DNA from: an uncultured Gemmatimonadales bacterium
GTDB taxonomy: Bacteria; Gemmatimonadota; Gemmatimonadetes; Longimicrobiales; RSA9
Reading direction: 5' to 3'
DNA length: 64,000 bases
NCBI GenBank assembly: GCA_963783305.1
Contig: CAWAMW010000017.1
Span: 256,001-320,000 of the forward strand
Positions 1 through 64,000 of this stretch are shown piece after piece. The notes under the pieces are model-generated. The model worked only from the letters and a program-made list of their open reading frames with translations. It was not told the DNA's origin and ran no database searches. Each line of letters starts with the position of its first letter. Within the stretch, counting starts at the first letter, position 1. Both the position numbers and the translations under genes were made by a program.

Positions 1-29
1 ACCACCGCCACCGTCCTGATCTCACTCAC
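1..29 (-). CDS. 5' fragment of a gene running off the left edge (MSEIRTVAVV...), possibly a Rossmann-fold 3-hydroxyacyl-CoA dehydrogenase
   Basis: GTG at 29 with an AAGGGGG SD-like tract upstream; 'IRTVAVV' resembles the first beta-strand of a Rossmann fold; thiolase nearby. Only 10 codons visible. Confidence 0.3.
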
Positions 30-131
30 GCACGTCCCCCTTGGTACGGTTCCGCTCCGTTCGTCCTGGCGAATATGGTCGCTGCGGCGAGGGGCGGGCA
101 ACCCGGGCGAGGCGGGGCGCCATGGAGAACG

Positions 132-1013
132 CTACCGGGGCCGAAGCGTATCGGCGATCCTGGACCGCAGGCCGCGAAGCCAGGGTGCCGGTGGCGGATC
201 GAGCCTGCCACCGCCCTCTAGGCGGTCCAGCAGCGCCGCGATTTCCATCCGGGCGCTGTCAACGCGAGTCCTGAAACGAGACCGGGCGACGGCCATCCCG
301 CCGGCGACGCTGGCCCCGAGCGCCCCGGCGCCGGCCACGAGTCCCGCGGCGTAGGCGGCGGTATCGCCGGCGATGTCGAAGAAGATGTGGCCCACGGGGA
401 AGAAGGCGCCCGCGGCCAGGGGCAGGCCCAGGAGCGCACCGCCCACAATGCCGGAGGTCAGCGCCTTTCGACGTTGCGGCTCGATGTCCAGTTCCAGTCG
501 GACATGGCTTTCCGCGCCGGGCAGGGGTCGCGCCTCCACGAGCACTCGCCGGGAGCGTGCGATCTGCCACTGCCGCTGCGGGCGTCGGACCGCGCGAGCC
601 ACGTTGGAGATGGCGTCATCAGCCGGACTGAAGGAGGCGCGCCCCCCCTGCCGGCGAAGGATCTGCAGGAACTCGCGCGTGATCAGATAGTCTTCGAGCC
701 GGTCGACCACGCCGTCCGGCTCTCCGGGGGTTACACGGGTCCCGACCACGGTGGGTGGACCGTACCAGCGGTCCACCCAGCCGCCCACTTCGGAGCCGGT
801 CCGGGGAAGCTCGTACAGCGCTTGTCGAACGTGCCGCCCCGGCAGACCGAGCTCGTCGGCGATCCGGAGCACCTCCGACTCCGACAGCCGCTCGTCCGAG
901 TCCGTCTCCGCCGTGTAGAGCTCGGCCGCCCTCCGGATCACCAGCTGGAGCTCCTCCCGGCTGATGCCCCGCGCCTCCGTGGTCAGATCGGAAGGGGAGG
1001 GATCTTCGGCCAT
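132..1013 (-). CDS. hypothetical membrane protein (293 aa)
   Basis: Natural composition; N-terminal helical 'ELQLVIRRAAEL...LSESEVLRIADELGL'; two C-terminal Gly/Ala-rich hydrophobic segments; 8 bp after the SPFH gene. Confidence 0.75.
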   Translation of the reverse strand: MAEDPSPSDLTTEARGISREELQLVIRRAAELYTAETDSDERLSESEVLRIADELGLPGRHVRQALYELPRTGSEVGGWVDRWYGPPTVVGTRVTPGEPDGVVDRLEDYLITREFLQILRRQGGRASFSPADDAISNVARAVRRPQRQWQIARSRRVLVEARPLPGAESHVRLELDIEPQRRKALTSGIVGGALLGLPLAAGAFFPVGHIFFDIAGDTAAYAAGLVAGAGALGASVAGGMAVARSRFRTRVDSARMEIAALLDRLEGGGRLDPPPAPWLRGLRSRIADTLRPR

Positions 1014-1021
1014 TTATGCGC

Positions 1022-1969
1022 CTACGGCTCCCGCTTGGGGGCCGGCTCGCTGTGGAGGTCATGGGCTGCGCCGCCGGCGGCCACGGCCGGACGCGACGCC
1101 GGCAGCGTCCGCGGTGCGTGCTCGGTCGGCCCCGCCAGCTGAGCGTCACCGGCATCGTCGCCGGTCTCGTCGTTCCCGCTGGGACCGCTCTGCTCGCCCG
1201 CCAGCGGTTCGAGGACCCGGGCCGCTTTCTCGATCATGGGACGGAAGAGGTCGATGGGGATCGGGAACAGCGTCGTAGAATTGTTCTCCGCGGCGATCTC
1301 CGTCACGGTCTGAAGGAAGCGGAGCGAGATCGAGGCGGGCTGCTGTGACATGATGCCAGCGGCCTCCGCGAGCTGCTTCGAGGCCTGGAGCTCACCGGTC
1401 GCGTTGATGACCTTCGCCCGCCGTTCGCGCTCCGCCTCAGCCTGGCGGGCCATGGCCCGCTTCATTTCCTGCGGCAGGTCGATATCCTTCACTTCCACGG
1501 CCGAGACATCGATGCCCCAGGTGTCGGTCCCCTCGTCGATATGGTCCCGCAGGATCTTGTTGATCCGCTCGCGCTCCGCCAGCAGCTCGTCGAGCTCCGC
1601 CTGCCCCACCACGCTGCGGAGGGTGGTCTGCGCAAGCTGACTCGTGGCGAAGAGGTAGTCCTCGATCTCCACAATGGCCTTCACCGGGTCGCTGACACGG
1701 AAATAGACCACCGCGTTCACCTTCACCGACACGTTATCGCGGGTGATCACGTCCTGGGGCGGGATGTCCATGGCCACGATCCGGAGCGGTACTTTCACCA
1801 TCCGTTCCAGGTTGAACGGCCAGAGGACGATCAGCCCGGGCCCCTTGGGTGCCCGAAGTCGACCGAGGCGGAAAACCACCGCGCGCTCGTACTCCCGCAG
1901 TATGCGGATCATCGTGGCGCCAACGCCGATCACCGCCGCCAGCACGCCCAGCAGGATTGTGGTCATCAT
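1022..1969 (-). CDS. SPFH/band 7 (stomatin-like, slipin) protein
   Basis: '[12 protein letters not shown]', '[25 protein letters not shown]', '[10 protein letters not shown]', '[13 protein letters not shown]'; GGAGG SD. Confidence 0.95.
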
Positions 1970-1987
1970 CCGGACCTCCCCTTGGTG

Positions 1988-3196
1988 TCAGTCCACAGCT
2001 TCCACCACTACAGCCATCCCCTGTCCGCCTCCGATGCACGCCGAGCCCAGCGCGTACCGTCCACCGCGGCGACGAAGCTCATGGATCAGGTGCACGGTGA
2101 TGCGCGCACCGGACGCGCCCAGCGGGTGCGTCAGGGCAATGGCGCCGCCGTTCACGTTCGTCTTCTCCATGTCGAGCCCCAGCTCCTTCGCCACCGCCGC
2201 GACCTGCGGCGCGAATGCCTCGTTCACCTCGATGAGGTCCATGTCGTCCAGATCCAGTCCGGCCGCCGCGAGCGCCTTCCGACTCGCCGGGGCCGGACCA
2301 ATGCCCATGATCCGGGGGTCCACACCGGCCACGCCCCAGGAGACCAGCCGCGCGAGCGGCCGGAGTCCCTTCTTCTCCGCCCATTCAGCGCTCGCGATCA
2401 CGGTGGCCGCGGCGCCGTCACCGATCCCGCTGGCGTTCCCCGCCGTCACGAGCCCGTCCTTCTTGAAGTATGGACGGAGACCCCCGAGCGCTTCCATGGT
2501 CGTGTCCGACCGGATGTGCTCGTCCTTCCGGAACTCCCGCTCCCCCTTCTTCGTCCGGATGGTCATGGGGATCACCTCGGCGTCGAACCGCCCTTCCTCC
2601 CACGCGCGTTTGGCTCGCTGCTGCGACTCGTACGCGATACGGTCCACCGCCTCCCGTTCGATCTCGTACCGCCCCGCCAGCTCCTCCGCCGTCTGGGCCA
2701 TGGACATCCCGCACTGCGTGTCCGTCAGGGCCTGCCAGAGCAGGTCTTCGAAGAAGCCGCCCGCCTCGCCCAGCCGGAGCGAGCCCCAGCGGGCCCCACG
2801 CACCACGTGCGGCGCCTGGCTCATGGACTCCGTGCCCCCCGCCAGACAGACGTCCGCCTGTCCAAGGATGATCTCCTGCGCGGCGCTCACGATCGCCTGG
2901 AACCCCGACCCGCACAGCCGGTTCACCGTCAGCGCCGGCACCTCGTTCGCCAACCCCGCCTGCAGCCCCACGTGCCGGGCCAGGTAGATGGCGTCCGCGG
3001 ATGTCTGGAGCGCATTGCCGAAGACCACGTGCCCGATATCCGCCGTATCCACGTGGGATTCCTCGATCGCCGAGCGCGCAGCCTCGGCACCCAGCTGCGT
3101 CGCGCTGAAGTCCTTGAGCGTCCCGCCGAATGTGCCGAACGGCGTGCGACGTCCGGAGAGGAAGACGATATCCGTGCCCTGTCCCTGAGTACCCAT
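1988..3196 (-). CDS. acetyl-CoA C-acyltransferase (thiolase)
   Basis: 'NRLCGSG' catalytic Cys, 'NEAF', 'GGAIALTHPLGASG', 'SACIGGGQG'. Confidence 0.97.
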   Translation of the reverse strand: MGTQGQGTDIVFLSGRRTPFGTFGGTLKDFSATQLGAEAARSAIEESHVDTADIGHVVFGNALQTSADAIYLARHVGLQAGLANEVPALTVNRLCGSGFQAIVSAAQEIILGQADVCLAGGTESMSQAPHVVRGARWGSLRLGEAGGFFEDLLWQALTDTQCGMSMAQTAEELAGRYEIEREAVDRIAYESQQRAKRAWEEGRFDAEVIPMTIRTKKGEREFRKDEHIRSDTTMEALGGLRPYFKKDGLVTAGNASGIGDGAAATVIASAEWAEKKGLRPLARLVSWGVAGVDPRIMGIGPAPASRKALAAAGLDLDDMDLIEVNEAFAPQVAAVAKELGLDMEKTNVNGGAIALTHPLGASGARITVHLIHELRRRGGRYALGSACIGGGQGMAVVVEAVD

Positions 3197-3298
3197 GAGT
3201 TTCCTGGCTGCGGTGAATGGACGTGAGGGTGCCCCGAATCTCTGCGGTAAAACTACCGGCCGCGGGGTGTTTGGACTACGGGGGGGGTGGCGTTCGGG

Positions 3299-4348
3299 CT
3301 ATCCACGGACGCGGCGAGCGAGCCAGTCGCCGGCGGCTTCGGTGCCGAGGGTGCCGCCGATATCCGCGGTGGTGGCGCCCTCCCGAAGCGCGGCGTCCAC
3401 CGCCGCCTCGATGCGGCGCGCGGCTTCGTCGTGTCCGAGGTGGTCGAGCATGAGGGCCACGGTGAGGACGGCGGCGATCGGATTGGCACGATCCTGCCCA
3501 GCGATGTCGGGGGCGGACCCGTGGACGGGCTCGAACAGCCCGATGCGACCGGGGTGCAGGTTGGCGGAAGGAGCGAGCCCGAGGCCGCCGACGAGCCCGG
3601 CGGCGAGGTCGCTGATGATGTCGCCGAAGAGATTGGACGCGACGATGACCTGATAGCGGCCCGGGTGGAGCACCATGTCCATGGCCAGAGCGTCCACGTA
3701 CATGGCGTTCCGCTGAACGCCCGGGAACTCGGCGGCCACGTCCGCGAAGGTCCGGCGCCAGAGCTGTCCCGCATTGCGCATGGCATTGGACTTGTCGGCC
3801 AGCGTGACGCGGAGATTGTGGAGGGCGGCGTGCTCGAACGCGGCGCGGATGATTCGCTCGACGCCCTTGCGAGTATTGACGTCCTCCTCGATGGCGATTT
3901 CGTCCGGAGTGCCGCGCTTGAAGACTCCGCCCAGGCCGACGTAGGCCCCCTCCGTGTTCTCCCGGAAGATCACCATGTCGAGGTCCGCCGGCTCCACATC
4001 GCTGAGCGGGGAGCCGCCGGCCATCAGCAGGCGGACGGGCCGGAGGTTCACGTAGAGATCGAGCCGGAACCGGAGACCGAGGAGGATATCGCGGGCGTGC
4101 TCGTTACCCGGAACCCGCGGGTCGCCGAGGGCGCCGAGGAAGAGCGCATCGTAGTCCTGGCGGAGGGTTTCGAACTCCTCGTCGGTGATCGTGACCCCCG
4201 TCTCGATGTACCGGTCCGCGCCGAGCTCCCACTCCACGAGCTCGAGGTCGAGGCCGAAGGCGTCGTCGAGCACGCGCAGGACCTTCACGGCCTGAGCCGT
4301 GACCTCCCTGCCGATCCCATCCCCGGGAATGACCGCGATCCGTGCCAC
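3299..4348 (-). CDS. leuB: isocitrate/isopropylmalate dehydrogenase family protein (LeuB-like; substrate not certain)
   Basis: 'IPGDGIG', 'NLRP', 'RENTEG', 'DKSN', 'NLFGDIISD', 'FEPVHGSAPDIAG'; no other leu genes adjacent. Confidence 0.8.
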   Translation of the reverse strand: MARIAVIPGDGIGREVTAQAVKVLRVLDDAFGLDLELVEWELGADRYIETGVTITDEEFETLRQDYDALFLGALGDPRVPGNEHARDILLGLRFRLDLYVNLRPVRLLMAGGSPLSDVEPADLDMVIFRENTEGAYVGLGGVFKRGTPDEIAIEEDVNTRKGVERIIRAAFEHAALHNLRVTLADKSNAMRNAGQLWRRTFADVAAEFPGVQRNAMYVDALAMDMVLHPGRYQVIVASNLFGDIISDLAAGLVGGLGLAPSANLHPGRIGLFEPVHGSAPDIAGQDRANPIAAVLTVALMLDHLGHDEAARRIEAAVDAALREGATTADIGGTLGTEAAGDWLARRVRG

Positions 4349-4350
4349 CT

Positions 4351-4827
4351 TCAGCCCCCGTCTCGATCCCCCGCCACCACCACCTCGCCCGCGGCGTCAT
4401 GGGAGCGGCAGTAGAACGGGTAGCGTCCGGGCGGCGCGTTCTCCAGCAGGACCACCCACCTCGACCCTTCGTTCACCAGCGGCGGTCCACGCAGCTGTTC
4501 CGTCCGCTCCAGGTACTCGCGCACGGGGGCGGCAAGCGATTCCGAGGTGAACGTCACCGCGTGTGGCCGCCGGTCGTCCACCACGAATACGAGGGCATCC
4601 CCGGGCTCGGCCTGGATCATGGCCGGCGTGATGGAATCGGCGGCACCGGCACCCGAAAGGTGGATCTCGTGGACGGTACCCTCGATGGAGATCTCGGTGC
4701 TGTCCAGGGCGATGGTGTCACCCCCACCCACCGCCTCACAGCCACCCGCCGCAAGGGCGGGGATCAGCGCGAAAAGGAGAGCGCCGGAGCGTCTCCAATG
4801 ACGCCCCGGCGCTGGATCTCGGTACAA
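4351..4827 (-). CDS. cupredoxin (plastocyanin/azurin-like) lipoprotein
   Basis: Lipobox-like 'LAAGGC'; 'PGD', 'PHAVTF', 'PGRYPFYCRSH'; start codon uncertain. Confidence 0.75.
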   Translation of the reverse strand: MYRDPAPGRHWRRSGALLFALIPALAAGGCEAVGGGDTIALDSTEISIEGTVHEIHLSGAGAADSITPAMIQAEPGDALVFVVDDRRPHAVTFTSESLAAPVREYLERTEQLRGPPLVNEGSRWVVLLENAPPGRYPFYCRSHDAAGEVVVAGDRDGG

Positions 4828-4832
4828 GGGGA

Positions 4833-5294
4833 TCAGCCCTCGCCGATGCCGACCACGTAGGCCGCAAGCGCCTGCACCTGCTCGTCACTCAGGTTCGCGC
4901 CACCCATCGGCGGCATCGGGCCCGGATGCTCCTGCGGCTGCGGGACGCCGGTGTGGATGAGCTGCGTGATCTCGTCGTAGTTCCGGCCGGAGACGTTGAT
5001 CCACACATCGTCCGTGAGATCCGGGGCCAGCTGGGTCCCCTTGGCCTGCGGTCCGTGGCAGGCGTGGCACGCGCCCTGACCTGTGAAGAGCTGCTGACCC
5101 TGCTGGAACTGCTCCTGCGTCACGCCCTCCGGAAGATTCGCGGCCATGGCGCCGGGCTCCTGAGCCGGACTCTCGAGGCCGGTGTCGGTAGCCGGCTGCT
5201 CCGGAGCTTCGTCGGCCGTATCCCCGCCGCACGCGGTCATTCCCATTGCCGCGACGGTCGCAAACGCGAGTACTTTCCACTGCCTGACGCGCAT
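4833..5294 (-). CDS. monoheme cytochrome c lipoprotein
   Basis: Lipobox 'MTAC', heme motif 'CHACH', 'APDL', candidate axial Met in 'MPPMGG'; GGAGGA SD. Confidence 0.93.
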   Translation of the reverse strand: MRVRQWKVLAFATVAAMGMTACGGDTADEAPEQPATDTGLESPAQEPGAMAANLPEGVTQEQFQQGQQLFTGQGACHACHGPQAKGTQLAPDLTDDVWINVSGRNYDEITQLIHTGVPQPQEHPGPMPPMGGANLSDEQVQALAAYVVGIGEG

Positions 5295-5444
5295 AATCGT
5301 AGTTCCTCCTCGGAGATTGTCAGCACCGGGGGATGGTTCCCCCGGGAATGCCCATTCGAACGAGTGCGGCGAACATAGAGCGGGCCAGAAACCCGGTCAA
5401 GCAGCCAGCGGGTATCCCGGATGCAAGGGGCGAACCAGATGCTC

Positions 5445-6308
5445 TCACCCCGCGCTGGCGTCGTGACCACAGCTGATGCAGTACCGCCACTCCCGCTCCA
5501 GCACCGCCTGGCAGCGCGGACACGGCTGGAGCCGCTGGTCGCCCCCGCAGTGAGGACAGAATGAGACTCGCCGGCCGGAGGGCAGCCGTTCCGAACAGAA
5601 GACGCACACGCCGTCCGCGTGCGTGAGTGGCTCCGATGGGCTCTTTTCCGGCGCCGACTGGTGCAGCGACTCGGGCACACGCGCGAGCGCCTCGCTCGCT
5701 TCCCCACTACCACGGAGCCGCACGGGCTCCGCCTCCGCCATCAGCCGATCGGGAGCGGGGCCGGGAACATCGGCCGACGGCGACCGCAGCGGCGGGTGGA
5801 AGGTCGGGGGCGGATCCGGCTGTAGCGGCGGCACCAACCCGGCCGCTGCCGGTGTTCCACGCTCGGCGAGCCGTTCCGCCTCGGACGGTGCGTTCGACGC
5901 CGCGGACGGCTCCACGTCCGACTCCACGTCCGACTCCACGTCCGACTCCACGTCCGACTCCACGTCCCCCTCGTGCTCCTGCTCGGGCAGCTGCACCCAG
6001 ACCTCGGAGGAGGAGAACTTCCGAAAGAGGCCGACCAGGGGGTAGGGAGCGCTCGCTTCAGTCCGGAGTTCTTCCCGCGCCTGCTTCGGCTCTACCCTCA
6101 GGAGGCCTTTCTCGCCGGCCAGGAGGCGGAGGAGGGCATGCTCGTAGTCGGCGTTCAGCTCCACGCCGAGGGCTGAGCGCACCGTCCGATACGGCACCAC
6201 GGTCTCGTACAGCTCCGACACCCTGAGTGGACGGGTATCCTGGTGTCCGCGCCTCCGCAGCTCACGGACAATCGCGCGGTAGAGTCGGTTTACGATTTCG
6301 TCGGTCAT
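5445..6308 (-). CDS. double zinc-ribbon domain protein
   Basis: Four C-terminal CxxC motifs (CVFC, CPHC, CPRC, CISC); acidic/Pro-rich linker with DVES repeats. Confidence 0.85.
   Translation of the reverse strand: MTDEIVNRLYRAIVRELRRRGHQDTRPLRVSELYETVVPYRTVRSALGVELNADYEHALLRLLAGEKGLLRVEPKQAREELRTEASAPYPLVGLFRKFSSSEVWVQLPEQEHEGDVESDVESDVESDVESDVEPSAASNAPSEAERLAERGTPAAAGLVPPLQPDPPPTFHPPLRSPSADVPGPAPDRLMAEAEPVRLRGSGEASEALARVPESLHQSAPEKSPSEPLTHADGVCVFCSERLPSGRRVSFCPHCGGDQRLQPCPRCQAVLEREWRYCISCGHDASAG
5910..5967. repeat. 12-bp in-frame tandem repeat (CTCCACGTCCGA x about 4.8) encoding DVES
   Basis: Direct reading: four full units and one partial. Confidence 0.95.
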
Positions 6309-6356
6309 TAGGTACAGCGCCTTTCCAGTCCGGAACGGTGGGCCGGCCGCGCCCTA

Positions 6357-7316
6357 TCAGGTGCCGCGCAGCGCAGCCTGTACCTCGGCGGGCGCATTCC
6401 GCAACAGCTCCTCCGCCCGGGGATCTCCCGTGGACCGGAGCGCCCGAATCAGGGCGGCCCAGTTGAGTGGCTCCTCCGGCTCATGTTCCAGCGCCCGCTC
6501 GTACTGCACGATGGCGGTCACCGGCCGGCCGAGATCCATGAAGAGGTGCCCCAGCTCGCGCCTCACGCCCGCATCGTCCGGTGCCCTCTCGACGGCCCGG
6601 CGGAGCACCTCGGCGGCCTCAGCGGGCCGGTCCAGCCGGCGGTAGCTCCGCGCCAGGTACAGCATGGACGTCACATGGCCGGGCTGGTCCTCGAGCACTC
6701 GCTCGAAACCGGCCGCCGCGGAGTCCAGCCGCCCCGCGCGGAACGCCATCAGGGCAGCGTCGTACTCCCGCGCACCGCCCCGCGTCAGGACCCAGGCGGC
6801 TGCCACGACGGTGAACACCGCAAACGACGCCGCCACCCAGCGCATCCAGCGTCCACCGCGCCCAACCGTCGATGGCGTCTGGGGAGGTGGAGCTTCGTCC
6901 ATTGGCTCCGACTTCGGCCCGGCGGGCCCCGGCCCCTGGCCGAAGTCGGTCCGCAGGCGGTCCACGGCGGTGCGCGCCAGATCGGCGTCGGCGGGTCGAG
7001 CGGCGCCGGGCTCGGCGCGGTCGGCGGTCGCCACCAGCTCGTGCACGGCACCGGCGGTCTCCAGCGAGATCAGGTCTCGCGCTCGGAGACTCTGTACGAC
7101 TTCCTCCAGAGAGAGGGTGTCGGGATCAAGAGCCCCCAGGCGGTGGTCGTCGGGGGCGGTGGAATCGGCGCGGAGTCGCGCCCGCACGGATCGCTCCACG
7201 GCATCGGCCACCGCGCGTACGGCGGCCGCGAGCTCCTGCTCGCTGGCGTAGTCACTCAAACGACGGACCTGCTCCGTCACCTGGGTGAGGGGTCGCAGGG
7301 CGGCCGGTTCGGTCAT
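6357..7316 (-). CDS. membrane-anchored tetratricopeptide repeat protein
   Basis: Central TM helix 'WVAASFAVFTVVAAAWVL' followed by TPR-like helix pairs. Confidence 0.85.
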   Translation of the reverse strand: MTEPAALRPLTQVTEQVRRLSDYASEQELAAAVRAVADAVERSVRARLRADSTAPDDHRLGALDPDTLSLEEVVQSLRARDLISLETAGAVHELVATADRAEPGAARPADADLARTAVDRLRTDFGQGPGPAGPKSEPMDEAPPPQTPSTVGRGGRWMRWVAASFAVFTVVAAAWVLTRGGAREYDAALMAFRAGRLDSAAAGFERVLEDQPGHVTSMLYLARSYRRLDRPAEAAEVLRRAVERAPDDAGVRRELGHLFMDLGRPVTAIVQYERALEHEPEEPLNWAALIRALRSTGDPRAEELLRNAPAEVQAALRGT

Positions 7317-7323
7317 GTTCCCG

Positions 7324-8403
7324 TCAGCGCTCGATGTGCAGCAGACCCGCTCGAGCGTGCGCCAGCAGGAATCCCTCCGGGTCGTCCACCGGGACGCCCA
7401 CCCCGATGCGCACGCGTGTGTCCTCGGCCCAGCGGCGCATGAACTGTGCTACGCTCTCATCGGAGCGTCCGGCCTGGTCGCGAAGCTGTCGAACGATGTC
7501 GTTCCAGCTCCCCTCGAACGTGGTGCCGTCCGGGAGGCGAACCCGGTGATACGCGGGCTCACCTCGCGGCGGCGACCCGGCGTTCTTCCAGAACGGACCC
7601 GGCTCCTCCAGCGCCGCCGCCTCGATCTCCGCGAGCATGTCATCGATGGGGTCGATCTCGCCCTCCAGCTCATCCAGGCGGTCTTCCCAGATGATCAGCT
7701 CGGGATCCGACTCCTCGAGTCCGCCAATGGATTTCTTGAGCTCCATCAGGCGCCAGACGGCGAGCGGATCCCAGTGATCCGCAGGGGCGAGCAGAGCGAA
7801 ATTCTCGAGGGCGCCCGCGTACTCGCCGCGATCGTAGAGGAGGTGCCCGAGGTAGATCCGGGCCTCCTGGTGCTGCGGGTTCAACGTGAGCGCCGCGGTC
7901 AACTCACGGATCGCGCCCTCCTCCTCCCCCAGGCGGTGGATCGTGAAGGCGAGGGCGGCGGAAGCGTCGGGATCATCGGGATACTGGTTGGCCGCGGTTT
8001 CGAAGCACTCGCGGGCCTCGTTGAAATGCCCCTCCCGGTAGAGCGCGCGCCCCATGGTCAGCAGGAGCTCCGGGTCGTCGCCGGCGGGGCCGGTGCGCAC
8101 CCTGTCAAAGAGAACGGCCGCCTCCCGATAGCGACCGAAGCGGAGCAGCGTCTCACCGAGCCCGACCATCCCATCGTCGTGCTCGGGGTCGAGGACCAGA
8201 GCGGTCTCGAACGCCTGGCGGGCCCAGGCGAACTCCTCTCGTGCGAGGCGCGTATATCCGAGGCCCACGTGGAGCTCGACGGAGTGGGGGTAGAGCTGGA
8301 GTCCGTCCTTCAGGGTCGCGAGTGCGTTTTCGTAGTCACCACGGTCGTACTGCTTGTGCGCGCGTTCATCATACTCCTCGGAGCTGAGGAACGGGGTCGG
8401 CAT
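7324..8403 (-). CDS. tetratricopeptide repeat protein
   Basis: Repeated 34-aa TPR patterns (e.g. 'ARIYLGHLLYDRGEYAGALENF') plus a small C-terminal domain. Confidence 0.9.
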   Translation of the reverse strand: MPTPFLSSEEYDERAHKQYDRGDYENALATLKDGLQLYPHSVELHVGLGYTRLAREEFAWARQAFETALVLDPEHDDGMVGLGETLLRFGRYREAAVLFDRVRTGPAGDDPELLLTMGRALYREGHFNEARECFETAANQYPDDPDASAALAFTIHRLGEEEGAIRELTAALTLNPQHQEARIYLGHLLYDRGEYAGALENFALLAPADHWDPLAVWRLMELKKSIGGLEESDPELIIWEDRLDELEGEIDPIDDMLAEIEAAALEEPGPFWKNAGSPPRGEPAYHRVRLPDGTTFEGSWNDIVRQLRDQAGRSDESVAQFMRRWAEDTRVRIGVGVPVDDPEGFLLAHARAGLLHIER

Positions 8404-8536
8404 AGGCAGCGCCTCCAGGCCGGTGTGTGGGTGCGGGTCGGGCTGTCAGGAAGGACCGCTACGGCGGTCGTGTCAATCTAACCGGTGGCGGATGCCGATT
8501 CCAGCCCCCTGCCCCGGTCCGCCGTACGGACGCTTT

Positions 8537-10504
8537 CTATTCCTGCTCCGGGGCCCCGGCGGCGGGTGAGCCCGACGGCTGCGTGGGCGCCGGATCATCA
8601 TAGTCCCGGATCGGGAAGTTTTCCACGGGACGGGCGAGCGCCTGCCAGTCGACGGGGAGCCCCTCCGCCTGCCTCTCCCGGGGGGTGGGGTAGCGCTCGA
8701 ACTCGTAGCCGTGCTTCCGGTTGAGGTAGAAGTTGATCGCGTTGGCGAGAGGTCCCGACGCGGCGGTGCCGTGGAGTCCGTGAAAGATGAGCATGGCGGC
8801 CACGATCTCCGGCTCTTCACCCTTCGGGCCGCCGATCCCGACGAACCACGCATGGTCGTCACCGCGGGCGTTCTGGGCGGTTCCGGTCTTGCCCATGATG
8901 TCCCAGCGGTCGATCCGGCTGAGGTACGCGGTTCCGCCCGGGGACAGGACCTGCCGCATGCCGCTGCGAATGGCGGCGAGCTGTTCCCTCGTGATGTCGT
9001 ATTCGTGGGCGAACTGCAGCGGCTCCTCCGACTGGACGATCCGCGGGATCGGCATACGCGCGTCAGGGCGACCGAAGGCCGAGACGATCTGAACGAGCTT
9101 CATGGGCGAGACGGTGACGGCACCCTGACCCAGGGACAGCGACATGACCTCCGGCTCCTGCGGAGCGTAGCCGAAGCGGTTGCGGAACCAGTCCACGCCC
9201 GTGGGGAAGATGGAGGCGATCTCGGACGGCATGTCGACGCCCGTGCGCTCACCCAGGCCGAGGGCGGTGCCGCGTTCCATGAAGTTCCGCAGCCCGATGC
9301 GGATGCCCACCTGGTAGAAGTAGACGTCGCAGGAGTTCTTGATCCCGCCGGGCAGGTCGAACCGGCGGCCATGGTTCGTCCAGCAGCGGGCGTAGCGGCC
9401 CTGGTAGCTCATGCCGCCGGTGCATGGCTGGGGCATCTCCTCATCGGCCCTGATGACGCCCGCGGCCAGCGCCATGGCCCCTACTGTCATCTTGAACGTC
9501 GAACCCGGCGGCTGAGCGTCCCCCGTGGCGCGGTTCAGGAGTGGCTTGGTCGGGTCCTCGTTCAGCGCCGTCCATACGCGCGAGCTGATACCGCCGGTGA
9601 AGAGGTTGGGGTCGTAGCTGGGGTTGCTGTACAGCGCCAGCACGCCACCGGTCCGCGGGTCCATGGCCACGAACGCGCCCTCGGCCTTTTCCATGCCCAT
9701 CGAGCGCGCGGTCTCCTGGAGGAGGAAGGCGCCGTAGCGCTGCAGGTCGAGGTCGAGGTGGAGGTGGAGGTCTTTCCCCGGGATGGCGGGCACACCGAGG
9801 GACTCCGGCAGCCACCGTTTGATCCCGCCGCGGGCGTCCACCTCCATGTAGCGCATGCCCGGCTCCCCGCCCAGGATGCGCTCGTACTTCTGTTCGAGCC
9901 CGGCCTTCCCGATCCACCGGCCCTGTCGGTAGTCCGCATAGAGCGGCTCTTCGAGCTCCTTGCTGCTGATCTCGGACACGTATCCCATGAGGTGGGCCAC
10001 CGCCGAGCGCGACGGGTAGTACCGCTTCGGATACTCATGGATCAGGATGTGGGGGAACTCGATCCGCCGCTCCTCGAGGCGAGCCACCTGGTCCAGCGTG
10101 GCATCGTTGAGGACGACCATGGGCCGGTTCGGCGACGCCCGATAGCGCCGGAACGCTGTGGCGGTGTCCTGTTCGGTGAGTCCGAGAACCGGCCAGAGCT
10201 GCGCCACCTTGTTGCGCAGCGTGTCGATCGGGGCGGGCATGAGCTGCACCTGGTATGCGACCCGGTTCTCCGCCACCACCTCGCCGTTCCTGTCGTAGAT
10301 GGTGCCGCGCGGTGCTCGCACCGTGACGGGACGCAGCATGTTCTGGCGCGCCTGCACCGAGAACTCCTCCCCCCGCACCACCTGGATGCGGACCAGGGAG
10401 TATACCAGCCCCAGTATGACGGCACTGACGATCACGCGCGCCCATACCGCGCGCTTCTCGCGTTCCCACCTGGGTGTTTCCGTCCGGCCGTGCCTGCCCC
10501 GCAT
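8537..10504 (-). CDS. mrdA: penicillin-binding protein 2 (class B transpeptidase)
   Basis: N-terminal TM; 'APRGTIYDRNG', 'RYYP', 'GKAGLE'; active-site 'STFK', 'SCD', 'KTG'. Confidence 0.93.
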   Translation of the reverse strand: MRGRHGRTETPRWEREKRAVWARVIVSAVILGLVYSLVRIQVVRGEEFSVQARQNMLRPVTVRAPRGTIYDRNGEVVAENRVAYQVQLMPAPIDTLRNKVAQLWPVLGLTEQDTATAFRRYRASPNRPMVVLNDATLDQVARLEERRIEFPHILIHEYPKRYYPSRSAVAHLMGYVSEISSKELEEPLYADYRQGRWIGKAGLEQKYERILGGEPGMRYMEVDARGGIKRWLPESLGVPAIPGKDLHLHLDLDLQRYGAFLLQETARSMGMEKAEGAFVAMDPRTGGVLALYSNPSYDPNLFTGGISSRVWTALNEDPTKPLLNRATGDAQPPGSTFKMTVGAMALAAGVIRADEEMPQPCTGGMSYQGRYARCWTNHGRRFDLPGGIKNSCDVYFYQVGIRIGLRNFMERGTALGLGERTGVDMPSEIASIFPTGVDWFRNRFGYAPQEPEVMSLSLGQGAVTVSPMKLVQIVSAFGRPDARMPIPRIVQSEEPLQFAHEYDITREQLAAIRSGMRQVLSPGGTAYLSRIDRWDIMGKTGTAQNARGDDHAWFVGIGGPKGEEPEIVAAMLIFHGLHGTAASGPLANAINFYLNRKHGYEFERYPTPRERQAEGLPVDWQALARPVENFPIRDYDDPAPTQPSGSPAAGAPEQE

Positions 10505-10545
10505 CTCGCCTCACTTCATCCGGTCGCGTGCCTGAAAAGCTAAGG

Positions 10546-10560
10546 GCAAGATCCCGGCCA
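10546..10560 (-). promoter_or_regulatory. possible sigma-54 -24/-12 promoter for mrdA
   Basis: Minus strand TGGCCGGGATCTTGC = TGGC-N7-TTGC, 42 nt upstream of the mrdA ATG and just after an NtrC-family gene. Confidence 0.35.
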
Positions 10561-10585
10561 TGGCACTGCGGTCGGCGGCGGCGAG

Positions 10586-11947
10586 TCAGGTCCCGACGGT
10601 GCGGAGCCCGTACCTGTCCATCTTGTCATACAGGGCCGCCCGCGAGATCCCGAGTGCCCGCGCGCTCCGGGACCGGTTCCCCTCGTTGAGCTCGAGGATG
10701 CGTGCCACGTGCCGGCGCTCGACCTCTTCGAGCGTCATGGGGCCGTCACTGGACAGGGGCACCGCGTCCTGGTCGCGCACCTCCGGCGGGAGGTGACGGA
10801 GCCGAATCACGTCGGCGTCCGTGGCGAGGATGAGGATCCGCTCGATGAGGTTCCGCAGCTCCCGGATGTTTCCGGGCCAGCTGTAGCGGACGAGAGCGTC
10901 CAGGGCGGCATCGCCGATCCTGGATGGGCCGCTGTTGATGCGGCGGCGGAGCTCCTCGAGGATATCGTAGATGAGCCGGGCGACGTCCTCGGGTCGGCGC
11001 TCCCGAAGCGGTGGCAGCTCGAGGGGGAGAACGGCGATGCGGTAGTAGAGGTCCTCGCGGAACTCGCCGTGGTCGACGCAGTCGCGCAGCTGGTGGTGGG
11101 TGGCGGCGATGAGGCGCACATCCACGTTGAGCTCGCGCGTGCCACCGAGGCGGCGAAAGCGGCGATCCTCGAGCACCTTCAGGAGCTTGGGTTGCAGCTC
11201 GGGCGCCAGGTCCCCGATCTCATCCAGGAAGATGGTGCCGCCATCGGCGAGCTCGAAGAGCCCCTCCTTCCGCGCGCGCGCGTCCGTGAAAGCGCCCTTC
11301 TCGTGGCCGAACAGCTCCGACTCCAGGAACGTGGCACTGAGCCCACCGCAGTTGACCTCTACGAAGGGCCGCGACCGGCGCGCGGAGCGCTCGTGGATCC
11401 GGCGGGCGACCCAGCCCTTGCCGGTACCGGTCTCCCCCTGGAGGAGGACCGTTCCGTCCGCAGCGGCGATCCGCTCGACCCGCGTGGCGATCTCCTGCAT
11501 CATGGGCGACACGCCGAGCGCACCACCGTCTACGTCCCTGCCATCGGCGGTGGCCAGGACACGGTTGTGCCGCCGCAGCTGCGCCTTCTCCTCCGCACGC
11601 TCCACCACCGCAGAAAGGTGATCGAGCTCGAACGGCTTCGTCAGGTAGTTCTCGGCACCGATCCGCATGGCCTCGACCGCGGTTTCCACGTCGGAGTGGC
11701 CCGTGAGCATGATCACGGTCACGTCCTCGTCGATGTCGCGGAGACGCCGGAGGACGGGGATGCCGTTCAGGTCGGGAAGCTCCACGTCCAGCAGGACCAG
11801 GTCCGGCTGCTCGTCCTCGTACGTCCGGATGGCGCCCGTGCCCGTGGAAGATCCGTGCACCAGCCAACCTCGGCGATCGAAAAAGCGGGATAGGAGGTCG
11901 AGGACCCCCGGGTCGTCGTCCACCAGCAGGATCGACGACGGCATCAC
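10586..11947 (-). CDS. sigma-54-dependent response regulator (NtrC/AtoC family: REC-AAA+-Fis HTH)
   Basis: REC; 'GETGTGK', 'ESELFGHEKGAFTDA', 'FLDEIG', 'FREDLYYR', 'WPGNIREL'; C-terminal HTH. Confidence 0.97.
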   Translation of the reverse strand: MMPSSILLVDDDPGVLDLLSRFFDRRGWLVHGSSTGTGAIRTYEDEQPDLVLLDVELPDLNGIPVLRRLRDIDEDVTVIMLTGHSDVETAVEAMRIGAENYLTKPFELDHLSAVVERAEEKAQLRRHNRVLATADGRDVDGGALGVSPMMQEIATRVERIAAADGTVLLQGETGTGKGWVARRIHERSARRSRPFVEVNCGGLSATFLESELFGHEKGAFTDARARKEGLFELADGGTIFLDEIGDLAPELQPKLLKVLEDRRFRRLGGTRELNVDVRLIAATHHQLRDCVDHGEFREDLYYRIAVLPLELPPLRERRPEDVARLIYDILEELRRRINSGPSRIGDAALDALVRYSWPGNIRELRNLIERILILATDADVIRLRHLPPEVRDQDAVPLSSDGPMTLEEVERRHVARILELNEGNRSRSARALGISRAALYDKMDRYGLRTVGT

Positions 11948-12960
11948 GACACCCGCCGCACCGGGCGAAGGAACACTTTGGCTGCGTGCGCCGCCACCGC
12001 CGGATCGAACTGCCGGCCCGCTTCCTTCTGGATCTCCAGCACCGCCTGCTCGGGCGTCCGTGCCTGCCGGTATGCGCGGGCGGTGGTCATGGCGTCAAAG
12101 GTGTCCGCCACGGAGACGATGCGGGCCGCGAGGGGAATCTCCTCGCCCTCCAGGCCGTCGGGGTAGCCGCGTCCGTCCCAGCGCTCGTGGTGGTGCCGTA
12201 CAATGTCCAGCGCCGTCCGATCCTCGAGGAGGGGAGAGAGGATCTTTACTCCGATGCTCGGGTGCTGACGGATGTGCAGGACCTCGTCCCCGTTCAGCGG
12301 ACCGGCCTTGCCGAGGATCCCTCCCGTGACACCGATCTTGCCGATGTCGTGAAGCTGCGCGCCGATCCTGAGCGACTCCTCGTCCACACCGCCGATGCAC
12401 TGCAGCAGCGATACGGCGTAGTCGCTGACCCGGGCGGAGTGGCCACACGTGTGGATGTCCTTCGCTTCCAGTGCGCCAATCAGCGAACGGATGCTGGAGA
12501 GGTACAACGTCTCGAGCCGCCGCGCCTGTGCCTTGACGCGCTCCTCGAGGGTCTGACGGTACTCCCGGTTCTCGATCAGGAGCCGCCGGTGCTCGGCGGC
12601 ACGGCGGACGGCATGGACTAGCTCCTGGGACTCGAACGGCTTCAGGAGGTAGTCGTCCGTGTCCAGCCGGATGGCCTCGATGGCCGTCTCCAGCGTCGTG
12701 CTGCCGGTGATCACGATGACCTGCGTGGCGCTGTCGCGCTTCTTGAGGGCGCGCGCCAGGTCGAGGCCGGAGCCACCTGGCATGTGCACGTCCGTGAGCA
12801 CGATCCCGAATCCGTCCGCCTCCTCCAGCGCCTGCTGCATCGAGTGGGCGATCCTGCACTCGAACCCGCTCTTTTCCAGCCAGCGGGCGATGGTGCGGGC
12901 GACCGGTTCCTCGTCGTCCACCACCAGCACGCGCTCCACCCTCTTCTCCACCTCCGCCAT
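11944..12960 (-). CDS. response regulator with HD-GYP cyclic di-nucleotide phosphodiesterase domain
   Basis: REC plus 'GHSARV', 'LHDIGK', 'HHERWDGRGYPDGL', 'VADTFDAM'; ATG at 12960 has a GGAGG SD. Confidence 0.95.
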   Translation of the reverse strand: MAEVEKRVERVLVVDDEEPVARTIARWLEKSGFECRIAHSMQQALEEADGFGIVLTDVHMPGGSGLDLARALKKRDSATQVIVITGSTTLETAIEAIRLDTDDYLLKPFESQELVHAVRRAAEHRRLLIENREYRQTLEERVKAQARRLETLYLSSIRSLIGALEAKDIHTCGHSARVSDYAVSLLQCIGGVDEESLRIGAQLHDIGKIGVTGGILGKAGPLNGDEVLHIRQHPSIGVKILSPLLEDRTALDIVRHHHERWDGRGYPDGLEGEEIPLAARIVSVADTFDAMTTARAYRQARTPEQAVLEIQKEAGRQFDPAVAAHAAKVFLRPVRRVS

Positions 12961-13102
12961 GCCGCTACATCCTCCACCTGCTATCGTCCTCAACGATCCG
13001 ATCCCCTGCAAATAGAGTGTCGACCGGAGTCGCGGCGTCCTTTAGGGCGGGTCCAGCCGAGCGAGCGCGAGCGCGGGCACGGGCGCGGCGGGGCCGTACG
13101 GA

Positions 13103-13136
13103 TGAACAAAGCGCCGACACTGGAAGTGCCGGCGCT
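13103..13136 (-). terminator. probable intrinsic terminator of the 13165..13464 gene
   Basis: Minus-strand stem AGCGCCGGCACT/AGTGTCGGCGCT (one G-U pair) followed by TTGTTC. Confidence 0.55.
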
Positions 13137-13164
13137 GAGGGTGCTGCGAAATGCGAGACGCGGC

Positions 13165-13464
13165 TCAGGCCGGCGTCTCCTCCTTCTTCCACTCGGATCC
13201 GGCCGTGTTGCCCTTGCCGTGGCGGATCACCGGACTGCAGTACCGCATGCCGAGCTGCTCCAGCTGCTTGAGCTCCGGCGCCGACAGGTCGGGATACCGC
13301 TCTTCGAGGAACTTCAGTGTATCGTCCATCCACTCCTGCTGCTGGTCGTCGGTCGCTTCGAGAACGCCACACCGGTTGATATGGCTGAAGAGCTCGTCAC
13401 GCGCCTTGTCCAGCGCTGTACGTTCGTGCTTGCCCAATCGTGCCTCCCTATCTTGCGCATACAA
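13165..13464 (-). CDS. small helical hypothetical protein (99 aa)
   Basis: Natural composition ('ARDELFSHINRCGVL...WMDDTLKFLEERYPDL'), GGAG upstream, own terminator; TTG start uncertain. Confidence 0.75.
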   Translation of the reverse strand: MYAQDREARLGKHERTALDKARDELFSHINRCGVLEATDDQQQEWMDDTLKFLEERYPDLSAPELKQLEQLGMRYCSPVIRHGKGNTAGSEWKKEETPA

Positions 13465-13542
13465 TCAAATTTTCATGGCTCCACTTGACCTACCCTGGAA
13501 GGAAAGAATGGTGCCAGCGTCGGAATGTAGAAGGGTGCCCGG

Positions 13543-15144
13543 ATGATGCCAACCCTCGCTCCCCTGACGGACCCCGTCCGCCTGGAGGTATACCGCCACT
13601 TGCTGACGGCGCTGGCGGAGGAAATGGGCGCCACGCTCCGGCGATCCGCATACTCTCCCAACATAAAGGAGCGCCGAGACTACTCCTGCGCGCTCTTCAA
13701 TGCAGCCGGTCAGCCGGTGGCCATGGGGGACCACATGCCGGTGCACCTGGGCGCCATGCCGCTGAGTGTTCGGGCGGCGCTGGACGACCGGGGCCCCCTC
13801 CGGCCGGGGGACGTGGTGGCGCTGAACGACCCGTTTCGCGGTGGCACGCACCTCCCGGACATCACGCTGGTGGCGGCTGTGGCGCGGCCGGGAACGACGG
13901 AGGCGATGGCGTACGTGGCGTCGCGAGCACACCACGCCGACGTGGGCGGCATGGCGCCGGGTTCGATGCCTCTGGCGCGGGAGATCTACCAGGAGGGACT
14001 TCGGATCCCGCCCGTCCTGCTCATGATGGGAGGGGAGAGGAACGAGGACGTGTGGCGGCTGCTGCTGTCGAACGTCCGGACGCCGGTGGAGCGGGAGGGC
14101 GACCTGGACGCGCAGCTGGCTGCGCTCGTGGCCGGCCGCCGCCGGGTGCAGGAACTCGTCGCGCGGAAGGGAGTGGACGAGGTCACCGCCGCCATGGCGG
14201 GGCTCCTCCAGTACGCCGATCGGGTGCTGCGGGCGGGGATCCGGGCTATTCCCGACGGTGTGTACTCCGCCGAGGATTTCCTGGAGGATGATGGCGTGGA
14301 CGAGGGTCCTATCGCGATCCGCGTGCGACTCGTGGTCGCCGGGGACCAGGTGGAGGCGGACTTCACGGGCACCGCGCCTCAGGCGCGCGGCGGGATCAAC
14401 GCGGTGGAGGCCATCACGGCTTCTGCGACCCGCTACGCGCTCCGGCTGGTGGTGGAGCGGCTGCTCGGGCAGCCGCTGCCGGCGGGCGGCGGGGCCATGG
14501 GCGCACTGCGATTGACGGTCCCGCCCGGCACCGTGATCTCCGCGCGGCCGCCGGCGAGCGTAGCCGGCGGGAACGTGGAGACCTCCCAGCGGATCACGGA
14601 TGTGCTGCTGCGCGCGCTCGCGCAGGCCGTGCCGGAGATCGCGGTGGCGCAGTCGCAGGGGACGATGAACAACCTCACGGTAGGCGGGATCGATCCTCGG
14701 ACCGGAGCTCCCTTCGCGTATTACGAGACCATGGCGGGCGGGATGGGGGGCGGTGCGGACGGCGCCGGCCTGTCCGGGGTCCACGTGCACATGACGAACT
14801 CGCTCAACACCCCCGTGGAGGCGCTGGAGCACGCCTACCCGTTCCGGATCCGCCGCTACGCGATCCGGCGCGGCACCGGCGGCGGTGGCCGGCACCCGGG
14901 CGGGGACGGCCTGCGCCGCGATCTCGAACTGCTGGCCGACAGCGACGTGAGCCTCCTGACGGAGAGGCGCGTGACACCGCCCCGCGGAGTGGCGGGCGGC
15001 GGGGATGGCGCGGTAGGTCGGAACGTGTTGATCCGGGACGGCACCGAGCGGGACCTTCCCTCGAAGGGCACCCTGTCATGCCGTGAGGGCGACATCCTCA
15101 GTATCCGCAGCCCGGGGGGTGGGGGCTGGGGGTCGAGCGACTGA
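13543..15144 (+). CDS. hydantoinase B/oxoprolinase family protein
   Basis: 'EEMG..LRRSAYSPNIKERRDYSCALF', 'PVHLGAM', 'NDPFRGGTHLPD', 'HHADVGG', 'QGTMNN', 'MTNSLNTPVE', 'SPGGGGWG'. Confidence 0.95.
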   Translation: MMPTLAPLTDPVRLEVYRHLLTALAEEMGATLRRSAYSPNIKERRDYSCALFNAAGQPVAMGDHMPVHLGAMPLSVRAALDDRGPLRPGDVVALNDPFRGGTHLPDITLVAAVARPGTTEAMAYVASRAHHADVGGMAPGSMPLAREIYQEGLRIPPVLLMMGGERNEDVWRLLLSNVRTPVEREGDLDAQLAALVAGRRRVQELVARKGVDEVTAAMAGLLQYADRVLRAGIRAIPDGVYSAEDFLEDDGVDEGPIAIRVRLVVAGDQVEADFTGTAPQARGGINAVEAITASATRYALRLVVERLLGQPLPAGGGAMGALRLTVPPGTVISARPPASVAGGNVETSQRITDVLLRALAQAVPEIAVAQSQGTMNNLTVGGIDPRTGAPFAYYETMAGGMGGGADGAGLSGVHVHMTNSLNTPVEALEHAYPFRIRRYAIRRGTGGGGRHPGGDGLRRDLELLADSDVSLLTERRVTPPRGVAGGGDGAVGRNVLIRDGTERDLPSKGTLSCREGDILSIRSPGGGGWGSSD

Positions 15145-15147
15145 GAC

Positions 15148-16755
15148 TCACTCCTGGCGCGGCGCCTGGCCGTGCTCGTCCTCCGGCGGTTCCCAGACGA
15201 TGGGCAGTGTCAGGGTGAAGGTGGAGCCCTGGCCGGGCTGGCTCTCGACGTGCAGCCCTCCGCCGAGGAGTTCGGCAAGCCTGCGCGAGATGGCGAGGCC
15301 GAGCCCCGTCCCCGCCTTGCCGGAGCCGGAACGCGCCTGCTCGAACTCGTCGAAGATCCGGTCCACGTCCTCCGGGTCGATCCCTGGCCCCGTGTCGACG
15401 ACCTCGAGCCTGACCCGGGAATCGTCCGCACGCTCCAGTCGGAGCTGCACGCTGCCTTCATCCGTGAACTTGACCGCATTGGACAGGAGGTTGAGCACGA
15501 TCTGCCGGACGCGGGCCGGGTCGGTGCGGACCTCCAGCGCGGGCGGGGTCTGAACCTCCAGGTCGATCCCCTTTTCCTGCGCCTGGAGCTGAATGGAGGT
15601 GGCCGTGTCACGGATCAGCGAGCTCAGGTCCACCTCCTCATCGGCGATCTCCATCTTCCCGGCCTCGATCTTGGAGATGTCGAGGATATCGTCCACGAGC
15701 TCGAGCAGGTGCTGTGCGCTCCGGTTCGCTTTCTCCAGCGCCTCGGTCTGTCGCTCGTTGAGCTGCCCGAAGATCTTCTCCTGGAGAAGGTGGTTGTAGC
15801 CGATGACCGCGTTGATGGGCGTGCGGAGCTCGTGGCTGAGCGAGGCGAAGAACCGGGACCGCTCCGTGATGGCTCGCTCCAGGTCCTCCGCCTGCTGCCG
15901 GGCGCGCTCATTCAGGAGCGAGTGCTCGATGGCTATGGCGGCCTGGCTGCTCAGGTTGCGCAGCAGCGGTCCATCGACGTCCGGGCGCAGCAGGCCTTCG
16001 GCGTGGGCGAGCACCACCACCAGCGCTTCACTGGGACCGCGCCGGACGCACGCCACTCCGCCGGAGCGGTAGTCTTCGTTCAGGTGGGGACGGACCAGCG
16101 AGGCGACCTCATCGGCATTCAGGATCCGCGACCTGGCGGCCTCCCCGTCGTGAAACAAAGCGGCCACGTCGCGGAACAGACGGACGAGTGACCGCTCCTG
16201 AACATCCAGACCGTCCTGGACCCGGAGGCGGGGGTGACCGTTGCGCTCCACAGCCAGCAGCGCGGCGTCCGCCCGGAAGACGCTGCGCGCCTCCGCGGTG
16301 AACTCCTGGGCGACGCTCCGAGGCTCCACGGATCGAAGGAGTGCGTCGGAGATGCGGGCGATGGCGGCGAGCTCATCGTGGCTCCGCTTGATCCGGTTCA
16401 TGGCGGACACGCGCGCGAGGAGCTCCGACTTGCTGCAGCCCTTGCTCAGGAAATCGTACGCACCGAGGTCCAGCCCGCGAACCACCAGCTCATCGGTGGG
16501 CGGGTCGCCCGTGAGGAAAATGACCGGGATCGGCTCAGTCACGGGATCGCGCTTGAGTCGCTCCACCACCTCGAACCCGTCCATCCCTGGCATGTGCACA
16601 TCGAGAATGATCACGTCGGGAAGCCAGCTTCGAGCGGCGTCCAGTCCGTCCGTCCCGCTCCCCGCCGCCCGCACCTGGTGCCCCGCGTCCCCGAGCAGCC
16701 CGGCCAGTGTTAGGCGCGAGATCTTCTGGTCGTCCACCACGAGTATCCTGACCAT
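15148..16755 (-). CDS. hybrid sensor histidine kinase (REC-GAF-like-HisKA-HATPase)
   Basis: N-terminal REC 'MVRILVVDD'; 'SHELRTP', 'NLLSNAVKFT', 'DTGPGI', 'GTGLGL'; ATG overlaps the cheB stop. Confidence 0.93.
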   Translation of the reverse strand: MVRILVVDDQKISRLTLAGLLGDAGHQVRAAGSGTDGLDAARSWLPDVIILDVHMPGMDGFEVVERLKRDPVTEPIPVIFLTGDPPTDELVVRGLDLGAYDFLSKGCSKSELLARVSAMNRIKRSHDELAAIARISDALLRSVEPRSVAQEFTAEARSVFRADAALLAVERNGHPRLRVQDGLDVQERSLVRLFRDVAALFHDGEAARSRILNADEVASLVRPHLNEDYRSGGVACVRRGPSEALVVVLAHAEGLLRPDVDGPLLRNLSSQAAIAIEHSLLNERARQQAEDLERAITERSRFFASLSHELRTPINAVIGYNHLLQEKIFGQLNERQTEALEKANRSAQHLLELVDDILDISKIEAGKMEIADEEVDLSSLIRDTATSIQLQAQEKGIDLEVQTPPALEVRTDPARVRQIVLNLLSNAVKFTDEGSVQLRLERADDSRVRLEVVDTGPGIDPEDVDRIFDEFEQARSGSGKAGTGLGLAISRRLAELLGGGLHVESQPGQGSTFTLTLPIVWEPPEDEHGQAPRQE

Positions 16756-17804
16756 CAGCCGCTCGCTTCCTCGAGGAAGAGGTCCCGGATCGCGCGCGCG
16801 AGCCGATCGAGAGGGAGCACGCGCTCCGCCCACTGGGCGGCCGCCCGAGGCATGCCGTAGATAACCGCGCTCTCCTCCGATTCCGCGAACGTGCGGCCAC
16901 CCGACTCCCGTATGGCGGCCAGTCCCTCCGCGCCATCCTGGCCCATACCGGTCAGCACGGCGGCGACGGCGCCGGGCCCCACGGCGGCGGCCACGGAGCG
17001 GAACAGGAGGTCAACGGAAGGCCGGTGAAGGAGCTGGTCGGGCTCGGAGGGCACCCGCACGATCAGGCCGTCCCGGCTTCGCTCGACGGTCAGCTGCCGC
17101 CCCCCCATGCCCACCAGGGCCACGCCCGGTCGCACCGGCTCCCCGTCCTCCGCTTCACGAACGGCGATGGCCGCCTTGCGATCCAGCCGCTCGGCGAGCG
17201 TGCGGGTGAAGCCGGGCGGCATGTGCTGCGCGATGACCACCCCGGCCGGAAAGTCTGCGGGGAGTCCGAGCAGGATGGACGCAAGCGCCCTCGGTCCGCC
17301 GGTGGATGCCCCGAGTGCAAGGAGATCGTAGAGTGCGGAGGAAGATCTCCGCGGCTGTGGTGGCGCGACCTCTTCGGGCGCGGCCGGCATGGCCGGGACC
17401 CGCGACCCGGCGACGGCGAGAACTTTTTCGCGCAGCGTGGGCGCCAGGTCGTAAATGTCCATGCGCGTTCCCGCAGCGCTCTTGCTGACGAAGTCCACTG
17501 CGCCGAGGTCCAGCGCGGTGAGCGTGGTCTCCGCCCCGGGCTGTGCCTCGGAGCTCAGCACGAGAATGGGTGTCGGGACGGTTCCCATGATTCCCCGAAT
17601 CGCTTCCAGCCCATCCACCTCCGGCATGTTGATGTCGAGAATGACGATGTCCGGGCGGAGCTCCTGCGTCATGCGGATCGCCTCCTCGCCATTCGTGGCC
17701 ATGCCAATGACTTCGAGCCCTTCCAGCGGCGCCAGCATTCGCTCCACGGCGCTGCGGATGAAGGGAGAATCATCCACAACCAGCACTCTCGTCCGCTGCC
17801 CCAC
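16755..17804 (-). CDS. cheB: chemotaxis protein-glutamate methylesterase
   Basis: REC plus catalytic 'GASTGG', 'QHMP', 'LTGMGQDG'. Confidence 0.97.
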   Translation of the reverse strand: MGQRTRVLVVDDSPFIRSAVERMLAPLEGLEVIGMATNGEEAIRMTQELRPDIVILDINMPEVDGLEAIRGIMGTVPTPILVLSSEAQPGAETTLTALDLGAVDFVSKSAAGTRMDIYDLAPTLREKVLAVAGSRVPAMPAAPEEVAPPQPRRSSSALYDLLALGASTGGPRALASILLGLPADFPAGVVIAQHMPPGFTRTLAERLDRKAAIAVREAEDGEPVRPGVALVGMGGRQLTVERSRDGLIVRVPSEPDQLLHRPSVDLLFRSVAAAVGPGAVAAVLTGMGQDGAEGLAAIRESGGRTFAESEESAVIYGMPRAAAQWAERVLPLDRLARAIRDLFLEEASG

Positions 17805-17805
17805 C

Positions 17806-18642
17806 TCACTCCTTCGGTCGCTGATAGTACACGGCTCCGGGCCGGCGCTTCGGAACGAATCTCGTCGGCACCCGGCTCAATGACTCCGCGTGGCCCAGGA
17901 AGAGGTAGCCTCCCGGCCGAACCACCCGGTACAGATTCTCCAACGCGCGTTCCAGCGCGGGCGCATCGAAATAGATCAGGACGTTCCGGCACAGGACGAT
18001 GTCCTGCGCAGGGACGGAATCGGGCCACTCCGGCGCCACGAGGTTCCCTTGCTGGAACTGTGCCGCGGCCCTGAAACGGGGCCGCAGTCGCCATCGCTCC
18101 CGCTCGATGGACTCGAAGTACCGGTCCCGGACCTCGTCATCCAGAGTCCGGAACGCGTGAGGCCGATAAGTGGCCTCCCGGGCGCGGTCGAGGGCTTCGG
18201 GGTCGAGGTCCACGCCGGTGATGGTCACGTCGGAGGTGGCGCCCAGCGCCTCACGTGCGAGAATGGAGAGGGTGTACACCTCCTCGCCCGCTGCGCAGCC
18301 GACGCTCATGAGCCGCAGGGGCCCGCCACGCCCAGCGTGCTCACGGGCGAGCACCCCGAGGATCTCGTCCCTGATCAGATCGAGCTGGTTCGTTTCGCGG
18401 AAGAAGTAGCTCTCGTTGTTCGTCAGGCTGGCGACCAGGCGAGCGCGCTCCGCCTCCCGGTCCGGGTGATAGCGGACGCGGAACAGGAGGCGCTCAAAGG
18501 TATCGAGGTTCAGCGCCGACCTCTGCGGGTCCAGGCGTGCGCGCAGGATCTCGCGTTTTTCAGGCCCGAACCGGAGACCGTACTCCTGGGCGAGCCAGTC
18601 GGAGAAGAGCCGGAACTCGTCATCGGTGAGAGGCGTCGGCAT
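17806..18642 (-). CDS. cheR: chemotaxis methyltransferase
   Basis: 'TNNESYFFRE', 'SVGCAAGEEVY', 'CRNVLIYF', 'LFLGHAESL'; start MPTPL at 18642, coupled to the HEAT gene stop. Confidence 0.95.
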   Translation of the reverse strand: MPTPLTDDEFRLFSDWLAQEYGLRFGPEKREILRARLDPQRSALNLDTFERLLFRVRYHPDREAERARLVASLTNNESYFFRETNQLDLIRDEILGVLAREHAGRGGPLRLMSVGCAAGEEVYTLSILAREALGATSDVTITGVDLDPEALDRAREATYRPHAFRTLDDEVRDRYFESIERERWRLRPRFRAAAQFQQGNLVAPEWPDSVPAQDIVLCRNVLIYFDAPALERALENLYRVVRPGGYLFLGHAESLSRVPTRFVPKRRPGAVYYQRPKE

Positions 18643-20432
18643 CAGCCTCCCCCGTCCAGCCCCCGCCTCGCGGCGCTGCGGACGGCGGCATCCGGATCGC
18701 GCTCGGCCAGCTCCTGCAGCCGCTGCCGCCCGCTGACACCCCGGCGCGCGAGGGCGCGGGCCGCGCAGGTCCGGATCCAGGCATCCTCGTCCGCCGCTAC
18801 CCGCGCCAGCGACTCCGGCTCGAGCCCCTCCGCCAGCGCCACCACCTCCCACGCCGCGGCCCGGCGGATATCCAGCTCCGGGTGCTCCAGGAACGGCGCG
18901 AGCACCGGCGCGGCGGCCGGCACACCGAGCTGGCCCAGCGCTCGAATGGCGGCCAGTGTCTCTGCTCGAGTTCCTTTCAGCGCCCGCTCCAGGAGAGGAA
19001 CCGCGCCTTCGTCCCGCGTGAACCCCAGCCCCTCGATGGCGGACAGCCGGGTATCGATCCGCTCCGACTCGAGCGCACGCTCCAGCGCCGGCAGCGCGCC
19101 CGCCCCGGCGCACCGGGCGAGGGATCGCAGGATGGCATCGCGGGCCTCGGCGTCCTCCTCGCGCCCGAGCGCCTCACGCAGGGCGCTCTCCGTCCCCGGG
19201 CTGGCGCAGCGGGAGAGCGCCGCCGCCGCGGCCGCACGCACGGGCGCCGCCGGATCTACGAGGAGCGGCACGAGCGAACTGCACGCCACTTCGCCCAGCG
19301 CGCCCACGGCCTGGATCACCTCCGGCATCACGCCCTCGCGCGTTACTTCGGCTGTCAGCAGATGGAGGGCCTCCCCCGGCTCCGCACGCGCCAGGGCTTC
19401 TGCCGCGGCGCCCCGGACACCCACGTCTGCGTGTTCCAGGAGCGGCACGAGCATGCGGATCCGCCCCCGGTCCCGGAGGGGTGGAAGGAGCGAGAGCCGG
19501 GTCACGAGTTCCCGCTCGTCCGCGTCCTCAAGGTGATCGAGGAGGGCGTCCGCACGGGGCTCTGCCGGCGCTGCAAGCAGTCCGGGGATCGCCGCCTCAC
19601 TCCGCCGGGGCGGGCCGATCAGGTCCACCAGGCACTGGATCGCCTCGTGCGATCCCGCCAGCCCAACCAGTCGGCCGACCGCGGGGTCGTCCTCCTCGAC
19701 AATGGCGTAGCGAAGCGCCTCTTCATCCGCCTGCGCCCCGGCCACGACCCACGCGGGCGCCTCAACGTCGGGGTGCGTGACGAGGACGTGACCGGCGGCC
19801 CTGAGCGCCCGGTCGGGGGCCGTTGCGTATACGCGTTCGAGGACGGGGAGCGCGGCCGGGTCATCGATTCGGGTCAACGCCTCGACGATGGGCTGCTCGA
19901 GCCCGGGCTCCCGAGCCACCAAGTCCAGATGGGGAATGGCGCGCTCGTCCTGGAGGCGGCCGAGGGCGACAATGGCGGCCGCCCGGACCCAGAAGTCCTC
20001 GGTTCGGCTGGTCTCACCAAGCGCCTCGAGGGCGGGGGCGTAGCCAAGCTCCCCGAGTCCGTCTGCGGCGGCCGCGACGACGTTGGGCGATGGGTCGTCG
20101 AGCGCGTCCAGGAGGAGGGGTCCGCTGTCGGGATTCCCCGACTCCCCGAGGGCGGAGGCGGCCAGGACGCGCATACTCTCATCGTCAGACGTGAGGCGCC
20201 TGCGAAGCTCGCGCTGCGCATCCGAGCGCGACGCAGACCCGGGCGACGCGAGGGCGGCCAGGGCCATGCGGGCGGCGGCGCGGCGGGTGGCGTTGTCGTC
20301 GTGGAGGCGCTCACCCAGCTCCTCGACCGCCGTGGAAGGGAGCCCGGCAGCCCGGAGCTCCTCCAGGGCGCGGTGGCGCGTCCACTCGTCCTCGCCCGCG
20401 ATGGCCGCCAGGCGTTGATCCAGATCAGACAC
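18642..20432 (-). CDS. HEAT/PBS-lyase-like repeat protein
   Basis: Many 'VRxxAAxALG' repeats; overlaps both neighbours. Confidence 0.9.
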
Positions 20433-22395
20433 GGAACGTCCGCACCAGCCCGGTGAGTCGGCTTGCCTGCGATGAGAGGTCCTGGGCGGCCTTCACGAGC
20501 TGCTGGACGGCCGCCTGCGCCTCGCGCGCGCCTCCGCTGATCTCCTCGGTGCTCTTCAGGATCAGCTCACCCCCTCGCTTCTGCTCGGCGGTGGCCTCGA
20601 AGACCTCCTGCGTCTGGCGGTTCATCGACTCCACCGCGTTCACGATCTGCCGGCTGCTCAACGCCTGTTCGTGCGTGGCCGTCCGCGACTCCTCCGCAAT
20701 CTGCTGGATGTTGCGCATGGCTTCTCGCGTCTGATCCGCGGCCTGCGTCTGCTGCCGTGTCGCCACGGCCACCTCGTCCATGAGGTCCCGGGTCCGCGTG
20801 GAAGACTCCACGATCCGCTGGAGCACCTCGGCGGCGCGGCTCACGACATCCAGTCCCTCCTCCGTCCGGTTCGCGACCACGCCCGTCGAGTCCACCGCGT
20901 CATCGACCCGTTCCCGGACCGTATCGATCGTGGTCCGGATGTCCCGCGCCGACTCCACCGAACGCTCCGCCAGCCGACGTACTTCCTGTGCGACAACGGC
21001 GAACCCGCGGCCGTGCTCCCCGGCCCGGGCGGCCTCAATGGATGCGTTCAACGCCAGCAGGTTGGTCTGATCGGCGATGTCTTCCATGAGCTCCGAGATC
21101 CTGCCGACCGACTCGCCGGCCTGTCCCAGCTCCTGAATGGTCTGCACCAGCGACGCCATCTCCTGGTGGATGCGCGTCATCCCGCTGTTGACCTGGTCCA
21201 CGGCCGCGCCGCCGGCGGCGGCGTCCGACGCGGCGGCATCCGCGATCTCCCGCGTCTCCGCCACGTGCCGCTCGGCGTGGCTGATGGAGAGCGCCATCTC
21301 CTCCATCGTGGTGGATGTCTCATCCACGGCGGTGCCGAGGCCATCGGCGTTCTCGGCCGTGGACTGGATCGCCTGTCCCATCTGGGAGATGGACGACGAC
21401 GTCTGATCGACCGACGCGGCCAGCCCCTCCGCATTCTCCGCCACGCGCGCAATCTGCGCGGCGATCTCCTCCATGGACGAGGACATGGACTCCGTGGATC
21501 CCACCTGGTTGTCGACGGTGTTGGAGATGTGCTCGGAGGTGGCGGCGATCTGCTCAGCCGCCGACGCCACCTGCGCCGTGGCCTCATCGACCTCGCCCAC
21601 GAGGCCGCGAAGCCGGGCGGCCATGGCATTCAGCGTTCCCACCAGGCGGCCGATCTCGTCATTGCCCGGCGGGTCCAGCTGCCGCGTCAGGTCCCCCCCG
21701 GCCACGGCCTCCGCGAACTCCACCGCCTCTGTCAGCGGGCCGGAGATGCGGCCCGCGATCCACACGGCGACAGCGAGACTCACGGCCATGGCCAGGAGCG
21801 TCAGGAGGAGACTGGCCAGCTGCATCTGGTTGAGGGCCTCCCGCATGGAGGCATGCTCCCGATCGGCCACCTGCCGAGCCTTGTCGTCGAGACGGTCGAT
21901 CGCGGCCTGCGCGCGCGTGGATTCTCGGAGCCCATCGCGCCTGAAGAACGCCGTCAGCGAGTCGTCGGGGATCGTGCCGGCGCGGACGGCGCGGGCCAGC
22001 TCCACGCCGGGGACCGCCACCTCCTCGTCCCACACCTGGGCGAGAATCACCGCGGAGTCGAGTCGAGCGACCTGCGCGGGGTCGGCCACGGACTCGCGCA
22101 GCGCTACTACCCGCTGGTCGAACGAGCTCTCCGCCTCCCGCAGGTCCTCGATGGCGCTCTCGTCGCCAGTGATCACATACTCGCGGAACGCGGCGACCCT
22201 CTCCGACAGGGCCACGCTCATCTCGGCCGTGTGCGTCTGCGAGTCCTCCACCCGCTCCAGCTCCTGTCGGGCAGACTCCAGAGCGGCACCCTGCACGAAG
22301 ACGACCACCCCGATCAGCAGCATCAGCAGCAGCACGATGCCGTAGCCGAACAGGATCTTGTTTCGTACTCGTGTATTCCGGAACCAGTCGAACAT
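20425..22395 (-). CDS. methyl-accepting chemotaxis protein (2 TM, helical CHASE3-like sensor, HAMP, extended signalling domain)
   Basis: '[40 protein letters not shown]'; HAMP 'DEIGRL'. Confidence 0.97.
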
Positions 22396-22398
22396 CCG

Positions 22399-22926
22399 TC
22401 AGTCCTCGCTCGAGTCGGCCTCGGGCGGCGCGGCGGCGCGCCCGAGATGCAGGATCGTCACGACGCCATCGTCGCGCGCCAGTACACCGGTCACCAGCTC
22501 CGGCGGCAGTGCGGCCTCCGCGGCCCTCGGCGGTGGCCTGATCTCCTCCTCCGTGGCGGTGACCAGCGTGTCCACGGCGTCCACCAGGAGCCCCACCATC
22601 GCCCCGGTCTCCTCGTGCCGGACAAGGACCATGCGACCGGGTCGGCGGGCTGGGGTGCCGAGAAGTCGCAGCCCCAGGTCCAGCACCGGGACCACTTCCC
22701 CTCGTACGCTGGTTACGCCCGCCACTTCCGGCTCCGGCAGGGGCAGCCGGCTGATGGGCGGTGTGCGCCCCACCTCGAGCACCTCGTCCACCCACAGTCC
22801 AAAGCGGGCGTCCCCCAGCCGCAGCGCCAGGAGGCCGCGGCGCGCGACCTCCAGATCCGGCCGGTCGCGATCCTCCACCCCGTCCTGTTCCTGAGGGAGG
22901 GTCGGGGTGCCGGGCTCGTTCGTCAC
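22399..22926 (-). CDS. cheW: chemotaxis coupling protein
   Basis: 'GVTSVRGEVVPVLDL', 'GLLVDAV'; GTG at 22926 overlaps the cheY stop; AAGGAG SD. Confidence 0.92.
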   Translation of the reverse strand: MTNEPGTPTLPQEQDGVEDRDRPDLEVARRGLLALRLGDARFGLWVDEVLEVGRTPPISRLPLPEPEVAGVTSVRGEVVPVLDLGLRLLGTPARRPGRMVLVRHEETGAMVGLLVDAVDTLVTATEEEIRPPPRAAEAALPPELVTGVLARDDGVVTILHLGRAAAPPEADSSED

Positions 22927-23306
22927 GCTCGCTCCTTCGGCGCCAGGTCCTCCAGCACCGCGGTGAGATCCGCCGGCGTCCAGGGCTTGCAGAGGTATGC
23001 GTCGGCGCCGGCGTCCGCGGCGGCAGCCTTGTCGGCGTCGGCGCATTCCGTGGAGATCACGACCACGGGCGCATCGATCCCCATCTCGCCCCGCAGGCGG
23101 CGGATGAACTCGATGCCATCCAGCCGGGGCAGGTTCACATCGACGATGAACAGGGACAGGTCCACCTCCTGCGCGGCGCGGTCCAGCCCCTCCACGCCGT
23201 CCTCGGCGAACACGAGCTCGCCGGCCGCATCCTCGAGCACCATGCGATAGAGGCTCCTCATCATCGGACTGTCCTCGACGACCAGGACCTTATCCCAGTG
23301 CGGCAC
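22923..23306 (-). CDS. cheY: single-domain response regulator (CheY-like)
   Basis: 'VLVVEDS', 'DVNLPRLDG', 'IST', 'CKPW'; inside the che operon. Confidence 0.85.
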   Translation of the reverse strand: MPHWDKVLVVEDSPMMRSLYRMVLEDAAGELVFAEDGVEGLDRAAQEVDLSLFIVDVNLPRLDGIEFIRRLRGEMGIDAPVVVISTECADADKAAAADAGADAYLCKPWTPADLTAVLEDLAPKERA

Positions 23307-24912
23307 GTGCTCCTCCAGGGTTTCGCTCGTCGTTGAGCCGGATCAGCTCGCCAGGGTCGAGCATGAGCACCACTCGACCCCCCGGGAGCACGCTGCCCCC
23401 GGACACGAGGCGCGACCGGCGCCCGTAGCGCGGCATCGCTTTCACCACCAGGTCCCGCTGATCGACCAGGCGACTCGCCCTCAGCACGGCGCCCCTCCCT
23501 TCCTGTAGCACCAGCACGCCGAAAGCGCCCGGCCCCGTGGCGGGCCAGCCGAAGAGACGGTCCGGATCCGCGAGCGGATACAGGTCGCCTTCGGTGCGGA
23601 CGACCTCAGTAGGTCCCACCCTCTCGGTCTCTTCCAGCCGGAGGGTGCGCGCCACGTAGGTGGTGGGGAGGGCGAGGAGCTCGCCGCCCGCCTCGAAGAC
23701 CAGGCTCGGGATCACGGCGACCGTCAGCGGGAGGCGCAGAACAAAGCGCGTCCCGCCGTCGTCCGGTCGCTCAACGGAAAGTTCCCCTCGCAGATCCCGT
23801 ACGCTCTGCGAGACCACGTCCAGGCCCACACCGCGACCCGATACCGTGCTCACGTCCGTGCGGGTCGAGAACCCGGGTTGAAAAATCAACTGGATCAGCT
23901 CCCCCTCCGAGAGGGACTCGTCAGGGCGCACCAACTCCAGTCGCAGCGCTCGATCGCGGATCCGCGCCAGGTCCAGGCCCCGGCCGTCGTCCTCCACGTC
24001 GATCCGCACTCGGTCTCCCAACTGCCGGGCGCGTATCCGAACGGTTCCGTGGCGCGGCTTTCCCGCGGCTTCCCGCTCTTCCGGCTCCTGTATCCCGTGG
24101 TCAATGGCGTTGCGCACCAGGTGGAGCAGCGGCTCGGAGAGAGCGTCGGCGGTGCTCTTGTCCACCTCGGTCCCTTCCCCCTCCACCACGAGCCGAGCTT
24201 CCTTCCCCTGCTGTCGGGCCAGGCGCCGGACCAGCGTATGGAAGCGCCCCACCACCCGGTCCAGCGGCACGAGACGGAGCGCCATGACCGACTCCCGCAG
24301 TGAGTCCGCGCGCCGCCGGATGGCCATGGCGAGATCCCCGAGACGCTCGCTCTCCGTGTTCCGGACCTCGGCCTTGAGTCCCGCCGCCTCCCCGAGTAGA
24401 TCACCCACCTCCGCCATGAGCGCGTCCAGCTTTGCGAAGGGAATGCGGACGAGATCGCTCGTCACAGGCACGTCATCAGACGGAGGGTCCACCTCCGACG
24501 GCCGGTCCACGGGCGGATCCGCGGACGAGTCCAGCTGGCCCAGTCGATGCCCGGCCGCACCCAGCTCACGGAACGCCTCGGGCTCCCGGTCACTGCCCGC
24601 CGCCTCCACCGCCGCCCGCAGCGTCGCGATTCCCTTGAACAGCCGCTCCACCAGCCCGTCCGGCCATCGGTGGGGCTCCGCCTTCAGAACGTTCTCGAGG
24701 ACGTGGACAAAGTCGCGAATCGGAGAGAGCCCCAGCATGCCGGCATTGCCCTTGAGCGTGTGGAGCGTACGCATGAGCGCACTGCGGCCCTCCGAGTCGA
24801 GCGCGCCTTCCCGCTCGATCTCCAGAAGTCCCGCATCCACCCGGTCGAGCTGGTCCCGCGCTTCTTCGCGAAACTCGCCGACCAGAGCACCCAGGTCGAA
24901 TGACTCAGCCAA
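23290..24912 (-). CDS. cheA: chemotaxis histidine kinase
   Basis: HPt 'HTLKGNAG', 'PLLHLVRNAIDHG', 'DDGRGL', 'PGFST..VSGRGVGLDVV', C-terminal CheW domain; no P2 or REC domain. Confidence 0.96.
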   Translation of the reverse strand: MAESFDLGALVGEFREEARDQLDRVDAGLLEIEREGALDSEGRSALMRTLHTLKGNAGMLGLSPIRDFVHVLENVLKAEPHRWPDGLVERLFKGIATLRAAVEAAGSDREPEAFRELGAAGHRLGQLDSSADPPVDRPSEVDPPSDDVPVTSDLVRIPFAKLDALMAEVGDLLGEAAGLKAEVRNTESERLGDLAMAIRRRADSLRESVMALRLVPLDRVVGRFHTLVRRLARQQGKEARLVVEGEGTEVDKSTADALSEPLLHLVRNAIDHGIQEPEEREAAGKPRHGTVRIRARQLGDRVRIDVEDDGRGLDLARIRDRALRLELVRPDESLSEGELIQLIFQPGFSTRTDVSTVSGRGVGLDVVSQSVRDLRGELSVERPDDGGTRFVLRLPLTVAVIPSLVFEAGGELLALPTTYVARTLRLEETERVGPTEVVRTEGDLYPLADPDRLFGWPATGPGAFGVLVLQEGRGAVLRASRLVDQRDLVVKAMPRYGRRSRLVSGGSVLPGGRVVLMLDPGELIRLNDERNPGGARAALG

Positions 24913-25068
24913 CGCTGTTCCTCTCGTGAGGCATGGTTCGTGGCCGGGCGATGCGGGAACCGTTCCATGGAGGTCGGACGGGGTTGCTCCCGGAGTGCGA
25001 GCAGGCCAGACTCAACCACACGGATGTGCGCCATCCGGAACCCTGAATCGAGGATGGAGGAAGGACCC

Positions 25069-25473
25069 ATGGCTGAACGGACCGCAAGCTACGCCATTTC
25101 CCGTACCGTCGACCTCTCCTACGAAGAAGCGGACGCGCGGGTGCGCGAGGCCCTGCAGGAGGAAGGCTTCGGCATCCTGACCGAGATCAATGTGGCTGCC
25201 ACGCTGAAGAAGAAGCTGGACGTGAGCTTCCCGCCCTACGAGATCCTCGGGGCGTGCAACCCGCCGATGGCCCACCAGGCGCTGCAGGCCGAGGTGGACG
25301 TCGGCCTGCTCCTCCCGTGCAACGTGGTGGTACGCGCGCTCGAGGACGGCCGTACCGTGGTGGAGGCTATCGACCCGGTGAAGCAGCTGAGCGTCGCGGA
25401 CAACCCGGATCTGCCGGCGCTCGCGGAGGAGGTACGCTCACGAATGGAGCGGGTGATCGCCGCCATCGCCTGA
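25069..25473 (+). CDS. DUF302 family protein
   Basis: 'EEGFGILTEINVAATLKKKL', 'ILGACNP', 'GLLLPCNVVV'; GGAGGAAGG SD before ATG 25069. Confidence 0.92.
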   Translation: MAERTASYAISRTVDLSYEEADARVREALQEEGFGILTEINVAATLKKKLDVSFPPYEILGACNPPMAHQALQAEVDVGLLLPCNVVVRALEDGRTVVEAIDPVKQLSVADNPDLPALAEEVRSRMERVIAAIA

Positions 25474-25481
25474 GCGGTAGA

Positions 25482-25511
25482 GGGAAGACGCGACCTGGGA
25501 AGACGCGACCT
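25482..25511. repeat. 15-bp tandem duplication GGGAAGACGCGACCT x2
   Basis: Direct reading. Confidence 0.9.
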
Positions 25512-25520
25512 TCACCGCAT

Positions 25521-25555
25521 AAAAGAACGACGCCGCCGGAGTGACTCCGGCGGCG
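25521..25555 (-). terminator. intrinsic terminator (minus strand)
   Basis: Perfect 11-bp stem CGCCGCCGGAG/CTCCGGCGGCG followed on the minus strand by TCGTTCTTTT. Confidence 0.75.
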
Positions 25556-25637
25556 CCGTAGAGGTCTGCCGCGATCCTGACGCGATGCCTGCGATCGGCA
25601 CAACGTCAGCCGGACAGCAACTGCGAAAACCTTTCGG

Positions 25638-25703
25638 CTAGGCGCCGATCAAGGGATCGCTTGCCCGTGTCAGGTCGCGGACAGTACTTGGACTTGCAGA
25701 CAA
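25638..25703 (-). CDS. candidate 21-aa small ORF MSASPSTVRDLTRASDPLIGA
   Basis: AGGAGGTGATCC directly before TTG; TAG stop; structured region and terminator downstream. Confidence 0.4.
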   Translation of the reverse strand: MSASPSTVRDLTRASDPLIGA

Positions 25704-25872
25704 GGATCACCTCCTGTTTTCGGTTCAACAAAGGGCGTTGGCACCAGCGGGCTCTCCTGCCCCGCGGTCCATCGGCGGTGCTTTCTGTGGCATCGCCTCC
25801 GGCCCAGTCGCCCCAGCGGCGACGAAACGAAGCTAACGGCGAACATCGTACGGCACAAGGACTTCCCGTCCC

Positions 25873-27138
25873 TCAGGGGCGATCGTGGAATCGTACGTTC
25901 TCGAACCGGTCCCATGGCACGAGCACCAGCGCGCCATCCGCTCGCTCCACGTAGACCCCCCGGTTCCCCTCATCCACGTCGTTGGAGTCGCCAAGAACGA
26001 ACGAGCGGCCGTCCAGCAACGTGACCCGTGACCGGTCGTAGCCCACGCGCTCGATCGCGCCGACCTGCCCCAGCTCCACGTCGAACGCCACGCCGTCCAC
26101 GAGATCGCCATCGAGGATCTCCCAGCCGAACTCCTCGTCATTGTCCCAGCGGATCCAGCCGACCTGCGTTTCACCACCCCTCGCGGCCACGGTGCCCCAG
26201 AGGCGGCCGCTGCGCCGGAACACCGACGGATCCACCTCTGCAGGCGGTCGCTGGAAGTCGACCCGGTCGAACTCGTCCCACTCCACCCGCACCTCTCCCA
26301 GCGCCGGGATGGCCACCATGATGTCCCGGTTGCCATCGTTCACATCGTTCGAGCCCCGGAGCACCAGCTGGCTGCCATCGGTAAGCTCCACCCGGGATGC
26401 GCTCGAGCTCACTCGCTCGATGGCGCGGATCATCGCGAACGGGATCTCGCGATCACCGCCGCGGTCGTCGCCGTCCAGCACATCGCTCGTGAAGAGCTCG
26501 TCCATGTCCCACACCACGTAACCGGTAAAGCGCTCCCCGTCCCGCGTGAGCAGCGTCCCGTACAGACGGTCCCCCCAACGGGACGGCGCCGGGGGCGGGG
26601 TCAGAAAATCGATCACGTCCACGTCCCGCCAGCGGAGCTCGATCTCCCCGCCGCGCGGGTCCTCGACCAGGATCGCATCCACCGACGAGCCGAGGTCACC
26701 GCCCCCGTCGAACTCCACCTCTTCGCCCGACTTCAACAGCAGCCGCGCTCTCGCTCCGCCACGGCGCTCCAGCGAGCTGATGTGACCGAAGCGGATCCCC
26801 GACTGCGACGTGCGGCCGATCTCGTTCCGGCCGCCCGGGATCGTGAACCCGATACCGAAGATCTCGAACCGGGACTCCTCCTCCCGCGGCTCCCACCCCA
26901 GCCGCTCCGCATCCCGACGGTTCCGCTCCGGGATTTCCTTGCTCGCGCTCAATACGTCGAATAAGGCCGACTCATTGCCATCCCAGCGGATGAACCCTTC
27001 ATGGGTGGATCCGTCCGTCGTGATGACACGGCCATAGAGCCGGCTCGGATCTCCCTCCTGCGCCCGGACGTAGCCCGGGAAGAGGAGCGTGGCCGCCAAC
27101 GCAATAGCGCCTGCGGCCGTCAGGGGTGTGCTTCGCAT
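25873..27138 (-). CDS. exported hypothetical protein with three internal repeats
   Basis: Signal peptide (VRA-Q); three copies of 'RL(Y/W)G...G...G(F/Y/W)(I/V)xWD..E'; AAGGAG SD. Confidence 0.85.
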   Translation of the reverse strand: MRSTPLTAAGAIALAATLLFPGYVRAQEGDPSRLYGRVITTDGSTHEGFIRWDGNESALFDVLSASKEIPERNRRDAERLGWEPREEESRFEIFGIGFTIPGGRNEIGRTSQSGIRFGHISSLERRGGARARLLLKSGEEVEFDGGGDLGSSVDAILVEDPRGGEIELRWRDVDVIDFLTPPPAPSRWGDRLYGTLLTRDGERFTGYVVWDMDELFTSDVLDGDDRGGDREIPFAMIRAIERVSSSASRVELTDGSQLVLRGSNDVNDGNRDIMVAIPALGEVRVEWDEFDRVDFQRPPAEVDPSVFRRSGRLWGTVAARGGETQVGWIRWDNDEEFGWEILDGDLVDGVAFDVELGQVGAIERVGYDRSRVTLLDGRSFVLGDSNDVDEGNRGVYVERADGALVLVPWDRFENVRFHDRP

Positions 27139-27313
27139 GGGGAATAATCTCCTTCGGAGTGCACTTCCGTTCTCTGGGGGACCCTACGGGGGGGCCTCGG
27201 CCGCGGTTTCAGCGAGGTCGAGGCCGAGGGAGGCTCGCCCTGCGGGGCTCGCTGCTGGACGGTCGTTCTGCGGGGTCACTATGGGAGCGCTTGCGCGAAC
27301 GGGGTTGCGCGCA

Positions 27314-27359
27314 TTAACCGTGCGGTTTAACCTTCGGGTTAGTTTAACCAACCAGTCAA
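27314..27359. promoter_or_regulatory. probable TetR operator/promoter region
   Basis: AT-rich island with repeated TAACC half-sites: TTAACCGTGCGGTTTAA, TAACCTTCGGGTTA, TTAACCAACCAGTCAA, immediately upstream of tetR. Confidence 0.6.
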
Positions 27360-27369
27360 GGCGGCACGC

Positions 27370-27996
27370 ATGAGCGAGCGGGATCGGGAGGAAGACATCC
27401 TGGATGCGGCGCACCGGGTGTTCCTGCGGCGCGGGACGGCGGCGGCGCGGATGCAGGACATCGCGGACGATGCGGGAGTGAACAAGGCGCTGCTGCACTA
27501 CTACTTCCGGACAAAGGATCAACTGGCGCAGGCGGTGTTCCGGCGAGCGTTCCAGGAGCTTCTGCCGGCGGCGCTGGGGGTACTTCAATCGGAACTGTCG
27601 CTGGAGGCGAAGGTGGAGCGGATCGTGGAGCTCTACATCGACCTTTTGACGGCGACGCCGTTCCTGCCGGGGTACGTGCTGGGTGAGCTGACGCATCATC
27701 CGGAGCGGGTGCGTGAGGTGTTCGCGTCGATCGCGGGGATGCAGCTCGGGGACGTGGGGGAGGCGGTGCGTGCGAAGCTGCGGGAGCAGCTGGCGGAGGG
27801 GTTGGAGTCCGGCTCGTTCCGGGCCATTTCGCCGGAGGACTTCCTGATGAACCTGGTGTCCATGACGATCTTCCCCTTTGCCGCGCAGCCGCTGCTGCAC
27901 CGGATCCTGGGTGTGAGCCCGGAGGGTTTCGCCGAGCTGATGGAGGAGCGCAAGCGAACGCTGCCGGAGTTCTTCATGAAGGCGCTGCGGCCATGA
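27370..27996 (+). CDS. TetR/AcrR family regulator
   Basis: 'ILDAA..VF..G...RMQDIADDAGVNKALLHYYFRTKDQL'. Confidence 0.96.
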   Translation: MSERDREEDILDAAHRVFLRRGTAAARMQDIADDAGVNKALLHYYFRTKDQLAQAVFRRAFQELLPAALGVLQSELSLEAKVERIVELYIDLLTATPFLPGYVLGELTHHPERVREVFASIAGMQLGDVGEAVRAKLREQLAEGLESGSFRAISPEDFLMNLVSMTIFPFAAQPLLHRILGVSPEGFAELMEERKRTLPEFFMKALRP

Positions 27997-29411
27997 TCGG
28001 GGAGCTCGTGGTGACCGGTCTGCTCGCGATGACGGCGGGGGCAGCCACGGCCCCGGGGCCCCGGGCATCCATGGAGTCGAGCGCGCCGTCCTGTGGCGTT
28101 CCCGGCGCGGCCGGGCTCTTGGCGTCGATCGGCGACACGGTGCCGACGCTGGGGCTGACCGAGGCCGTGGCGGCGGCGCTGGTGAGCCACCCGCGGCTGG
28201 CGGGCGCGGAGTCCCGGGTCGGGGTGGCGGAAGCGGAGGCGGGGGAAGCGCGGTCGGCGCTGCTGCCGTCGCTGGCCGTCTCCGGGGTGGCGACACGGTA
28301 CGAGGAGCCCATGGTGGTGGCGCCGCTGCACGGGTTCGATCCCACGCGGCCGCCGGAGTTCGACACGGCGCTGTACCAGGCACATGCGAGCGCGGACTAT
28401 ACGCTTTTCGATGGCGGTGCCCGCCGGGCCCGGATCCGGGGGGCTGAGGCCAGCACTGTGGCGGCGGAGGCAGCCGCGCGGTCGGCGCGGGAGTCGGTGA
28501 TTGCGGAGGCGGTGCTGTCGTACCTGACGGCGCTGACGGCGCGGGAAATCGAATTCGCGCATGGTGCGCGTGTCGAGGCGCTGGAGGCGGAGCTCGCTCG
28601 CGCGCGGCGGTTCCTGGAGGAGGGGACGGCGCCGCGTGTGGCGGTGCTGCGGACGGAAGCCGCCTTGAGCGCGGCGCAGGCGGACCGTGAAGCGGCGCGC
28701 CAGCGGCTGCTCGTGGCGCTGAGGCGACTGGAGCGCGTGACGGGACTCGGCGCCCGTGTGACGGCCGCCCGGCTGGTGGACGTGCGCGCCGCCGGAGCGG
28801 GGGTCGAGCCGAGGGACGCGCTGCTGTCGGCGGCGGCGGCTACGAGCGCGGTGGTGGCGGAGGCGCGGGCCCGGGTGACGGCTGCGGGTGCAGCGGTCGG
28901 GGCGGCCCGGTCGTCGTTCCTTCCGCGTGTGTCGCTGACCGGGCGCTACAGCGCGTTCGCGGCGGCGAGCGTGGACCCGGCAATGGAGTGGCAGGCGGGG
29001 ATGCAGCTGAGCTATCCGCTCTTCACGGGTGGAAGGCGCCTGCGGCAGGTCGAGCGGGCGAGCTCGTTGGCCGACGCGGCGCGGGCGGAGGCTGAGCTGG
29101 CGGAGCGGGCGGTGGCGGATGCGGTGGATGCGGCGCTCCAGGCGTACCTGTCGGCGCTCGCACGGGTGGAAGCGCTGGAAGCGGCCGTGACGCAATCCGC
29201 TGAAGTCGTACGAATCGAGGCGCTGGCGCTGAGCGCGGGCGCGGGCGTCCAGACCGACTACCTCGCCGCTGAGGCGGAGCTGCTCCGTGCCCGGGCGGCC
29301 CTGTCGGATGCGCGGCACGGGATGGTGGAGGCGCGGGTGCGGCTGGCGCAGGCGACGGGCCGCCTCGACATGAACTGGGTGATGGAGTTGACGGAAGAGG
29401 TGGAGCGATGA
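27993..29411 (+). CDS. TolC family outer membrane efflux protein
   Basis: Two OEP repeats ('LLPSLAV...YTLFDGG', 'FLPRVSL...YPLFTGG'); operon context. Confidence 0.9.
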   Translation: MIGELVVTGLLAMTAGAATAPGPRASMESSAPSCGVPGAAGLLASIGDTVPTLGLTEAVAAALVSHPRLAGAESRVGVAEAEAGEARSALLPSLAVSGVATRYEEPMVVAPLHGFDPTRPPEFDTALYQAHASADYTLFDGGARRARIRGAEASTVAAEAAARSARESVIAEAVLSYLTALTAREIEFAHGARVEALEAELARARRFLEEGTAPRVAVLRTEAALSAAQADREAARQRLLVALRRLERVTGLGARVTAARLVDVRAAGAGVEPRDALLSAAAATSAVVAEARARVTAAGAAVGAARSSFLPRVSLTGRYSAFAAASVDPAMEWQAGMQLSYPLFTGGRRLRQVERASSLADAARAEAELAERAVADAVDAALQAYLSALARVEALEAAVTQSAEVVRIEALALSAGAGVQTDYLAAEAELLRARAALSDARHGMVEARVRLAQATGRLDMNWVMELTEEVER

Positions 29412-30418
29412 GGCGACGGATCGGGGTCGGGTTGGTGGTGGTGGCCGTGGTCGCGGTAGTGGCGATCCTGGTGCTCGGCGGAAGCGGTGACCGGGGAGCC
29501 CTGGAGGCATCCGGGACCGTGGAGGTCACGGAATCGGATCTGGGCTTCAATCTGCCGGGGCGCGTGGAATCCGTCGCTGTGCGGGAGGGCGACGCGGTGA
29601 CGGAGGGGCAGGTGCTGGCCCGGCTCGACGCCGCGGACCTGGTTGCGCGCCGTGCGGCGGCCGGCGCCCAGGTGGACGCCGCGCGCGCGGTGCTGGCCGA
29701 GATGGAAGCGGGCGGGCGCCCGGAGGACGTAGCGCAGGGGCGGGCGGCGGTGCGAGCGGCGGACCGGCGGCTGGAGGATGCGCGGCGGGACCTCGCGCGA
29801 GCGCGGCGGCTGCACGAAGGCGGCGCCATAAGCCGTGAGGCGCTGGACAAGGCGGAGACGGGACATACGGTGGCGGAAACCTCCCTGGACCAGGCCCGGG
29901 AGCAGCTGTCGGCGGTCACTGCGGGGCCGAGGGCCGAGCGCGTGGCGGCGCAGCGCGCATCGGTGCAAGGGGCGGAGGCGGCGGCGCGGGAGGTGGACGC
30001 GCGCCTCGCTCAGGCCACGGTGACGGCCCCGTTCACCGGTCGTGTAACGCTGCGACACCGGGAGCCGGGGGAGACCGTCCAGCCGGGGCAGCCGGTCGTC
30101 ACGATCATGGACCCGAACGACCGCTGGGTCCAGATCTACATCCCCGAGGATCGGATCGGAACGGTCGCCATCGGCCAGAGGGCGGTGATCACCTCCGACA
30201 GCTACCCCGACCGGGAGCACCAGGGGGAGGTGTCCTACATCGCCGGCGAAGCGGAGTTCACGCCGAGGAACGTGCAGACGCGGCAGGAGCGCGTAAAGCT
30301 GGTGTATGCCGTCCGCGTGCGGGTCCTGGACGACCCCGAGATGGTCCTGAAGCCGGGGGTCCCGGCGGACGTCGTCCTGATGGATGCCGGCACAGCGGGA
30401 GCGGCGGAATCCCCGTGA
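29408..30418 (+). CDS. HlyD family membrane fusion protein (YbhG-like)
   Basis: N-terminal TM, 'ASGTVE', 'VREGDAV', coiled coil, 'AEFTPRNVQT'. Confidence 0.93.
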   Translation: MRRRIGVGLVVVAVVAVVAILVLGGSGDRGALEASGTVEVTESDLGFNLPGRVESVAVREGDAVTEGQVLARLDAADLVARRAAAGAQVDAARAVLAEMEAGGRPEDVAQGRAAVRAADRRLEDARRDLARARRLHEGGAISREALDKAETGHTVAETSLDQAREQLSAVTAGPRAERVAAQRASVQGAEAAAREVDARLAQATVTAPFTGRVTLRHREPGETVQPGQPVVTIMDPNDRWVQIYIPEDRIGTVAIGQRAVITSDSYPDREHQGEVSYIAGEAEFTPRNVQTRQERVKLVYAVRVRVLDDPEMVLKPGVPADVVLMDAGTAGAAESP

Positions 30419-31368
30419 CCGGTGCGGGGGGCGTGGTTCGCGGCGAGCCGGCGGTGCTGGCGGATGGCCTGACACGGCGGTTCGGGCAGGTCGCCGCCGT
30501 GCGAGACCTGTCGTTTCGCGTGGAGGCGGGAGAGCTGTTCGGGCTGGTGGGGCCGGATGGGGCCGGCAAGACGACCACGCTCCGGATGCTCGCCGGCGTC
30601 CTGCCTCCCACGTCGGGGGAGGCCCGGGTCGCGGGCCATTCGGTGGTGGAGCACCCGGACGGGATCCGGCCGCACATCGCGTACATGCCGCAGCGATTCG
30701 GTCTCTACGAGGACCTGACGGTGCGGGAGAACCTGGACTTCTACGCGGACCTCTACCGCGTCCCGCGAAATGAGCGGCCATCCCGGCTAGAGCGCCTGTA
30801 CGCGTTCAGCAATCTGGGCGGCTTCCAGGAGCGACTGGCGGGGAATCTGTCGGGTGGCATGAAGCAGAAGCTTTCGCTGTCCTGCGCGCTCATTCACCGG
30901 CCCGACATCCTGCTGCTGGACGAGCCGACGTTCGGTGTGGATCCGATCAGCCGGCGCGACCTGTGGCTCATCCTCCACGAGATGGTCGAGGAGGGCGTGA
31001 CCATCGTGGTCTCGACGGCGTACATGGACGAAGCGGAGCGCTGCGACCGGGTGGCCTTCCTCCACGAGGGCCGGATCCTGGCGCTGGACACACCGAGCGC
31101 GCTCCAGGCCTCGCTTCCGGGGCGGATCCTGGAGGTGCGATCGGGGGATCCGCGTACGGCGCGGGACCGGCTGAGGTCACACCCCTCCGTCCGGCGGGCG
31201 TCGCTGTTCGGCGATGCCGTCCACGCCGTGGTGGCACCGGAAACGCCGCCCGAGTCGATTCGCGAAGCGCTGGAGCGGGACGGCGTCGACGTGCGGGAGG
31301 TCCGTGTAACCGACGCATCGCTCGAGGATATCTTCATCGAGCGGGTCGAGGCGGTGGAGCATGCCTGA
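30415..31368 (+). CDS. ABC transporter ATP-binding protein
   Basis: 'GPDGAGKT', 'LSGGMKQK', 'LLDEPT'. Confidence 0.96.
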   Translation: MTGAGGVVRGEPAVLADGLTRRFGQVAAVRDLSFRVEAGELFGLVGPDGAGKTTTLRMLAGVLPPTSGEARVAGHSVVEHPDGIRPHIAYMPQRFGLYEDLTVRENLDFYADLYRVPRNERPSRLERLYAFSNLGGFQERLAGNLSGGMKQKLSLSCALIHRPDILLLDEPTFGVDPISRRDLWLILHEMVEEGVTIVVSTAYMDEAERCDRVAFLHEGRILALDTPSALQASLPGRILEVRSGDPRTARDRLRSHPSVRRASLFGDAVHAVVAPETPPESIREALERDGVDVREVRVTDASLEDIFIERVEAVEHA

Positions 31369-32323
31369 CCACGAGAACGCGGCGATCCGCGCCCGCTCCC
31401 TGACGCGGACGTTCGGCGACTTCACGGCGGTGGACGACGTGAGCTTCGACGTGGCCGAGGGGGAGATCTTCGGCTTCCTGGGCCCGAACGGGGCGGGCAA
31501 GACCACCACCATCAAGATGCTGATCGGACTGCTGCGGCCTACCTCCGGCAGCGCGGTGGTGGCGGGGCTGGATGTCACCACGCCCGGGAACGCGCTGCGG
31601 CAGCGGATTGGCTACATGTCGCAGAAGTTCTCCCTGTACCCGGACCTGACCGTGGACGAGAACATCGAGCTGTTCGCCGGGCTGTACGGGGTTACCGGCG
31701 AGCGGTACCGGGAGCGGAAGTCGTGGGTCCTGCGGATGGCGGATCTGGAGGAGCGTTCGGGGCGCCTCACGAGCGATCTCCCGCTGGGCTGGAAGCAGCG
31801 CCTCGCACTGGGGTGCGCGGTCCTGCACGAGCCGCCCATCCTGCTGCTGGACGAGCCCACATCGGGCGTGGACCCGCTGGCCCGGCGCAGGTTCTGGGAC
31901 CTCATCGACGCGCTCTCCGCGACGGGCACGACCGTCCTGGTGAGCACGCACTACATGGAGGAGGCGGAGTACTGCCATCGCCTGGCACTCATGAACCGCG
32001 GGCGCCTGATCGCGCTGGACACCCCCGCCCGTCTCCGAGAGGCGCTGGACCAGCCGATCTTCGAAGTGAAGCTGGGGTCGCCCGCGCGGGCGGTCGAAGC
32101 GCTCACGGGCGCCGCCGGGGTGATGGAGGCGGCCATGTTCGGGAGAGCGGTACACGTAATGACCGCGGCCGCGGAGGGCGGTGTAGCGGGTGGTGATGAG
32201 GTCGTCCGCACGCTCCTGGCAGAAGCGGGGCTGGAGCCTGAGTCGGTGGAAGCGGTCCCTCCATCCCTCGAGGATGTCTTCGTGGCGCTGGTGCGCCGCG
32301 AGGGCGGGGCACGGGAGGGGTGA
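31361..32323 (+). CDS. ABC transporter ATP-binding protein
   Basis: 'GPNGAGKT', 'LPLGWKQR', 'LLDEPTSGVD', 'STHY'. Confidence 0.96.
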   Translation: MPDHENAAIRARSLTRTFGDFTAVDDVSFDVAEGEIFGFLGPNGAGKTTTIKMLIGLLRPTSGSAVVAGLDVTTPGNALRQRIGYMSQKFSLYPDLTVDENIELFAGLYGVTGERYRERKSWVLRMADLEERSGRLTSDLPLGWKQRLALGCAVLHEPPILLLDEPTSGVDPLARRRFWDLIDALSATGTTVLVSTHYMEEAEYCHRLALMNRGRLIALDTPARLREALDQPIFEVKLGSPARAVEALTGAAGVMEAAMFGRAVHVMTAAAEGGVAGGDEVVRTLLAEAGLEPESVEAVPPSLEDVFVALVRREGGAREG

Positions 32324-33438
32324 TGAGCTGGATGCGGCTGCGCGCCATGGCGCGGAAGGAGTGGATCCAGCTGCGGCGGGATCCCCGGAGCATGACCATG
32401 GCGTTCATCCTTCCGGTCCTGATGCTCCTCTTCTTCGGCTACGCCATCACGTGGGACGTCCGTGACCTGGAGCTGCGGGTGCTGGATCAGGACCGGACGG
32501 CCCGGAGCCGCGGGCTGGTGGAGGCGTTCCAGGGGAGCGGCTACTTCACGATCGAAGAGCGCCTGGACGGGTACGACGCGGTGGACGCGGCGGTGGGCCG
32601 TGGGAACGCGGCATCGGTGCTGGTGATTCCGCCGGGGTTCGCGCGGGACCTGGCCGCCGGCCGCCGCGCCGCTGTCCAGCTGCTGCTCGACGGCGCTGAC
32701 GCCAACAGCGCGACGATCGCGTACGGCTATGCGACCTCCATCGTCGACCGCTGGTCGCGCGACGTGGTGCTGTCCGGAAGGTCGATCCAGGTACCGCTGG
32801 AAGCGGACGTCCGCACGTGGTACAACCCCTCGCTGGAGAGCCGCAACATGATCGTCCCGGGTCTCATCGCGGTGATCATGATGACCATCGCCGCCATGCT
32901 CACGGCGCTCACCATCGCCCGCGAGTGGGAACGGGGGACCATGGAGCAGCTGGCGTCCACTCCCGCCACCCGGCTCGAGATCCTGCTGGGGAAGCTGATC
33001 CCCTACGTGCTGATCGGGGTGGTGGACGTGGGGCTGATCGTGGCCGCGGGGATCCTCGTGTTCCACGTCCCGTTCCGCGGGCCGGTGGTGGTCTTCTTCC
33101 TCCAGACGGTGCTCTTCCTCGTGGGCGCGCTCGGACTCGGAATGGTGATCTCGGCGGTGGCCAAGACGCAGTTCCTGGCCACACAGATCGCGCTCCTCGC
33201 CACGCTGCTCCCGGCCATGCTGCTGAGCGGGTTCCTGTTCGAGATCGCCGCCATGCCTCCGATCCTGCAGGCGGTGACCTACGCGGTACCCGCGCGGTAT
33301 TACGTCGTCGTGGCGCGGGGAATCATGCTGAAGGGCGTGGGCCCGGACGTGCTCTGGGTCCAGTCAGCCTTCATGGTGGCCTTCGCGGTGATCGGCTTCG
33401 GCCTCGCCATGCGGGTCTTCAGGAAGGAGATCGCGTGA
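32320..33438 (+). CDS. ABC-2 transporter permease (YbhS-like)
   Basis: 'KEWIQLRRDP', 'WYNP', 'AREWERGTMEQL', 'LLSG'. Confidence 0.94.
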   Translation: MMSWMRLRAMARKEWIQLRRDPRSMTMAFILPVLMLLFFGYAITWDVRDLELRVLDQDRTARSRGLVEAFQGSGYFTIEERLDGYDAVDAAVGRGNAASVLVIPPGFARDLAAGRRAAVQLLLDGADANSATIAYGYATSIVDRWSRDVVLSGRSIQVPLEADVRTWYNPSLESRNMIVPGLIAVIMMTIAAMLTALTIAREWERGTMEQLASTPATRLEILLGKLIPYVLIGVVDVGLIVAAGILVFHVPFRGPVVVFFLQTVLFLVGALGLGMVISAVAKTQFLATQIALLATLLPAMLLSGFLFEIAAMPPILQAVTYAVPARYYVVVARGIMLKGVGPDVLWVQSAFMVAFAVIGFGLAMRVFRKEIA

Positions 33439-34559
33439 CCGGCCTGAGCCGCACCCGGGTACTGCGGCTGATCCGCAAAGAGCTGCGGCAGATCTTCCGG
33501 GATCCGCGCATGAAGCGCATCATCTTCGTGGCGCCGATGTTCCAGCTCGTGGTCTTCGGCTATGCGGTGAACACGGATATCCGGGAGACACCTCTCTTTG
33601 TCGTGAGCCAAGACCGGTCTGCGGACTCACGTGACCTGGTGGACGCCCTTACCGCCTCCGGGTACTTCCGGGTCGCGGGGCGCTCACAGTCTTCGTCGGA
33701 TCTCACGCGCGCACTGGACACCGGCCGCGCCATCGTGGGGCTGGAGATCCCGCCGGACTTCGCCCGCCGGCTCCGCAGCGGGGAGGGCGCATCGGTGCAG
33801 CTGCTGGTGGACGGCAGCAACTCGAACACGGCCACGGTGGCGCAGGGAAACGCGCTTCGGATCATTCGCGACTTCACCGAGCGGCGGATGGCCCGGGCGG
33901 CCGGCGGGCGGCCGGCGGGCGTGGACCTTCGGATGCGGGCGTGGTTCAATCCCGACCTGGCGAGCCGCGTCTACAACGTGCCGGGGGTGCTGGGGGTCAT
34001 CGTGCTCCTGATGACGCTGCTGCTCACCGCCCTCACGGTGGTGCGGGAGCGGGAAATGGGCACGCTGGAGCAGCTCCAGGTGACGCCGCTGCAGCCGGCC
34101 GAGCTGATCCTGGGGAAGACGATCCCCGTGGCGCTCATCGCCCTCGTGCAGTTCGCGCTGATCATGGTCGTGGCGATTTTCTGGTTCCACATCCCGTTCC
34201 GCGGGAACCTGCTGGCGCTGACCGCCGCCGCGCTGATCTACATCGTGTCGGGCCTCTCGTTCGGGCTCCTCATCTCCACCGTGGCCCGCACGCTCCAGGA
34301 AGCGCTCATGGTGATGTTCCTCTTCTTCATGCCCGCCATCATCCTCAGCGGGTTCATGTTCCCGATCTTCACCATGCCCCCGCTCTTCCAGTGGCTCACG
34401 CTGCTGAATCCCGTCCGCCATTTCCTGGAGATCGTTCGGGCGGTGTTCCTCAAGGGCTATGGCCCGGCGGAGCTGTGGCCGCAGTACGCCGCCCTGCTCG
34501 CCATGGCGGGGATCGGGCTCACGGCCGCGCGTTGGCGGCTGGGGCGCCGCGGGATATAG
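33435..34559 (+). CDS. ABC-2 transporter permease (YbhR-like)
   Basis: GTG start overlaps the previous stop; 'KELRQIFRD', 'WFNP', 'REREMGTLEQL'. Confidence 0.94.
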   Translation: MTGLSRTRVLRLIRKELRQIFRDPRMKRIIFVAPMFQLVVFGYAVNTDIRETPLFVVSQDRSADSRDLVDALTASGYFRVAGRSQSSSDLTRALDTGRAIVGLEIPPDFARRLRSGEGASVQLLVDGSNSNTATVAQGNALRIIRDFTERRMARAAGGRPAGVDLRMRAWFNPDLASRVYNVPGVLGVIVLLMTLLLTALTVVREREMGTLEQLQVTPLQPAELILGKTIPVALIALVQFALIMVVAIFWFHIPFRGNLLALTAAALIYIVSGLSFGLLISTVARTLQEALMVMFLFFMPAIILSGFMFPIFTMPPLFQWLTLLNPVRHFLEIVRAVFLKGYGPAELWPQYAALLAMAGIGLTAARWRLGRRGI

Positions 34560-34594
34560 CGCCCGGAGCGGCCCGGCTCATCCGCCGCGCCCTG

Positions 34595-35509
34595 CTAGAG
34601 CCGGAATCCCCGCAGGAGCCGCTTCTCCTTCTCGCCTTCGATGCGCGCCTCCAGATCGATGTACGGCTCGAGGCCGCTCCCCTTCAGCTTGTCGCGAAAG
34701 AGCTGGTCGAGCTGGAACACACCGGCGGAGTTGGTCATCTCGATGACCAGCCGGATGGGCTTGCTCTCGCCGCGCTCGATGTGGACCTGGTCGATGGCGG
34801 CGGCGGAGACGCTGTGAATGCTGACGGAGCTCTCTCGCTCGAAGGGAATCCGTGAGCGGCCCTTGGCCATGTCGAGCGCATCGGCGATCCGGACGATCCC
34901 GGCCTCGATCGTGAGCGGCTTCCCGCCGGAGCGGTGGGCGATGATGGCGTGGAGCACCTCGCTGCGGACGACGGCCGCGCGAGCGGGGTCGTAGATCTCC
35001 GTGAGCATCTCCCGCAGCTTCATCTGGGCGACGAAGAGCGAGTAGTTCTCGTGGTCGGCGCGGTGGATCGACATTCCCAGGTCGTGGAAGAGGGCGGCCA
35101 GCGCCACGACCACCTCCGCGTCCTCCCGCTCCAGCCCGTGGTCGCGGACGATTCCGAACGGCACTTCCGCGTCGGCCAGGAGCCGGAACAGGCGGACGGC
35201 GATGTTCATGACGATCTTGACGTGGACCGGTCCGTGGTCGGTCATCCCGAGCCGGCTGATGGCGGTGACGTTGGCGGCGGTCCAGAGGGCGTAGAGGTCG
35301 TCGTCGTCGTTTACGAGCTCGATGATCCGGGCGAGGCGGCGGTTGTCGCGGTCGGGGACGTTCATGACCACGCGTTGCGCCATGCGCTCGGCCAGGGTGC
35401 GCGGATACTCGCGCTCGATGGCCTGCTCGGACGGCGGGTCCTCGGCCCCGCGACTCGCGTCCCCGTCGCCCTCGGGGCCCCCGGCGTCCGGTCGGTTCAG
35501 GTCGTTCAC
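34595..35509 (-). CDS. HD-domain metal-dependent phosphohydrolase
   Basis: 'DHGPVH', 'FHDLG', 'AHR', 'IADALD'; overlaps the purK stop. Confidence 0.88.
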
Positions 35510-36603
35510 AGCCGCATCCCCTGGAGCTCGCGGAGCATCGGCACCGTGTCGCGCACGAGGATGGGGTCATCGTGCCGTACGGTGACGTGGCCCACCTTGC
35601 GCCCCGGCCGCGGTTCCTTGCCGTAGAGGTGCAGGTGGACGTGGGGGTGGCGAAGCACGTCGGCGGTATCGGGCAGCGCGCCGATGAGGTTGATCATGGC
35701 GGAGTGGCCGCAGAGCGCGGTAGAGCCGAGGGGCAGCCCGAGCACGGCGCGGACGTGGTTCTCGAACTGGCTGGTCTCCGCCCCTTCGATGGTCCAGTGC
35801 CCGGAGTTGTGCACACGTGGCGCCATCTCGTTGGCCAGGAGCCGGTCGCCCACCTGGAAGAGCTCGATGGCGAGCACGCCCACGTAGTCGAGGTCCTCGA
35901 GCACCCGGCGGGCATAGCCCTCCGCCCGGGCCTGAAGCTCCGGCCGGAGGTGGGGTGCGGGCGCGAAGGAGAGCCTGAGAATCCCCTCCTCGTGATGGTT
36001 CTCGACCAGCGGGTAGGACGCGATGCGGCCGCTGGGGTCGCGCACCGCGATGATGGAAAGCTCACGATCGAACTCCACCAGCCCCTCGAGCAACATGGGG
36101 ACGCCCCCGACCTGGTCCCACGCCGCCTGCATATCAGCCGCGTCCCGGATGACCGCCTGCCCCTTGCCATCATAGCCGAAGCGACGGGTTTTCAGGACTG
36201 CCGGCATCCCGACCTCCTCCACCGCCGCCCGCAGCTCCTCCAGGGTGTCGGCCGCCGCAAACGGCGCGGTGTCGATCCCGTGGTCGCGAAAGAACGACTT
36301 CTCGATGAGCCGATCCTGCGCCACTTCCAGCGCACGGCGCCCCGGCCGGACCGGTACACGGTCGTCGAGATGGTCGAGGGCGAACGCGTCCACATTCTCG
36401 AACTCGTACGTGACCGCGTCCAGGTTGGTCACGAAGCGGTCCAGAGCGTCCGGATCGTCATAGCGCGCGGCGAGGACTTCGGCCACGTCCCCGGACGCGT
36501 CCGGCTCCTTGGGGTCGAGAAGGCGCGTGTGAACGCCCAGCGGGTACGCCGCCAGCGCCATCATCCGGCCGAGCTGGCCACCGCCCAGGATCCCGAGTCG
36601 CAT
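35506..36603 (-). CDS. purK: N5-carboxyaminoimidazole ribonucleotide synthase
   Basis: '[12 protein letters not shown]', 'TYEFENV', 'GYDGKGQ', '[14 protein letters not shown]', '[13 protein letters not shown]'. Confidence 0.98.
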
Positions 36604-37100
36604 CACGCCTCCGATGGGTCGGGGTGGCTCAGGACACGCTCCGTCTGCGCTTCCCTGTACGCATCCAGAGCGTCGCGGATCTCGGCGTGCTTGTTCGACA
36701 GGATCGAGGCCGCCAGGAGCGCTGCGTTGACCGCACCGCTACGCCCGATCGCCAGCGTCCCTACCGGAACGCCCCGGGGCATCTGCACCATGGAAAGGAG
36801 CGAGTCCATGCCGTTCAGCGCCCGGCTCTTCACGGGAACGCCAAGGACGGGCAGCGTGGTCTTGGCGGCCGTCATCCCCGGAAGGTGCGCCGCGCCACCC
36901 GCCCCGGCGATGATCACCTCGAGCCCCCGGTCCCGGGCGGAGCCGGCATATTCGTAGAGCAGGTCGGGAGTGCGGTGGGCGCTCACCACCCGCTTCTCGT
37001 ACCACACGCCGAGCTCATCGAGCGTCTCGGCGGCATGGCGCATGGTCTCCCAGTCGGACGTCGAGCCCATGATCAGGCCGACGAGAGGGGTCTTGGACAT
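36603..37100 (-). CDS. purE: N5-carboxyaminoimidazole ribonucleotide mutase
   Basis: 'IMGSTSD', 'SAHRTP', '[12 protein letters not shown]', '[11 protein letters not shown]'. Confidence 0.98.
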
Positions 37101-37189
37101 TGGATCTTCCTTTTGGAGGCCGGTGCTGACGGTAACCTACGGGAGATGGAGCGGTCGGCAAGGCGGCGCGGGCCGGGATAACGGGGACG

Positions 37190-37266
37190 GCTCACGGTTC
37201 ACGGTTCACGGTTCACGGTTCACAGTTCACAGTTCACAGTTCACAGTTCACGGTTCACAGTTCACG
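37190..37266. repeat. heptamer tandem array (GTTCACR x10 plus one degenerate unit)
   Basis: Direct reading. Confidence 0.95.
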
Positions 37267-37318
37267 GGGAACCAAGTCCGGCAGCGGTCCGTTGATCGAG
37301 GATCCTCGACCGTTCCGT

Positions 37319-37388
37319 GGTTCGCGGTTCGTGGTTCGTGGTTCGTGGTCCGTGTTCTGTGTTCTGTGTTCTGTGTTCTGTGTTCTGC
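37319..37388. repeat. heptamer tandem arrays (GGTTCGT-like x5, then GTTCTGT-like x5)
   Basis: Direct reading. Confidence 0.95.
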
Positions 37389-37557
37389 GGCCATGGTGAG
37401 CTCGGTGCCGGACAGTTCGGGTCGGGCGCTGACGCGCGGGTCTCCCCTATATTCACTGGTGATCAGTACCGCCATCTGTTCCCCCTCGTATTGCGTGGGT
37501 GGGACGTGGGGGTTCTAATCCAGTCATCGCACGCGCACCCGCAGAGCGCATTCCCGA

Positions 37558-40500
37558 TTGTCCATACTAGACCGGCTCCTTCCCGAGTTCCCGGAGGACC
37601 AGAAGGCCGACCGCGGTCGACTGCTGGGCCTCATGGGCATGTTCTTCCTGGTGGTCACCGCCGTCGGGGTGCTGAAGCCCGTGCGCAACGCCCTGGCGCT
37701 CTCCGGTCTCGGGGATCGCGCCTTCTACCGCGTATACCTGGTCAGCGCGGTCGTGGTGTTGATCGTGCCGATCTACAACCGGCTGGCCGATCGAGTGGGG
37801 TGGCGGGCGCTGGTGCCCGCTGTGGCGATCTTCTTCGGGCTGAACCTCCTTATCTTCCGCGTGCTCTATTCCGAGGGGAGCACCGTGCTCGGCGTGGTCT
37901 TCTACGGCTGGTACGACCTCTTCGCGGCGGCGCTGGTGACGCAGTTCTTCGTGGCCACCCACGCCATCCTGAACGCCCGCACCGCGCGGAGCGCGTACCC
38001 CCTCGTCATCGGGGGTGGCGCGGTGGGGGCCATGCTGGGCGGCGGCATCGCGGGCTTCATGGTCGACATCATCGGGACCCCGAACCTGCTGCTGGTGGGC
38101 GCATTCTTCATCCTGGCCTTCGGCGTGGGGATCCGGTTCGTATGGCCGGTGGACGCGCTGGAGGCGGTGGAGCGGGAGCGCTCGAAGCGGATCCGTCGTA
38201 GGGACGCCGTTTCCATGAGCGAGGTGCGGCGGGTGTTCTCGAACAGCCATGTGCGACTGATCGCGGTGAGCGTGTTGCTGATCGTCATGGCGAAGCAGCT
38301 GGTGGACTACCAGTACAACACCCTCACGGAGGAGATCTTCCTGACCCAGGACGCCATCACGGCGTTCCAGGGCAAGGTGAGCCTGGCCACCCAGTGGCTG
38401 CCCCTCGTGGCCGTAGTGACCCTCAGGCCGCTGCTGAAGCGCTGGGGCATCGGCGCCGTGGTGTTCCTCCTGCCCGGTCTGATGTTCATCACGAGCCTCG
38501 GCATGGCGGCGTTCTTCACCATCTGGGCGGTGATCGTGGTCCGGACCGTGGACACGACGTTCCGCTACTCCGCTGAGCGCGCGGGCCGGGAGATCCTGTA
38601 CGTCCCTGTCCCGGAATCGATCAAGCTGAAGGCCAAGACGTACATCGACGTGGGAGTGGAGAAGGGGCTGGGGAAGGCGCTGTCCGCGGGAGTGGTGGCG
38701 GTGCTGGTGGAGGTGCTGGGGCTCGGGCTCGGACAGATCGCGTGGGTCGTGGTGGCGCTTACGGCGGCCTGGGTCGTGGTCACGCTGCTCCTGCGCCGGA
38801 AGTACGTGGACACGCTCGCGCAGTCCATCCGCGGCCGCTTCGCGAGCTTCCAGGGGCTGTCCGCCTTCTCGGACGCGAGCACGCAGCGGCTCGTGCAGCA
38901 GGCGCTCGGCAGCCCCGATCCCGTCCAGGTCTCGTTCGGCCTCGACCTGGTGGAGCAGAGCGCCGGCACCGATACGCGACCCATCGCCGACGCCCTCCAC
39001 GACCTCCTGGAGCACAGCTCCCAGGCCATCCGACTGAAAGCGCTCCGGATCCTGACCGACGACCCGGACTCCATCGACCCCGTCCGGGCCCGCCAGCGAC
39101 TTCAGGACCCGGCGCGACCCGTACGCGAGCAGGCGGTGCTCGCGCTGGCCGCGCAGGCACCTGAGCAGAAGAGCGAGTTGATCCATGCCCTGCTCGCCTC
39201 CGTGCACGCGGACGTGCGCACGGCGGCGCTCGCGTGTCTCACTCGCGACCAGATCGCCGTGGACGTGGCGGAGGTGGTGGGCGGCGGCTATCTGGAAGAG
39301 CGCATGCGGCAGGCGGAAGAAGGGGAACGGGAGGCGCGCGTGGAGCTGGCACTGGCCGCGGGCGCCCTCCGCTCGCACCCCGGGGCGCGGGACCTCCTGG
39401 ACGACCTGCTGGGGGACCCTGATCCCGTGGTGGCCTCCGCGGCACTCCGCAGCGCGGCTCTCCTCGACCGTCCCGACCTCCACCCGGTCATGATCGCGGC
39501 GCTCCAGCGCCCCGGAACGCGGCAGGCGGCGCGGGAGGCATTGACGGAGCGCGGGGGCCGCGCTCTGGATGCCCTCGCCCGCCACCTCCTGGACGAAAGG
39601 GTGCCGAGTACGGTGCGACGACAGATTCCGGCCGTGCTCGCCCGTGTAGCCGACCGGCGATCGGCCGATGTGATGCTGCACAGTGTGGTGGCGCCCGAAA
39701 CCGACCAGCTGCTGGACTACAGGACGCTCAAGGCGCTCAGCCAGCTCCGGTTGAAGGCGCCCCACCTCCACTTCGACCGCGTGATGGTACGATCCGCGAT
39801 CCGGCGGGAGGTGGGTGCCGCGGCGGGCTACGATCGCGCCCGGCACTGTCTCGAGCGCGTCGGGGCCCGCGGCCCATCGGCCCACCTTCTCCGGCGCGCG
39901 CTCCAGGAGGCCTGGAACGAGCGGCAGGAGGGAGTCTTCCGCCTCCTCGGGCTCATGTACGAGCCGGAACCCATGTACCGCTGCTATCTGGCCGTGAGTG
40001 GCGGCGAGGCCAGAGCGCGGGCGAACGCGCTCGAGTGGCTCGAGGAGACCGTGGACCGTGAGCAGCTCGCCGAAATCGGACCTGTCGTGGGTCAGGCGCC
40101 CTCCCGCTCGGCCCTGCCGGACCTCCGGGGCGATCTCGGGCCCCTGCTCCGGGACGGCGATCCCTGGATCGCCCGGATGGCCGTGGCCGCCACGGGGGAG
40201 ATGGACGCGCGCTGGAGCCGGGCGGCGCTGCGTGATATCATCGACACCGGAACGAGCGACGAGCTCTGCGCCCTGGCGGAACGACTCCTCGCCCCACCAC
40301 GATCGGGACGGATGCCCATGGACCTCATAGAAAAGGTGTTCCTGCTCCAGAAGATCGATCTCCTCCAGGACGCCCGCAGCGCGCACCTTGCCCTCCTCGC
40401 CTCCATCGCCGAGGACGTGGACGTGGATGGCGGCACCGTGCTGCTCCGGCAGGGCGAGCCGACGGACGCGCTGTACGTGGTGGTCGAGGGCGCGGTGGAC

Positions 40501-40728
40501 CTGACCGGCGTCGCGGACCACCGGATGGAGGCGCTCGAAGGCAGCGCGTTCGGCACCTGGGCGCTCATCGACGAGGCCCCCAGCCTCGTCACCGCCACCA
40601 CACGAGGCCCCGCGCGACTGCTGCGGATCGCCCGCGGGGACTTCTACGACCTGCTGGCCGATCACTCGGAGCTCGCCCTCGGCCTGCTCCAGGGACTTGC
40701 CCGGCGGGTGCGTACCCTCGTAGCGTAA
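37558..40728 (+). CDS. Npt1/Npt2 (NTT/TLC, ATP/ADP translocase-like) MFS transporter fused to HEAT repeats and a cNMP-binding domain
   Basis: About 12 TM with 'LKPVRNAL', 'QLVDYQY', 'FRYSAERAGREILYVPVP...KLKAKTYID'; HEAT repeats; C-terminal 'IEKVFLLQKIDL...QGEPTDALYVVVEGAV...FG'. Confidence 0.88.
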   Translation: MSILDRLLPEFPEDQKADRGRLLGLMGMFFLVVTAVGVLKPVRNALALSGLGDRAFYRVYLVSAVVVLIVPIYNRLADRVGWRALVPAVAIFFGLNLLIFRVLYSEGSTVLGVVFYGWYDLFAAALVTQFFVATHAILNARTARSAYPLVIGGGAVGAMLGGGIAGFMVDIIGTPNLLLVGAFFILAFGVGIRFVWPVDALEAVERERSKRIRRRDAVSMSEVRRVFSNSHVRLIAVSVLLIVMAKQLVDYQYNTLTEEIFLTQDAITAFQGKVSLATQWLPLVAVVTLRPLLKRWGIGAVVFLLPGLMFITSLGMAAFFTIWAVIVVRTVDTTFRYSAERAGREILYVPVPESIKLKAKTYIDVGVEKGLGKALSAGVVAVLVEVLGLGLGQIAWVVVALTAAWVVVTLLLRRKYVDTLAQSIRGRFASFQGLSAFSDASTQRLVQQALGSPDPVQVSFGLDLVEQSAGTDTRPIADALHDLLEHSSQAIRLKALRILTDDPDSIDPVRARQRLQDPARPVREQAVLALAAQAPEQKSELIHALLASVHADVRTAALACLTRDQIAVDVAEVVGGGYLEERMRQAEEGEREARVELALAAGALRSHPGARDLLDDLLGDPDPVVASAALRSAALLDRPDLHPVMIAALQRPGTRQAAREALTERGGRALDALARHLLDERVPSTVRRQIPAVLARVADRRSADVMLHSVVAPETDQLLDYRTLKALSQLRLKAPHLHFDRVMVRSAIRREVGAAAGYDRARHCLERVGARGPSAHLLRRALQEAWNERQEGVFRLLGLMYEPEPMYRCYLAVSGGEARARANALEWLEETVDREQLAEIGPVVGQAPSRSALPDLRGDLGPLLRDGDPWIARMAVAATGEMDARWSRAALRDIIDTGTSDELCALAERLLAPPRSGRMPMDLIEKVFLLQKIDLLQDARSAHLALLASIAEDVDVDGGTVLLRQGEPTDALYVVVEGAVDLTGVADHRMEALEGSAFGTWALIDEAPSLVTATTRGPARLLRIARGDFYDLLADHSELALGLLQGLARRVRTLVA

Positions 40729-40766
40729 CGTGGCCGTACCCTCCCTTCCTGCCAGCAGCGCGGACC

Positions 40767-41246
40767 ATGGCTGAACAGCACACCCCCACCGTCCTGATCG
40801 TGGATGACGAGGAGATGGTCGCGACGGCGCTCCGTAGCTTCCTGGAACTCGAGACGTCCTATGACATCCTCACGTTCACCTCACCTACGGAAGCGATCCA
40901 GGCACCCCGGCTGCGCGATGTGAACGTGGTCATCGCCGACTTCATGATGCCGGGGATGGATGGCATTACTTTCCTGCGCCAGGTCCGGGAGTCGAACCCC
41001 GAGGCGACACGGATCCTTTTGACCGGGTACGCGGACAAGGAAAATGCCATCCGGGCGATCAACGAGGCGGGGCTGTATTACTACCTCGAGAAGCCCTGGA
41101 GCAACGAGCACCTCAAACTGGTGATCCGGAACGGTGTGGAGCGGTCCACCCTCTTCACGGAGCTGAACCAGCGTATCGAGGCGCTGGAGGGCGCGAACCA
41201 GGAGCTCTACGATATCCGGAGACGCCTGGTCCAGGCGTTCCTGTGA
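40767..41246 (+). CDS. response regulator (REC plus short coiled coil, no DNA-binding domain)
   Basis: 'LIVDDE', 'DFMMPGMDG', 'LTGY', 'EKPW'. Confidence 0.93.
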   Translation: MAEQHTPTVLIVDDEEMVATALRSFLELETSYDILTFTSPTEAIQAPRLRDVNVVIADFMMPGMDGITFLRQVRESNPEATRILLTGYADKENAIRAINEAGLYYYLEKPWSNEHLKLVIRNGVERSTLFTELNQRIEALEGANQELYDIRRRLVQAFL

Positions 41247-42799
41247 GACGGAAAGAGCTGCCCGAGGCGCCGGCCTGGACCTCGGTGGAGCGCGCTCTTT
41301 ATCGCCCGGTCCGCGCGCGGATCGCGGTGGCGGCGTGGGGGATCATACTCGGCGCCCTGATCCTTTTCGTCCTGCAGCTCCCCCTGTCCGGCCGCTTCTT
41401 CGGCCTGATCGTGGGTTGGGCCATGATCACCTCCGCTACGCTGCACTGGCTCGGCGGGCACCACCACACCGCTGTCTTCTTCCCCGCCCGATTCGTGCTC
41501 TTCGCGTTCGAGGTGGTGGCGGCAGCGTGGCTGGCGCACTACATCGGCGCCAGCAGCTGGCTCGCCACTCTTTTCCTGCTCTTCCCGGCGATCGAGTGGA
41601 ATATGCTCTACCCCGGGGGCTGGGGGATCATGGGCTCGCTCCTGGCCGTGGTCGCGTCGGGGACGCTGATCGTGGGCGAGGCAGTGGGCTTCGTGCCCGC
41701 GGGTGCCGTCTACCCCACCATCGACCCGGAGTACGGCGACCCGCGTTACGCGCTGGGTGCGTTCTTCGTCTCCGCATCGGTGATCGTCGGGCTCTCGACC
41801 GTGGTCAGCCGGTATGCCGAAGCCGGCCGTCGCCAGAGCCGTGAGCTGGTGGCGGCGAACGAGCGGCTCAGGGAGATGTCGGAGGATGTGCGACGGTCGC
41901 ATGCGGAGCTGGCAGAAGCGTACGATCAGCTGGGCAAAACACAGGCGGAGCTGGTAGGATCGGCGAAGCTGGCGTCGCTGGGCCACCTGATCGCGGGCGT
42001 GGCGCACGAGATCAACACACCGCTCGGGGCGCTCTACAGCAACCACGACACGATGCGCCGCGCGCTGGCGCGGCTGCAGGAGATCCTCGAGGACGAGGTG
42101 GTGGACGAGGACGAGCTCGAAGACGTCCGCAAGATCGTCCGGGCCATCGAGGGAGTGACGTCCACGAACAACATGGCCGTGGACCGGATGGTCAAGATCG
42201 TGGACAGCCTGCGCACCTTCGGCCGGGTCGATCGCTCCGAGCTGGACTTCGCGGACCTGCACGAGGGCCTTGAGAGCACGCTGGCGATCCTGGGCCACGA
42301 GCTTCGGAGCCGGCAGGTCTCGGTGGTGAAGGAGTATGGCGAGCTCCCCCGCGTAGAGTGCTATCCGAATCAGGTCCACCAGGTGTTCATGAACCTCATC
42401 CTGAATGGCGCGCAGGCCATGACCGGCCCGGGGACCATCACGATACGCACCCGCCGGGACGGGGAACACGCGGAGATCCAGATCCAGGACACGGGCGCCG
42501 GGATCCCTGCGGACAACCTCTCCCGCATCTTCGATCCCGGCTTCACCACGAAGGGGAAGCGAATGGGGATGGGAATGGGCCTGCTCATCACCAGCCAGAT
42601 CGTGGACCGGCACGGCGGCCGGCTCGTGGTATCGAGCGAGGTCGGCGCGGGTACAACGTTCACGGTGCGGCTGCCGGTCCGGCTGGAGAAGGGGACGGAA
42701 CCGGGCGCGCAGGGCGGCCGGGGTACGGCGGTGCGGGCTGACCCGGCCCCCGATACCAGCCTCAACGCTGGAGAAGAGATTCGTGCGACGGATATTTGA
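41243..42799 (+). CDS. multi-pass membrane sensor histidine kinase (NtrB-like core)
   Basis: Several TM helices; 'AHEINTP', 'QVFMNLILNG', 'DTGAGI', 'FTTK', 'GMGL'. Confidence 0.94.
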   Translation: MRRKELPEAPAWTSVERALYRPVRARIAVAAWGIILGALILFVLQLPLSGRFFGLIVGWAMITSATLHWLGGHHHTAVFFPARFVLFAFEVVAAAWLAHYIGASSWLATLFLLFPAIEWNMLYPGGWGIMGSLLAVVASGTLIVGEAVGFVPAGAVYPTIDPEYGDPRYALGAFFVSASVIVGLSTVVSRYAEAGRRQSRELVAANERLREMSEDVRRSHAELAEAYDQLGKTQAELVGSAKLASLGHLIAGVAHEINTPLGALYSNHDTMRRALARLQEILEDEVVDEDELEDVRKIVRAIEGVTSTNNMAVDRMVKIVDSLRTFGRVDRSELDFADLHEGLESTLAILGHELRSRQVSVVKEYGELPRVECYPNQVHQVFMNLILNGAQAMTGPGTITIRTRRDGEHAEIQIQDTGAGIPADNLSRIFDPGFTTKGKRMGMGMGLLITSQIVDRHGGRLVVSSEVGAGTTFTVRLPVRLEKGTEPGAQGGRGTAVRADPAPDTSLNAGEEIRATDI

Positions 42800-43754
42800 A
42801 GCTGCGCTGGTGGTCCTGCTGTTCGCGGCGCCCTCGGCCCGGGCCGAGGCGCAGGGAGCGAACGTCCTGTTCCCGGTGGACTCGATCGAGCAGCGGCTCT
42901 CGGAGGGATCGTTCCGCGTCATCGACCGGCGCGAGTCCCGGGGGATCAGTGGTGAGCGCACCAGCCGCACCGCTCTCTCCTTCAGCGACGGCTTGCTGCT
43001 CGTGGTCAAGTGGGCCCGGGCCCCGCGCGGCGGTGAGGAGTTCAACAACAGCCCGCAGTACGAGCTGGCGGCCTACGAGGTCCAGAAGCTGTTCCTGGGC
43101 GAGGATGATTACGTGGTCCCGCCCACGGTGGTCCGGGCGTTCCCCATCGAGGAGTACAAGGCACTGGACGCCGGCGATCCGGACGTCCACCCCACCTTCC
43201 GCGGCACCCGGTCGATCCTGGCGGTCCTCCAGTACTGGCTCCTCAGCGTGACCCCGGAGAACATCTGGGACTCGGAGCGGTACCGGACCGACGGCGAGTA
43301 CGCCCGGCACCTGGGCGACTTCAACGTGCTCACGTACCTGATCCGTCATTCCGACTCGAACACCGGCAACTACCTCATCTCGACGAACCCCGATGCCCCC
43401 CGCGTGTTCTCCGTGGACAACGGGATCGCCTTCTCCAGCCGGGAGAGCAACCGCGGGATGGAGTGGCGCCGGATCCGGGTGGACAGTGTGCCGGCCGAGA
43501 CGGTGCAGCGGCTGCGGTCGTTGACGCGGGAGGACGTGACGCGGGCACTGGAGACGGTCGCGGAGTTCCGGGTCCTCCCGGACAGCACTCTGGAGCGGGT
43601 AGCGCCCACCCCCAGCTTCGACGGGGGCCGGGGCGTCCGGCGCTCCGGCGATCGGATCCAGCTCGGTCTCACCCACTCCGAGATCGGCGCTCTTTGGCGC
43701 CGGATCGGTCAGCTCCTCCGGCTCGTGGACACCGGACGGATCGGGGTGATCTGA
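42783..43754 (+). CDS. exported protein with atypical kinase (PI3/PI4K-Fam20-like) motifs
   Basis: Signal peptide (ARA-E); 'VVKW', 'ELAAYEV', 'VPPTVVR', 'LIRHSDSNTGNYL', 'SVDNGIAF'. Confidence 0.7.
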   Translation: MRRIFEAALVVLLFAAPSARAEAQGANVLFPVDSIEQRLSEGSFRVIDRRESRGISGERTSRTALSFSDGLLLVVKWARAPRGGEEFNNSPQYELAAYEVQKLFLGEDDYVVPPTVVRAFPIEEYKALDAGDPDVHPTFRGTRSILAVLQYWLLSVTPENIWDSERYRTDGEYARHLGDFNVLTYLIRHSDSNTGNYLISTNPDAPRVFSVDNGIAFSSRESNRGMEWRRIRVDSVPAETVQRLRSLTREDVTRALETVAEFRVLPDSTLERVAPTPSFDGGRGVRRSGDRIQLGLTHSEIGALWRRIGQLLRLVDTGRIGVI

Positions 43755-44197
43755 TGGACGTGACCTTCGCGGTCCTGGCCGACTACGCCAATGTCACCCG
43801 GGAGGGGAAGCTGAATGTGATGGGCATCTTCGACCGCGTGGTCGCGCGCCAGCTCCCGTCGCGCTTCCCGCCCATGCAGCTGGTGGTCCGGCTCGAGGCC
43901 CAACCGGAGGAGCTGGGGAAGGAGCACGCCATCCGCATCCAGCTGGCCGACCCGGAGGACGCGAGCCTCTTCGATCTGAACGGCTCGTTCACCCCGCGTG
44001 GGGCCGAGCCGCACCAGTCCGTATCGGTGAACCACGTGGTGGGGCTGGCCGACCTGCCTCTTCAGACCACCGGTGTGCATACCTTCAGCGTATGGATCGA
44101 CGGCGTGCGCAAGCGCGAGATCCAGCTCCGCGTGGACGAGCCGCCCCGCCACCGCCCGCCGCTGCCCGACACCGGGTCGGACCCCACCTTCCACTGA
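43754..44197 (+). CDS. small beta-rich hypothetical protein (DUF6941-like)
   Basis: 'LADYANVTREGKLNVMGIFD...G.HTFSVWIDG'; TGATG coupling to the upstream gene. Confidence 0.75.
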   Translation: MDVTFAVLADYANVTREGKLNVMGIFDRVVARQLPSRFPPMQLVVRLEAQPEELGKEHAIRIQLADPEDASLFDLNGSFTPRGAEPHQSVSVNHVVGLADLPLQTTGVHTFSVWIDGVRKREIQLRVDEPPRHRPPLPDTGSDPTFH

Positions 44198-44240
44198 GGA
44201 AGAAGCCCCCGCCGGCCTGTTGCCGGCGGGGGCTTCTTCC
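44198..44240. terminator. probable bidirectional terminator hairpin
   Basis: Perfect 19-bp inverted repeat GGAAGAAGCCCCCGCCGGC/GCCGGCGGGGGCTTCTTCC between convergent genes. Confidence 0.85.
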
Positions 44241-44260
44241 ATGCCATGGTGGCCGCTCTT

Positions 44261-47200
44261 CTATCGACCGCCCGGCAGCCGCGGCGCGCCCCGCTCCTCG
44301 AGCCGCGCCTCCAGCGAGTCCAGCCGGCGGACCATCTCGTCGATCCGCGGCGTGACCGTCTCCAGCGACTCCTCCGCCAGCCGCAGCTGCTGTCGCTGCT
44401 GGTCGCTCGGCGCCGCCGTTGAGCCGTACGACGACCACATCACCATGCCGATCCGGTCCTGGATCGATGGCGGGGTCTCGAACTCGCGGCCCGCCACGCT
44501 GCGGTCACCCTCCAGCGTCTGACGCAGGACGTCCAGCCCGTCCTTGATCGCGCGCGCGTCAGTCATGATCTCCAGCCCGGTGTCCGACACGCGCCGGATC
44601 GCGAGCCGCGCCCGCTCCAGCCGCGTGTCCAGCTCGTCCAGGCGGTCGGACGCCACGCGGGCCCGGGCCATGAGCGCGTCGGCCTCGCGCTGGAACGACT
44701 CCAGCGACGCGCGGTCCTCCGTGGCCAGTGTCGCGTTGTGCAGAGGCACGACCTCGAAAGAGATCGGCCCCGCGAGCTCTGTCGGCACACCGTCCACCAC
44801 GCGGGCCATGGACACCGCGTAGGTCCCCGGAGCCGCGGGCGGCCCCGTCGGGTCGTCGTCGAACGGGTCGAACTCGCTTCTGGAGCTCACCGGGGCCCGG
44901 GAAGCCCAGCGAAGGTCCCAGTCGATCCGGTGGATCCCCTCGCTCGGCCGCGCGGTGAGACGCCGCACGACCGCCCCATCGGGGCGCGTGATGGTGAACA
45001 GGAGGTAAGGCGCCTCCTCGCGGTCTTCCCCCCTCATGGCCTCGAACGACGGGTACGCCACGGGCTCGCCCGCCTCCCGCGCACTGCTCTCCGCCTCCTG
45101 TCGCACCTCCTCGCGGGTCTTGATCCCATCCTTCAGGTAGTACGTGATCACCGCACCGAACGGCGGGTTCTCCGCCCACCAGTAGGCGCCGCCCTGGTAC
45201 TCCCTACCGCGCTCCTGCTCCACGTAGATCTGCGCGTCACGGACCGGGAAGATATGGGCATCCTGCGCCAGCACATCCTTGGTGGCCTCGCGGATCGGGG
45301 AGTAGTCGTCCAGGACCCAGAAGCCGCGGCCGAACGTCGCCAGGACGAGGTCGTTATCCCGTTCCTGAATCGCCAGGTCCCGCACCGCGATGGTGGGGAT
45401 CCCGCCCGTCAGGGGAGTCCAGTTCTCGCCGCCATCCCGCGTGAAGAAGACGCCGAACTCCGTGCCGGCGAACAGCAGCCCCGGGTCCGTCGGGTCCTCG
45501 GCAATCGCGTACACGCTCCCACGCTCCGGCAGGTCACCGGCAATGGAGCGCCAGCGGCGTCCGCCGTCGGTGCTCCGGAGGAGGTACGGCGTGAAATCGC
45601 CCATCTTGTGGTTGTTGAACGCCGCGTACACGGTGCCCTCGTCGTGGGCGGAGGCCAGCACCATGTTGACGTAGGTGCGGTCGGGGACGCCGGGGAAGTC
45701 CTCGTGGCGAGTCCAGGATTCGCCACCGTTCCCGGTGACCTGGATCAGCCCGTCATCGGTGCCGATGTAGATCAGCCCCTCGCGGACCGGGCTCTCCGAC
45801 AGCGCCACGATGTTCCCGTAGATGGACGTGGAGGAATTCTTCCCCACCGCGTCCATCCCCCACACCCGGCCCATGACCGGGAGCTCGTTGCGGTCGATCT
45901 GGCGAGTCAGGTCGCCGCTGACCGCCGTCCAGTTGTTCCCGCGGTCATCGCTGCGGAAGAGCTTGTTCGCCGCGAAATAGAGGCGGGTGTGGGAGTGCGG
46001 GCTGATGAGCAGCGGCGCGTCCCAGTTCCACCGGAGCGCCTCACTCGCGCCGGTTGGCTGTGGCTGTATGAACGTGGACTCGCCGCTCGCCCGATCGTAG
46101 CGCACCAGGAAGCCGTGCTGGCTCTGGGCGTAAACGATGTTCGGGTCCACCGGATCGACGGCGCTCTCGAAGCCGTCCCCGCCATTGGTGATGATCCAGT
46201 CGTCATTGCTGATCCCGGCCTCCGCCAGCGTGCGGGCCGGGCCACCCAGCGACCAGTTGTCCTGGGTCCCGCCGTAGACGTTGTAGAACGGCTCGGCGTT
46301 GTCCACGACCACCTTGTAGAACTGGGTCACCGGCAGGTTCGGCTTGAACTGCCACGTGGAGCCGTCATCCCAGCTCTCGTAGATGCCGCCATCCCCGCCA
46401 ATGAGCATGTGCTCCGTGTCGGACGGGTCGATCCACAGGGCGTGGTCGTCCACATGCCGGTTCGAGTTCGACAGCCGTTCGAAGGTCCGGCCGCCGTCCG
46501 TCGTCACGCGCGTATACGTATCCATGGCGAACACACGCTCGGCGTCCACCGGGTCGCAGATCAGCTCCTGGTAGTAGTTCCCACGACTCGTCCAGTCATT
46601 GACCTTGCTCCAGCTGGCCCCCCGGTCCGTGGACCTGAAGAAACCGCCCGCATCGCCCGCAGCCTCCACCACCGCGTACACATTGTCGGGACGGGCCGGC
46701 GACTGGCAGAGGCCGTAGCGGCCCACATCGCCAGAGGGCAGTCCGCGAGAGATCTTGTCCCACGTTGCGCCCCCGTCCAGCGACCGGTACAGGGCGGACT
46801 CGGGGCCGCCCGAGATCAGCGTCCACACGTGCCGGCGGCGCTGCCATGCAGCGGCGATGAGAACGTCCGGATCGCGCGGGTCCATGACCACATCGGTGAC
46901 GCCGGTGTGCTCGCTGATGTCCAGCACGCGGTTCCACGTGGCACCGCCGTCCGTCGTCTTGTAGAGACCGCGATCACCACCCGCGCTCCAGAGCGGGCCC
47001 TGGGCGGCGACGTACACCACGTCGGAGTCCCGAGGATCCACGACGATGGCGCCGATGTGCTCGCTGTTCTCCAGCCCCATGCGCGCCCAGCTCTTGCCGC
47101 CATCCAGCGATTTGTACACACCGTCCCCGTACGCCACGCTGCGCTGCGCGTTGTTCTCGCCCGTGCCGACCCACACGATGTGCGGGTTGCCCGGGTCGAG

Positions 47201-47485
47201 CGTCACGACCCCGATCGAATACGACCCCTCGCCGTCGAAGATCGGCCGGTAGGTCACACCCCCGTTCGTCGTCTTCCAGACCCCGCCGCTCGACACGGCG
47301 ACGTAGTACTCCGAGGGGTTCTGCGGATTCACGGCGAAATCGCTGATACGACCCGACGTGAGGGCCGGTCCGATCTCGCGCAGGCTCATCCCGCGGAAGG
47401 TGGAAGCGCTGTACTCCTGGGCGCCGGCCGGAACGGCCGCCACGGCCAGGAGGGCGAGCGCGAATAGCGCACGGATCCATCGCAT
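44261..47485 (-). CDS. exported BNR/Asp-box repeat (VPS10/sortilin-like) beta-propeller 'glycosyl hydrolase'
   Basis: Signal peptide MRWIRALF...AGA-Q; many SxDGGxTW boxes; C-terminal coiled coil. Confidence 0.92.
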   Translation of the reverse strand: MRWIRALFALALLAVAAVPAGAQEYSASTFRGMSLREIGPALTSGRISDFAVNPQNPSEYYVAVSSGGVWKTTNGGVTYRPIFDGEGSYSIGVVTLDPGNPHIVWVGTGENNAQRSVAYGDGVYKSLDGGKSWARMGLENSEHIGAIVVDPRDSDVVYVAAQGPLWSAGGDRGLYKTTDGGATWNRVLDISEHTGVTDVVMDPRDPDVLIAAAWQRRRHVWTLISGGPESALYRSLDGGATWDKISRGLPSGDVGRYGLCQSPARPDNVYAVVEAAGDAGGFFRSTDRGASWSKVNDWTSRGNYYQELICDPVDAERVFAMDTYTRVTTDGGRTFERLSNSNRHVDDHALWIDPSDTEHMLIGGDGGIYESWDDGSTWQFKPNLPVTQFYKVVVDNAEPFYNVYGGTQDNWSLGGPARTLAEAGISNDDWIITNGGDGFESAVDPVDPNIVYAQSQHGFLVRYDRASGESTFIQPQPTGASEALRWNWDAPLLISPHSHTRLYFAANKLFRSDDRGNNWTAVSGDLTRQIDRNELPVMGRVWGMDAVGKNSSTSIYGNIVALSESPVREGLIYIGTDDGLIQVTGNGGESWTRHEDFPGVPDRTYVNMVLASAHDEGTVYAAFNNHKMGDFTPYLLRSTDGGRRWRSIAGDLPERGSVYAIAEDPTDPGLLFAGTEFGVFFTRDGGENWTPLTGGIPTIAVRDLAIQERDNDLVLATFGRGFWVLDDYSPIREATKDVLAQDAHIFPVRDAQIYVEQERGREYQGGAYWWAENPPFGAVITYYLKDGIKTREEVRQEAESSAREAGEPVAYPSFEAMRGEDREEAPYLLFTITRPDGAVVRRLTARPSEGIHRIDWDLRWASRAPVSSRSEFDPFDDDPTGPPAAPGTYAVSMARVVDGVPTELAGPISFEVVPLHNATLATEDRASLESFQREADALMARARVASDRLDELDTRLERARLAIRRVSDTGLEIMTDARAIKDGLDVLRQTLEGDRSVAGREFETPPSIQDRIGMVMWSSYGSTAAPSDQQRQQLRLAEESLETVTPRIDEMVRRLDSLEARLEERGAPRLPGGR

Positions 47486-47727
47486 GGTCTGTCTATCCCG
47501 TCTTCGGGTTTCTGTATAGGGCAGGCGGGGCAGACCGGAAGGTGGCGGGTGGTGCCGTACGGCGCCAGAGGAGAGATCGGCGTCGCGGCCGACCGCTCCG
47601 ACGCCAGGCCCCGGTCGGCGATCGCGGCTGGAGCGCCTCCCCCGGGGGCCCAGGGCGTTCGGATCACTCGTGCCCACCGCGGTCCCCCGATTCCTCTCGG
47701 AAGGCCGCCCCGCTACCTTGCAGGGCT

Positions 47728-49104
47728 ATGGCCCTTTTCACCCCTCCGCCCCGGCGCGAGCTCGGCTCGTTGATCCAGCTGGCACTGCCCATCGTGGCCG
47801 TTCAGGTGGGCCTCATGTTCATGGGGGTGGTGGACACGCTCATGGTGGGACGGGTCAGCGCCGCCGCCCTGGCCGCCGTCGCGCTCGGCAACCTCTACTT
47901 CTTCTTCATCGCCATCTTCGGCATGGGGACCCTCTTCGGCCTCGACGCCATCGTGTCGCAGGCGGTAGGGGCGGGCGACGATCGTGCGATCGCGCGCGCC
48001 ATGCAGCGAGGCCTCATCGTCGCGCTGGTCCTGTCCATCGCCTCACTTGTCCCCCTCCTGCTGGTGGAACCGGTCATCCGACTCCTCAGGCAGCCACCGG
48101 ACGTGATCCCCCTTGCCGCCGGCTACGTTCACGCCGCCACTCCGGGTATGCTGGCGTTCTTCGCGTTCGTCGTGCTTCGGCAGACACTCCAGGCCATGGA
48201 CCGGGTTCGCCCCATCGTGGTGGCCATCGTGGTGGCGAACCTGGTGAACGCCGCCCTGAACTGGCTCCTCGTGTTCGGACACTGGGGGTTCCCCACCATG
48301 GGACCCATCGGTACCGGCTGGGCGTCGACGATCAGCCGCTGGACCATGCTGATCCTCCTCGCCGCAATGACGCTCCCTCGACTCCACCCATACCTGCGGC
48401 CGGCAGGTCGGGTGGTGCTGCAGCCCCGGCCGCTCTGGCGCATGTTGCGCCTGGGCGCCCCCATCGGGGCGCAATTTCAGCTGGAAATGGGCGCGTTCGC
48501 CGCCGTGGCGCTCATCATGGGCTGGCTCGGTACCGCACAGATGGCCGGGCACCAGGTTGCCATCAATCTCGCCTCGCTCACGTTCATGGTCCCCGTGGGC
48601 ATCGCCCAGGCGGGCGCCGTGCGCGTGGGGCAGGCCGTGGGCCGGGGCGACCCCGCTGGCGCGCGGGTCGCCGTGAAGAGCGCGCTGCTCAGTGGCACCG
48701 TCTTCATGAGCTTCACGGCCATCCTGTTCCTGACGCTGCCAGGACCCCTGACGGCCCTCTACACGGACGAGCCGGAAGTGGTGGCCGTGGCGGTGACGCT
48801 GATCCCTATCGCCGGCGTGTTCCAGGTCTTCGATGGCCTCCAGGCGGTCGCCGCGGGCGTGCTGCGCGGCATAGCCGACACGACGGCTCCGTTCATCGCG
48901 AACCTGCTGGCCTTCTGGGCGGTAGGGATCCCGCTGGGGCTCTGGCTCGGGTTCGGGACGGGCGCCGGTCCCGTCGGCCTCTGGTGGGGGCTGGTCGCGG
49001 GTCTCGGGCTCGTGGCGCTGTTCCTCGTGGCACGCGTGCGTGTCCGCATGCGCCGGGACCTCAGCCGCATCGTCATCGACGACGACGGGCACGCGCCGCA
49101 CTGA
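47728..49104 (+). CDS. MATE family efflux transporter (NorM-like)
   Basis: 'LALPI', 'VDTLMVGR', 'SQAVGAG', 'RLGAPIG', 'FQVFDGLQ', 'LRGIADT'. Confidence 0.95.
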   Translation: MALFTPPPRRELGSLIQLALPIVAVQVGLMFMGVVDTLMVGRVSAAALAAVALGNLYFFFIAIFGMGTLFGLDAIVSQAVGAGDDRAIARAMQRGLIVALVLSIASLVPLLLVEPVIRLLRQPPDVIPLAAGYVHAATPGMLAFFAFVVLRQTLQAMDRVRPIVVAIVVANLVNAALNWLLVFGHWGFPTMGPIGTGWASTISRWTMLILLAAMTLPRLHPYLRPAGRVVLQPRPLWRMLRLGAPIGAQFQLEMGAFAAVALIMGWLGTAQMAGHQVAINLASLTFMVPVGIAQAGAVRVGQAVGRGDPAGARVAVKSALLSGTVFMSFTAILFLTLPGPLTALYTDEPEVVAVAVTLIPIAGVFQVFDGLQAVAAGVLRGIADTTAPFIANLLAFWAVGIPLGLWLGFGTGAGPVGLWWGLVAGLGLVALFLVARVRVRMRRDLSRIVIDDDGHAPH

Positions 49105-49234
49105 CTCCCTCGACCTCCCGGCCGGCGGCGCCGGCCCCTGTCCCGTGTGATCGCACCGAGGGCGTGGTTCTTGTGTCGCTCTGGGCCCTGCCACACGTTT
49201 CTCACCAGTCTCCCCCCGAACCCGGATTGCTGCC

Positions 49235-50146
49235 ATGATGACGTTTCGCACGCTCCTGCCCGGACCTCGCCCCCTCCCCGCCGCCGCCGCGCTCCTGCTC
49301 ACCCTCGCGGCATGGACGTCGATGCCCGCCGTCGCGCAGGAGGAGACGGTGGCTTCCGCGGATCGCTGGCTGCCGCCCACCGCCGAGGGTGCGCTGGAGG
49401 CCCTGAACGCATCTCCGCGTCACGGCGAGTGGAGTATGGTCCGGCTGGCCGACGGCGACAGCGTCCGGAGCTGGATCGTATACCCGGAGCGTTCGGACGC
49501 GGCGCCGGTCCTGGTGGTGATCCACGAGATCTACGGCCTCACGAACTGGGTGCGCGCCGTGGCGGATCAGGCGGCCGCCGCGGGGTATATCGCCGTCGCG
49601 CCCGACCTGCTCACCATGCATGACGTCCCGGTGGATGCCGCCGGCGATCCGGAGCGTCAGGCGGCGGTGGCGGCCATCCGCGACCTCGACACCGACAGGG
49701 TACACCGCCAGATCCGGGCGGTGGCGGAGCACGCCATGGCGCTGCCATCGGCGCGGCCGGAGTACGCCATCACCGGCTTCTGCTGGGGTGGCAGCACCAC
49801 CTTCGAGCACGCCACGCGATACGATGACCTCGCAGCCGCAGTGGTCTTCTACGGCAGCTCACCCTCCGAGGAGGCGCTGGCCCGGGTGAGCGTGCCCGTC
49901 ACCGGGCACTACGGCGGCGATGACGAGCGTGTGAATGCCACCATCCCGCGCGCCCGCCAAGTGCTCGGTGATGCCTTCATCGCCAACATCCATCCGGGCG
50001 CCGGCCACGGCTTCATGCGCCAGCAGGACGGGCGGGACGGCGCCAACCTCCGCGCGGCGCGCCTGGGCTGGGGGATGCTCCTGGGCTTCCTGGACGGCGC
50101 GCGCCTGGAGGCCGCGACTCCCGCGGCGGCCGGCGGCGTTCAGTGA
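49235..50146 (+). CDS. exported dienelactone hydrolase family protein
   Basis: Signal peptide; 'IHEIYGL', 'GFCWGG', 'GHGF'. Confidence 0.94.
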   Translation: MMTFRTLLPGPRPLPAAAALLLTLAAWTSMPAVAQEETVASADRWLPPTAEGALEALNASPRHGEWSMVRLADGDSVRSWIVYPERSDAAPVLVVIHEIYGLTNWVRAVADQAAAAGYIAVAPDLLTMHDVPVDAAGDPERQAAVAAIRDLDTDRVHRQIRAVAEHAMALPSARPEYAITGFCWGGSTTFEHATRYDDLAAAVVFYGSSPSEEALARVSVPVTGHYGGDDERVNATIPRARQVLGDAFIANIHPGAGHGFMRQQDGRDGANLRAARLGWGMLLGFLDGARLEAATPAAAGGVQ

Positions 50147-51921
50147 CCGACCGCTCCGGCGTCCTCGTCCCGCGGGTCGGGCGCGCCGTGGCGGAGGTCA
50201 GACGGCCCGACCACGATGACGTGGGCGTGCCCCTGGGTCCCTCGCATCTCCAGCGTGTGACCCCGGTCGCGTAGCCCCTGCAACACGGGTTCGGACCAGC
50301 GCCCGCCCTCCATGCGCAGCTCGTCCGGCAGCCACTGGTGGTGCACACGGGCCGCTTTCACGGCCTCCAGCGCGTCCATCCGGAAGTCCATCAGGTTCAG
50401 GCTCACCTGGAGGACGGTGTTGATGATGGTGCGGCCGCCCGGCGATCCGACCACCGCCAGCAGCTCCCCGGCAGGCGTCGTGAGGATGGTGGGAGTCATG
50501 CTCGACAGCATCCGCTGCTCCGGCCGGGCCAGGTTGGGGGTGGTGCCGATGAGTCCCGACGCAGTGGTGAGGCCGGGCCCGGGGTTGAAGTCGCCCATTT
50601 CGTTGTTGAGCAGGAACCCCGCGCCCGCCACCGTGATAGCGCTGCCGTAGCTGTTTTCCAGCGTATACGTGGTGGACACCGCCAGCCCGGCACCATCCAC
50701 TACCGAGTAGTGCGTGGTCTCGGTGCTCTCCGCCCCCGCCAGCGCGGTGTCCTCCACGACCGACGGCGTCGCGCGCCCGGCGACGATCCCGCTCCGGAGC
50801 TCGGCCGCATAGGCCTTGCTCGTCAGCCGGTCCAGCGGCACGTCGATGAAATCGGTGTCGGCCACGTACCGCGCGCGGTCCCGGTACGCCAGGCGCATGG
50901 CCTCCGCCAGATGATGGAGGTAGGCCGGTGAGTTGTGTCCCATCGCCGCCAGGTCGAAGCCCTCCAGGATATTGAGCATTTCCACCACGGCCGTTCCACC
51001 ACTCGATGGCGGCGGCATCCCGATGATCCCATAGCCGCGGTAGCTTCCCCGGATCGGCGCACGCTCCACCGGCTCGTATCGGGCCAGGTCCTCCCGCGTG
51101 ATCAGTCCGCCGCCCCTCTCCATCTCCTCTACCAGCAGCCGCGCGGTCTCGCCGGAGTAGAACCCATCCGCCCCATCATCGCGGATCCGCTCGAGCGTCC
51201 GCGCCAGGTCCGGCTGCCGGAGCACCTCGCCCACCTGGTAGGGTTCGCCATTGCGGTAGAAGGCCTCCAGCGTGGCCGGATACCGCCTCGCTCGCGACAG
51301 GAAGGACTCCAGCGACGATGCCGCGCCCGGCGTCATCTCGAACCCCTCCGCCGCCAGCCGGATCGCAGGCTGCACCAGCTGCTCCCACGGCAGGCTGCCA
51401 TACTTCGAGTGGGCGTACGCGAACCCCGCCACCGTCCCGGGAACCCCCACGGCCATGTGACTGTAGTGGTGCCGGTCCGGGTCGTACTCGCCATTCTCGT
51501 CCAGCCACATCCGGGGGTGCGCCGCCAGCGGGGCCTTTTCACGGAAGTCGAGGGTCGTGGCCGAGTCGTTCGGGAATCGGATCACCATGAAGCCGCCCCC
51601 GCCGATGTTCCCGGCCCTCGGATATACGACAGCGAGGGCAAACCCCGTCGCCACCGCCGCGTCCACGGCATTGCCGCCGCTCCTGAGGATCTCGTCGCCG
51701 ATTCGGCTCGCCAGGATGTGCGCTGAAACCACCATCCCGTCGTCCGCCACCGCGGCCCGGTCGGCCGGGACGGTCGCCTCCACGACGACGGCGTGCGCGG
51801 GAGCGGGGCGCTCAGAAGGCGTTGGCTCCGCGGCGGGCGCGGCGCAAGCGCCCAACGCGATCAGGAGCAGCGCCGGAAGATGGTGGTGGAGTCGTCTTGA
51901 ACCGATGGAGCGTAGAGTCAT
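50140..51921 (-). CDS. ggt: gamma-glutamyltransferase (probable lipoprotein)
   Basis: 'GGNAVDAAVA', 'GGGGF', 'DFREKAP', 'ETTHYS' (Thr nucleophile), 'LSSMTPT', 'GSPGG'; lipobox 'LGAC'. Confidence 0.96.
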   Translation of the reverse strand: MTLRSIGSRRLHHHLPALLLIALGACAAPAAEPTPSERPAPAHAVVVEATVPADRAAVADDGMVVSAHILASRIGDEILRSGGNAVDAAVATGFALAVVYPRAGNIGGGGFMVIRFPNDSATTLDFREKAPLAAHPRMWLDENGEYDPDRHHYSHMAVGVPGTVAGFAYAHSKYGSLPWEQLVQPAIRLAAEGFEMTPGAASSLESFLSRARRYPATLEAFYRNGEPYQVGEVLRQPDLARTLERIRDDGADGFYSGETARLLVEEMERGGGLITREDLARYEPVERAPIRGSYRGYGIIGMPPPSSGGTAVVEMLNILEGFDLAAMGHNSPAYLHHLAEAMRLAYRDRARYVADTDFIDVPLDRLTSKAYAAELRSGIVAGRATPSVVEDTALAGAESTETTHYSVVDGAGLAVSTTYTLENSYGSAITVAGAGFLLNNEMGDFNPGPGLTTASGLIGTTPNLARPEQRMLSSMTPTILTTPAGELLAVVGSPGGRTIINTVLQVSLNLMDFRMDALEAVKAARVHHQWLPDELRMEGGRWSEPVLQGLRDRGHTLEMRGTQGHAHVIVVGPSDLRHGAPDPRDEDAGAVGH

Positions 51922-52098
51922 TGCGTGGCCTGCAGGTCTGATGATCGTGGAAGCTCGTCCGGGAACCTACGGGACCCTCCGCCTCCCGGTCCAGTCCGCA
52001 ACCCGCAATCCGAGCTCGAGCCCGCTCTCACCGTGGCTCCAGGAAGCAGCGTGAGCAGAACGCGGGGCGCCTGCATCGGCTGAGATCGGCCCGGGCCG

Positions 52099-52869
52099 CT
52101 AGCGGCGATCCACGACGTACGCGTTGCGCTGCGCGGTCGGGAGGAGGACCATCCGGAGGGCGTTCACGTGGGGCGGAAGGTTCGCGATGTACGCCACCGC
52201 GTCCGCCACGTCGTCCGCCGTGAGCGGATCGAACCCCTCGTAGACGCTGTCCGCCCGCTCCCGGTCTCCGTGGAAGCGCACGACGCTGAACTCCGTCTCG
52301 ACAAACCCCGGATCCACGCTCGAGACCTTCAGTCGCGTGCCCGCCACGTCCAGGTTGATCGCCTCCGTCAGCGCCGTGACGGCAAACTTCGTGGCGTTGT
52401 AGACGTTCCCCTTCGGGTACACCTGGTGCCCGGCGGTACTGCCGATGTTGATGATGTGGCCCCGGTCGGCTTCGATCATGGACGGGAGGAGGAGCCGCGT
52501 CACGTTCAGCAGCCCCTTCAGGTTCGTGTCGATCATCCGGTCCCAGTCGTCGAAATCGCCCTCCTGGACCGGGCTCAGACCGGAGGCGAGGCCCGCGTTG
52601 TTCAGCAGGATGTGGGGCGCGCCCGTCTCCGTAAGCAGCGTGTCCACCGCTTCGCGCACGGCCGCGCGGTCCCGCACATCCACCGCGCAGGTGTGCACGG
52701 CCACCCCGTGCTCCCTGGTCAGGTCGTCCGCCAACCGCTGGAGCCGATCTTCGCGCCGAGCCCAGAGGGCCACGTCCGCGCCTTCCGCCGCGAGCCTGCG
52801 TGCGCAGGCCTCACCGATGCCGGCGCTCGCGCCCGTGACGAGCGCGAGCTTTCCCTGGATTCTGTTCAT
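52099..52869 (-). CDS. SDR family NADP-dependent oxidoreductase (YdfG-like)
   Basis: 'TGASAGIG', 'NNAG', 'YNATK', 'VETEFS'. Confidence 0.95.
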   Translation of the reverse strand: MNRIQGKLALVTGASAGIGEACARRLAAEGADVALWARREDRLQRLADDLTREHGVAVHTCAVDVRDRAAVREAVDTLLTETGAPHILLNNAGLASGLSPVQEGDFDDWDRMIDTNLKGLLNVTRLLLPSMIEADRGHIINIGSTAGHQVYPKGNVYNATKFAVTALTEAINLDVAGTRLKVSSVDPGFVETEFSVVRFHGDRERADSVYEGFDPLTADDVADAVAYIANLPPHVNALRMVLLPTAQRNAYVVDRR

Positions 52870-52909
52870 GGCGTCAAAGTCCGGTGTCGCGACGCGGGTG
52901 TCAACCGCC

Positions 52910-53785
52910 TCACAGATCCGGTTGACAGTCCTCGTGCGGGAGAGTACGGGTGGGACTCTCGGTGCGCTGCTCGATCCGTTCGACGACGCGGGGTCGCATG
53001 CTCAGGAACTCTGTCACCAGGTGGGGATCGAGCTTCCCTAACGCGTCGACGAGCGAGTCGTCCGGCAGCGAGCGCGCTCGCCGGAACGGCGTCCCCAGCG
53101 CACCGGGCAGGTAGATCGAGTCGATCTCCGTCTCCCAGCACGTCTTGGGCTTGCTCGCCAGGTGGTACTCGAACGCACGATTGTGGTCGATGGCCACGGT
53201 CCGTCCGTCCACCACGAGCCAGTTCGACTGGTGACGATCGCTGTTGCCGATGAGCGCGTCTAAAAAGCGCAGCCGGTCCGGCTTGAGCGCACCCACATCC
53301 CGCGGCGACGAGGCGTCCCGCACGAAGTACATGGCCGATCCCACGAGGGTGTCGCCGTGACTGTCCAGGATCCGGGCTGGCACCGTCATGGGCGTGAGGT
53401 CCAGCCGCAGGAGCCGGTCCAGCCGGTAGGTGGCGATTTCGCGATCGGCACCGCAAGACCGGCAGAAGATGTCGGACCCATCCACCTTGAAGATCGCGGC
53501 CACCCCGTCGCCATACTCCAGCCGGTAGGTGAAGCTGACACCCTGGCTGTCCAGCGACAACGGCTCCGCGGAGCGCGGCTGCGAGCGCAGGATCGAGTCG
53601 AGGCGATCCAGGATGCGATCGCCGGCCGCCGTATCTCCAGCCGCTCGCGCCGCCCACACGGCTTCCTGCAGACGGCCGAGGGCGACGAGCGAGTCCACAC
53701 GTTCCAGAGCGGCGTTCTGGGCACCGGCGGGAACGGCCAGCACGGCGGCCAGCCCAACGACCAACGCTGCCATCGAGTGGTTCAT
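52910..53785 (-). CDS. exported Fam20C/four-jointed/PI4K-like atypical kinase
   Basis: Signal peptide (AGA-Q); 'AIFK', 'EIATYRLDRLL', 'DALIGNSDRHQSN', 'AIDHNRAF'; start may be 53803, 53785 or 53773. Confidence 0.75.
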   Translation of the reverse strand: MNHSMAALVVGLAAVLAVPAGAQNAALERVDSLVALGRLQEAVWAARAAGDTAAGDRILDRLDSILRSQPRSAEPLSLDSQGVSFTYRLEYGDGVAAIFKVDGSDIFCRSCGADREIATYRLDRLLRLDLTPMTVPARILDSHGDTLVGSAMYFVRDASSPRDVGALKPDRLRFLDALIGNSDRHQSNWLVVDGRTVAIDHNRAFEYHLASKPKTCWETEIDSIYLPGALGTPFRRARSLPDDSLVDALGKLDPHLVTEFLSMRPRVVERIEQRTESPTRTLPHEDCQPDL

Positions 53786-53817
53786 GCTGGAAAATACGGC
53801 CACGGCAGAGCGCGACG

Positions 53818-54240
53818 CTACCGGTAGCAGACAGGCGGCTCGACGACCAGCCGTTCTCCAGCCCAGCGGCCCTTCTGCACACAGCTCAGACCTACGTCAT
53901 CGTCCTCCACCATGGCCTCCCACGACCAGTCGGTGGCGTGTACGAGCCTGAACCGCACGTCCCCGGGGATCTCGATGCTCAGCGTCCGCTCCCATGCTGC
54001 AAACGTGCCCGTCTCACGATGGTATCGCTCCTGCGCCTCCGCCACCTGCCCCAGCGTTCCCAGCAGGCGCCCGTGCGGCGTAGCGTCGCTGAATCCGCGC
54101 CCCAGGATCGCCGTGGCCGCGGCCGTCACCAGCAGCACCGCCGACACCGTGAGCACCACCATGCTGCCGGGGCTCGACCTGGGCTGCGTCCTGAAGTCAC
54201 CAGTTCCGCTCCGCCGGTCCCCGCGCCCGCTGCGTGCCAT
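53818..54240 (-). CDS. pilin-like single-TM protein
   Basis: AGGAG SD before ATG 54240; TM helix; 'LGQVAEAQERYHRETGTFA'; two C-terminal Cys. Confidence 0.55.
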   Translation of the reverse strand: MARSGRGDRRSGTGDFRTQPRSSPGSMVVLTVSAVLLVTAAATAILGRGFSDATPHGRLLGTLGQVAEAQERYHRETGTFAAWERTLSIEIPGDVRFRLVHATDWSWEAMVEDDDVGLSCVQKGRWAGERLVVEPPVCYR

Positions 54241-54322
54241 CCCAACGCTCCTGTTAAACCGCACCCTCGTACGGCCACTACTTCAAGAGCCGGGCCGCCG
54301 CGCGCGTGCCCGGGGACGGAGC

Positions 54323-54456
54323 CGGGAGCGGGAGCGGGAGCGGGAGCGGGAGCGGCCGCGGCAATCGGCAGCGGCAGCGGCAATCGGCAAGCGGCAGCGG
54401 CAAGCGGCAAGCGGCAGCGGCAAGCGGCAAGCGGCAAGCGGCAAGCGGCAGCGGCG
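54323..54456. repeat. hexamer/heptamer arrays: CGGGAG x5, then about 15 units of (G/T)CGGCA(A)
   Basis: Direct reading. Confidence 0.92.
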
Positions 54457-54461
54457 GATGG

Positions 54462-54501
54462 AGAAGCGTCCCGCGGCCTCGTAAGGCCGCGGGACGCTTC
54501 T
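54462..54501. terminator. terminator-like hairpin downstream of the DEAD-like/CSD gene
   Basis: Perfect 18-bp stem AGAAGCGTCCCGCGGCCT/AGGCCGCGGGACGCTTCT, 4-nt loop; weak U tail. Confidence 0.65.
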
Positions 54502-54556
54502 TCAGGGCGCCGCCATCACACGCGTGCGGCGGCGGCTCCGGGCTGGCCGCGTTCGG

Positions 54557-55588
54557 TCAGAGCGGCTGGACTTCGCGCGCCTCGGGGCTCTTCTCTGTCG
54601 GTACCCGCCGGAAGCGGACGCGCTGGCCGTCGTCCAGCGACTTGAAGCCGTCACCCACGATATTGGAGTGGTGGACGAACACGTCCTCGTCGCCGTCGTC
54701 GGGCTCGATGAAACCGAAGCCCTTGCTGTTGCTGAACCAGCGGACGACACCGGTGATGGTATCGCTGGACCCGCCCTCGGCCGAAGCCGCGGCGACTACA
54801 CGATCGGGCTGCTCGAAAGACGACTTTCTCCTGGGGGCCGGCACCGCTTCGGCAGCCCCCACATCCACGCGCATTGGATCGTTGAGAACCGTCCGTGCCA
54901 GCTCCTGCGCCTCGCCCGAGAGCGTCCGGCCCACGAAGACGACCTGCCGCTTCTGCGGCGTGAGCTCCAGGATTCGCTCGACTTCCGCGTGCTTCCCGCG
55001 CTGCAGGAGCGTATCGATGGGATCGAAAACCAGCACCTCGACCTGCCCGAGCCGCACGTTGCCCGCGTCCAGATGCTCCAGCAGTCGGTCCGGGGTCGCC
55101 ACGAGCACGTCGAAGCCCGCGTTCAGGTCTCTGACCTGATCCACGGCGGGCACGCCGCCGTGGATCTCACCCACCCACAGATCCGCCTCTTTCGCCAGCG
55201 TCCGGGCCTGCTCGGCGATGTCCTCGACCATGTCCACGGCCGGAGTCACCACCAGCGTGTGCAGACCCTCCCGGTGCAGTTGGCGCTCCAGCGCCGGCAC
55301 CATGTACGCCCCGGTCTTACCAGTGCCTTCGGGGGCGCTCATGATGATGTCCCGGCCGCTCCGGAGCGCGTCGATGGTACGCTCCTGGACGGGGCGGGGT
55401 CGACTCCAGCCGAGTTGTCGCAGGCCTCTTCGCAGCTCGTCGTGCTCCACCACGTCGTCGAACGTGCTCGGTCGCGCCTCCTGGTCGGGGGCTCGTGTCG
55501 TCGTAGAAGTCGTGGACCCTCCGCGTCGGAAGAACGCGAACAGTGCCCACACGATAAGCGCCGCGATCGCCACGACGAGGACGATCAT
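54557..55588 (-). CDS. TM helix plus degenerate DEAD-box RecA1 domain plus cold-shock domain fusion
   Basis: N-terminal TM; 'PRPVQ', 'APEGTGKT', 'ATPDRL', 'VFDPID'; C-terminal '[13 protein letters not shown]...DVFVHHS'. Confidence 0.85.
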
Positions 55589-55619
55589 CCGAGATGTTCG
55601 TTTGTCCGTTCATGCCACC

Positions 55620-55649
55620 ATTGTCCGGCGTTGCGCCCCCTTCTGTCAA
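55620..55649 (-). promoter_or_regulatory. sigma-70-like promoter TTGACA-N18-GACAAT
   Basis: Perfect -35 and a 4/6 -10 match; predicted start near 55613. Confidence 0.5.
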
Positions 55650-55691
55650 GCGACGGGGGTGTCTGCACCTCCCTCGATCAGCACAGGGAGA

Positions 55692-57296
55692 TCAGCGGAT
55701 TGCGGCGCTGGCGGACGCCGGTCCCCGCAGGATCGGGTACGAGCCAGCGTCCGCCTCCAGCGCCTCGTCCACCAGGTTCCAGTTGACGACCCCGTCGGGG
55801 GCCCGCGGCTCCAGCAGGTGAAACACCAACCGGGCCAGAGGCTGTGTCATGGGAACTTCGAGGGTGCCCGCCGGGAGGTCCAGAACCGCCGGAACCCACT
55901 GTCCGTAGACCTCGCGCTCGCGGTGACCCTGGAACTCGCGTTCGGCCACGTGCATCGAGTCCACGACGAATTGCTCCCCCTCCACCCGCAGGGGCTCCGG
56001 CAACGCCCGCGTCCGCACGCCGTGGAGCGCGAGCAGGTCGACCACCGAGTCGAGGCCGCTCGGCACAAAGTACGACTCCGGAACACGCTCCGTCTCCGTG
56101 GCAGCGAAGGCGCCATACTCCGCCATCCGCTCGGGCCGAACGCTGTCCAGGCGCGCCAGGTAGCGCAGCCCTGAGTACCGGCTCAGTCGCTCCTCGGTCG
56201 CGCCCATGAGGATCTCGGCCTCGGCGCCCCTCTCGAACACCGCCCGCAGCGGGAGCCGCTCCCCCCGGAGGTCCCGGGCATCCGCCGCCGCCACCGCGTC
56301 CTTGATCCGCCGGGCGTTCCCGTGGGCGTAATCGAGGATCGCCTCGACGAACGCGAGCGTCGCTTCCACCCGGTCCCGGAAGCTGGCGTAGGAGTACGCC
56401 TCGCTCAGCACGGCGATACGGTTTCTGAGCCCCACGTAGTTGTTGTTGAAGCGAGGGCGGTAGTCGAAGGTGTACCAGCCGAGCTCGCCATCGTCGGGGG
56501 CGTAGGCGTTGCCGTAGTAGTAGGCGCGCCAGCCACCGACATCACGAATCCGCTCCGTGGCGTAGGGCAGCAGATCCCGGCGTACGAGTTCCACGAGCGC
56601 CGCGTCGGTGTCCGGGTGCAGAGGCGGAGAATAGGTGAGATGGTAGGCGTGCTGGGTGCCATTGGTGGTGTGCAGATCCACCACGATATGGGGATCGTAG
56701 CGATCGATCAGGCCCACCAGCGAGCGCGCCTCCGGTGACCGCAGCTTCATGTGGTCCCGGTTCAGGTCGAGCCCCTGCGCGTTCGTGCGCACTCCAACAC
56801 CCCCCGCAGGGCCGTTCTGGCGGTACCGATTCAGCACGCTGAACCGCTCGTTCCCGTCGGCATTGTAGATCGGCGCCACCAGCACCACCAGCGAGTCCAG
56901 CCATTCGCCGTGCTCACCGGCCGCAAAGGCCCGGAGGAGCATCTGTGCCGCCTCTTTTCCCTCCACCTCGCCCCCGTGGATGTTGGCGAGCACCAGGACT
57001 CGGGTGCGACCCGTGGCCCTCACGGTCTCCGGGTCCGCGTTCCTCAGCCCGCGGCCGACCACCACCAGCGGGAGCGGACGCCCCTCCAGCGAGTAGCCGA
57101 ACGTCCGCTGGTGCAGAACCCCGGGGGCGCGTGCGTCCTCGAGCGCCAGCGCTTCCAGCAACTCGAGTACATCGCCGTAGCGACTCGTCTCCGCCCAGTC
57201 GGTCCGCTCCGCCCGTGTCAGCGGCTCCTGGGCGAGCGCCGATGCCGCGCATCCGAGCCACAGCCCCAGCGCCACCACTAGCGCCACCCTCGTCAT
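55692..57296 (-). CDS. exported M14 family zinc metallocarboxypeptidase
   Basis: Signal peptide (ALA-Q); 'IHGGE', 'NADG', 'DLNRD', 'VDLH'. Confidence 0.92.
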   Translation of the reverse strand: MTRVALVVALGLWLGCAASALAQEPLTRAERTDWAETSRYGDVLELLEALALEDARAPGVLHQRTFGYSLEGRPLPLVVVGRGLRNADPETVRATGRTRVLVLANIHGGEVEGKEAAQMLLRAFAAGEHGEWLDSLVVLVAPIYNADGNERFSVLNRYRQNGPAGGVGVRTNAQGLDLNRDHMKLRSPEARSLVGLIDRYDPHIVVDLHTTNGTQHAYHLTYSPPLHPDTDAALVELVRRDLLPYATERIRDVGGWRAYYYGNAYAPDDGELGWYTFDYRPRFNNNYVGLRNRIAVLSEAYSYASFRDRVEATLAFVEAILDYAHGNARRIKDAVAAADARDLRGERLPLRAVFERGAEAEILMGATEERLSRYSGLRYLARLDSVRPERMAEYGAFAATETERVPESYFVPSGLDSVVDLLALHGVRTRALPEPLRVEGEQFVVDSMHVAEREFQGHREREVYGQWVPAVLDLPAGTLEVPMTQPLARLVFHLLEPRAPDGVVNWNLVDEALEADAGSYPILRGPASASAAIR

Positions 57297-57387
57297 CCTC
57301 GCCCCTCGCTTGGCTTGTCTCATGCGCCCATCATGCGGGGTGCGGTCGCGTGGCCGCAACGGCACATGAGGTTGGCCGGGAGGAAAG

Positions 57388-58509
57388 ATGCCGATGGGTG
57401 GGGAATTGGACTGGAAGCGCCTGGCGGAGCGAATCGCCATGCGTGCGGAGAAGCAGTTCGACCGGGGTCGGGCCCGGCTTCGACGTGCAGGCGACGGTGA
57501 CCGGCCCGCCCGGGTGGTCGGCTATCGCAGCTACGGGACGGGGAATATGGCCTACGTCCGTGGGCGGGTCCTCCTGGGAAGAGCGCCCGCGCCCGCCGCC
57601 GCCGAAGACTCCTGGTGGCTCAACCTGTCGAACGCGTTTCGGCGAATTCGATCGGAGGAAGTACCGGGCGCACGCGTGCGAGCACACCTCAACGGCGTCA
57701 GCGCAGAAGCGATCGCGGACGAGGAGGGGTACTTCACGGCGGAGATTCACGCAGCCACGCCTCTGGACAAGGGAGATTTCTGGCACGACGCCCGGGTGGA
57801 GTTGCTCGATCCACAGGGATCGGCGACGACCGTTCCCGTGAGCATCCCCCGCGACCCCGCGTTCGGCGTTATCAGCGACCTGGACGACACCGTGCTCCAG
57901 ACGGACGTCCGCAAAATCCTGCGCATGGGGAGGGAGGTCCTCTTCGGCAATGCCCACACGCGCATCCCGTTCCCCGGCGTGGGCGCCTTCTACCGGGCGC
58001 TGCACGACGGCGGCAACCCGCTTTTCTACGTGTCGAGCAGCCCCTGGAACCTCTACGACGTGCTCAGCCAGTTCCTCCACCTGCACCGTATCCCCGCCGG
58101 ACCCATGGACCTCCGGGACTGGGGCGTGGGACCCTCTCGCGGCATCGGCGGCCATCACGGGCACAAGCGCGCCGCCATCGACCGCATTCTCGCCACCTAT
58201 CCGCACCTGCCCTTCATTCTGGTGGGCGACAGCGGACAGGAGGACCCCGAAATCTATCGGAGCGTCGTTCACGACCACCCGGAGCGGGTGCTCGCCATCT
58301 ACATCAGGAGCGTAGTGCCCGATCGGGCACGGATCGAGGCGGTAGGGATGCTGGGCAAGGAACTCGCAGATCACGGGATCGACCTCGTCCTTGCTCAGGA
58401 TACCGTGGACGCCGCACGGCACGCTGCCGCCCGAGGCTGGATCCCCGCGGTCGCCGTCGAGAGCGTCGCCGTCGACCGGGCAAGGGAGCGGCACGAGTCC
58501 GAATCCTGA
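57388..58509 (+). CDS. App1-family phosphatidate phosphatase (DUF2183, HAD-like)
   Basis: 'SDLDDTV' (DxDxT), 'YVSSSPWNLY', 'HK', 'LVGDSGQEDPEIY'. Confidence 0.92.
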   Translation: MPMGGELDWKRLAERIAMRAEKQFDRGRARLRRAGDGDRPARVVGYRSYGTGNMAYVRGRVLLGRAPAPAAAEDSWWLNLSNAFRRIRSEEVPGARVRAHLNGVSAEAIADEEGYFTAEIHAATPLDKGDFWHDARVELLDPQGSATTVPVSIPRDPAFGVISDLDDTVLQTDVRKILRMGREVLFGNAHTRIPFPGVGAFYRALHDGGNPLFYVSSSPWNLYDVLSQFLHLHRIPAGPMDLRDWGVGPSRGIGGHHGHKRAAIDRILATYPHLPFILVGDSGQEDPEIYRSVVHDHPERVLAIYIRSVVPDRARIEAVGMLGKELADHGIDLVLAQDTVDAARHAAARGWIPAVAVESVAVDRARERHESES

Positions 58510-58562
58510 GGCTGTGGCACCGGCCGGGATCGCGCTCGGGCCGGATCATCGGTCGAAAAGGG

Positions 58563-58823
58563 CTATCGCTCCGCCGCCGACCCCCCCCTTCCCTCCAGCC
58601 GCGCCCGCAGCTCCGCCGCCAGTCGCTCCAGCTCCTCCGACCGCTGCTCCGCCAGCGTCGCCAGCTTCTCCAGGTTCTGGCGCCCAGGACGGCGACGTCC
58701 CGTGGCCCAGGAGTACAGCGCGGAGTAAGATACCCCCGCTTCGCGCGCCACATCTTCCATTCGGCCGGCAATCCCCTGCAGCAGATCACCCACAACCTCG
58801 GCCACCGTATCGTTGTCCGCCAC
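58563..58823 (-). CDS. small XRE-type helix-turn-helix protein (86 aa)
   Basis: GGAGGAG SD 8 nt before GTG; 'MEDVAREAGVSYSALYSWATGRRRP'; C-terminal coiled coil. Confidence 0.75.
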   Translation of the reverse strand: MADNDTVAEVVGDLLQGIAGRMEDVAREAGVSYSALYSWATGRRRPGRQNLEKLATLAEQRSEELERLAAELRARLEGRGGSAAER

Positions 58824-59023
58824 TGGTTTCGCTCCTCCGGGCTCGCCGGCCTCCGTTCTCACGTGCCGCCGTATGATCAACTCTCGTATCGGGTCCATTC
58901 TCGTCATCAATCGCGGCCGCCTACCATCGGGTCGACAGACCGAACGAATCTTGAGAGCAAGTTCCGTTCGCAACGGTCGGGCGGGGGCGGTGGAGAGGCA
59001 TTCCTGCATAACGGACCGCATAA

Positions 59024-59165
59024 CGGACCAGGTTCCATATTCCACATTCCGGGGGCGTACAGCGCTCAAGGTCCAGCACGCGGTGGAGCTGACTCACGGA
59101 CAAGCAGCGGAGAGCCGGCTGGAGATAGTGGAATGGGTCCAAAGTGGAATATGGAACCTGGTCCG
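59024..59165. mobile_element. 142-bp non-coding element with perfect 22-bp terminal inverted repeats (MITE/REP-doublet-like)
   Basis: CGGACCAGGTTCCATATTCCAC (59024-59045) and its exact reverse complement (59144-59165); mobility is inferred. Confidence 0.55.
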
Positions 59166-59185
59166 GGGATGCTCGATGGCGACAT

Positions 59186-59614
59186 TCACTCGCGCTCCAC
59201 AGGGCCCCGGAGCTTCTTGGTCCTGCCACGCTGCTTCTTCTTGCGGAGCCGCTTCTCGTTGGAGGAGCGGGTGCGACGGGTCGCCTTCCGCTTCTTGCGA
59301 GGCCGAAGTGCGTCCCGTACGAGGTCGGCGAGCCGGTCGGCGGCCACGTTCCGGTTACGATGCTGACTCCGATGGGTGTCCACAGTGACCTGGAGCACGC
59401 CCTCCTGGTCGATTCGGCCGGAGAGTCGCTCCAGGAGGACCTCACGGCGACCCTCGGAGAGGGATGGCGAGTTCCGGACGTTCCAGCGGAGCTGGATGCG
59501 GCTGGAGGTGGTGTTCGCGTGCTGTCCGCCAGGGCCACCGGAGCGTGACGCCTGGAAGTCCAACTCGGCGGCGGGAATGGAGAAGCGGTTGCTGATGGAA
59601 ATCGAGTCAGCCAT
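59186..59614 (-). CDS. arfB: alternative ribosome rescue peptidyl-tRNA hydrolase
   Basis: 'SRSGGPGGQH' (GGQ), 'RSQHRNR', basic C-terminal tail. Confidence 0.95.
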   Translation of the reverse strand: MADSISISNRFSIPAAELDFQASRSGGPGGQHANTTSSRIQLRWNVRNSPSLSEGRREVLLERLSGRIDQEGVLQVTVDTHRSQHRNRNVAADRLADLVRDALRPRKKRKATRRTRSSNEKRLRKKKQRGRTKKLRGPVERE

Positions 59615-59810
59615 GACGGAGGGGTTCAGAGGAGCGTTCTGCGGGAATGTACGAAACGTGCATGGTGTGGGAAGATCCCTGACATGTAAGTTTCCACCGT
59701 TGCCCGACAGACACGCTGCCGGGAGAGGTTCATCATTATCGGGGCGCTGCCCCCGTGCGCGTTCTGAGCGACCCAACTGGGCTCGACGCTTTCCAGAGGA
59801 GGCGATACAC

Positions 59811-61151
59811 ATGCCGGACCAGCTAACGATCACCGATCACAGGACCGGGAAGGAATACACCTCCCCGATCATTTACGGGACTTACCCGGAGTACGGTTCG
59901 GCTACGCCGGCACCGCCGCTGCGGCAGATCAAGACGTCCGAGGAGGATTTCGGGCTCCTGACCTACGACCCGGCGTTCAAGAACACCGCATCGTGCAAGA
60001 GCTCGATCACCTTCATCGACGGCGACAAGGGCATCCTGCGGTACCGCGGCATCCCCATCGAAGAGCTGGCCGAGCACAGCAACTACCTGGAATCGGCCTA
60101 CCTGACGCTGTTCGGCGAGTTGCCGACCACGGAGCAGTACGAGGCGTGGGAGCACGAGATCACGCACCACACCTTCACGCACGAGAACCTCAAGACGCTC
60201 ATCGACGGGTTCCACCACGACGCCCATCCCATGGGGATGTTCGTCAGCATGGTGGCGGCCCTCTCCACGTTCTATCCCGAGGCCCGCAGCATCCAGGACC
60301 CGGAGAACCGACTGAGGCAGATCGTGCGGCTCATCGCGAAGGTACCCACCATCGCGGCGTTCGCGTACCGGCACAGCAAGGGGCTGCCGTACGTCTACCC
60401 GGACAACGACCTGGGCTTCGCGGCGAACTTCCTGAACATGATGTTCAAGATCTCGCCCAAGTACCGGCCGGACCCGGTTCTCGAGAAGGTGATGGACACG
60501 CTGTTCATCCTCCATATCGACCACGAGCAGAACTGCAGCACGACCACGATGCGGACGGTGGGCAGCTCGCACGCCGATCCCTACGTCGCCCTCTCGGCCG
60601 CCGCGGCGGCGCTCTACGGCCCGCTCCACGGCGGCGCGAATGAGCGCGTGCTCCGCATGCTGAGCGAGATCGGCACCAAGGACCGGGTGCCGGAGTTCGT
60701 GCAGCGGGCGAAGGATGGCGAGTTCCGTCTCATGGGCTTCGGGCACCGCGTCTACAAGAACTACGATCCGCGGGCGAAGATCCTCCGCGAGCTGGCGCCG
60801 CAGGTGTTCGAGATCACGGGCAAGGACCCGCTCCTCGACCTGGCGGTGGAGCTCGAGCGGATCGCCCTGGAGGACGATTACTTCGTCTCCCGGAACCTGT
60901 ACCCGAACGTGGACTTCTATTCAGGGATCATCTACAAGGCCCTGGGCTTCCCGACGGACATGTTCCCGGTGCTGTTCGCGATTCCACGGACCGTTGGCTG
61001 GCTGGCGCAGTGGCAGGAGATGCTGATGGACTCCGACCAGGCGATCGCCCGGCCGCGTCAGATCTATACCGGCTACGACACCCGTCCCTACACGTCCGTG
61101 GAGGATAGGGACCGGACCCCAAAAGCGGCTGAGGTCATGGCCGGCGTCTGA
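59811..61151 (+). CDS. gltA: citrate synthase
   Basis: 'DHEQNCST', 'GPLHGGANE', 'MGFGHRVYK', 'PNVDFYSG'; GAGGAGG SD. Confidence 0.98.
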   Translation: MPDQLTITDHRTGKEYTSPIIYGTYPEYGSATPAPPLRQIKTSEEDFGLLTYDPAFKNTASCKSSITFIDGDKGILRYRGIPIEELAEHSNYLESAYLTLFGELPTTEQYEAWEHEITHHTFTHENLKTLIDGFHHDAHPMGMFVSMVAALSTFYPEARSIQDPENRLRQIVRLIAKVPTIAAFAYRHSKGLPYVYPDNDLGFAANFLNMMFKISPKYRPDPVLEKVMDTLFILHIDHEQNCSTTTMRTVGSSHADPYVALSAAAAALYGPLHGGANERVLRMLSEIGTKDRVPEFVQRAKDGEFRLMGFGHRVYKNYDPRAKILRELAPQVFEITGKDPLLDLAVELERIALEDDYFVSRNLYPNVDFYSGIIYKALGFPTDMFPVLFAIPRTVGWLAQWQEMLMDSDQAIARPRQIYTGYDTRPYTSVEDRDRTPKAAEVMAGV

Positions 61152-61182
61152 TTCGCCGGGCTGACCCCAGCCAAGATCCGGG

Positions 61183-61215
61183 AGGGGGCGCCGACTCGTC
61201 GGCGCCCCCTTTTCT
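61183..61215 (+). terminator. intrinsic terminator of gltA
   Basis: Stem AGGGGGCGCCGA/TCGGCGCCCCCT followed by TTTCT. Confidence 0.8.
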
Positions 61216-61246
61216 GTGCACACTCGGTGGGTCCGAGATTTCCTGC

Positions 61247-61447
61247 TCAGTTTCCCCGATGGCGGTTCAGCGCCATCAGCAGCCTGTCCGGCTCCAGCCC
61301 GTGCCGCTCCGCCGCCTCCCGGATGGGCAGCGGGCCACCACAGCACGCATCCAGACCGAACAGCTGGAAGATTCCAACCGTCTCCGGCCACGCCTTTATG
61401 GTCTCGTTGATCGTCATTTCCCCGAGAATCGCCTGTGTCGCTTCCAA
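61247..61447 (-). CDS. stand-alone DUF542 (ScdA/RIC N-terminal-like) domain protein
   Basis: 'PETVGIF..FGLDACCGG..I.EAA..HGL'; AGGA SD before TTG. Confidence 0.8.
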   Translation of the reverse strand: MEATQAILGEMTINETIKAWPETVGIFQLFGLDACCGGPLPIREAAERHGLEPDRLLMALNRHRGN

Positions 61448-61461
61448 TTCAGTTCCTCGCG

Positions 61462-61908
61462 TTACGCTGTGAATTCAGGACGGCCAGCCGCCCGGGCGCT
61501 CGCACGCACCGGGCCCAGGGTCGTCCAGATGTTGTAGATGAAAAGCGCCGCCCCGATCGCAGTGAGGCTCCCGCCCACCCCGAGCAGCGCGCCGCCAGCC
61601 GGTCGCACCCACACCCGCAGGATCCAGCCGGCCACCATGCCGGCCAGTCCGGCATTCGCGACCCACAGGTGCGCACCCGCCAGACGTCGGCTGGTGAGGG
61701 GCACCCCAGAGAACCGCGGAATTACGTGATACGCCACGCCGAAGATCATCATGCTGACGAATCCCAGCAGATGCGCGTGGGCGTGCGCCGGCCGGAATGC
61801 CAGCGTCTCCGCCGGCCACCACACCATGCTCAGTCCCAGCAGGATTCCGGTTCCGAACCAGACCAGACTGGACCGTATGAAGCCCCGGACGAACCACTCC
61901 ATCCCCAT
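61462..61908 (-). CDS. small 4-TM His-containing membrane protein (heme-copper oxidase subunit I-like fragment)
   Basis: 'AHAHAHLLGFVSMMIFGVAYHVIPRF'. Confidence 0.75.
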   Translation of the reverse strand: MGMEWFVRGFIRSSLVWFGTGILLGLSMVWWPAETLAFRPAHAHAHLLGFVSMMIFGVAYHVIPRFSGVPLTSRRLAGAHLWVANAGLAGMVAGWILRVWVRPAGGALLGVGGSLTAIGAALFIYNIWTTLGPVRASARAAGRPEFTA

Positions 61909-61937
61909 TCAGCTACCACTTTCCGGGAGTCTACCCG

Positions 61938-62393
61938 TCAGAACCGCTCGCCCTTCGCTTCCCGCTTGTGGCTGCCCACCGGTCGGATCCGCGTCCACAT
62001 CATCCAGAAATAGAAGAGCAGCCCTACGATCTGCCCCAACCCGCCCAGGACCACCACCCACGCCAGGAGCCTCGAGTCCACCCACGCCCGACCCGCCTCC
62101 GCCAGGAACCGGCTCAGCGTGGCGATGAAGAGGATCCAGTACGCCGCCGCGGCGCGCCCGGGCGAGTACCGCGTGTCGTCCTTCGCCGCCCGCGGAAACA
62201 GCCAGAGCGCCACACCCAGAATCAGGAACATGACGAAGCCGATGAGCACGGCGTGGGCGTGCGCGGACACCAGGTTCGGGTGGGGATAGCGCCCCAGAAG
62301 CTCCCGCTGCACCACCAGCCAGAACCCGAGCACCAGACCGACGGCCAGGAACCCGATGCCCGTCTTGATAAACCTGCGGACCAGCGTGTACAT
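61938..62393 (-). CDS. small 4-TM His-containing membrane protein, paralog of the neighbour
   Basis: 'AHAHAVLIGFVMFLILGVALWLFPR'; GAGGAG SD. Confidence 0.75.
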   Translation of the reverse strand: MYTLVRRFIKTGIGFLAVGLVLGFWLVVQRELLGRYPHPNLVSAHAHAVLIGFVMFLILGVALWLFPRAAKDDTRYSPGRAAAAYWILFIATLSRFLAEAGRAWVDSRLLAWVVVLGGLGQIVGLLFYFWMMWTRIRPVGSHKREAKGERF

Positions 62394-62405
62394 GTCTCGC
62401 TCTCC

Positions 62406-62957
62406 TCATTCGCGCAGCACCAGCTCCCGCCGGGCCGGATCGTACGAGACCAGAACGACCTGCCCCGGCGAAACGTCAACGGTTCGCCGTAACAGTAGTC
62501 GTTCCGGCACCGTTTCCGCCCAATTTCCCGCATTCTGGGCGGCGGAGTCCGGCGCCTCACCCATCCGGGAGAACTCCACCACGACCTCGTGGCGGCCAAC
62601 CGGCAGAGCGATCGACTCGAACACGTAGAGAGGGCGATCCCCCCGCGCACCTGCGCCTGCTACGGTGGAACGGAGCCGGAGCTCGCCGTTTACCCTCACG
62701 ACGAGGGCGTAGCTCGCCACGCGACCCTCGCAGACCACGTCCCGCCGCATGTGGATCGGCAGCGCTTCCTTCTCCTCCTCGGTGAGCCGCAGACACTCCT
62801 CCACCAGCGGCACCCGGGCCCGCCAGGCCAACCGCAGCGAAGGGTCCACCGCGGATTCCCGCGCGTACTCGAAGCGCGTCCCGGCTCCCACCGCGGCAAG
62901 GACCGCCAGCGCGAACGCCGCCCCCACGACCCCACGCACCATCCGAGCGCTCACCAC
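62406..62957 (-). CDS. membrane-anchored hypothetical protein
   Basis: N-terminal TM; 'C...LPIHMR...C' segment; overlaps the upstream gene end. Confidence 0.7.
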   Translation of the reverse strand: MVSARMVRGVVGAAFALAVLAAVGAGTRFEYARESAVDPSLRLAWRARVPLVEECLRLTEEEKEALPIHMRRDVVCEGRVASYALVVRVNGELRLRSTVAGAGARGDRPLYVFESIALPVGRHEVVVEFSRMGEAPDSAAQNAGNWAETVPERLLLRRTVDVSPGQVVLVSYDPARRELVLRE

Positions 62958-64000
62958 CGCCGCTCCCTCACCGCGGTCGCCTCACCGGCACTCGGGTCCT
63001 CCCCGCCGGGTCCCGGCGTATCGCATTCCGCGATCAGGTCGATATCAAGCTCCGCCTCCGCCACACTCTCGATCCGCGCCACAGCCCGCCGGAACGCCTC
63101 AAGCTGCGCCCGCAACTGCACCTCCTCGCCCCAGGCGCGGTTCACCAGCCGCACTCGCCGCCGGTCCACGCGCTCCTGCAGCTCCGCCTCGCGGTCATGG
63201 AAAAGACGCTGCTCCAGCCACTTCGATCCCTCCCGATTCCAGCAGTCCCGCTCAGGGCACGCCACCACCAGGACCCCGCCCGCCCCCGACCTCACCAGGT
63301 ACTCCACCACCGACGTGTGGAGATTGCCAGCGCACGTCACCAGGTACACTGCCGCGCCGGCCACCGTCGCGGCAGAACCTGTGGCGCTTCGATCGCACCC
63401 GATCACCACCACATCCCCACGCGTCGGCGACTCGCGAGCCACGAACGCTTTCACCTCCGCCATCTGATCCCGACCGGTACGGCCAGCCGGACCGACACCC
63501 ATGGGGGCACAGGAGCCGGCGCAGATGCCGCAGCTGACGCACAGATCGGGGTCGACGCGCGCCACCAGCGCCGAACGGCCGTCGTCTCCACCTCGCTGCA
63601 CCATGGCTATGGCCTCGTAGGGACAGTCCTCGTAGCACTGCTCGCACCCAGTGCACAGCCGCTCGTCCACGAACGACGGCGCCGGCGCCGATTCCGCCTT
63701 CGGACGGACCAGCCACGGCAACCCCAGGAGCGGCAGCGCCAGCGCTATGCCCCCGACCCACACCGACCCTGCGGGCAGACCCTCCGTCAGCGGCAGCCAG
63801 AAAGCATAGAAGAGATCCAGCTGGGCGCGGAGCGGCTGGCTCAGCAGCTCCGCCTCCCCTGTGATGGCCACCGGCCAGACCACCGACGCCCCCACGAGCA
63901 GCGCCAGCAGACCGTACCTCAGCCCCTTCGGCGGAAGCAGCGTCGGCCGCGCCACGCGCGACACGTGCAGCCACAGGACCAGTCCCATCCCCACCGGCAG
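62951..64000 (-). CDS. 3' part of a membrane protein fused to 2x[4Fe-4S] ferredoxin and MvhD/FlpD-like [2Fe-2S] domains (start outside the window)
   Basis: TM helices; 'CTGCEQCYEDCP', 'CVSCGICAGSC'; 'IGC...VTCAGNL...GAGGVLVVACPERDCWN'. Confidence 0.85.
   Translation of the reverse strand: MPVGMGLVLWLHVSRVARPTLLPPKGLRYGLLALLVGASVVWPVAITGEAELLSQPLRAQLDLFYAFWLPLTEGLPAGSVWVGGIALALPLLGLPWLVRPKAESAPAPSFVDERLCTGCEQCYEDCPYEAIAMVQRGGDDGRSALVARVDPDLCVSCGICAGSCAPMGVGPAGRTGRDQMAEVKAFVARESPTRGDVVVIGCDRSATGSAATVAGAAVYLVTCAGNLHTSVVEYLVRSGAGGVLVVACPERDCWNREGSKWLEQRLFHDREAELQERVDRRRVRLVNRAWGEEVQLRAQLEAFRRAVARIESVAEAELDIDLIAECDTPGPGGEDPSAGEATAVRERRW

What the first reader, a model, noticed from the sequence alone, without database searches (positions are those of the whole stretch)
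37558..44240. Nucleotide translocase operon with an exported kinase-fold protein: candidate ATP-supplied extracytoplasmic phosphorylation system
Seen: five co-directional genes closed by a 19-bp hairpin, with a 38-bp gap and then 4-, 17- and 1-bp overlaps. They encode an NTT-HEAT-cNMP fusion, a REC-only regulator, a membrane histidine kinase, a signal-peptide protein with kinase-like motifs (VVKW, ELAAY, HSDSNTGN, DNG) and a small unknown protein. Established: NTT/TLC proteins exchange ATP/ADP in Rickettsia, Chlamydia and plastids; NTT-HEAT(-cNMP) fusions occur in free-living bacteria with no function known to me; the periplasm is generally thought to lack ATP. This organism has purE/purK and gltA, so energy parasitism seems unlikely. 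Inference: the translocase may export ATP, under cNMP and two-component control, to fuel an exported kinase.
Basis: partly seen in the sequence, partly recalled or inferred. Interest (0 to 1): 0.82.

Follow-up and report, generated by a model that had tools for sequence, protein, structure and literature searches.

The report
ATP-carrier operon with exported Fam20-like kinase
A bacterium with its own respiration and ATP-synthase genes keeps a relative of the ATP/ADP carriers of parasites and plastids in one gene row with a two-component pair and a kinase predicted to be exported and to fold like the animal Golgi kinase Fam20; the pairing recurs in distant bacterial groups and likely means these cells send ATP into the periplasm to phosphorylate targets there.

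Summary
The five genes, junctions and 19-bp hairpin are as described. The 323-aa protein models confidently, with Fam20 and PI4-kinase-II tied as best folds (Z about 16); catalytic residues are conserved; 111 of 120 relatives carry a signal-peptide-like start. The carrier domain's closest solved folds are NTT ATP/ADP translocases, and it keeps the ATP-relevant lysine. Linkage is tight: in two Gemmatimonadota samples every kinase-bearing genome has the carrier orthologue (20 of 20; 17 of 17), adjacent wherever contigs allow. In other phyla, 33 of 80 loci of a divergent lipoprotein branch have an NTT within 5 kb (about 0.8% by chance), from several NTT clades. Exported phosphatases follow or fuse to the kinase in many relatives, though not in this operon. 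Best reading (0.6): ATP-out/ADP-in supply for periplasmic phosphorylation. Against: no transport or activity data; a characterised chlamydial NTT prefers ATP import; many NTT-HEAT genes lack such partners. cAMP control is not supported: the domain lacks the cAMP-binding Glu and Arg in 20 of 20. Not found in print in ten searches; this scan noted the same operon type and related clusters before on other DNA.

The parts
37558..40728 (+). NTT (TLC-family) 12-helix carrier, residues ~1-425, fused to HEAT repeats and a C-terminal cNBD-fold domain that lacks the cAMP-binding Glu and Arg
   Evidence: Pfam; profile hits solved Chlamydia and Arabidopsis NTT1 at E ~1e-40; model pLDDT 92.9, best folds 9j3l and 9j3n, TM 0.78-0.80; alignment
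40767..41246 (+). Receiver-only response regulator with invariant phospho-acceptor D58 and a C-terminal coiled-coil-like helix; no output domain
   Evidence: Pfam; alignment of 27, D13/D14/D58/T86/K109 invariant
41243..42799 (+). NtrB-type histidine kinase (HisKA + HATPase_c) with a 4-5-helix membrane part that many orthologues lack
   Evidence: TM-less in 5 of 11 orthologues listed
42783..43754 (+). Signal-peptide protein (predicted cleavage after A23) with an atypical kinase fold nearest Fam20 and PI4K type II; K76, E94, H189-x-D191, N196, D212-N-G
   Evidence: model pLDDT 94.4; Foldseek Fam20C E 1.6e-7; VIA-align Z 16.3/16.2/16.1; conservation; signal heuristic
43754..44197 (+). DUF6941 protein; accessory, present in only 4 of 30 related loci
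   Evidence: Pfam; tally
44198..44240 (.). Perfect 19-bp hairpin between convergent genes; likely terminator

Best explanation
This operon encodes an NTT-family inner-membrane carrier that likely hands cytoplasmic ATP to the periplasm in exchange for ADP (plus phosphate), and a kinase, predicted to be exported and Fam20/PI4K-II-like in fold, that would use this ATP to phosphorylate envelope targets, probably proteins. Shown: the gene row, the family assignments, the conserved catalytic and carrier residues, and the linkage across phyla. Predicted: both folds, and export of the kinase. Inferred: transport, its direction, kinase activity and the target. An exported phosphatase would reverse the mark; it is encoded next to or fused with the kinase in many relatives but not in this operon, although this genome has two lipoprotein phosphatases of the second partner family elsewhere. 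The HEAT/cNBD arm and the REC/HK pair would gate the carrier so that ATP is not lost; this step is the weakest, and cAMP is probably not the signal.
For: (1) Kinase: pLDDT 94.4, best folds Fam20 and PI4K2A at Z 16 over 236-261 residues; K76/E94/D191/N196/D212 kept in 100-106 of 107 divergent relatives. (2) Export: signal-like N-terminus in 111 of 120 close relatives versus 0-3 of 120 internal controls; 82 of 107 in the wide set, 41 with a lipobox; a Cys pair on neighbouring model strands is both-present in 73, both-absent in 24 and single in 10 of 107. (3) Carrier: nearest solved folds are NTT1 of Arabidopsis and Chlamydia; K373 aligns with AtNTT1 K527, which matters for ATP transport (PMC2606016; alignment) and is invariant in 20 of 20. 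(4) Linkage: 20 of 20 kinase genomes among 61 have the orthologous carrier, and 17 of the 19 others have it 0.1-2.2 kb upstream on the same contig; 17 of 17 among 251, with 16 of 16 others adjacent; 33 of 80 loci (33 of 73 genomes) in other phyla within 5 kb, 23 with two or more NTT hits, against about 0.8% by chance; the linked NTTs fall in several separate, strongly supported clades at about 20% identity. (5) Exported phosphatases of two different families accompany the kinase: 17 of 29 Gemmatimonadota loci and 11 of 80 others; six full-length kinase-phosphatase fusions; nearest solved relative of the first family is a Shewanella protein-tyrosine phosphatase, E 7.5e-40. (6) A second exported ATP-type enzyme (PPDK_N plus PEP-utilizer) shares 10 of the 80 loci. 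(7) One protein fuses an NTT to the kinase (P0147), a single sequence. (8) The genome makes its own ATP and purines.
Against: No activity, transport, localisation or expression data. The chlamydial PamNTT1 strongly prefers ATP import against ADP export (PMC1951785, passages), so the direction must differ here. Carrier residues are only partly kept: K155 becomes Tyr and E245/E385 become Asp (numbers recalled), and the K527 position is Lys in only 39 of 79 kinase-linked NTTs. 47 of 80 divergent kinase loci have no NTT in the DNA held (24 of 46 with 5 kb or more on both sides), though 39 of 42 such genomes have one elsewhere (background not measured). 4 of 14 metagenome loci with 5.5 kb or more upstream lack one. 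Of 17 distant NTT-HEAT loci in the same phylum, none has this kinase and only 2 show another exported ATP-type enzyme (selected neighbours only). In two myxococcal loci the NTTs flank a DUF2252 protein with no visible signal peptide. The Gemmatimonadota counts are among kin (13 of 17 from one genus). Signal peptides come from my heuristic, not SignalP. This operon has no phosphatase.
Confidence: 0.6

Rival explanations
1. Transceptor: the NTT-HEAT-cNBD protein mainly senses a periplasmic nucleotide or the kinase's product and signals through its cytoplasmic arm to the sensor-less histidine kinase and receiver; ATP for the exported kinase comes from leakage or from outside.
For: The HK has no membrane or sensor part in 5 of 11 orthologues listed and the REC has no output domain, so both need partners; REC and HK genes also flank distant NTT-HEAT genes that lack the kinase (L251, L253); the cNBD is highly conserved but non-canonical; E. 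coli has periplasmic ATP without an NTT (PMC7432876).
Against: The kinase is also linked to single-domain NTTs with no arm (28 of the 79 kinase-linked carriers), and REC/HK are missing at 2 of 29 loci; the carrier-kinase link is the constant one.
Confidence: 0.13
2. Salvage or import: the carrier works in the canonical direction, taking ATP, ADP or other nucleotides in from the periplasm, and the exported kinase uses environmental or leaked ATP.
For: Characterised NTTs import; PamNTT1 prefers ATP-in/ADP-out (PMC1951785); exported phosphatases nearby could scavenge phosphate.
Against: The genome has respiration, ATP synthase and purine synthesis; an importer would starve an adjacent exported kinase; the repeated pairing with exported ATP users rather than nucleotidases fits supply better.
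Confidence: 0.12
3. Same supply logic but different chemistry: the carrier moves another nucleotide or a phosphorylated solute, or the kinase acts on a glycan, lipid or small molecule for envelope building or nutrient capture rather than on proteins.
For: PI4K2A (lipid) and Hydra Fam20 tie with Fam20C at Z 16; Fam20B-type enzymes act on sugars (recalled); carrier residues diverge; NTT relatives carry NAD and other nucleotides (PMC5381601); neighbours include dikinase-like and penicillin-binding-fold exported proteins.
Against: The commonest partner is a PPP-type phosphatase nearest a protein-tyrosine phosphatase. I saw no glycan- or lipid-pathway genes among the recurring neighbour clusters, but read most of them by eye without annotation.
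Confidence: 0.1
4. The genes travel together as an inherited block without a functional link between carrier and kinase.
For: The Gemmatimonadota counts are among kin; more than half of the divergent kinase loci lack a neighbouring NTT.
Against: Linkage recurs with several distant NTT clades and several gene orders, including convergent and divergent ones, at about 40% against 0.8% by chance; presence and absence agree almost perfectly within the phylum.
Confidence: 0.05

Closest known systems
NTT-HEAT-cNBD fusion proteins (Major, Embley and Williams 2017, PMC5381601)
   Same: Identical three-part architecture in free-living bacteria; described as uncharacterised.
   Different: The main text read mentions only the adjacent cNBD gene and no kinase, phosphatase or two-component neighbours; it suggests cAMP tunes ATP uptake, whereas the cNBD here lacks the cAMP-binding residues and export is the better fit.
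Plastid and chlamydial ATP/ADP translocases (AtNTT1 9j3j/9j3l/9j3m; Chlamydia NTT1 9j3n/9j3o; PamNTT1)
   Same: Same family and fold; K527-equivalent lysine and the C-terminal charged motifs kept.
   Different: 15-16% identity; large cytoplasmic arm; K155 not kept; host is not an energy parasite; proposed direction reversed.
Fam20 secretory-pathway kinases (Fam20C Golgi casein kinase, Fam20A, Hydra Fam20) and PI4K type II
   Same: Best structural matches (Z 13.6-16.3); DNG metal-binding motif; signal peptide, as in Fam20; the same logic of a lumenal kinase fed by a nucleotide exchanger (ER/Golgi exchanger recalled).
   Different: 13-17% identity, no sequence-profile match to Fam20 chains, rmsd about 4 A; bacterial; substrate unknown.
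CotH spore-coat kinase; CtkA; HipA
   Same: Bacterial atypical kinases of the same broad fold (Z 9.5-11.4).
   Different: Lower structural scores; none is known to me to be paired with a nucleotide carrier (recalled).
Shewanella cold-active protein-tyrosine phosphatase (2z72, 1v73)
   Same: Nearest solved relative of the exported phosphatase that follows the kinase in relatives (E 7.5e-40).
   Different: That phosphatase gene is absent from this genome.

Membership tests
NTT/TLC carriers (PF03219) | Sequence profile match to the family | tested here: met
   Pfam TLC 27.8 bits, cut-off 21; profile of relatives hits solved NTT1 at E ~1e-40; TIGR00769 matched far below its cut-off
NTT/TLC carriers (PF03219) | 12-helix MFS fold nearest NTT structures | tested here: met
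   model; top four Foldseek hits are NTT1, best TM 0.80
ATP/ADP translocases (AtNTT1 type) | Charged residues K155, E245, E385, K527 | tested here: inconclusive
   K527 = K373 kept; E245 and E385 are Asp (D120, D250); K155 is Tyr. K527 from PMC2606016; the other three numbers recalled, all four fit one offset of 84
ATP/ADP translocases (AtNTT1 type) | Measured ATP/ADP counter-exchange | not testable with these tools
   needs a transport assay
NTT-HEAT-cNBD fusions | NTT + HEAT + cNBD in one chain | tested here: met
   PMC5381601
cAMP/cGMP-binding domains | Phosphate-binding cassette with Glu (FGE) and Arg (PR[ST]A) | tested here: not met
   FG(T/A)W(A/S)LI..P(S/T) in 20 of 20; canonical motif recalled
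Protein-kinase-like superfamily, PI3K/PI4K-Fam20 branch | Two-lobed kinase fold with Lys, Glu, catalytic Asp/Asn and metal-binding Asp | tested here: met
   some relatives match PF00454
Fam20 family proper | Closer to Fam20 than to any other kinase family | tested here: inconclusive
   Fam20 Z 16.3/16.2 ties with PI4K2A Z 16.1; no Fam20 chain among 26 profile hits to E 1
Fam20 family proper | Secretory signal peptide | tested here: met
   own heuristic with internal controls; not SignalP
Fam20 family proper | Phosphorylates S-x-E protein motifs or xylose (recalled) | not testable with these tools
   needs an enzyme assay
Two-component systems | HK with H-box and ATPase domain; REC with acceptor Asp | tested here: met
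Energy-parasite NTT use | Host lacks its own ATP and nucleotide synthesis | tested here: not met
   4.35-Mb genome with purK/purE, citrate synthase, oxidases and ATP synthase

The most novel reading that the evidence does not exclude
Many bacteria run a dedicated, gated ATP-export line into the periplasm. NTT(-HEAT) carriers serve as a general nucleotide supply for exported enzymes: a Fam20-like protein kinase with its phosphatase here, dikinase-like and Omp85-associated kinase-like proteins elsewhere, and NAD(P) for Tat-exported reductases with a sister carrier clade. This operon would be a bacterial counterpart of the Golgi secretory-kinase system, writing a reversible phosphoproteome outside the inner membrane.
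Probability: 0.4. Interest if true: 0.93.

Novelty: categorically new. Interest (0 to 1): 0.8.

Why it matters
How ATP crosses the bacterial inner membrane is stated as an open question (PMC7432876, passages), and the widespread NTT-HEAT proteins have no known function (PMC5381601). This operon names a candidate carrier and a candidate consumer, and so makes both questions testable with standard assays. If right, it adds reversible phosphorylation to a compartment usually treated as ATP-poor and gives the animal secretory kinases a bacterial parallel. The parts belong to known families; the system has no described bacterial counterpart in the searches made.

Tried and rejected
Sequence search of the kinase against solved structures gave nothing useful, nor did the single carrier sequence. 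The first genome-contig scan with the single kinase found no relatives. Complex prediction of the carrier's cytoplasmic arm (436-1056) with the REC protein gave no verdict (score 0.02, mark 0.32); it is not used as evidence. No RNA holder was listed, so no reads were laid. My idea that loss of REC/HK tracks loss of the cNBD was wrong: the 812-aa carriers without REC/HK keep a cNBD. An apparent NTT-phosphatase fusion in L197 looks like a frameshift read-through and was rejected. The NTT-kinase fusion P0147 is a one-member cluster and did not reappear in the longer-protein search, which scored only 8000 candidates, so it carries little weight. DUF6941 was rejected as a core part (4 of 30). The paper on the NTT1 structures was not held, so its ATP-contact residues were not compared. 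Ten literature searches listed no paper on this linkage; most subscription papers are outside the library and no supplements were read, so the supplement of PMC5381601 could bear on novelty. The share of random Myxococcota genomes with an NTT was not measured.
Full report
Observation. The five co-directional genes, the 38-bp gap, the 4-, 17- and 1-bp overlaps and the 19-bp hairpin are all in the sequence as described. The window lies in a 4.35-Mb, 96% complete genome. Named homologues of the kinase are mostly Gemmatimonadota, several of them Longimicrobiales, so I take that as the lineage. The genome has one copy of the carrier and one of the kinase, and encodes purK/purE, citrate synthase, heme-copper oxidases and ATP synthase; it is not an energy parasite.

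The exported kinase. Gene 4 has no Pfam match but 1360 relatives in the large protein set and 674 among 50%-identity representatives. The model from 120 sequences is confident (pLDDT 94.4). Foldseek ranks Fam20C first (E 1.6e-7). The wide VIA-align search gives Hydra Fam20 Z 16.3, zebrafish Fam20C 16.2, PI4K2A 16.1, then CtkA 11.4, actin-fragmin kinase 11.3 and CotH 10.6. Fam20 and PI4K-II are therefore tied, and identity is only 13-17%: it is built like them but is not shown to be a member of either. K76, E94, D191, N196 and D212 are kept in 105, 100, 106, 102 and 105 of 107 divergent relatives. My signal-peptide heuristic (not SignalP) scores 111 of 120 close relatives, against 0-3 of 120 at four internal positions; the first 22 residues are poorly conserved and A23-Q24 strongly so. 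In the wide set 82 of 107 score, 41 with a lipobox. Two Cys positions on neighbouring model strands are both present in 73, both absent in 24 and single in 10 of 107, as a disulfide would give; kinship inflates this.

The carrier. A profile of 94 NTT domains from these loci hits the solved Chlamydia and Arabidopsis NTT1 at E about 1e-40. The model of residues 1-435 (pLDDT 92.9) has these as its top four folds, TM up to 0.80. Using the alignment, K373 corresponds to AtNTT1 K527, whose mutation impairs ATP transport (PMC2606016, passages); it is invariant in 20 of 20 orthologues, as are D120 and D250 at the E245 and E385 positions, while K155 is replaced by Tyr (these three numbers recalled). 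Across all kinase-linked NTTs the K527 position is Lys in 39 of 79, so substrate may vary.

Linkage in the phylum. Among 61 related genomes the kinase is in 20, all in one family. The carrier orthologue (44% identity or more) is in the same 20 plus one 62%-complete genome whose contig ends after the REC gene. In 17 of the 19 other genomes the kinase lies 0.1-2.2 kb downstream on the same strand; two have broken contigs. In 251 genomes drawn across the phylum, the kinase is in 17 and the orthologue (40% or more) in the same 17 plus one truncated copy beside an integrase; all 16 others are adjacent, but 13 come from one genus. Of 30 fetched loci, 29 hold the kinase, 27 of these both REC and HK, 17 an exported metallophosphoesterase and 4 DUF6941. 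The HK lacks any membrane part in 5 of 11 listed.

Linkage beyond the phylum. A pattern from the divergent lipoprotein branch returned 80 loci from 73 genomes, labelled mostly Myxococcota, Deltaproteobacteria, Candidatus Binatia and Spirochaetales, with a few Acidobacteriota, Alphaproteobacteria and Entotheonella (labels as in the record titles). 33 loci have an NTT domain within 5 kb, 23 have two or more NTT hits, and among 46 loci with 5 kb on both sides 22 do. Chance, from NTT density in 42 such genomes, is about 0.8% per locus. Gene orders differ, and the linked carriers fall in several separate clades with 99-100% support, both HEAT-fused and single-domain (quick tree, root arbitrary). 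For 42 of the 47 unlinked loci I searched the genome: 39 have an NTT elsewhere, without a background figure. The kinase is uncommon: 7 of 151 genomes in the phylum of one myxococcal host. In 80 metagenome loci, 16 hold an NTT domain, 10 of the 14 with enough upstream DNA, and 36 have the phosphatase within 3 kb; several low-GC loci have kinase plus phosphatase with no carrier in view.

Partners. The first phosphatase family has a hydrophobic N-terminal stretch in 24 of 26 testable copies against 0 of 26 controls, and its nearest solved relative is a Shewanella protein-tyrosine phosphatase. It is fused to the kinase in P0124, P0128 and P0283-P0286. A second, lipoprotein phosphatase family is in 11 of the 80 divergent loci, and an exported ~1000-aa PPDK_N/PEP-utilizer protein in 10. 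This genome lacks the first family but has two of the second elsewhere. One protein fuses a single-domain NTT to the kinase (P0147); it is a single sequence and may be an artefact.

Controls against. None of 20 loci around more distant NTTs in relatives holds the kinase or first phosphatase, nor do 11 further distant NTT-HEAT loci. Of these 17 distant NTT-HEAT loci, one sits by the dikinase-like module (L258) and one by an Omp85 barrel and a lipoprotein with kinase-like motifs seen by eye (L053); I scanned only selected neighbours. So the rule is 'this kinase goes with NTTs', not 'every NTT-HEAT has an exported kinase'. PamNTT1 prefers ATP import (PMC1951785, passages), though it does take ADP in against ATP plus phosphate at a lower rate (PMC2606016), and ATP supply to a host has been proposed for an endosymbiont NTT (PMC7969357, passages).

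Mechanism. A kinase outside the inner membrane needs ATP there. The gene it stays with, across phyla and carrier clades, belongs to a family of nucleotide exchangers. The simplest account is ATP out, ADP plus phosphate back, with an exported phosphatase closing the cycle (0.6). Rivals are a sensing role for the carrier (0.13), canonical import (0.12), other cargo or non-protein targets (0.10) and mere co-inheritance (0.05). How REC/HK and the arm act is open.

Novelty. NTT-HEAT-cNBD proteins are described and uncharacterised (PMC5381601; main text read, parts 1-3 of 4, supplement not seen). A review says the route of ATP across the inner membrane is unknown and reports about 24 uM periplasmic ATP per 10^10 E. 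coli cells (PMC7432876, passages). Ten searches listed nothing on this linkage; other papers were seen as listings only. After I had formed my reading, this scan's index showed the same operon type in another Gemmatimonadota genome and several related clusters. These are unchecked AI notes and not independent support; the counts above are my own. Score 0.8: strong, multi-lineage genomic evidence for a system with no described bacterial counterpart, a direct handle on an open question, and no biochemical proof.

Noticed in passing
window 37187-37267 and 37316-37387: Two blocks of 7-bp tandem repeats (ACGGTTC x11.6; CGTGGTT and GTTCTGT) in the intergenic stretch between purE and the carrier gene; the second block folds into a bulged hairpin (z -2.05).
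   Followed up: partly
L055:9603-10754, L057:9388-10338, L058:9463-10725, L062:9657-10616: 4 of 14 single-domain NTT loci have an adjacent NAD(P)-using enzyme (aldo-keto reductase or epimerase family) with a twin-arginine-like signal (Pfam TAT hit in L058 only), suggesting cofactor supply to the periplasm by a sister carrier clade.
   Followed up: partly
L176, L179, L201, L240, L241, L258 and others: Signal-peptide ~1000-aa PPDK_N/PEP-utilizer protein with one or two exported PF13354 (class A beta-lactamase fold) proteins beside NTT genes; P0212 fuses PF13354 to the kinase.
   Followed up: partly
L053:11148-14266: Omp85 barrel plus a 581-aa lipoprotein with kinase-like motifs (by eye, no Pfam hit) next to a distant NTT-HEAT gene.
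   Followed up: partly
L246:9426-10592, L247:5757-6938: DUF2252 protein without a visible signal peptide within NTT / NTT-HEAT / tandem-cNBD clusters, in one case with a PAP2 phosphatase.
   Followed up: no
L034:14049-15059, L048:6293-7309, L041, L042: Second kinase copies, either tandem or directly upstream of a gene resembling gamma-glutamyltransferase (by eye); the window has a similar gene at 50140-51921 but only one kinase copy.
   Followed up: no
L064, L066, L067, L068: Pairs of divergently oriented single-domain NTT-like genes in four genomes of a neighbouring family.
   Followed up: no
G000:C16:122248-123471 and G000:C2:533794-535515: Two metallophosphoesterases with lipoprotein-like signals, of the family that accompanies the kinase in myxococcal-type loci; candidates for the missing phosphatase.
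   Followed up: partly
window 40767-42799: The REC protein's C-terminal helix resembles the linker that precedes the H-box in REC-HK hybrid kinases (recalled), so the pair may be a split hybrid that later gained a membrane domain in this lineage.
   Followed up: no
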